DNA of 20,000 nucleotides from an uncultured virus (IMG/VR IMGVR_UViG_3300049448_000779). Lineage: Duplodnaviria; Heunggongvirae; Uroviricota; Caudoviricetes. A program made the position numbers and the translations under genes. How positions within the stretch are numbered: position 1 is the first letter of the stretch; every line of letters begins with the position of its first letter. Of this stretch, positions 1-20,000 are shown one piece after another. The DNA is taken from the IMG/VR virus record IMGVR_UViG_3300049448_000779; one strand, given 5' to 3'. The notes under the pieces are model-generated. The model did no database searches. It was not told the DNA's origin and worked only from the letters and a program-made list of their open reading frames with translations.

Positions 1-92
1 CGAACAGCAGGAGACACATCATGACTGATCCCAAGACACCCACTCTCGAAGCGACGTAACAATAAAACCAGCTGAATCAAAGAGGTCACCCC

Positions 93-773
93 ATGGCCAG
101 GTCCAAGACACTCACCCCTATGCGTGTACGTGACGCAGTCGAAAGACTGACCCCAAAACCCGGCGCCATAGTAGCCATCAAAGACGCAGTAGTTAGGTTG
201 ACCGATGCAGGCATCGCGGTCGTGAACCGCAAGGGAGCGCCCTTCGATGATGAGCGAGCGAAACATAGTATTTCTAATTACCTACACAACGGCAAACGCA
301 AGCGGGAGTTCAAGGCCTTGGGTGATGGCCGCTACGAGCGCTTGACGGAGCCACGATACGTTCCGTTTGCGAGTCGTATAGCTGACTCACGGCCGAAAGA
401 GAATGTTCGTAGGAAGACGTCGAAGAAGCAGATACCAGTCGCAACAACAACTTTCACCGTGGCGACTAGCACCTTAGGCATTCAAACTCTCCACGAAGTT
501 GGGAGGCACGTCTATGACCTACGCTACGCTCAGAGACGTGCCGAGATGGAGGCGATCATTCGAGCCCAGTTAGCCATAGCCGATCACAAAATCAACGAGG
601 GCCTCTGGGACATGATCCAAGAGATCATTAGGGGTCTAGCTGAGAACAGCACGTACGTCCTAGACCGTGACGATCGGGCTCAGGAACAGGAACAACTTGA
701 AGCTGACGCTGCTGCTCAAGAGGCTGTGGACTCTCGACAAGAACCAAACGTCATGAAGTTCGTCGGCCGATAA
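93..773 (+). CDS. Hypothetical protein, probable N-terminal winged-helix DNA-binding domain
   Basis: 226-aa ORF with AGAGG SD upstream. Basic N-half ending in a wing-like 'FKALGDGRYERL'; helical acidic C-half. Confidence 0.65.
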   Translation: MARSKTLTPMRVRDAVERLTPKPGAIVAIKDAVVRLTDAGIAVVNRKGAPFDDERAKHSISNYLHNGKRKREFKALGDGRYERLTEPRYVPFASRIADSRPKENVRRKTSKKQIPVATTTFTVATSTLGIQTLHEVGRHVYDLRYAQRRAEMEAIIRAQLAIADHKINEGLWDMIQEIIRGLAENSTYVLDRDDRAQEQEQLEADAAAQEAVDSRQEPNVMKFVGR

Positions 774-2352
774 GGCCCCATAGCAGACCTGCGATTGCGC
801 GGATAGGTGTAGTAGTCTCGTGTTTCGGCGGCGCAATGACGCGGGCCTGCGGTGCCGGAGTAGGCAGGGCAAAAACTGGCTCTACGGGTAAGCTCGCGGA
901 GCCTACAGCACTGATCGTCTCGACCAGCTGGTCGTGCGTCATGGTCATGCTCAACTGGTCGTGCGTCAGGATCATGCTCAACTGAGCGCGCTTCGATTCG
1001 CGAGGTTTTCGGCGCTGGCGTGCCATCCGCCGCGGCAGCTCCGCTTTGAGGTTAGTTGATCTAGCGGCGGATGGTTTCGGCATGGCATCAACGTCTAGTT
1101 TAGTCAGCGCCTTCGATGCCAGTTCGTCGCGCCAGGTTTGGTCAGCGCAGATTTTCTGCCGTTTCGCCTCCGTTAATTTCGAACAGTCGAGAATCATCAA
1201 GACGGGCGGAGTCAGGGTCGGAGGACGCGCTGCAGATGCGATCGTCTGGTCCCCACACACGAACAGTACCGGCTCACGCGGACGACAATAGTCTCGCAAC
1301 ACATCATTGCCTGTGTTTTTGAGCGCGCTCTTGTAAAACGCGTATCGGCGAATCTCGACTGGGTCTCCACCCACGTTGCACCTGGCGGAGCTGCAGTAGA
1401 CTTCCCCGCGCTCTTTGAGTCTATCTAGCCGATGCAGGGCTCCGACTGCCAGCCTAGCCTGCGTACGCGGTACATCTAGACCGAGTTCGTGGTAGGCGAC
1501 CGGAACGGGAAAACTCAGACGCGGAAGGACCCGGTCAAGCGCGCCTTGAACGCTTCTCTCCTTGAATCCATTGTAGAGCTTCCCCTCAAAGCCGGTGAAG
1601 CGGACCAAGGTGCCCACTGGAAACTGGTCCACCGCTACTGAGAGCTGCGGCACCAAGCCGTCTTCAGCCACGAGGAAGTGGTAGCGATCCCCCTTGGGAC
1701 CGCGAAGACGTTTGACGGCCGTAAGAGAGACAAGTGGGCTACCTTTGCGCCGACTCGCAACGAGTGTGAGCGGCGCATGCATGTAGCTAGGGCGAGCCGA
1801 CAAGCTCTGCTTGATGGTCCAGGGACCTGCCTCGAAGGGTTCGAAGACATCCAAGAGAAAATGCCGATCAATCCCCACCCCGAAGTCCCTCACATCCAGA
1901 ACATTGAATTGCTGATGTGCTTTGCGCTGCGCGAAGTTCTCGACACACAGGAACCTCTTGAACTGGTAGTGCGTTTTGGCATTTGGTTCCCCTGGGACGA
2001 ACGTCGGGAGCAAGCGCGCAATCGTCTCATCCGGATCAGAATGCCTCGACGCTCCGGTGCCCATCAACCGTTCGAGCGCAGCGTTTTGTGCCCTGACTAC
2101 TTGGACGGCCAGAGCCCTATGCGGCGCGTCAGCATCGTCCTCAAAAGCGGCGTCCAGTTGCGGCGTGGGTAGAGGCGCCCAAGACACGCCTCTACCGGCC
2201 GCGAAACGGTCGACTACGGAGCGCACGTGACTAAGCACATCATAGGGTCCCGTATAGTTCCCCCATGGATAGGGTGCGTCGGATAGAATCGCGTCGAGTA
2301 GAGTAGCTTGAGGCTGTTTCGTACTGGCGTATTCGGCTAATTCGAAGGGCAT
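751..2352 (-). CDS. Large hypothetical protein with degenerate GHKL/HATPase-like motifs
   Basis: Start reassigned to ATG 2352 (MPFELAEY) because AGGAG precedes it; 533 aa. 'VRAQNAALER' resembles an N-box and 'LDVRDFGVGI' a DxGxG G1-box; no clear G2 box seen. Confidence 0.55.
   Translation of the reverse strand: MPFELAEYASTKQPQATLLDAILSDAPYPWGNYTGPYDVLSHVRSVVDRFAAGRGVSWAPLPTPQLDAAFEDDADAPHRALAVQVVRAQNAALERLMGTGASRHSDPDETIARLLPTFVPGEPNAKTHYQFKRFLCVENFAQRKAHQQFNVLDVRDFGVGIDRHFLLDVFEPFEAGPWTIKQSLSARPSYMHAPLTLVASRRKGSPLVSLTAVKRLRGPKGDRYHFLVAEDGLVPQLSVAVDQFPVGTLVRFTGFEGKLYNGFKERSVQGALDRVLPRLSFPVPVAYHELGLDVPRTQARLAVGALHRLDRLKERGEVYCSSARCNVGGDPVEIRRYAFYKSALKNTGNDVLRDYCRPREPVLFVCGDQTIASAARPPTLTPPVLMILDCSKLTEAKRQKICADQTWRDELASKALTKLDVDAMPKPSAARSTNLKAELPRRMARQRRKPRESKRAQLSMILTHDQLSMTMTHDQLVETISAVGSASLPVEPVFALPTPAPQARVIAPPKHETTTPIRAIAGLLWGLIGRRTS
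928..984. repeat. 27-bp imperfect tandem duplication within CDS (QLSMILTHD/QLSMTMTHD)
   Basis: ctggtcgtgcgtcatggtcatgctcaa followed by ctggtcgtgcgtcaggatcatgctcaa. Confidence 0.9.
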
Positions 2353-2434
2353 AGATGTGGTCTCCTGATTCTCAACTACACCGAAAACTGAAGAGGCCAA
2401 ACAGCATAGGGCTTGTTCATTGTGACCTTCTTTC

Positions 2435-2782
2435 TTAGGGCCAGTCGATTGTCAGCTCCCCTGTATCCAGGTCAAACTTGACTGGCAAAAGGAACTCGTG
2501 CGAGCGGCCAATCCGGTGGTGCACTTCTTCGAAATCGCGCCCGACTTCTTCGGGCGCGTACGCTTTGCCGTGCTTGCGGATGTTGGCCAGGTGCCGCAGC
2601 AGCGTTTGCAGCTCAGCCGGCAACACGCATTTTACCGGAACCTTCAGGTGGACGACATTCTCGTCTACATGAACTGTCTTGGCCCGCTTCGCCCTAGTAA
2701 GCTGCCGGCGGGCATCCTTGTCGTAGCCAGCCAGCTCGGCCACCCCAAACATCACCTCACCTGCGCGCGTCAGGATCTTCAT
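2435..2782 (-). CDS. Hypothetical protein
   Basis: 115-aa ORF starting 7 nt after the stop of the 2790..3428 gene, same strand. Confidence 0.7.
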   Translation of the reverse strand: MKILTRAGEVMFGVAELAGYDKDARRQLTRAKRAKTVHVDENVVHLKVPVKCVLPAELQTLLRHLANIRKHGKAYAPEEVGRDFEEVHHRIGRSHEFLLPVKFDLDTGELTIDWP

Positions 2783-2789
2783 GGGCCAT

Positions 2790-3428
2790 TCAGTCCAAGC
2801 CGGTTTTGAAGATTGACCGCAGTTCTTGCCTCACCATGAGCCGCAGCTCGTGTCGCATGCCGTCTTCCTGCATGACCTCGCGGATCAGCGAGCGCAGCGA
2901 GATATCCCCTGCCCCTGCCCCGGCCCCTGCTGTAGATGCGGCGCGTGTCGCATTGTGCTTCGGGCTCGCAGTCGTATCGCGCCTCGGGCTCGCAGTCGTA
3001 TCGCGCCTCGGTCGTGCCGAGGGCTGCTGCTGCTGTCGCTGTTCAAGCGTGAACGTGGCCGCCGTTTTCCGTGGCTCTAGCATCTCGCGTTGGATGTCGC
3101 TGGGGGTCGCTACGCGATAACAACCACGTTCCTCTGACGTGAAGTAATGGACTAAATGACGGTTGCCTTGGGTATCGGTTACAGTCCGCTTGCTGGAGTT
3201 CAGCATCGTCGAAATGTAGGCGCGAAGATTGCCGGACTTAAACGTTTCGCCCGCGGCCGCCAGTGCTGCCTCGACCTCCGGGCCTGTCATGGTTCGATCC
3301 TGCATCACCGCAGCGAAACGTTGGGGAACAGTCAAGTTCGTCTTTGACTTGACCAACTCGAGCTTGACCTTGGCCTTCACCTTCGGAGGCTTGACCGTAC
3401 TGCTGGATTTTTTCTTTGGCATGGGCAT
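2790..3428 (-). CDS. Hypothetical protein with probable winged-helix domain and Lys-rich N-terminus
   Basis: 212 aa. 'MTGPEVEAALAAAG...NLRAYISTMLNS...FTSEERGCYRV' fits a wHTH layout, followed by a low-complexity linker. Confidence 0.65.
   Translation of the reverse strand: MPMPKKKSSSTVKPPKVKAKVKLELVKSKTNLTVPQRFAAVMQDRTMTGPEVEAALAAAGETFKSGNLRAYISTMLNSSKRTVTDTQGNRHLVHYFTSEERGCYRVATPSDIQREMLEPRKTAATFTLEQRQQQQPSARPRRDTTASPRRDTTASPKHNATRAASTAGAGAGAGDISLRSLIREVMQEDGMRHELRLMVRQELRSIFKTGLD
2960..3011. repeat. 24-bp perfect tandem repeat (2 copies plus 4 nt) encoding PRRDTTAS
   Basis: tcgggctcgcagtcgtatcgcgcc x2 then tcgg. Confidence 0.95.
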
Positions 3429-3507
3429 GGGTTGTTGAGTTTGTAGCGCACCATAGCCACAAATCCCTCGATGTGCAGCAGTCTAGTTGCTCTTGACGTC
3501 ACCGGCG

Positions 3508-3639
3508 TTACCGCTGGAGCGGCTTGCACTTCGTCTGGTCGAACTTCGGGAAGCCCATGAACCCAGCCACTAGAGAAGCTGGGAACTGCTGATAGTAGGT
3601 CTTGTAGACCCGACCCTTGTCAAGCAGCTCCTTTTGGTC
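3508..3639 (-). pseudogene. Fragment resembling the C-terminus of a LemA-like protein
   Basis: Manual translation DQKELLDKGRVYKTYYQQFPASLVAGFMGFPKFDQTKCKPLQR*. The 'Y...FPxxLVAxxxGF' pattern is LemA-like. No start codon for the full stretch; it follows the TGA of the Pth2-like gene in frame. Confidence 0.5.
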
Positions 3640-3966
3640 TCAAGATGGCCGGCTCAAGGTCAATGGTAGCTTAGCCACCAGGCTCCTCCCCTGCGGGCCG
3701 ATCACGATCGCAGTCAGTTCGTTGTCGCGGTCTGGCTCTCGGAAACGAACCACTGGGATCCAGCGACGTTCGGCGGCGAGAGCCAGTGCCTCGAGATCGG
3801 GCTCGCTAGGAACGGACAGCAGAGCAAGGGTGTTCGAGCTACTGTGCCATTCACTAGAGATCTACGAGAACTCGAAAGCGAACTCAAGCACCGCGTGGCA
3901 ACTCTGGACTGCCTGCTGCCCGGGACTCAAATCTTGGCGAGTCACGACGTAGAGCTTACTCATCAT
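3640..3966 (-). CDS. pth2: Peptidyl-tRNA hydrolase type 2 (PTH2)-like protein with in-frame TAG at codon 35 (3862-3864)
   Basis: Manual translation MMSKLYVVTRQDLSPGQQAVQSCHAVLEFAFEFS*ISSEWHSSSNTLALLSVPSEPDLEALALAAERRWIPVVRFREPDRDNELTAIVIGPQGRSLVAKLPLTLSRPS. PTH2-family hallmarks on both sides of the stop (YVVxRxDLSxGxxAxQxxHA; W; EPD...TAIxIGP; LPL). Start overlaps the upstream gene's stop. Confidence 0.85.
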
Positions 3967-4381
3967 TGGCTATCGCTTCTTGTTTGAGGCGCTCTTCGTC
4001 TGCGAAATGCGCCCGCAGCTTCTCGAGTATGTGGTCTGGAGCACCGCGGGCTTTCAAAGTCTTCTCCCAATCCTTGTCAGGGCAATCGAAGTATTCCCAG
4101 CTCCGCCGCTCACCCACGCCAATCTGATGAGGCACTCCGTAAACCTTGCCGTAGGGGGTCTCGACAAAGAGTCGAATGTAAAGCGAAGCGTCTGGGCAAC
4201 ATCCGCACGAGTAAGCGATCTCGTAGTGGGTGGCGATGGTGTTGACGCTCGTTGAGCACGAGAATACTCGGCGCCAGCGATCCGTCTCTTGCCTCAGGTC
4301 TGGGTACAGCTCTAGCAGCCCAGAAAGTCGAGCCGCTTCAGCCTGTGCTGCGTTGATGTCATCCTGGATCGGCATGGCCAT
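3956..4381 (-). CDS. Hypothetical protein (SCGCCPD motif)
   Basis: 141 aa, overlaps both neighbours in a coupled minus-strand operon, GGAGG upstream. Confidence 0.8.
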   Translation of the reverse strand: MAMPIQDDINAAQAEAARLSGLLELYPDLRQETDRWRRVFSCSTSVNTIATHYEIAYSCGCCPDASLYIRLFVETPYGKVYGVPHQIGVGERRSWEYFDCPDKDWEKTLKARGAPDHILEKLRAHFADEERLKQEAIANDE

Positions 4382-4577
4382 CGGCCTCCTCTAGCTGGGC
4401 ATAGTATGCGTCGGCAAGATCGAAGTGGCTCGCCCTCTCCTCTTGGTCATTCCAGCGGCGCACGACCTGCTCGAATCCTTGTTTCTCCCAATGGCTGCCC
4501 ATCAAGGTCCAGCCATGGATTGTGAGATAGGCGATCCGGTGCACTTCCTCGACCGTCAGCCCGCACCGACAGCTCAT
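4359..4577 (-). CDS. Small hypothetical protein
   Basis: 72 aa, ATGA overlap with upstream gene at 4574-4577. Confidence 0.7.
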   Translation of the reverse strand: MSCRCGLTVEEVHRIAYLTIHGWTLMGSHWEKQGFEQVVRRWNDQEERASHFDLADAYYAQLEEADGHADPG

Positions 4578-4777
4578 GCCACACCTTGGTTGGCTAGCCT
4601 TGCCAGCTGCTCAAACGTGAGTGGCCGCGAGCATCGACACTTGTGGCCTTCGCAGACGGGGCCGCCGAAGTCGCAACACGTGAAGCCGGCCTCAGCCTCG
4701 CAATGCCAGTAGTGATCATCCGGGTCCGTGTGATCCGGGATGTGCGAGTAGTGGCAGCGCGTCACAGTGCGCTCCAA
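4574..4777 (-). CDS. Small Cys/His-rich (putative zinc-binding) protein
   Basis: 67 aa with 'HC....TCCDFGGPVCEGHKCRC'; overlaps both neighbours. Confidence 0.7.
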   Translation of the reverse strand: MERTVTRCHYSHIPDHTDPDDHYWHCEAEAGFTCCDFGGPVCEGHKCRCSRPLTFEQLARLANQGVA

Positions 4778-5853
4778 AGCCGCGAGAGGTACTGCTGGAT
4801 CGTCGGAGTCGAAAGCGACTTAGCATACGCGAATGCCTCCCGCATGCCTTCAGCCGAGTGCTCGAAGAACTTCGATTCGTGCGTCTCGCCATCCAGGAAG
4901 ATGGTCAGCTTGACCGGCCCAGTCTTCACGCCCCAGTCGAGGTCGACCGTGAAGCCGTTCGACTTATTGATGATGCGCCGACACCAACGACTCTCCTTGC
5001 CAGTGAAGCCAGGGCACCAGCCCTGGTACGTGATCCCGAGGCTTTCATGGTCTTCCGGGTTGAGGCTCAGGTCCTTCAGTTGCTGCGCGAACTCGAGGTA
5101 CAGCGGATCTGTCGCCTTGAAGTCCTCGCGCCACGCCTCGTGCCGGCGGACGCCTTCGGCTCGCGCGACGCGTCGCTTGCCCTCGGCCTCTGACACCCAC
5201 ATGTTCACGAACCGCAGCTCGCTCTCGTGTCGACGGTACGTGCGGATCGACGCCCAGCCGCGCTGCTCGATCGGAACGTCGTCTTCAGCATCCTCCGCCT
5301 CGGGCTCCGGCTCGTAACAACGGACGAGCCCGTCGCTCGAGATCTCCGGCCATTTGTCTTCTGCGTACGCGCCCTCGAACTCGAGCGCGGGCCAGCCCCG
5401 CATCGGATCCGAGAAGTCATAGAAGCGGTACTCGTACGGGCAGGCCCAGAAGCAGCCATCCACGATCAAGATCTGGCTCGCAGCGTCGAACTTGTAGTCG
5501 GCCCAACAGAAGCCCCAGCCCTGTTCTGCTTCCTCGGGCAGGTGGTCGCGCCGTTTGCCGGTGTCCAGTTCGATCACCGTCTGCCCCTGGTAGTCCTCCC
5601 CGCAGATGAGATACGGGTGCCCATTCGGGTGGTCTTCGATGAACGCGTATGGAAAGCAGCTGTAGTTGCGGCGCACGTCCGCGATCGCCTTGTCCGAGCC
5701 GAGCTTGAACACGAGGCCCTGCGTATAGTTCCAGCAGCCCTTCTCGGTCGAGAAGGGCGTAATCACGATCTTGTACTGACCGGAGTCAGATAGGTATTCG
5801 CGCCGGCATTTGAGGTTTGCGTTCTCCGGAGCGAAGAAGTCGAGGTTGGTCAT
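4762..5853 (-). CDS. Hypothetical protein, aromatic/beta-rich
   Basis: Start reassigned to ATG 5853 (MTNLDFF), which forms an ATGA overlap with the upstream stop and has GAGG upstream; 363 aa. Confidence 0.8.
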   Translation of the reverse strand: MTNLDFFAPENANLKCRREYLSDSGQYKIVITPFSTEKGCWNYTQGLVFKLGSDKAIADVRRNYSCFPYAFIEDHPNGHPYLICGEDYQGQTVIELDTGKRRDHLPEEAEQGWGFCWADYKFDAASQILIVDGCFWACPYEYRFYDFSDPMRGWPALEFEGAYAEDKWPEISSDGLVRCYEPEPEAEDAEDDVPIEQRGWASIRTYRRHESELRFVNMWVSEAEGKRRVARAEGVRRHEAWREDFKATDPLYLEFAQQLKDLSLNPEDHESLGITYQGWCPGFTGKESRWCRRIINKSNGFTVDLDWGVKTGPVKLTIFLDGETHESKFFEHSAEGMREAFAYAKSLSTPTIQQYLSRLWSAL

Positions 5854-6215
5854 GCCGCCACCTCTTCTTTCACAATCGCTGGGACCTCGGGAGCCTTGGC
5901 GTCCAGCCACGCCGTGATCGCGTCCTTGGTCAGCTCGAACCCACGTTGGCTAGCCATGGATAGCATGCCGTTGTGAATCCAGTAGGTGTCGTAGCGGTCG
6001 TGCTTGGCCTCCAGCACGTGGCGCGGGACTCCCCGCAGCATCGCGTACGTGAGCAGCAGACACCGGGTGGTGTTGCCCTCCGAACGCTTTTCCTGCCATG
6101 CCTGCCAGCGCTCCATGTGACTGGTCGCTTGGATACGCTTGCCAATCTCTCGGCTCGCAGCCTCTCGTGTCTTGATCTCTAGTTTCAGTTCCGGGTATCT
6201 GTTCTTCTTACTCAT
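5850..6215 (-). CDS. Hypothetical protein (LLLTYAMLRGVP motif), first gene after the leader
   Basis: 121 aa; AGGAG SD 8 nt before ATG, lying in the 3' arm of a hairpin. Confidence 0.85.
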   Translation of the reverse strand: MSKKNRYPELKLEIKTREAASREIGKRIQATSHMERWQAWQEKRSEGNTTRCLLLTYAMLRGVPRHVLEAKHDRYDTYWIHNGMLSMASQRGFELTKDAITAWLDAKAPEVPAIVKEEVAA

Positions 6216-6223
6216 GACTCATT

Positions 6224-6265
6224 CTCCTGTGACTTGGGGTGTTGACAATTACACCGCCACAGGAG
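6224..6265 (-). promoter_or_regulatory. SD-sequestering hairpin (translational attenuator)
   Basis: mRNA CUCCUGUGGC-GGUGU-aauuguca-ACACC-ccaa-GUCACAGGAG: 10-bp outer stem (one G-U) pairing with the SD, plus a 5-bp inner stem. Confidence 0.8.
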
Positions 6266-6317
6266 GGCCACGAGCCCGGGGACTAGAGATCTACCAAAAA
6301 TGTCCGATGATCTGCAT
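6249..6317 (-). CDS. Leader peptide MQIIGHFW-[TAG]-ISSPRARGPPVAV, putative readthrough-dependent arrest peptide
   Basis: ATG 6317, in-frame TAG 6291-6293, RGPP codons 6272-6261, TAA 6249-6251. TAG context identical to that in the Pth2-like gene. Confidence 0.7.
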
Positions 6318-6348
6318 TTCGTCTAACCTAAGGTTCTCTCTACACCTG

Positions 6349-6561
6349 TCAAGTCTCGTACAAGACTTTGGAAGAATCCCGATCGATGACGCGGGCGCGT
6401 AGTTTGTCGTTCTTAGCCACTTTGTCGGCCACTTTCTTGGCTTCAGCCAACGAGGGCCTGGCTTTCTCGAAGACCCAGCGCTCCACCGATTTTAGGGTGA
6501 ATTCCACCACAAATGGGGATAGCCCATCGTACTTACTAGCGGTGCGGTAGTCGTAAGTCAT
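6349..6561 (-). CDS. Small hypothetical protein with MTYDYRTAS N-terminus
   Basis: 70-aa ORF; start region repeated at 11800-11830. Confidence 0.7.
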   Translation of the reverse strand: MTYDYRTASKYDGLSPFVVEFTLKSVERWVFEKARPSLAEAKKVADKVAKNDKLRARVIDRDSSKVLYET

Positions 6562-6596
6562 ATCAAGTGACCAGCATCAATAGATAAATACACCAT

Positions 6597-7805
6597 TCAA
6601 CTTAGTAGGTCGCTGAACCGGGCGCAGGTACTATCTTCAGACCAGGCCCCCAACGTACCGTCATCCCCTGTTGACGCTACATAGGTACGCTTCGGTGGAT
6701 CTTCTTGAATGTTCTCGACGTCAACGGTGATCGTACGACGTTCGCGACGACCGCGCGGGCCGCATACGGCAATAGATCCATCGCTAACCACATAAATTGC
6801 AGTCGCGCATATGCGGCGTGCTAAATCTCGCAGCGCGGGTCTAACCCAATCCTCGACTGTTTCCATTCCGAGTTCCGTGGGCATAGCAATCACGACATCT
6901 CCGTTACCCTTAAGGAAGGCGATGAAACTCGAAGGGACCTCGTGGTCAGGTGTGTTGTGGATCACCTTCTGTGCTGCCTGCAACACGTGTTCAGTGAGAT
7001 CAGCATCTTTGCGCTCCTGCCAGGCCTGGACCTTCAGAACCCCATTGATGACCAGATTGTTTCCATCCACCTGAGCTGTGGGCTTCCATCCCAAAAGCTC
7101 CTGTCGCTTCGTTTCAGCCTTAGATGCCGCGCTATCGAACGCCGGTACCAGCCGCTTACCCAACGCAACGGCGAGGACACTGGGTTCGAGCGGCGGCTTG
7201 ATTCCAGAAAGCCTGTGGATCTCGGCCGCTATATACTCTACTTTAGCGGCCGAGCTGAGTGTGTTGGGAGGATGATGGATTCGCTCGGGCCGCACGGGAC
7301 GAACCCCTTGAGCCACCGCACGGGACAAGACATGCGCCTGCGTAGCGATTACCATCGCCCGTGTCATCGCCGTCTCACCATCGGCACCGTTCTCAATCGC
7401 TGTCCGCAGCGCTCGTATGAACATCAGTACGAAGGTACGCGAGCAACTCTCATCTCCGGCGAGTTGCTTGTAGCGGTCGAAGATTACCTCTTCGGCCTCT
7501 ACAACTTCCACCTCCGCAAGAACGGCTCGAATGCTGGCTGTGGGGAGTATCGGCTCGCCGCCATCTCCCGCTTGGAGCTGACCTTCTCCGAAACACAGAA
7601 AGCGTTTTGAGACGTGCAGCCCATTGGCTAGCTCACCCAGCTCGATGAGCGTCGGCACATCTTCAAAACACTCGAAGTGCTGAAGACTATCACTATTCAT
7701 CTGAATCGCGGCGGCGAAACTGTCACGCGTATGACCCGCCTGCAAATACAAGCCGGTGATCCGTTCAGGCATTGTCAGCCAAGAGATAGGCTTTTCATCA
7801 CTCAT
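6597..7805 (-). CDS. XRE-family HTH domain protein with uncharacterised C-terminal domains
   Basis: Start at ATG 7805 after GGGAGG. 'LQAGHTRDSFAAAIQMNSDSLQHFE...PTLIELGELANGLHVSKRFLCFG' matches the Cro/C1-type HTH pattern. Confidence 0.7.
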   Translation of the reverse strand: MSDEKPISWLTMPERITGLYLQAGHTRDSFAAAIQMNSDSLQHFECFEDVPTLIELGELANGLHVSKRFLCFGEGQLQAGDGGEPILPTASIRAVLAEVEVVEAEEVIFDRYKQLAGDESCSRTFVLMFIRALRTAIENGADGETAMTRAMVIATQAHVLSRAVAQGVRPVRPERIHHPPNTLSSAAKVEYIAAEIHRLSGIKPPLEPSVLAVALGKRLVPAFDSAASKAETKRQELLGWKPTAQVDGNNLVINGVLKVQAWQERKDADLTEHVLQAAQKVIHNTPDHEVPSSFIAFLKGNGDVVIAMPTELGMETVEDWVRPALRDLARRICATAIYVVSDGSIAVCGPRGRRERRTITVDVENIQEDPPKRTYVASTGDDGTLGAWSEDSTCARFSDLLS

Positions 7806-7920
7806 GATGCCTCCCGACTCATGGTGCTGCGAGGTTGATTTGACCACATCGTACGCGGACTATCGCGTCTGGGCAATGGACAATATTCACTGCTTAGATG
7901 ACCTGTTCAGGCCACTAACC

Positions 7921-8268
7921 CTACCAGTCGTCATCTTCGTCTCGGTCATGCCGGCGCCGCTTGCGCTTGCTGGCATAGCGATCAACCTTGGTAGGCTGGG
8001 CATCGGGCCAATCCTGGCGCGCGTCGTACTTGGGGGCACGGTGCTCCTCTTGCTGAGCCGCTGGTTTGTAGCGTTCCGCGACGCGCTCGACCACGGCCTC
8101 TCGAGCTTCTGGCTTGGTTGGCGCGCTCGCCTTCCTGGTGTCTCGGCACTGCTTGCACCGGACTGGGGGTGTGAACTGGCGTTCTGCAAAGAACTTTTGT
8201 TCCCCTGCTGTGAATGAAAACCCGCGCTCACAATCGCGACAGGTCTTCTCCTCATCCTGATACTCCAC
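7921..8268 (-). CDS. Zinc-ribbon domain protein (zf-trcl-like)
   Basis: GTG start after AAGGAG. 'KTCRDCERGFSFTAGEQKFFAERQFTPPVRCKQCR' is the typical pattern of this family. Confidence 0.85.
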   Translation of the reverse strand: MEYQDEEKTCRDCERGFSFTAGEQKFFAERQFTPPVRCKQCRDTRKASAPTKPEAREAVVERVAERYKPAAQQEEHRAPKYDARQDWPDAQPTKVDRYASKRKRRRHDRDEDDDW

Positions 8269-8290
8269 TATCTCTCCTTGTCGTTTCTCG

Positions 8291-8749
8291 TCATGGCCGC
8301 ATTTTTCCAAGGCGGGCCGCTTGTTCACGCAGGTCGGGACGCTGCGAGCTTTGAACTCGCGGGCGTCGAACGTTTGCCTGCATGAAGGGGTTCGTCCCGG
8401 AGACCGGGACCGTAACGGTGTGCACTCTCCACTTTGGAGTCGCGGGCTGAGCTGCCTCGGGCGGCCCCATTCCAGGGGGCTCTGCCCTCGCCTGCCGCAA
8501 GTAGAGTTCCTTCGTGGCCCTGACTAGCAGGGAGAAGATCCTAGTCTTCTCAACGTCGCCTGCGTTATGATCGGGGTGGTACTGATAGACCAACTGCTTG
8601 AATGCCTTGCGTACCCGAGTCTTGAGCTTCTTGAGTAGTTCTTCTCCATCGCGGAAGGGGGCCTTCTCAATTTCAGCCAGCTCTTGATCAGTGACGCCAA
8701 GGGCTTGGTGAGCTAACTGGCGGTCATACGGCGAGAGTGGCAGGGCCAT
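8291..8749 (-). CDS. J-domain (DnaJ-like) protein
   Basis: 'VRKAFKQLVYQYHPDHNAGDVEKTRIF' contains helix II and the HPD motif. Confidence 0.8.
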   Translation of the reverse strand: MALPLSPYDRQLAHQALGVTDQELAEIEKAPFRDGEELLKKLKTRVRKAFKQLVYQYHPDHNAGDVEKTRIFSLLVRATKELYLRQARAEPPGMGPPEAAQPATPKWRVHTVTVPVSGTNPFMQANVRRPRVQSSQRPDLREQAARLGKMRP

Positions 8750-8811
8750 TGGTCTACTTGTCAGGAGGGTCTATAGGCACCCTCCAATACCCAGTGGCCA
8801 CAAGAAGAAAC

Positions 8812-9504
8812 ATGACCCTCCCGCAAATCGGAGAGACTTGGACCCACCGACTCGTGCATGCCGACGGGATCGTCGCCCGGGTAGTAGGGACAATCGTCAC
8901 GTTCGTCAGCCTTACCGGTAATCGGGCCAGCATTCAGTTTAACCGGCAGGGCGCTGCTGAGAACACCCCACCGGACTGGGTACTCAAGAGTCCGGCCCCA
9001 TCTTGGTTCCAGTCGTGCTCTAGAGAACGCTGCCCCGGCTCTGCGTTCATCCGCTATGTTAGGCCACCCAAGGACGTGGTGGAGCTGGTCTGCCCAGCGC
9101 ATGTCCCAAAGGGAATCAAATCCGAGGCGTCGGACAAACCATTCCTAGTAACTGGGTTCTTCCACGGCTCCACCTGCCTCGCCTGCGGGCAAGATGGCAT
9201 CGAGGTCTTCGGGGAGCTGCCTTGGTCTCGCCAGCAGAGCGACAGCCTGTGGTGCTGCTCCGTGTGCTCCGAGTGGTGGCTGCTCACCAACTGGGGAGGT
9301 TTCTCGACGGACTTCACGAATCAGCAAGCCGCGATGCGCTGTCCAGCTGGCTTCATGTTCCAGTCGGTGGTCGGCAGAGAAGAGACAACGCTGCTGCCAG
9401 GTTGGACATACCGCGTGCGCGTTCGGATCCAGCTCGGCCACGTTTTGATGGGGGTCAGACCGCCGACGATCTACGACCACCTGAAGGAACGAGACGCCGG
9501 CTGA
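8812..9504 (+). CDS. Cys-rich hypothetical protein (putative multiple zinc fingers)
   Basis: Likely start ATG 8812 (avoids overlap with the divergent gene). CSRERC, CPAH, CLAC and CSVC clusters. Confidence 0.7.
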   Translation: MTLPQIGETWTHRLVHADGIVARVVGTIVTFVSLTGNRASIQFNRQGAAENTPPDWVLKSPAPSWFQSCSRERCPGSAFIRYVRPPKDVVELVCPAHVPKGIKSEASDKPFLVTGFFHGSTCLACGQDGIEVFGELPWSRQQSDSLWCCSVCSEWWLLTNWGGFSTDFTNQQAAMRCPAGFMFQSVVGREETTLLPGWTYRVRVRIQLGHVLMGVRPPTIYDHLKERDAG

Positions 9505-9509
9505 TGGCT

Positions 9510-10139
9510 TCAGACGAACCGATCCTGTTTGCCCCACATCGCGAGCTGCACCAACGCGCGCTGATACGCATGTTCGCTCGCGACCCTGCCCTTCGGGAAG
9601 CTCAGCGGGAACTTCACGACTAAGCGGCTCGTGCCGCGATCGCTGCCCCAGAGCATCAGCTCGTGCGCCGACCAGGAGATCTCCGGGATCTCGAGTTCGA
9701 ATTCTGTGTCTGGGTTCTCCGCATATGCGACTGTCACGTGCGGCTTGTAGTCGGGAAATTTCTTGCTGTAGTCGATCGATGCCTCCTCCATCGACTCGCA
9801 AATGGACTTGTGGAACGCGTGCAGCTCGGGCGAGCGAACCTTCGCGATGACGGGCACGCCATCGTCCCCTGCCGGGAACGTGGTGATGAGATCCGTCGAA
9901 AGGGAGAACGGCAGCGTCCGAGACGTCACGTGATAGAGCACAGGCAGTAGCTCAGCGATGCGTTCGATCGGAACATCCTTTCCCAGGTACACGACAGTCG
10001 TATGGAGGTTATGGGCCTCGGGGGTGCCTGGCACCTCGACCTCGTTGAGGATACGCGCCGTCTCTTCGGGAACTGGGAACATCAATGCGGCCACAAGGTC
10101 TCCTATTGAGTGCTGAGTAACAGACGATTGGTCATCCAC
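9510..10139 (-). CDS. 2H phosphoesterase (2'-5' RNA ligase / Acb1-like superfamily)
   Basis: Two HxT motifs, 'LHTTVVYLG' and 'YKPHVTVAY', at typical spacing. Confidence 0.85.
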   Translation of the reverse strand: MDDQSSVTQHSIGDLVAALMFPVPEETARILNEVEVPGTPEAHNLHTTVVYLGKDVPIERIAELLPVLYHVTSRTLPFSLSTDLITTFPAGDDGVPVIAKVRSPELHAFHKSICESMEEASIDYSKKFPDYKPHVTVAYAENPDTEFELEIPEISWSAHELMLWGSDRGTSRLVVKFPLSFPKGRVASEHAYQRALVQLAMWGKQDRFV

Positions 10140-10552
10140 GCGGGCAAAGGGTCGTCGACTGTGAACCCAAAAGACACCCAGTGCGGGGGCTCCTCCTGCA
10201 GCTGTAGTAGCCGGCCAGTCATCTTGAGCTTTTGGAACAAGCGCGTGTAGCCATAGACCAGCTCTTTCACGCGAGATGGGTATTTCTTACACCCCTCAAA
10301 GCAGGCGATAGCCGCGGCCTCGCACTGCTTGAGCAACCACTCTTCTTGATCTCGAGACACCAGAATCAGCACTCGGTCGGTGCCGATCCCTGACATCAAC
10401 GCCGCCAGAATTACGGCCTCAGCTCGAACCACGTCTGCTGTCCTGTCTGAGAATCCTCTAAATTCTGGCCATGAAGTGTAAAGCTTGTCTTGATCTGCAC
10501 TGGATGCTCGACCCAAGACACGCTGATGCGCCTCCATCAAAGTCATGGCCAT
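10103..10552 (-). CDS. Hypothetical protein
   Basis: Start reassigned to ATG 10552 (MAMTLME), 9 nt after GGTGTA; 149 aa. Confidence 0.65.
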   Translation of the reverse strand: MAMTLMEAHQRVLGRASSADQDKLYTSWPEFRGFSDRTADVVRAEAVILAALMSGIGTDRVLILVSRDQEEWLLKQCEAAAIACFEGCKKYPSRVKELVYGYTRLFQKLKMTGRLLQLQEEPPHWVSFGFTVDDPLPAWMTNRLLLSTQ

Positions 10553-10623
10553 AGCCCTGACTACACCGAGCAGAGGCAAACCGGGGTCCCCAGAAGTCAA
10601 ATTATGACTAGGAGCAAACGACC

Positions 10624-10950
10624 ATGAACATGAACGAACTACTTGAATTGCAGGCTCGGCTTTGGGCGGCGAAAGTCAACAAGCACTTGATCGGCGCCGC
10701 CTCAGGCTATGCCGATGCCCTAGAGAGAGAAGCTGGCCCTGTAGACTATGACGGCTACAAGCACTCTGCTAGCCATCTCTTGGCTCTCGTTGAGAAGGTG
10801 ATCCGGGTTCGCAACGCGCCGAAGGCTCCCGAGAAGAAGCTCAAACCTGAGCCTGAGCCAAAAGTGGCCATCGAGCCCCCTGTGCTCGACAATGAAGTCG
10901 AAACCAAGGTGGTGGCGAAAGCGCCCCCGAAGCCCAAGCCCAAAGGCTAG
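10624..10950 (+). CDS. Hypothetical protein with Pro/Lys/Glu-rich tail
   Basis: 108 aa, AGGAG SD, convergent stop overlap with the kinase gene. Confidence 0.75.
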   Translation: MNMNELLELQARLWAAKVNKHLIGAASGYADALEREAGPVDYDGYKHSASHLLALVEKVIRVRNAPKAPEKKLKPEPEPKVAIEPPVLDNEVETKVVAKAPPKPKPKG

Positions 10951-11609
10951 CTGACCTCACGTAAGAAGCCCTGGATGGCCAAACGCAGGTCGTCGATCGT
11001 GCCCGTGTTCTGAAACACTCGGTCGAACGCCGAGTCGGGGATGCTGGCTTGCTCCACTTCAGATTGATGCAGAGCAGCCGCACCTCCGAGCCCAGCACCA
11101 GGTCGTGAGATACGTAGAACGAGCCCGCCGGCTTCCTTGATCGCGGCCATCTCGTTCTTGAAACGCACGTCCGGAACCGCCACGCCAAGCACAGAACGCA
11201 TGCGTCCGCGCCCGCCCGTACGTTTCACAAGTCCCAGCTGCTGCGTGTAGTGAAGCTCGACTCCCCCGTCCGTCAACAGTTCTTGAGCGGTCCGGATGCA
11301 GAGGTCGATCCACGTGTTGGGGTAGCATCGGCGCCCCCACTCCGTGCCGAGCAATTGGAGTGCCTCGCGGGGGCTGAGGAAGGAGCCGTCGGCGCGAGGA
11401 TAGCGCTTGTCCTCCGCATTCCGGAATTGGCTTGGACCCCAAAGCTGCTCGTCGGTGAACGCGTAGACCTTGCGAGCGATTTGCTTCAGGGGGTCAGCCA
11501 AGCTCACCTTCGTGAAGCCGTGATCATGTACGAGGATATCAGCGGTAGTATCCTTGCCTGCACCTGCAAGCCCGGACACGCCCAAAATCAGACCAGTAGC
11601 GTTTGCCAT
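10947..11609 (-). CDS. Deoxynucleoside monophosphate kinase (phage T4 gp1-like)
   Basis: P-loop 'GLAGAGKDT', plus 'SLADPLK', 'PREALQLLGTEWGR', 'DVRFKNE' and 'HQSE' motifs. Confidence 0.92.
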   Translation of the reverse strand: MANATGLILGVSGLAGAGKDTTADILVHDHGFTKVSLADPLKQIARKVYAFTDEQLWGPSQFRNAEDKRYPRADGSFLSPREALQLLGTEWGRRCYPNTWIDLCIRTAQELLTDGGVELHYTQQLGLVKRTGGRGRMRSVLGVAVPDVRFKNEMAAIKEAGGLVLRISRPGAGLGGAAALHQSEVEQASIPDSAFDRVFQNTGTIDDLRLAIQGFLREVS

Positions 11610-11643
11610 GGCCGGCTCTACACCTGGCCGACGAGGTGGCGAT

Positions 11644-11748
11644 TTACGCTAACAATCCGGGCCAGAGGATCATGGCAATGCTCAGAGCCAGCTCAATCGC
11701 ACTGAGCACAGTCATCGCCAACCTAAACCAGCGGTACCAACTTGCCAT
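11644..11748 (-). CDS. 34-aa predicted single-pass membrane peptide (not in ORF track)
   Basis: MASWYRWFRLAMTVLSAIELALSIAMILWPGLLA; perfect AAGGAGG SD 5 nt upstream. Confidence 0.7.
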   Translation of the reverse strand: MASWYRWFRLAMTVLSAIELALSIAMILWPGLLA

Positions 11749-11799
11749 GGTTGCCTCCTTGTAGGCCTACGTCTCTACACCGAAGCCTAGGGACCAGGT

Positions 11800-11830
11800 G
11801 TAGTCGTAGGTCATATCTGTAGACCGGCAT
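11800..11830 (-). repeat. Second copy of the MTYDY gene-start cassette (first copy 6547-6577)
   Basis: 25/31 identical by manual alignment; opens only a 15-aa ORF MTYDYTWSLGFGVET (11767..11814). Confidence 0.75.
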
Positions 11831-11954
11831 AAGTTGGTTGGCGCTGCCCGGCACCGGCTTTCGTAGGCGACCGATTGCTTGAAGTTCGGACCCCGCCGAT
11901 TGTCTCTTTTCCATTGTTGGGCTGACTTACAGTGTGCATTTGAAGGAGTCTGGA

Positions 11955-12266
11955 ATGAGCTACGACTTTCGCGTCCCCAGCAACGATCGCCGCTCGGCCG
12001 CCGCAATCCCGACGGACTATGCCCAAGCCAAACAGCGGAGTGATGAGTTAGAGGCGGAGTACCAACGGACCGGCCGGGCTTTGAAAGCTTTGTCCGGTGG
12101 TGGCCCGATGGGTATGACCCCCGCTGCGGTCCGAGCCACGCCGGAATGGAAGGCCGCCAAACGCGAGGCTGACGCCGCCTTCGCTGCTTTGCGAAACTTC
12201 AATGAGATCTACACGAAACGCTTCAAGCGGGAGATACAGCAAGACCGCCGTGACCGCGGTCGCTGA
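11955..12266 (+). CDS. Phage-type hypothetical protein (GPMGMTPxxVRATPEW motif)
   Basis: ATG 11955 after AAGGAG; 103 aa; starts MSYDF. Confidence 0.8.
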   Translation: MSYDFRVPSNDRRSAAAIPTDYAQAKQRSDELEAEYQRTGRALKALSGGGPMGMTPAAVRATPEWKAAKREADAAFAALRNFNEIYTKRFKREIQQDRRDRGR

Positions 12267-12369
12267 CTAGCTAAGCCCGGCTTGCGCACCAAACGTGGTA
12301 AGCTCTGGTCTAGGTGCTACAAACGACGCGTGCCTTTGAAGTTTTCCGTAGCTGGCGTGTACATCAAAC

Positions 12370-12570
12370 ATGACTGACTCACACAAAAGTAACTCCCTCC
12401 CGACGCAAGCCACGAACGCGGCTGAGGTGTTTTTTGTACTGAACCCCTCAGCCTCGCCAATGGAGATCGAACGCGCCGCGGGTGTCCTCGCCAAGCACTA
12501 CGGCTACACCGATTCCGACGCGCATTGGTTTTGGGAGACGTTTACCAACTACATCACGGCAAACCGCTGA
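12370..12570 (+). CDS. Small hypothetical protein
   Basis: 66 aa; CGTGTA 8 nt before ATG, no SD. Confidence 0.6.
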   Translation: MTDSHKSNSLPTQATNAAEVFFVLNPSASPMEIERAAGVLAKHYGYTDSDAHWFWETFTNYITANR

Positions 12571-12743
12571 ACACGACGACCAGAGACTGTCAGGGTTGGG
12601 CAGGAGGCCGTGCTGGGGATGAGTCCCGTGGGGGCCTTTCATCGAAAGCCGGGGGCTGCAATGCCAAACAGGCAGGGGCCGCTCTCCCCGGCCAGACGTA
12701 CAGCAAGGTCGCTTTGCGCGTTCTACGCCGCTACATTACTGCG

Positions 12744-13607
12744 ATGCAGCTGAGTGAATGGCCGTTGAAGAAACAACAGGAGAAGCTCAAGAAAGCCATC
12801 GAAGAGATCGAGGCAGGAGCCCGCTCCATTGGGTATCGGAACACGTCCGTAGCGGTCGACATCGGATGGTTTGCCGGTCCCGGCTGGAAGGCAGTGGAGT
12901 ACCACAATAGCCGGGAGCGCTGGTATATCGTGACGGCCCCTAACGGCCAGACGTTCAAGGCGTCAGACGAGCCGGATGCACCCGATCTCAAGATGTGGCT
13001 GCGCGAAGAGACCAACTACGTAAAAGTGCTTGAGGCGAAGCTCGCCGAGGTCAACGGGAAGATCCGGGCCGAACGCATTGAAAAGCAACGGACCAAACCT
13101 ATCGCCCCGGGGAGCAATCTAGGGACTTGCTCTGTCTGCCTCGCACGCATTAAACTCCGAAAGCAGCCCGTCCCTAAGCTGCCTATCCTCGTGCTTCATG
13201 GCTACAAGAGACCCGGCATTGGTTACATTGAAGGCAACTGTCCCGGCGTCCGATTTCCGCCACTAGAACTATCCACAGAGGGCACTGAAGCCTACCTTAG
13301 GGATGACTTAGAGCGCGAGTTGGTGGGACTGCAACGACGCAGCGTTGCTCTACAGAAGCGCCTACGCGAACCAATCACAAAGGTACACCGCAATCCGAAG
13401 CTGCTTGAAAAGGCTGAAGGTGGTCACCGTTTCGAACAGGATGAGTACACGCCGGAACACCCCGAGTGGGAAACAGTAGAGCGTCAGTTTCGCCAAGAGC
13501 TTGAATCGGACCTCAACGACCTGAATCGGGGCATTGAGTACACAAAAGCCGAGATCAAGACGATGAAACGCAGAATCGCGGATTGGGTTGCAAAGCCACT
13601 ACCATGA
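12744..13607 (+). CDS. Phage-type hypothetical protein with putative zinc-binding motif and coiled coils (start uncertain)
   Basis: 'GTCSVC...LHGYKRPGIGYIEGNCPG..FPPLELS'. The frame is open from 12525, so the true start may be upstream of ATG 12744. Confidence 0.75.
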   Translation: MQLSEWPLKKQQEKLKKAIEEIEAGARSIGYRNTSVAVDIGWFAGPGWKAVEYHNSRERWYIVTAPNGQTFKASDEPDAPDLKMWLREETNYVKVLEAKLAEVNGKIRAERIEKQRTKPIAPGSNLGTCSVCLARIKLRKQPVPKLPILVLHGYKRPGIGYIEGNCPGVRFPPLELSTEGTEAYLRDDLERELVGLQRRSVALQKRLREPITKVHRNPKLLEKAEGGHRFEQDEYTPEHPEWETVERQFRQELESDLNDLNRGIEYTKAEIKTMKRRIADWVAKPLP

Positions 13608-13629
13608 CGCCTGCCACCGTTCGCGGCGT

Positions 13630-13902
13630 CTAACCTCTGGCAGCGTTATTGTGGGCGCGTTGTGTTGTGTACATCGCACGTCTCTCACATACGCTAAGTC
13701 CGTTGCGCTTCTTCTCGCATACTTTTCTAGAGCAGAGATAGAACCCCGGACCGTCGCTGCCATCACAGACTTCGGCATCGGTAACGAAGTCTGTGCCCAC
13801 CGGCTTACCGCACGCGTCGCATGGAGAAGTCGTTCGGAAGCGACCACCCCCGCGTTCTCGTAGCTCGTGTTTCGGGAGCGGTAATCGCTTTGGCGTTGCC
13901 AT
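13630..13902 (-). CDS. Small Cys-rich hypothetical protein
   Basis: 90 aa; CDAC and CSRKVC; GAGAGG SD upstream. Confidence 0.7.
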   Translation of the reverse strand: MATPKRLPLPKHELRERGGGRFRTTSPCDACGKPVGTDFVTDAEVCDGSDGPGFYLCSRKVCEKKRNGLSVCERRAMYTTQRAHNNAARG

Positions 13903-14039
13903 TTAGGAACCTCTCTTATTGTGACCCTAGAGTTCATCTAGGGCAACCCCCATTGGGCAGGTTCCTTCCGTCTCGATTTTCGCTTACGGCAACTCGAAAC
14001 GCCGCGGGGATCCACGTAATCAGCCGCCGGTCGCCATTC

Positions 14040-14492
14040 TCAACCAGCGGCCGAGACTACAGCTGGCGGGACATCTGTTGCGTCTACACGCTTCCACAGA
14101 CCTTGATTCGTCCGAGAGACTGAGATCTGCTTTGCCTTCGGCCTGGCACGAGGCCGGTCGAGTTGCAGAGTGACCTGAGTACCGGAGATGTTACCGTTCT
14201 TGATTTCCTCACCAGAAGCCTTGAAATAGATTTCTTGGTCCCTGACTCGCTGGACGTACCACTCGCCGGCATTCCCCCAACTACGCCAGACAGTCGTGGC
14301 GACACGAGTGCTCAAAGCATGAAGCTCAGTAGCATTCCTCAACAGCGCTCGCTCGTGCGTGGGCATCAGTCTTTGGCTGAGATGACGTAGAGCACTCGCT
14401 AGACGAGCACGAGAGGGCTGATGGCTCTCCGTATAGTCGAGTAGACGCTGAAGCTCCCGCTGAAGCTGTGATGTCGTCGCGATCTTATCCAT
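14040..14492 (-). CDS. Hypothetical protein with shared MxKIA N-terminal module
   Basis: 150 aa; first 42 aa are 23/42 identical to the 14668..15177 product. Confidence 0.8.
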   Translation of the reverse strand: MDKIATTSQLQRELQRLLDYTESHQPSRARLASALRHLSQRLMPTHERALLRNATELHALSTRVATTVWRSWGNAGEWYVQRVRDQEIYFKASGEEIKNGNISGTQVTLQLDRPRARPKAKQISVSRTNQGLWKRVDATDVPPAVVSAAG

Positions 14493-14667
14493 GTTCGGCT
14501 CGGTACCTCTCAGAGGCCATGGTCAACAAAAAGATGTGCCAGCGGCCTAGGTTTTTGCCTTTCGACTCGCCCCTTTGCACCAGTCAGGGTTGAGCAAGCT
14601 TTTATCGAGCGCCCTCTGTGAGGTCCGGCTCTGGTCCGGTCTGACTTAGGAGAGGGTATCTCGACCA

Positions 14668-15177
14668 ATGCGTAAGATTGCCGACACGAATGAACTTCAA
14701 GCCGAACTGCGCCGTCTTCTTGCCTACGCTCGAAGTGATCGGCCATCGCGGACGCGGATCGCGAACGAACTGGAAACGCTCAGCGAGCGTGTGACGGCGG
14801 CAAAGAGGCCCAACACTATAAGTGCTGCGCTAACCAAAGTGGCACTCGACGAGCGGCTTGAAGACTATCTCCACTATGGAGTTAGTCGGTTTCTGGAGAC
14901 GGTCCCACCACTTCTGTCTCGCTACGGTTTCGAGGCCCAGGTGGTTTCGCTTCTTGGCGGAACGGCAGGTCTGACATTCGAAGACTCTGATCGCGAGTTC
15001 AACGGCACATTGCGTACTTGGATTCGACGGGGCGTCTTTGTAATGCGTGCTGAGTTAGAGATGCAGGGCGATGTAAAAGCGGAAGAGAAAAGCATGCGGG
15101 TCGACCAGGTCAAAGCGATGGATATCGTTAACCTGATCTCCGATGCGCGGTACAAATTCCGAGAGAAGGCTATCTAG
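14668..15177 (+). CDS. Hypothetical protein with shared MxKIA N-terminal module
   Basis: 169 aa; AGGAGAGGG upstream; paralogous N-terminus. Confidence 0.8.
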   Translation: MRKIADTNELQAELRRLLAYARSDRPSRTRIANELETLSERVTAAKRPNTISAALTKVALDERLEDYLHYGVSRFLETVPPLLSRYGFEAQVVSLLGGTAGLTFEDSDREFNGTLRTWIRRGVFVMRAELEMQGDVKAEEKSMRVDQVKAMDIVNLISDARYKFREKAI

Positions 15178-16754
15178 CTCAGCCCCATTCGCTCGATCAG
15201 CGGATTTGTGAACACAGCGCGAGCGGCCGCCGATGGCAAAAGCACCCGGCGAGCAGCCTTCCAGCGATCGACCCGGTCTCCGAAGTATGCGCGCACACTC
15301 GCCGCGTCCATGCCGCCCTCGTACTCCTGACCCCAATGGCAGGTGAACAGGATCCCCGCCCCTCGGAGCGCGTCGAACACAGCGCGATGGATGGCGTCGG
15401 TGTCGGAGCTGCCAAGGCACGGAAACTCGATGTACGCGTTCATCGCGTGGATGTTCATGCCCAAAAGAGCGCTCGAGCGCGGAGCAAAGCGCACGCTCGC
15501 CCCGCCCAAAAGATGCCTACCCGCATGTCCCTCTTGTCGAAGGGTTTCGATCACGATCTGCGTGGCGTGCCGCGTGTTCACGTGATCCACTACAACCTCA
15601 ACACTGCGCCCATTGCCCTCGGGCATTGACGTCGGACCGAATACGCTGCCCGGGAACTTCGGGCCGACAGGTCCCCCGTGATATTGGGCGGATGTCTGTG
15701 CAGCGATTATTTGGCCAATGAAGGCTGCGTCGAGCCCGCTCAGATCTACCAGAGGCACCAAGCGCGAGAGTAGCTGCGAGAGATCCGAAGCGATGCGTGT
15801 TTGCACAGGTCCTGGCGCTGCGTACGGACGCGAGGCTGGCTGCGTGCACATCCAGGTCGCGAAGCTCCCGTTATCGCCTGTTTGCGCAAATGGACTAAAG
15901 ACTATGGAGAGGAAGTCAGGACTGCTCGTTGAACCGAGAGCCGTCGTGTCGAGCGTCTCCATCGCATTCCAAATGTCCTCATCGAACAGGGAGCGTGCGA
16001 CGCTCAATCCAACCCACTCGTAGAGCGGCACCGCCTCGACGATCACGGAGTGCACGAAACCGAGCCCGCCCAGCGAGACTTGCGCGGCCGCGAACAGCTC
16101 GTCATCTGCTACGTCGTCGATGACCGTTAGCGTTGTTTGGTCCCGAAACCACTGGGTCAGCTCTGGCTTGAAGCGCCGGCTGCTCGGTTGTATGAGAGCG
16201 CCGTGGTCTGGACCCGTGACGAGCAGCATGGCCAAGACCGTATCGTGAACCGCGCCAACTTTTAGATGCGAGCCGTGCGTCCCCGTCGCGATGCAGCCAG
16301 CAATACGGTGGCCATCGCCTGCTCCTGATGTCTGCAATGCCAAGCCGGCTGCTCCGAGCACACGATTGAGCGTGGCGATCGTTGCTGCCCCTTGCACGAT
16401 GACTGGCACCCCGCCGCGAGCTTTGGGGTACCCCGTCGTGATCCACTTCGGGTCAACCTTCACGATCTGGTTCCATGCTCCTGCGTCGAGCAACACGTTC
16501 GCCGGATCGAGGATGTTGGACAAAGACCACCGAGAGCCGATCACGCACAGACGTTCAGGTGGATCCTCGAAGCAGTAGCCTAAGATTGCGTTGAGATCCG
16601 GAGTGAGCGCGGCGCCCTGACTGGGCGTAGAAATACCGCTCGCACCGGGAGTGAGATAGAGCGGCACAGCCCTATCAACTATCGTGTGATGGAAGTTAGC
16701 CCAGTGCTCAACGTTAGAGACCAGCGTGTGAGAAAGTTTGGGAAGCGGACGCAT
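15174..16754 (-). CDS. FAD-binding oxidoreductase (VAO/PCMH family, aldonolactone oxidase-like)
   Basis: 'IGSRWSLS', 'IAGCIATGTHGS', 'SLGGLGFV' and C-terminal 'HWGQ' motifs; 526 aa. Confidence 0.88.
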   Translation of the reverse strand: MRPLPKLSHTLVSNVEHWANFHHTIVDRAVPLYLTPGASGISTPSQGAALTPDLNAILGYCFEDPPERLCVIGSRWSLSNILDPANVLLDAGAWNQIVKVDPKWITTGYPKARGGVPVIVQGAATIATLNRVLGAAGLALQTSGAGDGHRIAGCIATGTHGSHLKVGAVHDTVLAMLLVTGPDHGALIQPSSRRFKPELTQWFRDQTTLTVIDDVADDELFAAAQVSLGGLGFVHSVIVEAVPLYEWVGLSVARSLFDEDIWNAMETLDTTALGSTSSPDFLSIVFSPFAQTGDNGSFATWMCTQPASRPYAAPGPVQTRIASDLSQLLSRLVPLVDLSGLDAAFIGQIIAAQTSAQYHGGPVGPKFPGSVFGPTSMPEGNGRSVEVVVDHVNTRHATQIVIETLRQEGHAGRHLLGGASVRFAPRSSALLGMNIHAMNAYIEFPCLGSSDTDAIHRAVFDALRGAGILFTCHWGQEYEGGMDAASVRAYFGDRVDRWKAARRVLLPSAAARAVFTNPLIERMGLS

Positions 16755-16757
16755 CGA

Positions 16758-17141
16758 TTACCTGTCCTGTGAGGTTCCACCGTCCGGAGCCGTGGTCGGC
16801 AGCCCTGCACCTGGAGGGGCGGGAGCTGCGCAGCGCACGATGACGAGAGCGTTGGAGGACCCTGCGTCTCGAATCACGATTTCGCGGATGCCATAGGCGC
16901 AGTTTGGGAGACTAAAAAACGTAGTGTGCGAGAGGTTGAACACGGAGCCATCGTAGGTTGAGTCGTCTCGACATGGCTTATCGCCAGCTTCGCAACGCAC
17001 CAAGGGACCCAGTGGGCCGGTCTCCGCGTCCGGGCGCCGGTGCAAGACCACGTTGCTCGCGCAAGCGGAAGCAACCAACGCGCTCAGCAGACCCGCCACT
17101 CCACACCAACAGCATGTCCAAACCCACTCTGGGAGCCGCAT
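16758..17141 (-). CDS. Putative Cys-rich lipoprotein/secreted protein
   Basis: Hydrophobic N-terminus ending in lipobox-like 'LVASAC'; four further Cys; 3 nt from the oxidoreductase start. Confidence 0.65.
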   Translation of the reverse strand: MRLPEWVWTCCWCGVAGLLSALVASACASNVVLHRRPDAETGPLGPLVRCEAGDKPCRDDSTYDGSVFNLSHTTFFSLPNCAYGIREIVIRDAGSSNALVIVRCAAPAPPGAGLPTTAPDGGTSQDR

Positions 17142-17155
17142 CGAACCCCTTCCCC

Positions 17156-17776
17156 TCAGTCCTCAGTTTCTGCCCAACGCAGCTGCTCCAAGAGTTGGGG
17201 CACCGTATTGGCACCTAGCTCCGTGAACCGGAGGGTGCGGAAGTGCTTGATCGGGTAGTAAGACTTTCCGCTAGCTGAACGGCGTACAAAGTCCTGTTGG
17301 TTAGCTGGGCGCTGCTCGAATCCATAGAATCGCTCGCCCTCCGTCAGCGGAGCCCTGTTGAATCCCTTGAAGATCTCGAGACTCTGCGTGTCGAGATTGA
17401 CCACGTAGGCGAACTCACAAAAGAGACTGTCGCCCGCGAAGTCCAGGGAGAGGCAGACCTCGGGCGCCTCGATGTTCTCTACGTAGCCCAGGATCTGGCT
17501 GCTGCATCGTCGGCTCAGGTGGAAGACCTCAAACGGGACACCAAAACTAAAGCGAGGCTCCCCCAGAGCCTCGGCGGCGGCCCATCGCGCCCTCACCTCT
17601 TCGGCACTCAAAACCTTGATTTTGTCCACCTGGGAGGAGAATCGTTTCAGGTCAACAGCGGTCAAGAACCCGATGACGTTCTTGCCTTGGCCTTCAACGT
17701 ACCCGTCCCACAGACCGCGTTGAGCTACGCGGTACTCGCCGCCCTTGACCACGCAAATCAAATGTTGAGTGCCCAT
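17156..17776 (-). CDS. Phage-type hypothetical protein (MGTxH...WDGY.EGQG...DSLFCEFAYVVNLD)
   Basis: 206 aa from ATG 17776, 9 nt after GGTGTA. Confidence 0.8.
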   Translation of the reverse strand: MGTQHLICVVKGGEYRVAQRGLWDGYVEGQGKNVIGFLTAVDLKRFSSQVDKIKVLSAEEVRARWAAAEALGEPRFSFGVPFEVFHLSRRCSSQILGYVENIEAPEVCLSLDFAGDSLFCEFAYVVNLDTQSLEIFKGFNRAPLTEGERFYGFEQRPANQQDFVRRSASGKSYYPIKHFRTLRFTELGANTVPQLLEQLRWAETED

Positions 17777-17803
17777 CACGGTAATTACACCGTCGCGCCC
17801 AGT

Positions 17804-18742
17804 TCACGTTCCGAGCGGGACATGATCCGCGAAGAGCTTCTCGTAGTATTCAGCCGTGTGCGTCTTGCCGATGTCTAGCGTGAAGTTTGGCGGCTCGCGG
17901 ACCACCAACTTAGCTTTGAACTCGCGAGCGTCTCGAACGCTGATCCCAAACGCCGCCGCCAGCTCCTCTGGGCTCTTCTCGGCCGCGCCCTCAGCCAAGA
18001 TGCGAAGCTCCTGTTGGCTGAAGTCCTTCGCCATCAAGTCGAAGTCGACCCACGCCTCGAAGCTCAGCGGGGCGACCCGTTGGAGAATGCCAGCCATCAC
18101 GTTGGCGAAGACGCGGATCTCGTATTGCGCATGCTCGTCGCAACGCAGCCGCAGAAAGTGCATCAGGTTGTGGAGGTCGATCTTCCAGTACCACTGGGTG
18201 TATGTGGAGAGCGGGAGATCGACGCGGGCCAGCTCGCGTGCGATGCCTTCTTGGATCAGCTCGCTGTACTGATTGACCATGAGCTGCCGGTTGTACTGCA
18301 TCTCGGTGGCCAAGCGCGTGTACTTGGTCTCATCGACAGGCTTGCCAGCGCGCCCTTGCTTGTTGTCGGTGCTCTGCAGCTTCATCTGCTCCCGCTCCGG
18401 CAAGTGGAAAACCATCGACATCAAGCTGTACCTAGCTGACTGCTCGTTAAGCGCCGCGGTCCGATGCCGCACCCACTGCCTGGCGACAAAGATGGGCATG
18501 CAGCAGTGAAGCGTCACCTCGCTCATCTCGAACGGGCTCGTATGACGGTGCCGCTTGAGATAGCGGATCAACCCGCGGGTCTGGCTCGTCGCGCGGGTAC
18601 CGTGACCGTAGCTGACTCGAGCCGCACGCTCGATTGCCTCGTCGCCGCCCATGTAATCGACCAGGGCGACGAACCCATGGTCGAGAACCGGAAAGTAGAG
18701 GCCCAGGATTTCTTCGGCTGATGCAACCGTGGTGCGAGGCAT
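17804..18742 (-). CDS. thyX: Flavin-dependent thymidylate synthase
   Basis: 'AARVSY', 'HTSPFE', signature 'RHRTAALNEQSARY', 'HAQYEIR'; start reassigned to ATG 18742. Confidence 0.96.
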   Translation of the reverse strand: MPRTTVASAEEILGLYFPVLDHGFVALVDYMGGDEAIERAARVSYGHGTRATSQTRGLIRYLKRHRHTSPFEMSEVTLHCCMPIFVARQWVRHRTAALNEQSARYSLMSMVFHLPEREQMKLQSTDNKQGRAGKPVDETKYTRLATEMQYNRQLMVNQYSELIQEGIARELARVDLPLSTYTQWYWKIDLHNLMHFLRLRCDEHAQYEIRVFANVMAGILQRVAPLSFEAWVDFDLMAKDFSQQELRILAEGAAEKSPEELAAAFGISVRDAREFKAKLVVREPPNFTLDIGKTHTAEYYEKLFADHVPLGT

Positions 18743-18751
18743 GGGTCTAGT

Positions 18752-18757
18752 TACACC
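18752..18757 (-). promoter_or_regulatory. GGTGTA putative phage promoter element (representative copy)
   Basis: Same hexamer at 2377, 6341, 6589, 10562, 11619, 11776 and 17786, each shortly upstream of a minus-strand start codon. Confidence 0.65.
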
Positions 18758-18834
18758 ACCTTCACACCTGTTGACTCCAACTCCCACCCATCCCAGTGGC
18801 AATTTGGCCCAGGATCTTGACCGTTCCCCTTCTC

Positions 18835-19062
18835 TCATGCATCCGGGTCGATCTCGGGAACGTCCCACACGACTTGAGTGCATCCGCCGTGCCCGTGGAC
18901 ATGGATAGCGTCTTCAAGATTGGCGTAGAAGGTCGTGGAAGGATGCTCGCTCATCCAGTGCAGAGCCACGGAGCCATCCGAGAACAAGGCCAGTTCAGCG
19001 ACTCGTCCTGTCCCTGAAACACCAGAACAGTCGACTTCACGTTGCAAATGACCAATGCGCAT
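18835..19062 (-). CDS. Small phage-type hypothetical protein (SGVSGTGRVAE...VHGHGG)
   Basis: ATG 19062 after AAGGAG; 75 aa. Confidence 0.8.
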   Translation of the reverse strand: MRIGHLQREVDCSGVSGTGRVAELALFSDGSVALHWMSEHPSTTFYANLEDAIHVHGHGGCTQVVWDVPEIDPDA

Positions 19063-19124
19063 TGGCGATCTCCTTGCTCCCCAGACGGGGAACACCCATA
19101 GCGGAGCTATAGAAGCGTCCGTAC

Positions 19125-20000
19125 CTAACGCTGGCCCACAGCGAAAAGCTCCATGATATCCGGTACTTGAAACAGCCAGCCTTCGGGCTCTCCGAGGATG
19201 ACCAATTCATTGATTTTTCCGCGTTTAGTTGCGTCTGCGTTGACCGAGCGGCGCGCCTGAACAGTGCGGATCTGGAAACCTTCGTAAAGCTTCCTAGTCA
19301 CTGGGGAATCGCTGTTGGATTGAACGCAGTAGACTCCACGACACACGAGCTGCCGGCACAGGTCCGCGAGGCGCGCCTGCTCGTCGGGTCCGAACTTGCC
19401 AGCATAGGTGGTAAAGTTCGCGGTACTAGAGATCGGCACGTACGGAGGGTCGAGGTACACGACGTCTCCGGCGCGGGCATCGAGCAGAGCCTCTTCAAAG
19501 TCCCCCGCACGAATCTCTACCCCCTGCAACTCACGACTACAGTCGCGGAGGTTCGCCAAATCGTACAGCCTAGGATTCTCGTAGCGACCAAAGGGAACGT
19601 TGAACTTGCCGGCCTTGTTTACACGGTGGAGGCCGTTGAAAGCCGTCTTGTTCAGGTAGACCATCCGGACCGCCTTCCCAATCACGTCTGGGGGCTCGGA
19701 GGCCCGTACGTCCAAGAAGTGCTCTTTGGTGTTCCAGTCGGGGATGAGAAGTAGCTGTTCCAGGCCATTGATCAGCTCGTCCAGGTGATCCCGAAGCACA
19801 CGGTACAGATTGGTCAACTCGGGATTGAAGTCGTTGATCACGGCTCGAGAGAACCGCCGCTTACCCGCAAATGAGAAGAACGCCGCGCCGCCACCTATGA
19901 AGGGTTCGTAGTAGGTGCCCTGGGTGCATGGGATCAGGCGAGTCAGCTGTGGCAAGAGTTGAGTCTTGCCCCCCGCCCATTTTAGGACAGGCTTGGCCAC
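19125..20000 (-). CDS. dam: DNA adenine methyltransferase, Dam/D12 class
   Basis: 'LKWAGGK', 'YYEPFIGGGA', 'FNVPFG' and catalytic 'DPPY'. GTG start at the window edge. Confidence 0.95.
   Translation of the reverse strand: MAKPVLKWAGGKTQLLPQLTRLIPCTQGTYYEPFIGGGAAFFSFAGKRRFSRAVINDFNPELTNLYRVLRDHLDELINGLEQLLLIPDWNTKEHFLDVRASEPPDVIGKAVRMVYLNKTAFNGLHRVNKAGKFNVPFGRYENPRLYDLANLRDCSRELQGVEIRAGDFEEALLDARAGDVVYLDPPYVPISSTANFTTYAGKFGPDEQARLADLCRQLVCRGVYCVQSNSDSPVTRKLYEGFQIRTVQARRSVNADATKRGKINELVILGEPEGWLFQVPDIMELFAVGQR

What the first reader, a model, noticed from the sequence alone, without database searches (positions are those of the whole stretch)
3640..6346. Candidate new system: operon gated twice by UAG readthrough, ending in a peptidyl-tRNA hydrolase
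Seen: a translationally coupled minus-strand operon (leader, then 121, 363, 67, 72 and 141-aa genes, then Pth2-like). Its first and last ORFs each carry an in-frame TAG in the same 13-nt context GTAGATCTCTAGT (6282-6294 and 3853-3865), in the same frame (TAG ATC TCT AGT, *-I-S-S) and with a Phe two codons before. TAG terminates other genes here (e.g. 7921, 10947, 15174, 19125), so the genome is not globally recoded. Known: RF1 reads UAG, and Pth recycles dropped-off peptidyl-tRNA. Inference: full-length Pth2 is made only when UAG is read through, for example under RF1 shortage or inhibition, with a suppressor tRNA or pyrrolysine, or after mRNA editing. That would make the operon a sensor-response module for disturbed termination, possibly countering a host translation-targeting defence.
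Basis: partly seen in the sequence, partly recalled or inferred. Interest (0 to 1): 0.95.

Follow-up and report, generated by a model that had tools for sequence, protein, structure and literature searches.

The report
Stop-codon-gated stalling leader of phage operon
A soil giant-phage operon starts with a tiny leader gene in which a UAG stop sits just ahead of a ribosome-stalling motif, and ends in a peptidyl-tRNA-hydrolase-like gene with a second UAG, so it is probably translated only when a stop-reading tRNA is active.

Summary
GTAGATCTCTAGT lies at 6282-6294 and 3853-3865 (minus strand), each with an in-frame TAG. Contigs of four other runs show no difference at the sites they cover.

It is a leader ORF: Met, 2-12 codons, a stop codon, 1-11 codons, then Arg-Gly-Pro-Pro (RGPP). 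RGPP is reported as the strongest known bacterial arrest motif. Its codons pair with the ribosome-binding site and start codon of the next gene.

I found 24 different leaders of this design in 25 related phage loci. The operon ends in the Pth2-like gene, usually followed by a suppressor tRNA. The leader's stop codon matches that tRNA in 19 of 19 loci: 14 TAG with CUA, 5 TAA with UUA.

The Pth2-like gene carries an in-frame TAG in 7 of 75 loci, four at the window's codon. A 512-kb relative is not recoded.

Most likely this is a translational switch that senses suppressor-tRNA activity, with a second gate on the hydrolase. The window holds no tRNA, and nothing has been tested at the bench.

My searches found no paper on it. 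This scan noted the same design once before on other DNA (e1-5680253).

The parts
6347..6352 (-). TTGACA, a -35-like hexamer. It overlaps the TGA stop of the upstream 70-aa ORF.
   Evidence: Read. TTGAC lies within 45 nt upstream of the leader ATG in 17 of 24 leaders, mostly 35-38 nt before it (my count on the output; in two loci, L003 and L078, the distance is to a second in-frame ATG). The tool's promoter scan did not call this site, because the second hexamer matches only 3 of 6.
6325..6330 (-). TAGGTT, a -10-like hexamer 16 nt after TTGACA and 7 nt before the leader ATG. The spacing suggests a leaderless transcript.
   Evidence: TAnnnT hexamers sit at the same place in L012, L010, L017, L013 and L003. 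This is inferred; no RNA data exist.
6249..6317 (-). Leader ORF MQIIGHFW-[TAG]-ISSPRA-RGPP-VAV-TAA.
   Evidence: Homologous leaders in relatives.
6291..6293 (-). Gate 1: the in-frame TAG of the leader.
   Evidence: TAG sits at the same place in L012, L010, L017, L059 and L060.
6261..6272 (-). CGT GGC CCT CCT, encoding the Arg-Gly-Pro-Pro arrest motif. It also forms the 5' arm (anti-SD) of the masking stem.
   Evidence: Codon table of 24 leaders: all variation is synonymous except Ala for Gly in L004. RGPP arrest is shown experimentally in PMC12992588 (passages read).
6210..6275 (-). Predicted stem. GCUCGUGGCCCUCCUGUGGC (6251-6275) pairs with the SD AGGAG (6224-6228) and the AUG (6213-6215) of the 121-aa gene.
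   Evidence: MFE -41.4 kcal/mol, z -3.43; consensus fold of 4 relatives; the same kind of pairing in 9 of 10 leaders.
6174..6183 (-). ACUAGAGAUC in codons 11-14 of the 121-aa gene, complementary to the GAUCUCUAGU that follows the leader TAG (6282-6291). It forms the outer helix of the predicted fold.
   Evidence: MFE -58.8 kcal/mol, z -3.64, 0 of 200 shuffles fold as well. Relatives form a different outer helix.
5850..6215 (-). The 121-aa gene, the first gene after the leader. It is a helical protein of unknown function.
   Evidence: Family members are the first gene after the leader in 20 of 22 loci. AF2 model pLDDT 88.8, and no PDB match at E <= 0.001.
4762..5853 (-). The 363-aa gene, an accessory member of the operon. 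It is beta-rich and function is unknown.
   Evidence: Relatives in 31 loci. AF2 model pLDDT 87.5. Foldseek gives only generic beta-propeller matches, TM <= 0.32.
4574..4777 (-). The 67-aa gene, a variable member.
4359..4577 (-). The 72-aa gene. No relatives were found.
3956..4381 (-). The 141-aa gene, a recurrent accessory member.
   Evidence: Relatives lie directly upstream of the Pth2-like gene in L003, L018, L019, L065, L078, L085 and L090.
3640..3963 (-). The Pth2-like gene, 107 codons including the TAG.
   Evidence: Pfam PF01981 E 1.8e-9. 75 related loci.
3862..3864 (-). Gate 2: the in-frame TAG at codon 34 of the Pth2-like gene.
   Evidence: TAG lies in the same alignment column in L011, L060 and L056. 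The flanking frame is conserved without indels.
3562..3583 (-). Hairpin CCCAGCU-UCUCUAGU-GGCUGGG, 57 nt after the Pth2-like stop. Its loop holds the fifth copy of TCTCTAGT and resembles a CUA anticodon loop. Its role is unknown.
   Evidence: No tRNA is called here by ARAGORN or Rfam.

Best explanation
The region is a phage operon whose translation reports on, and depends on, nonsense suppression.

A promoter-like site is placed so that the transcript probably begins at the leader's AUG. The leader encodes MQIIGHFW, then UAG, then ISSPRA-RGPP.

If UAG is read as stop, the ribosome leaves before the stem. In that stem the RGPP codons (GGC CCU CCU GUG) pair with the Shine-Dalgarno sequence and AUG of the 121-aa gene, so the operon stays untranslated.

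If a suppressor tRNA(CUA) reads the UAG, the ribosome runs into RGPP and stalls there. The stalled ribosome holds the stem open, and the 121-aa gene and the coupled genes behind it are translated.

The last gene, a Pth2-like hydrolase, needs a second read-through at codon 34, which lies in a variable surface loop. Its output should therefore rise roughly with the square of suppression efficiency.

In relatives the suppressor tRNA gene lies just behind the Pth2-like gene. In this window it must lie elsewhere in the genome.

What is shown: the conserved anatomy, peptide-level conservation of RGPP, the match between stop codon and anticodon, the predicted pairing, and (from the literature) that RGPP stalls ribosomes.

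What is inferred: that read-through and stalling happen here, that stalling turns the operon on, and what the products do. My guess is that the Pth2-like protein and the 121-aa protein deal with peptidyl-tRNA or stalled ribosomes that suppression creates, possibly including the leader's own arrested complex (a feedback loop).
For: 1. Conserved leaders. There are 24 different leaders of the form M-x-STOP-x-R(G/A)PP in 25 loci, all on the operon strand upstream of the Pth2-like gene. In one search, 19 of the 22 regex hits among 105 R[GA]PP occurrences in six frames of 61 loci lay in that quarter of the search space.

2. Peptide-level selection. Arg uses CGT 10, CGC 12, AGA 1, CGA 1. Gly uses GGC 11, GGT 7, GGA 4, GGG 1. 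Both Pro positions use all four codons. L004 has RAPP instead.

3. Stop codon matches tRNA. There are 14 TAG leaders with tRNA(CUA), 5 TAA leaders with tRNA(UUA), and 0 mismatches. Six leaders have no suppressor tRNA on the DNA held. L078 (TAG) and L090 (TAA) are sisters at 100/99 support, and starred branches force at least 2 changes.

4. RGPP is an arrest motif. [quoted passage not shown]

5. Masking stem. In MFE folds the RGPP region pairs with the SD-to-start region in 9 of 10 leaders, with 7-15 pairs. The window's stem has MFE -41.4 and z -3.43.

6. Second gate. The Pth2-like gene has in-frame stops in 7 of 75 loci. All 8 of these stops are TAG. Four of the loci have it at the window's column, including L056, a distant relative at 31% GC. 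None occur in the 20 aligned genes of the 121-aa family.

7. Linkage to suppressor tRNAs. Of 75 Pth2-like loci, 46 have a suppressor tRNA within 4 kb, and 33 have tRNA(CUA) within 1 kb. Suppressors make up 57 of the 178 tRNAs nearby.

8. Not whole-genome recoding. In 400 kb of the 512-kb relative G001, ORF coverage is 0.85 in the standard code, 0.88 with TAG as sense, and 0.88 with TGA as sense. TAG ends 108 of 437 ORFs.

9. The TAGs are real in four other runs.
Against: - No tRNA(CUA), and no tRNA at all, is in the 20-kb window, and no whole genome is held. So the trigger is not shown for this phage.
- No experiment or RNA data exist.
- The stem is supported mostly by invariant pairs. Only 1 of 28 pairs shows a compensatory change, and 7 of 26.
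- In L002 the MFE fold does not pair RGPP with the SD (0 pairs). L004's fold is no better than shuffles (z +0.29), and L001's is weak (z -1.5). In L012 and L001 that script also picked a false nearby start codon.
- CCUCC is itself the anti-SD sequence. The Pro-Pro codons could therefore be kept partly for pairing rather than for the peptide.
- The promoter is not called by the consensus scan.
- RGPP arrest is very stable, and nothing here says how it is released.
- G001 shows no genome-wide adaptation to suppression. Backup stops after TAG are no closer than after TGA.
- Only 23 of 75 Pth2-like loci have this leader. Most Pth2-plus-suppressor loci, including mycobacteriophage Myrna, lack it.
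Confidence: 0.72

Rival explanations
1. The phage uses a recoded genetic code (TAG as a sense codon, as in code-15 phages). Under this reading the two TAGs are ordinary sense codons with no regulatory role.
For: Suppressor tRNA(CUA) genes are present in relatives. Recoded phages are known to keep standard-code regions (bioRxiv 10.1101/2021.08.26.457843, passages read). Only 20 kb of this genome can be seen.
Against: TAG ends ORFs in the window. The dNMP-kinase-like ORF matches its PHROG profile up to residue 217 of 220, and reading on runs 115 codons to the next non-TAG stop and meets five further TAGs on the way. G001 shows no gain from TAG-as-sense beyond the TGA control, and TAG ends 108 of 437 ORFs. 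In-frame TAGs are confined to the leader and the Pth2-like gene, and none are in the 121-aa family. Recoding does not explain a TAG placed before an arrest motif, nor the TAA leaders that go with tRNA(UUA).
Confidence: 0.07
2. The leader senses release-factor activity (RF1 shortage or inhibition by host or phage), not a suppressor tRNA. Read-through would then be by near-cognate tRNAs.
For: No tRNA(CUA) is in the window. The leader design would respond to any drop in termination at UAG. The base after the gating stop is never T (A 14, C 8, G 2, T 0). As I recall, that pattern fits weak termination contexts.
Against: The stop type matches the neighbouring tRNA's anticodon in 19 of 19 loci, including five TAA leaders. 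TAA is read by RF1 and RF2 alike (established knowledge). Suppressor tRNAs are physically linked to the operon.
Confidence: 0.08
3. The leader TAG is simply the stop of an 8-codon upstream ORF. The downstream 'RGPP' would be a by-product of an anti-SD stem (CCUCC), and the Pth2-like gene would be a recent nonsense pseudogene. The 13-mer identity would be chance or short-patch gene conversion.
For: CCUCC must pair with GGAGG whatever the frame. 13-nt repeats are common in the window. The 13-mer is not conserved in L011 or L012.
Against: Arg and Gly are kept through synonymous codons, including AGA versus CGN, outside the anti-SD core. The stop is always in frame with RGPP, sometimes twice (L002, L061, L063, L065, L086, L098). 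The stop type tracks the tRNA. The Pth2 TAG is kept at the same codon in L011 (72% identity), L060 and L056. The 73 codons after it remain intact and conserved. The variant strain in run X5 keeps the TAG.
Confidence: 0.05
4. Sub-hypothesis on the 13-mer. In this lineage both read-through sites are followed by GAUCUCUAGU because both can pair with ACUAGAGAUC in the 5' part of the 121-aa gene. The loop of the hairpin after the operon could pair there too. A helix starting at the last base of the UAG would tune read-through, or link the two gates.
For: A 10-bp complement lies 98 nt downstream of the leader copy and forms the outer helix of the MFE fold (-58.8 kcal/mol, z -3.64). Four of the five TCTCTAGT copies lie within 3569-6289. 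The motif is rare in relatives: 7 in 772 kb, or 0.18 per 20 kb.
Against: The motif is not conserved. L013 and L060 have both gates without any shared context. Relatives form a different outer helix. The fifth copy lies in the conserved DPPY-xPISSTANF region of the Dam-like methylase and looks coincidental. Pairing over 2.3 kb is speculative.
Confidence: 0.25

Closest known systems
RAPP/RGPP-type ribosome arrest peptides (ApdA, ApdP, SecM-like; seven Streptomyces lividans uORFs). Sources: PMC12992588 (passages read); PMC10951233 and PMC7897499 (search listing and abstracts only).
   Same: A small upstream ORF carries R-(A/G)-P-P near its end, in the same direction as the regulated gene. The stall is thought to expose the downstream ribosome-binding site.
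   Different: Known examples are gated by protein export or membrane insertion, where a pulling force releases the arrest. Here a stop codon placed 1-11 codons before the motif decides whether the ribosome reaches it at all. The peptides are short and cytosolic (about 12-30 residues), and the setting is a phage operon linked to a suppressor tRNA.
Engineered amber-gated tna leader (Liu, Qi, Yanofsky, Arkin 2011, Nat Biotechnol). I saw it only as described in the review PMC6412442, section 6 and the Figure 8 legend.
   Same: A TAG inside a leader peptide makes expression of downstream genes depend on amber suppression.
   Different: That system is man-made. It acts on transcription (a Rho site unmasked in tnaC) and depends on an orthogonal tRNA/synthetase pair. 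The phage version is natural, appears to act on translation (SD masking), and uses RGPP arrest.
prfB (RF2) autoregulatory +1 frameshift at an in-frame UGA (recalled, not looked up).
   Same: An in-frame stop codon early in a message acts as a sensor of decoding or termination efficiency at that codon.
   Different: prfB measures its own product and escapes by frameshifting. Here there is no frameshift, since the frame is collinear with homologues. The sensed factor is a tRNA.
Stop-codon recoding in phages and the 'code change module' of suppressor tRNA, synthetase and release factor (bioRxiv 10.1101/2021.08.26.457843, passages read; PMC13037316, passages read).
   Same: Phage-encoded suppressor tRNAs are used as a timing or regulatory device.
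   Different: Those phages carry in-frame stops across many late genes. Here the genome (G001) uses the standard code, and the only targets found are the leader and the Pth2-like gene. Neither text mentions 'peptidyl-tRNA hydrolase', and the preprint has no occurrence of 'leader'.
Suppressor tRNAs of jumbo phages with unknown targets (Xanthomonas phage XacN1, PMC5852040, passages read).
   Same: A standard-code jumbo phage with tRNA(CUA) genes and a peptidyl-tRNA hydrolase gene.
   Different: The XacN1 authors read through 18 amber stops in silico and found no target. Here natural targets are identified.
   Same: The same design: a UAG-gated leader before small genes and a Pth2-like gene in a standard-code large phage, kept in about thirty loci.
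   Different: It is on other DNA.

Membership tests
PTH2 peptidyl-tRNA hydrolase family (Pfam PF01981) | Match to the family profile above the curated cut-off | tested here: met
   E 1.8e-9, 38.2 bits against a cut-off of 23, covering profile positions 2-108 of 115, with X at the TAG. Relative L010 matches NCBIfam Pth2 models only below their cut-offs: 30 bits against 126, and 27.5 against 82. This is therefore a divergent branch.
PTH2 peptidyl-tRNA hydrolase family (Pfam PF01981) | Hydrolysis of peptidyl-tRNA, with catalytic residues in place | not tested
Invariant residues in the 12-sequence alignment are R8, H22, L56, F73, E75, P76 and D77.
RAPP/RGPP arrest-peptide uORFs | R-(A/G)-P-P motif near the C-terminus of a small ORF, conserved as a peptide | tested here: met
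   24 leaders. Codon variation is synonymous, and L004 has RAPP.
RAPP/RGPP arrest-peptide uORFs | Located upstream of, and in the same direction as, a regulated gene whose ribosome-binding site can be masked | tested here: met
   Every leader precedes a gene of the 121-aa family or another operon gene. Pairing of the RGPP codons with the SD/start region appears in 9 of 10 MFE folds.
RAPP/RGPP arrest-peptide uORFs | Demonstrated ribosome stalling at the motif | not testable with these tools
   Shown for other RGPP peptides in PMC12992588, not for these.
Stop-codon-recoded (code-15-like) phage | In-frame TAG in many genes, and low coding density under the standard code | tested here: not met
   In the window, ORF coverage is 0.90 in the standard code, and in-frame TAGs are supported only in this operon. 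In 400 kb of G001, coverage is 0.85 standard against 0.88 for both TAG-as-sense and TGA-as-sense. Junction counts show no TAG excess.
Stop-codon-recoded (code-15-like) phage | TAG is not used as a terminator | tested here: not met
   TAG ends 10 of the 23 large ORFs kept in the window and 108 of 437 in G001. These counts come from ORFs, not curated genes.
Stop-codon-recoded (code-15-like) phage | Phage-encoded suppressor tRNA | tested here: inconclusive
   None is in the window. One is present in 46 of 75 related loci. In the two IMG/VR relatives with the same leader type (L059, L060) it lies 3.7-3.9 kb behind the Pth2-like gene. The window extends only 3.6 kb on that side.

The most novel reading that the evidence does not exclude
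Standard-code giant phages carry a self-contained controller of nonsense suppression. A suppressor tRNA is deployed for a purpose still unknown, such as host take-over or anti-defence. A stop-gated RGPP arrest leader measures that tRNA's activity in real time. The leader drives a dedicated two-protein unit (the 121-aa helical protein plus the Pth2-like hydrolase, itself amber-gated). That unit either clears the damage suppression causes or feeds back on the suppressor tRNA or on the arrested ribosome. [quoted passage not shown]
Probability: 0.3. Interest if true: 0.92.

Novelty: new variant of a known kind. Interest (0 to 1): 0.82.

Why it matters
Phage suppressor tRNAs in standard-code genomes have had no known targets; the XacN1 authors looked and found none. 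This module supplies natural targets and a plausible logic.

It would be the first natural leader that reads out the activity of a nonsense suppressor. It would also extend RGPP/RAPP arrest peptides, so far tied mainly to secretion monitoring, to a new input. It mirrors a device that synthetic biologists built by hand (a TAG in the tna leader).

It links a divergent Pth2-like hydrolase and an unknown helical protein to stop-codon suppression. That opens a testable route to what these phages do with suppression.

The leader is short and modular: a stop codon of choice plus RGPP plus an anti-SD. It could serve as a compact sensor of suppressor activity.

Tried and rejected
- Whole-genome search: none is held for this window.
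- Exact-match searches for the window's own contig found nothing, in viral contigs or metagenome contigs. The genome beyond the 20 kb could not be reached.
- Megablast of 3400-6600 against GenBank phages gave no match.
- tblastn of the 363-aa, 121-aa and 141-aa proteins against GenBank phages gave no match. No cultured phage with this leader clade was found.
- Rfam at E <= 10 gave only three chance-level hits and no tRNA-like element.
- A second TAG-joined ORF pair at 8761-9951 was rejected. The upstream part translates to Arg-rich, out-of-frame-looking sequence.
- A frameshift or hop at the Pth2 TAG was rejected. The zero frame stays collinear with homologues, without indels.
- A degenerate tRNA behind the Pth2-like gene was not supported. 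The hairpin at 3562-3583 has an anticodon-loop-like CUCUAGU, but no T-arm or acceptor stem, and it is not called by either tool.
- Function of the 363-aa protein: Pfam, PHROGs and NCBIfam found nothing. The ESM Atlas gave unnamed clusters. Foldseek gave generic beta-propeller hits with TM <= 0.32.
- Function of the 121-aa protein: Pfam gave nothing for the window's protein, and one of 20 family members hit DUF5739. Foldseek gave no PDB match at E <= 0.001.
- Genome-wide signs of suppression in G001 were absent. There is no excess of TAG-joined ORF pairs and no closer backup stops after TAG.
- RNA evidence: no RNA holder was listed among the public runs.
- The suppressor tRNAs of sister loci L078 and L090 are not obviously homologous. 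Anticodon and leader stop therefore did not co-vary by a single point change in one tRNA.

Full report
**1. The observation**

Reading the minus strand and searching for the pattern confirm GTAGATCTCTAGT at 6282-6294 and 3853-3865.

At 6293-6291 the TAG is codon 9 of a small ORF that starts at ATG 6317-6315. The ORF reads MQIIGHFW-TAG-ISSPRARGPPVAV-TAA.

At 3864-3862 the TAG is codon 34 of a 107-codon frame. With X at the TAG, this frame matches Pfam PTH2 (PF01981) at E 1.8e-9 and 38.2 bits against a cut-off of 23.

Between the two TAGs lie tightly packed genes of 121, 363, 67, 72 and 141 aa. None of them matches Pfam, PHROGs or NCBIfam.

TAG ends other ORFs in the window. Contigs of four other soil and rhizosphere runs from four studies cover the Pth2 site, and three of them cover the leader site. 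No difference is listed at either 13-mer. One run is a variant strain with 14 substitutions elsewhere. The TAGs are therefore not assembly errors.

**2. Is the 13-mer more than chance?**

A 13-nt exact repeat alone is ordinary here. One search lists other exact pairs of 13-15 nt.

Once both TAGs are known to be meaningful (sections 3-5), aligning them leaves ten further identical bases, at odds of about 1 in 10^6. The core TCTCTAGT occurs 5 times against 0.34 expected. In 772 kb of related loci it occurs only 7 times.

The repeat is therefore real but specific to this lineage. The closest relatives keep the TAGs and not the context. L011's Pth2 site reads ACA TAG CTC TCC CAA. L012's leader reads TGG TAG ATC TTC TAT. 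L013 and L060 have both gates without a shared context.

There is a partial explanation. The GAUCUCUAGU after the leader TAG is complementary to ACUAGAGAUC in codons 11-14 of the 121-aa gene. The two form the outer helix of the predicted fold (-58.8 kcal/mol, z -3.64). Why the Pth2 site and the loop of a hairpin behind the operon (3562-3583) carry the same word is unexplained.

**3. Where the window comes from**

No genome is held, and exact searches did not find the contig.

The window holds genes matching PHROG families annotated as thymidylate synthase, dNMP kinase, DNA methyltransferase and RNA ligase. Relatives of its proteins lie on viral contigs of 155-512 kb. It is therefore a piece of a large soil phage, at 58% GC.

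**4. The Pth2-like gene and suppressor tRNAs**

Protein searches of viral, metagenome and GenBank phage collections gave 75 distinct loci with a Pth2-like gene, counting the window.
- 67 loci have a tRNA within 4 kb.
- 39 have tRNA(CUA), 33 of them within 1 kb.
- 5 have tRNA(UUA) and 3 have tRNA(UCA).
- In 33 loci the only tRNAs nearby are suppressors.
- Suppressors make up 57 of the 178 neighbouring tRNAs.

In the complete 512-kb and 448-kb genomes, the Pth2-linked tRNA(CUA) lies apart from the main tRNA arrays.

The link holds even in the cultured mycobacteriophage Myrna. Its gp84 has a tRNA with a CUA anticodon 130 nt behind it, which the record annotates as tRNA-Ser.

The window has no tRNA. 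In L059 and L060, which share its leader type, the tRNA lies 3.7-3.9 kb behind the gene. The window extends only 3.6 kb on that side.

**5. The second gate**

In-frame stops interrupt the Pth2-like gene in 7 of 75 loci: the window, L011, L060, L056, L013, L107 and L004. All 8 stops are TAG.
- The window, L011 (72% identical) and L060 have the TAG in the same column and form one clade.
- L056, from a 735-kb phage at 31% GC, has it in the same column independently, and has another TAG at codon 3.
- L013 has it 3 residues later, and L107 has one in the same loop region.

Homologues without a stop have E, K, A, V or L at this position. It is a loop that should tolerate whatever residue the suppressor inserts.

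The frame is collinear on both sides of the TAG, and the 73 codons after it keep the family's FREPDRDNELTA motif. None of the 20 aligned genes of the 121-aa family carries a stop.

**6. The leader**

Upstream of the 121-aa gene, the relatives L012, L010, L017, L013, L001 and L002 conserve the small ORF. Scans of all loci found the same design 24 times, in 25 loci. The design is Met, 2-12 codons, one or two in-frame stops, 1-11 codons, then Arg-Gly-Pro-Pro. L004 has Arg-Ala-Pro-Pro instead.

Conservation is at the peptide level. Arg uses CGT, CGC, CGA and AGA, Gly uses all four codons, and each Pro uses all four.

In the blind scan of 61 viral loci, 19 of 22 pattern hits lay on the operon strand upstream of the Pth2-like gene. 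That region is a quarter of the space searched.

TTGAC lies 35-38 nt before the leader ATG in most of the 17 of 24 leaders that have it, with a TAnnnT hexamer 6-8 nt before the ATG. This is my reading; in L003 and L078 the distance is to a second in-frame ATG. The spacing suggests a leaderless transcript. The consensus scan did not call this promoter.

**7. The stop codon matches the tRNA**

All five loci whose leader is gated by TAA (L064, L069, L071, L090, L099) are exactly the five loci with tRNA(UUA). All 14 TAG-gated leaders that have a suppressor on the DNA held have tRNA(CUA). Six leaders, including the window's, have none on the DNA held.

By the exact test this is about 1 in 11,600, but the loci are related. 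On the Pth2 tree, L078 (TAG) and L090 (TAA) are sisters at 100/99 support, and at least two switches are forced.

The tRNAs themselves are diverse, both short and long-armed. The design therefore does not depend on which residue is inserted.

**8. RGPP and the stem**

PMC12992588 (passages read) reports several things about RGPP:
- It is not rescued by EF-P.
- It works with varied N-terminal sequences.
- It is the most avoided tetrapeptide in many bacterial phyla.
- It is enriched at the ends of small upstream ORFs.

In the window, the RNA from the leader to the next start codon folds so that GCUCGUGGCCCUCCUGUGGC, the A-R-G-P-P-V-A codons, pairs with the AGGAG and AUG of the 121-aa gene (-41.4 kcal/mol, z -3.43). 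The same kind of pairing appears in 9 of 10 leaders folded one by one (7-15 pairs). z values are between -2.9 and -4.8 in eight of them. The exceptions are L002 (0 pairs), L004 (z +0.29) and L001 (z -1.5). In L012 and L001 the script also picked a false nearby start codon.

Covariation support is modest: 1 of 28 pairs and 7 of 26.

No U-rich tail follows the stem (one search found no terminator-like site). Control is therefore more likely on translation than on transcription.

**9. The mechanism I commit to**

If the stop is obeyed, the ribosome leaves before the stem, and the ribosome-binding site stays masked. If the stop is suppressed, the ribosome enters the stem and stalls at RGPP. That frees the binding site about 35 nt downstream, and the coupled operon is translated. 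The Pth2-like gene then needs a second suppression event.

This is inferred from anatomy, comparison and the literature. Neither read-through nor stalling has been observed here.

The 121-aa family is the first gene after the leader in 20 of 22 loci. In the shortest operons (L071, L086, L098) it is the only gene between the leader and the Pth2-like gene. The core is therefore leader, 121-aa protein, Pth2-like protein and suppressor tRNA.

The 121-aa protein is predicted to be helical (pLDDT 88.8) and has no PDB match. The 363-aa protein is an accessory, beta-propeller-like protein.

I cannot show what the products do. I favour handling of peptidyl-tRNA or of stalled ribosomes produced by suppression, possibly including release of the leader's own arrest.

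**10. Not a recoded genome**

In 400 kb of the 512-kb relative G001, standard-code ORF coverage is 0.85. Coverage is 0.88 with TAG as sense, the same as the TGA control. TAG ends 108 of 437 ORFs. TAG-joined ORF pairs are not in excess, and backup stops after TAG are no closer than after other stops.

In the window, the dNMP-kinase-like ORF ends at a TAG three residues after its profile match ends.

**11. What is known**

Four full-text searches combined suppressor tRNA with peptidyl-tRNA hydrolase, leader peptide, arrest peptide, phage and recoding terms. They found no description of a natural stop-gated arrest leader, nor of the link between Pth2-like genes and suppressor tRNAs.
- The XacN1 paper reports tRNA(CUA) genes without identifiable targets.
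- The phage-recoding preprint describes 'code change modules' but mentions neither a hydrolase nor a leader.
- An engineered counterpart exists: a TAG placed in the tna leader. I saw it only through the review PMC6412442.
- Supplements were not consulted.

Within this scan, note e1-5680253 describes the same design on another genome. I found it after forming my reading, and it agrees.

**12. Verdict**

The suppressor tRNA is the likely trigger.

The emphasis on the 13-mer was misplaced, and the arrest and SD-masking mechanism was missed. I rate this a new variant of arrest-peptide attenuation with a new kind of input. Interest is high.

Noticed in passing
L002:8354-8431: A tRNA with an 8-base anticodon loop (ARAGORN reads the anticodon as 'ccta') lies 6 nt before the tRNA(CUA) behind the Pth2-like gene. 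It could be a quadruplet (UAGG) decoder.
   Followed up: no
window 3569-3576, 3853-3860, 6176-6183(+), 6282-6289, 19425-19432: TCTCTAGT occurs 5 times against 0.34 expected. Four copies cluster at the operon's two ends and its two gates. The motif is rare in relatives (0.18 per 20 kb). The copy at 19425 codes for PISS in the DPPY-xPxSxTANF region of the Dam-like methylase.
   Followed up: partly
window 3562-3583: A 7-bp hairpin 57 nt after the Pth2-like stop has the loop UCUCUAGU, which looks like a CUA anticodon loop. No tRNA is called there. In relatives this is where the suppressor tRNA lies.
   Followed up: partly
alignment A5 (121-aa family), C-termini: Most members end in -(E/V/K)AA, for example EEVAA, EQVAA and KEEAA. 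This may be a C-terminal degradation tag (as I recall, ssrA-like tags end in LAA), or it may reflect the SD/ATGA overlap with the next gene.
   Followed up: no
L016:4305-5028 and 9328-9842: This locus has two Pth2-like copies. The first sits beside a tRNA(UCA) opal suppressor and tRNAs with the unusual anticodons AAA and AAU. No RGPP leader was found there.
   Followed up: no
L056:5992 and 6094 (LR756501.1, a 735-kb phage): The Pth2-like gene has two in-frame TAGs, at codon 3 and at the window's codon. Both are followed by ATTTA. This is a second case of two gates sharing a local context within one genome.
   Followed up: partly
L058:4463-4534 (Mycobacterium phage Myrna): The tRNA annotated tRNA-Ser in the record has a CUA anticodon by ARAGORN. 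It lies 130 nt behind gp84, which is a Pth2-like protein annotated only as gp84.
   Followed up: partly
window 9513-10139, 10950-11609, 17807-18883, 19128-20000: ORFs matching PHROG families annotated as RNA ligase, dNMP kinase, thymidylate synthase (359 aa) and DNA methyltransferase (Dam-like by its DPPY region). Together they form a nucleotide-metabolism and DNA-modification block, typical of large phages.
   Followed up: no
window 6349-6352: The -35-like TTGACA of the leader's promoter overlaps the TGA stop of the upstream 70-aa ORF. The 416-aa and 70-aa genes are inserted here relative to L010, L013, L059 and L060, where the homologues of the 152-aa and 135-aa genes directly precede the leader.
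   Followed up: partly

What the first reader, a model, noticed from the sequence alone, without database searches (positions are those of the whole stretch)
6224..6317. Leader with amber codon, RGPP arrest-like motif and anti-SD hairpin
Seen: after the TAG the frame continues ISSPRARGPPVAV-TAA. The Pro-Pro-Val-Ala codons (CUCCUGUGGC) pair with GUCACAGGAG, which contains the SD of the next gene. The UAG is about 26 nt upstream of the stem, probably too far for a terminating ribosome to melt it. Known: SecM (RAGP) and ApdA/ApdP (RAPP) stall ribosomes with related motifs and expose downstream SDs. Inference: only ribosomes that pass the UAG reach RGPP, stall and open the hairpin, giving an attenuator whose input is termination efficiency rather than secretion or a drug.
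Basis: partly seen in the sequence, partly recalled or inferred. Interest (0 to 1): 0.9.

Follow-up and report, generated by a model that had tools for sequence, protein, structure and literature searches.

The report
Amber-gated stalling leader of phage operon
A giant soil phage heads one operon with a short RNA leader in which a tiny translated peptide, an in-frame stop codon, a known ribosome-jamming motif and a hairpin hiding the next gene's start signals are all conserved, which suggests, but does not prove, a switch that reads how well the cell stops at that codon.

Summary
It lies on the minus strand and is conserved. In the window and in 3 of 3 metagenome relatives the 121-aa gene (ATG 6215) is preceded by four elements.

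- A promoter-like TTGAC(A/T)-N16-TA(G/C)GTT-N7 ends exactly at an ATG, which suggests a leaderless start.
- An 8-codon ORF, M-[Q/P]-I-[I/V/L]-G-H-[F/L]-W, always ends in TAG.
- R-G-P-P follows in the same frame.
- A hairpin of -26 to -34 kcal/mol (z -3.6 to -4.7; 0 of 300 shuffles as stable in each) pairs both the SD and the AUG.

In constrained folds, a ribosome at the UAG leaves the SD and AUG paired. A ribosome at RGPP frees them. RGPP is reported as the most robust arrest core, refractory to EF-P (PMC12992588). Substitutions favour third positions of this frame, also beyond the TAG (8 of 13, p=0.035).

TAG is an ordinary stop elsewhere in the window (5 of 24 ORFs). No suppressor tRNA, RNA data or whole genome was available, so read-through and stalling remain inferred.

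Best reading (about 0.4): a SecM/ApdA-like arrest attenuator gated by an amber codon. Main rival (about 0.3): the 8-codon ORF is the whole coding unit and RGPP is a by-product of the arm that pairs with the AUG and SD.

The parts
6347..6352 (-). -35-like hexamer TTGACA; it overlaps the TGA stop (6351..6349) of the upstream 70-aa ORF
   Evidence: TTGAC(A/T) is invariant in 4 of 4 sequences, while the 16-nt spacer varies in sequence but not in length. The full motif occurs once in the 20-kb window.
6325..6330 (-). -10-like hexamer TAGGTT (TANNNT type), 16 nt after the -35 and 7 nt before the ATG
   Evidence: It reads TAGGTT in 3 sequences and TACGTT in L003. The 7-nt distance to the ATG is constant in 4 of 4, with unrelated sequence in between. 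The TACGTT form argues against reading it as an SD. The transcript start on the A of the ATG is inferred, not measured.
6291..6317 (-). 8-codon mini-ORF MQIIGHFW plus TAG, probably leaderless
   Evidence: The peptide M-[QP]-I-[IVL]-G-H-[FL]-W-TAG is found in 4 of 4 sequences. Ile is coded ATC/ATA/ATC/ATT and His CAT/CAC. DNA identity is 78-89%, against 58-87% for the first 150 nt of the gene.
6273..6290 (-). Spacer after the TAG, in frame ISSPRA, single-stranded up to 6276 in the predicted fold
   Evidence: Relatives read IFYPLA, IFYPHA and ILRC (12 nt in L003). L001 and L002 differ here at TTC/TTT and TAT/TAC (both synonymous) and CTC/CAT.
6261..6272 (-). CGT GGC CCT CCT = R-G-P-P in the mini-ORF frame. 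CGT pairs with the gene's AUG, and CCTCC is the anti-SD.
   Evidence: In frame in 4 of 4 sequences. The variants CGC (L002) and CCC (L001, and one contig of run X9) are synonymous. RGPP is an arrest core per PMC12992588.
6249..6251 (-). TAA ending the frame-0 extension, at the edge of the apical loop
   Evidence: L002 has the same stop. L003 ends at a TGA in its apical loop. L001 is shifted by one extra C after the Pro codons, and the L001-like contig of run X9 lacks that C.
6210..6275 (-). Hairpin of about 25 pairs. The 5' arm is 6275..6251, the loop 6250..6243 and the 3' arm 6242..6210. It sequesters the SD and the AUG.
   Evidence: Window: -34.3 kcal/mol, z -4.43. Relatives: -31.7, -31.1 and -26.4 kcal/mol, z -4.5, -4.7 and -3.64. 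In each case 0 of 300 shuffles were as stable. L003 keeps the fold with a different apical stem (GGTTGCAG/CTGCAACC).
6224..6227 (-). Shine-Dalgarno GGAG of the 121-aa gene, 8 nt before the ATG
   Evidence: All 4 nt are paired in the window, L002 and L003, and 3 of 4 in L001.
5850..6215 (-). Regulated gene: a 121-aa all-helical protein of no known family. Its TGA overlaps the ATG of the next gene (ATGA).
   Evidence: 13 homologues with E<=0.001 among 15 candidates, at 64-100% identity. No Pfam or PHROG family. AlphaFold pLDDT 85, with no PDB fold match at E<=0.001.
4762..5853 (-). Second operon gene (363 aa from ATG 5853), overlapping the first by ATGA (coupling is inferred from the overlap), followed by small ORFs of 67, 72 and 141 aa
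   Evidence: L002 shows the same order, 118, 353, 67 and 141 aa. No Pfam family. Homologues at 49-52% identity over residues 6-347 occur in 7 Sorangium genomes.

Best explanation
This is the 5' leader of a giant-phage operon. It works as a translational attenuator of the SecM/ApdA kind, with an amber codon as its gate.

1. A sigma-70-type promoter starts the mRNA on the A of ATG 6317, so ribosomes load on a leaderless 8-codon ORF (inferred from conserved spacing).
2. By default they terminate at UAG 6293..6291. A hairpin of about 25 bp (-34 kcal/mol) keeps the SD and AUG of the 121-aa gene paired, so the operon is not translated (predicted by folding, conserved).
3. The few ribosomes that pass the UAG continue in frame for 7 codons. 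Passage could come from near-cognate read-through, a suppressor tRNA, or weak RF1 action, perhaps aided by the conserved nascent peptide ending in Trp.
4. These ribosomes arrest with R-G-P in the P site and the second Pro codon in the A site (inferred from published RGPP behaviour).
5. The arrested ribosome sits on the 5' arm of the hairpin. The Pro-Pro codons are the anti-SD and the Arg codon pairs with the AUG. This frees the SD and AUG for repeated initiation on the 121-aa gene and the genes coupled to it.
6. The nascent chain has only 18-19 residues, so no pulling force can release it. One rare read-through event would therefore be latched into a long-lived ON state.

The 8 conserved N-terminal residues would be the tunnel-contacting part of the arrest peptide.
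For: - The architecture is conserved in the window and in 3 of 3 related loci. These loci have unrelated upstream genes in L002 and L003, and lack the 70-aa ORF in L001.
- The promoter hexamers and the N16 and N7 spacings are invariant while the sequence between them is free.
- The mini-ORF peptide is conserved through synonymous and conservative changes.
- ATG, TAG and RGPP share one frame in 4 of 4 sequences, although the TAG-RGPP spacer is 18 nt in three and 12 nt in L003.
- Minimal changes by codon position in this frame are 4/5/13 over codons 1-19 (13 of 22 at position 3, p=0.012). Beyond the TAG they are 1/4/8 (8 of 13, p=0.035). Synonymous:non-synonymous counts beyond the TAG are 6:4 in this frame, against 0:8 and 4:6 in the other two.
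- Both substitutions inside the RGPP codons (CGT>CGC, CCT>CCC) are silent in this frame yet break a U-A pair.
- The hairpins fold at -26.4 to -34.3 kcal/mol, with 0 of 300 shuffles as stable in each of 4, and the SD and AUG are paired in all.
- Footprint-constrained folding gives P(unpaired SD+AUG) as follows, in the order window/L001/L002/L003. Free: 0.002/0.174/0.038/0.013. Ribosome at the UAG: 0.002/0.174/0.136/0.014. Ribosome at RGPP: 0.497/0.604/0.231/0.568.
- Literature: RGPP gives the most robust arrest among RAPP-like cores, is refractory to EF-P, and is the most excluded tetrapeptide in many phyla. It lies near the C-terminus of small upstream ORFs (PMC12992588: abstract and sections 8, 10, 13-15 read).
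- A C-terminal segment of 20 residues of ApdA is required and sufficient for arrest, and the SecM stall opens an SD-sequestering stem-loop (PMC7897499, passages).
- Huge phages encode RF1, RF2 and RRF, and some reassign UAG (PMC7162821, passages).
Against: - There is no direct evidence of read-through, stalling, the transcript start or expression. No RNA run holds the stretch.
- TAG behaves as a normal stop in this window. It ends 5 of 24 ORFs and does not interrupt the long ORFs.
- No tRNA gene is found in the window or in L001-L003, and the rest of the genome could not be searched.
- The RGPP nucleotides are also what RNA pairing needs: CGUGG pairs with UCAUG and CCUCC with GGAG. Their conservation therefore does not by itself show coding.
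- Only 4 sequences are available, plus one partial contig of depth 2.2. The codon-position statistics are marginal (p=0.035, or 0.066 if L001's second Pro codon is read as in the run X9 contig) and ignore shared ancestry.
- L001 carries one extra C after the Pro codons, so the extension's stop is not conserved. This is irrelevant if the ribosome arrests at PP.
- The published work says the RAPP-like core alone is insufficient and needs a suitable N-terminal neighbour. Whether this 15-residue neighbour works is unknown.
- Known RAPP/RGPP arrest peptides are mostly secretory or membrane proteins with a release mechanism, which is absent here.
Confidence: 0.4

Rival explanations
1. The 8-codon leaderless ORF is the whole coding unit, and RGPP is a by-product of the anti-AUG plus anti-SD sequence. 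The mini-ORF acts in cis. For example, a peptide-dependent pause at Trp-UAG might protect the 5' end or set the ribosome load. The hairpin is opened or removed by something else: RNase III cleavage of the 25-bp stem, a helicase, or a phage RNA or protein.
For: - The mini-ORF is the best conserved piece (78-89% identity) and always ends in TAG.
- TAG is an ordinary stop here.
- CGUGG/UCAUG and CCUCC/GGAG pairing explains why the block is invariant.
- L002 lost the U of CGU and instead pairs an upstream CAUG with the start region. This shows that selection acts on the pairing.
- A stem of about 25 pairs with small internal loops is the size of known RNase III substrates (own knowledge).
Against: - It gives no reason for the constant frame between ATG, TAG and RGPP across a 6-nt length change.
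- It gives no reason for silent but pair-breaking substitutions in the RGPP codons.
- It names no opener that these data support.
- A ribosome at the UAG does not reach the stem.
- The GG/UC pairs of the lower stem could have covaried, as the apical stem did in L003, but are invariant.
Confidence: 0.3
2. Termination-reinitiation relay. After release at the UAG, the ribosome restarts 13-19 nt downstream at the GUG (6271..6269; AUG in L002) in the base of the hairpin. It translates through both arms in the +1 frame and stops at the UGA that overlaps the gene's AUG (ATGA, 6215..6212), handing over to the 121-aa gene.
For: - A GUG or AUG start in that frame is present in 3 of 4 sequences: the window, L002 (AUG) and L003. 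In L001 the GUG is there, but the extra C puts it out of that frame. The L001-like run X9 contig, which lacks the C, would restore it.
- The frame runs to the UGA of ATGA in the window and L002. It also does so in L001 counted from the UGG after the C run. In L003 it ends at a UAG 8 nt past the AUG (and direct reading).
- The distance from the conserved UGG to the AUG is 44, 44, 44 and 47 nt, the same modulo 3.
Against: - The start codon has no SD and lies inside a stable stem.
- A start codon there is an automatic by-product of complementarity to CAUG.
- The peptide of this frame is not conserved in L003.
- The changes in the block are non-synonymous in this frame (0 synonymous: 8 non-synonymous beyond the TAG).
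- It does not explain why the mini-ORF peptide is conserved.
Confidence: 0.1
3. Translational bypass of the T4 gene 60 kind. Peptidyl-tRNA-Trp takes off at UGG next to the UAG and lands on the conserved UGG in CCUGUGG (6259..6257), skipping 34 nt, and then reads to the UGA of ATGA.
For: - A take-off codon is followed directly by UAG, the nascent peptide is conserved, and a matching UGG downstream is conserved in 4 of 4 sequences.
- The comparison with gene 60 is from my own knowledge.
Against: - No other gene 60 signals were tested or seen.
- The landing codon is part of the conserved stem anyway.
- This reading leaves the in-frame RGPP unexplained.
Confidence: 0.03
4. There is no regulatory function. 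The ORF, the motif and the hairpin are a chance constellation in an intergenic spacer.
For: - RGPP-like tetrapeptides occur by chance in six-frame translation. The motif set gives 6 matches in the window, 2 of them RGPP.
Against: - All elements are conserved in 3 of 3 relatives whose flanking genes are only 59-78% identical or unrelated.
- 0 of 300 shuffles were as stable in each of the 4 hairpins.
Confidence: 0.03

Closest known systems
RAPP-like arrest peptides: SecM (RAGP), ApdA/ApdP/CruR (RAPP), and the RAPP/RGPP peptides of Streptomyces lividans (PMC12992588, PMC7897499)
   Same: An R-G-P-P core lies a few codons before the end of a small upstream reading frame that runs in the same direction as the regulated gene. 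As in SecM, the stall site lies on the arm of a stem-loop that hides the next gene's SD.
   Different: The frame carrying RGPP is cut off from its only start codon by a conserved UAG. The whole peptide would have 22 residues, with no signal or membrane segment, so no force-dependent release is possible. The start is probably leaderless. The setting is a phage. For ApcA, ApdA and ApdP the authors found no SD-sequestering hairpin, whereas here the hairpin is the clearest feature.
Leaderless polycysteine short ORFs of mycobacteria (Canestrari et al., 10.1101/834739; abstract read)
   Same: A leaderless short ORF is the first cistron. According to the abstract, a ribosome stalled in it blocks an mRNA structure that sequesters the next gene's ribosome-binding site.
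   Different: Here there is no run of a sensed codon. The 8-codon ORF ends 15 nt or more before the structure, so a stall inside it cannot open the structure. Only the continuation past the UAG can.
PepNL of E. coli (PMC11890864; abstract and section 11 read)
   Same: A short leader peptide whose regulatory outcome depends on the competition between release factor and read-through at its stop codon.
   Different: PepNL arrests at UGA and read-through by Trp-tRNA cancels the arrest. Here read-through of UAG would cause an arrest further on. No sequence likeness was tested.
AMD1 C-terminal tail in mammals (PMC13025110; only the start of the abstract seen in a search listing)
   Same: Ribosomes that read through a stop codon run into an arrest sequence downstream.
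   Different: It is eukaryotic and lies at the 3' end of a main ORF. I recall it as limiting translation of that ORF rather than exposing a ribosome-binding site.
prfB (RF2) +1 frameshift autoregulation, and the erm/cat leader peptides (own knowledge, not checked here)
   Same: prfB shows gene expression set by how efficiently one stop codon is recognised. The erm and cat leaders show a stalled ribosome in a short leader ORF unmasking a sequestered SD.
   Different: The downstream gene is not a release factor (no family). No slippery site fits (UGG UAG). No antibiotic-type inducer is implied.
Stop-codon recoding with suppressor tRNAs in phages (10.1101/2021.08.26.457843 and PMC10879173, search listing only; PMC7162821, passages)
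   Same: It is a precedent for phages changing how UAG is read during infection and using that for timing.
   Different: Those phages carry in-frame TAG inside late genes. In this window TAG is used only as a stop, and no suppressor tRNA was found in the DNA available.

Membership tests
RAPP-like arrest peptides (SecM/ApdA/ApdP/CruR class) | C-terminal core R-A-P-P, R-G-P-P or R-A-G-P | tested here: met
   CGT GGC CCT CCT at 6272..6261. R-G-P-P is found in 4 of 4 sequences.
RAPP-like arrest peptides (SecM/ApdA/ApdP/CruR class) | The core lies in a translated small ORF with its own start, upstream of a co-directional gene | tested here: not met
   It is co-directional and 3 codons before a stop in the window and L002. 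However, the only in-frame start (ATG 6317) is separated from the core by a TAG in 4 of 4 sequences. No ATG, GTG or TTG lies between the TAG and RGPP in this frame.
RAPP-like arrest peptides (SecM/ApdA/ApdP/CruR class) | The adjacent N-terminal region supports the arrest (about 20 residues in ApdA) | not testable with these tools
   The 15 residues before R16 are partly conserved (MxIxGHLW, I, P, A). Whether they support arrest needs translation assays. The requirement is stated in PMC12992588 and PMC7897499.
RAPP-like arrest peptides (SecM/ApdA/ApdP/CruR class) | Localisation signal or other means of force-dependent release | tested here: not met
   The read-through product has at most 22 residues in the window. 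At the arrest point the 18-residue chain would lie wholly in the exit tunnel (inference).
RAPP-like arrest peptides (SecM/ApdA/ApdP/CruR class) | Arrest shown with Pro in the P site and Pro in the A site | not testable with these tools
   This needs toeprinting or peptidyl-tRNA detection.
SecM-type SD unmasking | The stalled ribosome overlaps the arm of a stem-loop that sequesters the downstream SD | tested here: met
   This is a computational result only. P(unpaired SD+AUG) rises from 0.002-0.17 to 0.23-0.60 when the RGPP footprint is imposed, in 4 of 4 sequences. The hairpins have z -3.6 to -4.7.
Leaderless short-ORF attenuators (mycobacterial type) | The mRNA begins with the AUG of the short ORF | tested here: inconclusive
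   The conserved -35/N16/-10/N7 spacing ends on the ATG in 4 of 4 sequences, and no conserved SD is present. There are no transcript data.
Leaderless short-ORF attenuators (mycobacterial type) | A run of codons for the sensed amino acid inside the short ORF | tested here: not met
   In MQIIGHFW no residue repeats beyond the two Ile, and there is a single Trp.
Stop-codon arrest leader peptides (TnaC, PepNL, MsrDL type) | Arrest at the stop codon that controls a terminator, a Rho site or the SD directly downstream | tested here: inconclusive
   The peptide ending in Trp-UAG is conserved. No terminator-like site lies in the leader. A ribosome at the UAG does not free the SD. Arrest itself is not testable here.
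Programmed stop-codon read-through signals | A stop codon with a stimulatory 3' context or a structure a few nucleotides downstream | tested here: inconclusive
   UAG-AU is invariant in 4 of 4 sequences. The main hairpin begins 15, 15, 12 and 9 nt after the UAG (window, L001, L002, L003); in L002 a 4-pair outer extension starts at 5 nt. No known signal was matched. Rfam gave no hit.
TAG-recoded phage genes | In-frame TAG inside protein genes, and a suppressor tRNA in the genome | tested here: not met
   In the 20-kb window TAG ends 5 of 24 ORFs and does not interrupt the long ORFs. No tRNA genes were found. The rest of the genome was not available.

The most novel reading that the evidence does not exclude
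The leader is a sensor of how the infected cell decodes UAG, that is, of the balance between RF1 activity and amber-suppressing tRNA. A rare ribosome that passes the amber codon is trapped by an EF-P-refractory RGPP arrest on the anti-SD arm. This latches the mRNA into a long-lived ON state for the operon. It would be a phage device that converts termination efficiency, or the phage's own manipulation of termination, into a timing or state signal.
Probability: 0.3. Interest if true: 0.9.

Novelty: new variant of a known kind. Interest (0 to 1): 0.75.

Why it matters
Arrest peptides are known to report secretion, metals, amino acids or drugs. None in the literature I searched uses a stop codon as the gate to the arrest site in bacteria or phages (searches listed none).

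If the mechanism holds, it adds termination efficiency as an input to nascent-chain regulation. It would also show how a very rare decoding event can be amplified by a stable stall. It would give giant phages, which are known to carry release factors and sometimes to reassign UAG, a way to read or time such changes.

The element is only about 140 nt long and can be tested directly in a reconstituted translation system.

Even on the conservative reading it is a new conserved leader that is not in Rfam. It combines a leaderless mini-ORF with a very stable SD/AUG-sequestering hairpin.

Tried and rejected
**Searches for more copies**
- Megablast of 5000-8000 against phage records: no match.
- tblastn of the 121-aa protein against phage records: no match.
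- Viral contigs gave no relative by protein and no match by DNA pattern.
- The genome contigs pattern scans gave 1 and 7 matches, all inside unrelated sequence without the ATG context, and I judged them chance.
The contigs of the other homologous proteins could not be fetched.

**Whole genome**
- None is held. The record of L002 is not held either. Suppressor tRNAs, release-factor genes and TAG-interrupted late genes could therefore not be sought.

**Expression**
- No RNA holder is listed among the sequencing runs.
- Laying 4 runs gave only short DNA contigs. Parts of the stretch had no cover. One L001-like contig (run X9, depth 2.2) covered 6050..6296.

**Known RNA families**
- None matched at E<=1 on the leader, nor at gathering score on the window.

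**Repeated-motif ideas**
- CACAGGAG is not enriched: 15 matches against 21 expected.
- The promoter plus ATG motif is unique in the window.
- No repeat family includes the leader.

**A second promoter-like site inside the hairpin**
- TTGTCA-N16-GAGAAT at 6248..6221 is not conserved in L001-L003. The window's total of promoter-like sites (4) is below the shuffle mean (5.6).

**TAG recoding of the window**
- Rejected.

**Function of the regulated genes**
- No Pfam or PHROG family.
- No fold match for the 121-aa model.
- The protein atlas gave no usable lead.
- Bacterial homologues of the 363-aa protein carry neither the 121-aa gene (tblastn over all 36 loci; best E 1.6) nor, in the 12 upstream regions I read, the leader.

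**Mechanisms considered and set aside**
- Frameshifting at UGG-UAG: the tRNA cannot re-pair in either shifted frame.
- A thermosensor or a standby site: the stem is far too stable at -26 to -34 kcal/mol.
- An intrinsic terminator: there is no U tract, and one search lists none there.

**Alignment caveat**
- The MAFFT/RNAalifold consensus misaligns the 3' arm of L003. I therefore relied on single-sequence folds.
Full report
**What is in the window.**
The feature lies on the minus strand, in the 133-nt gap between a 70-aa ORF (6349..6561) and a 121-aa ORF (5850..6215). Read 5' to 3' it holds these elements:
- TTGACA (6352..6347), then 16 nt, then TAGGTT (6330..6325), then 7 nt;
- ATG 6317..6315, opening MQIIGHFW, closed by TAG 6293..6291;
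- in the same frame, ISSPRARGPPVAV and TAA 6251..6249, with RGPP coded by CGT GGC CCT CCT at 6272..6261;
- the gene's GGAG (6227..6224) and ATG (6215..6213).

It is only the middle of a longer hairpin, 6275..6210, of about 25 pairs. The top of this hairpin is GGTGT/ACACC. Its lower stem (GCTCGTGGC with GTCATGAGT) also pairs the start codon.

**Setting.**
- The window looks like phage DNA. It carries ThyX, a Dam-type methylase, a dNMP kinase, a J-domain protein and a 2'-5' RNA-ligase/Acb1-like protein, and most other ORFs have no family.
- Earlier notes of this scan call the same genome a giant soil phage with a CRISPR array. I did not test that.
- The 121-aa gene overlaps the next gene (363 aa) by ATGA, and small ORFs follow. 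L002 has the same order. The leader therefore heads an operon.
- The 121-aa protein is all-helical (pLDDT 85). It has no family, no fold match at E<=0.001 and no atlas lead.

**Relatives.**
- The 121-aa protein has 13 homologues with E<=0.001 among 15 candidates, at 64-100% identity, on contigs up to 433,843 bp.
- All 3 carry the same leader.
- Their upstream genes differ. L001 has the homologue of the window's 416-aa protein (59% identity) directly before the promoter, without the 70-aa ORF. L002 and L003 have unrelated genes. The leader therefore travels with the 121-aa gene.

**Promoter and leaderless start (inferred).**
- TTGAC(A/T), a 16-nt spacer, TA(G/C)GTT and 7 nt up to the ATG are found in 4 of 4 sequences. 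The spacer and the 7 nt vary freely.
- The TACGTT form in L003 fits a TANNNT -10 element but not an SD, and there is no other conserved SD.
- This places the transcript start on or next to the A of the ATG.
- No transcript data exist for this DNA.

**The mini-ORF is under peptide-level constraint.**
- The four peptides are MQIIGHFW, MPIIGHLW, MPIVGHLW and MQILGHLW, and all four ORFs end in TAG.
- Ile3 is coded ATC/ATA/ATC/ATT and His6 CAT/CAC. Positions 4 and 7 change only among I/V/L and F/L.
- The 27 nt are 78-89% identical between pairs. The first 150 nt of the gene are 58-87% identical. Against L003 the figures are 81-85% and 58-62%.

**The hairpin is real and hides both start signals.**
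- The segment from the TAG to 9 nt into the gene folds at -34.3, -31.7, -31.1 and -26.4 kcal/mol (window, L001, L002, L003).
- The z-scores are -4.43, -4.5, -4.7 and -3.64, and 0 of 300 dinucleotide shuffles were as stable in each case.
- GGAG is fully paired in 3 sequences and 3 of its 4 nt are paired in L001. The AUG is fully paired in all 4.
- L003 keeps the fold with a different apical stem (GGTTGCAG/CTGCAACC).
- L002 pairs the start region with an upstream CAUG instead of CGU.
- There is no U tract, so this is not an intrinsic terminator.
- A stem this stable cannot open spontaneously (inference from the predicted free energies). Something must unwind or cut it.

**Where a ribosome would have to be.**
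I folded each leader with a footprint (-12 to +14 around the first P-site base) forced single-stranded. Mean P(unpaired) for SD+AUG was:

| State | Window | L001 | L002 | L003 |
|---|---|---|---|---|
| Free | 0.002 | 0.174 | 0.038 | 0.013 |
| Ribosome with UAG in the A site | 0.002 | 0.174 | 0.136 | 0.014 |
| Ribosome with the first Pro codon in the P site | 0.497 | 0.604 | 0.231 | 0.568 |

Termination at the UAG is too far upstream, and a ribosome at RGPP opens the structure.

**Is the frame read beyond the TAG?**

For:
- ATG, TAG and RGPP are in one frame in 4 of 4 sequences, although the spacer is 18 nt in three and 12 nt in L003.
- Minimal changes by codon position in this frame are 4/5/13 over codons 1-19 (p=0.012 for 13 of 22 at position 3). 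They are 1/4/8 for codons 10-19 (p=0.035).
- Beyond the TAG, synonymous:non-synonymous counts are 6:4 in this frame, against 0:8 and 4:6 in the other two frames.
- The only substitutions inside the four RGPP codons, CGT>CGC (L002) and CCT>CCC (L001), are silent, yet each removes a U-A pair.
- An L001-like contig from run X9 shows the same CCT>CCC without L001's extra C. It therefore keeps RGPPVAV-stop. This is a single contig at depth 2.2 and may hold errors.

Against:
- Only 4 sequences share ancestry, and the p-values are marginal (0.066 if L001's second Pro codon is read as in the X9 contig).
- The spacer peptide is only loosely conserved (ISSPRA, IFYPLA, IFYPHA, ILRC).
- The RGPP nucleotides are exactly what is needed to pair with UCAUG and GGAG.
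- TAG is a normal stop in this window. It ends 5 of 24 ORFs, against TGA 15 and TAA 4, and it does not interrupt long ORFs.
- No tRNA gene is present in the window or the loci, and the rest of the genome could not be searched.

**What is known about the motif.**
- Fujiwara et al. (PMC12992588; abstract and sections 8, 10, 13, 14 and 15 read) make these points:
  - RGPP generally supports the most robust arrest among RAPP-like cores in the ApcA, ApdA, ApdP and SecM contexts.
  - RGPP is not relieved by EF-P.
  - RGPP is the most excluded tetrapeptide in many phyla.
  - RGPP tends to sit near the C-terminus of small upstream ORFs before genes of many functions.
  - The core alone is insufficient and needs an adjacent N-terminal region, though many sequences are tolerated.
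- Sakiyama et al. (PMC7897499, passages) report that the C-terminal 20 residues of ApdA suffice for arrest. They restate that the SecM stall disrupts the stem-loop hiding the secA SD. For ApcA, ApdA and ApdP they predicted no such hairpin.
- In the present leader the chain at the arrest point would have 18-19 residues. The conserved MxIxGHLW would then be the tunnel-contacting neighbour of the core, which would explain its conservation (inference).

**Related precedents.**
- Leaderless short ORFs in mycobacteria attenuate downstream genes through ribosomes that block RBS-sequestering structures (10.1101/834739, abstract).
- PepNL arrests at its UGA, and read-through by Trp-tRNA cancels the arrest (PMC11890864, abstract and section 11).
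- Impaired release factors alter leader-peptide attenuation in E. coli (PMC5373646, passages).
- Huge phages encode RF1, RF2 and RRF, and some reassign UAG (PMC7162821, passages).
- Three full-text searches listed no bacterial or phage leader in which a stop codon gates access to an arrest motif. The library does not hold most subscription papers.

**Mechanism I commit to (confidence about 0.4).**
The element is an arrest-type translational attenuator gated by an amber codon, as set out under the best explanation.
- Shown here: presence, conservation, frame relations, fold stability, pairing of the SD and AUG, and the effect of the footprint in silico.
- Inferred: the leaderless start, passage of the UAG, arrest at RGPP, and the latch-like persistence of the arrest.
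- Not known: the signal that raises read-through. Candidates are a phage or host suppressor tRNA, lowered RF1 activity, or slow termination caused by the nascent peptide.

**Rivals.**
- The mini-ORF is the whole coding unit, something else opens the stem, and RGPP is a by-product of pairing (about 0.3).
- A termination-reinitiation relay runs through the GUG at 6271..6269 to the UGA of ATGA (about 0.1).
- A gene 60-like bypass from UGG to UGG (about 0.03).
- Chance (about 0.03).

**Classification.**
- The element works like a SecM/ApdA-type arrest regulator and like the leaderless short-ORF attenuators.
- It fails membership features of both. The RGPP frame has no uninterrupted ORF, there is no localisation signal, and there is no sensed codon run.
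- It is not in Rfam, and this scan has no look-alike on other DNA.
- I class it as a new variant of a known kind.

Noticed in passing
window 4762..5853 (-); loci L012-L018: The 363-aa second gene of the operon has homologues at 49-52% identity over residues 6-347 in 7 Sorangium genomes. Its first 150 residues or so recur in many other bacterial phyla (36 loci in all). tblastn over all 36 loci found no 121-aa gene, and the 12 upstream regions I read show no leader. This may hint at a myxobacterial host or at gene exchange.
   Followed up: partly
window 9510..10139 (-): A 209-aa protein matches the 2'-5' RNA ligase superfamily (E 4e-13) and the anti-CBASS Acb1 family (PF23474, E 1.5e-9). It is a possible cyclic-nucleotide-degrading counter-defence enzyme.
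   Followed up: no
window 7921..8749 (-): Two overlapping ORFs encode a treble-clef zinc-finger protein (PF13451, E 3e-14) and a J-domain protein with the HPD motif (PF00226, E 9e-7). The latter is a phage-encoded DnaJ-like co-chaperone.
   Followed up: no
window 2947..3000: A 24-nt direct repeat lies inside the 212-aa ORF (2790..3428): two tandem units (83% alike, family D15), or three spaced 21-nt copies at 2956, 2980 and 5296 (family D1). It gives a duplicated ASPRRDTT peptide, next to a short Gly-Ala run.
   Followed up: no
window 6221..6248 (-): A second promoter-like site, TTGTCA-N16-GAGAAT, lies inside the hairpin loop and 3' arm. It would start a transcript near ATG 6215. It is not conserved in L001-L003, and the window as a whole has no excess of such sites.
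   Followed up: yes
window 6285..6292 (-): Directly after the TAG lies the palindrome AGATCT, which contains a GATC site (TAGATCT in the window, L001 and L002; TAGATTC in L003). The window also encodes a Dam-type methylase (19125..20000). No link was tested.
   Followed up: no
window 4574..4777 (-): A 67-aa ORF of the same operon is rich in Cys and His (CHYSH..HYWHCE..CCDFGGPVCEGHKCRC), is conserved in position in L002, and looks like a small metal-binding protein.
   Followed up: no
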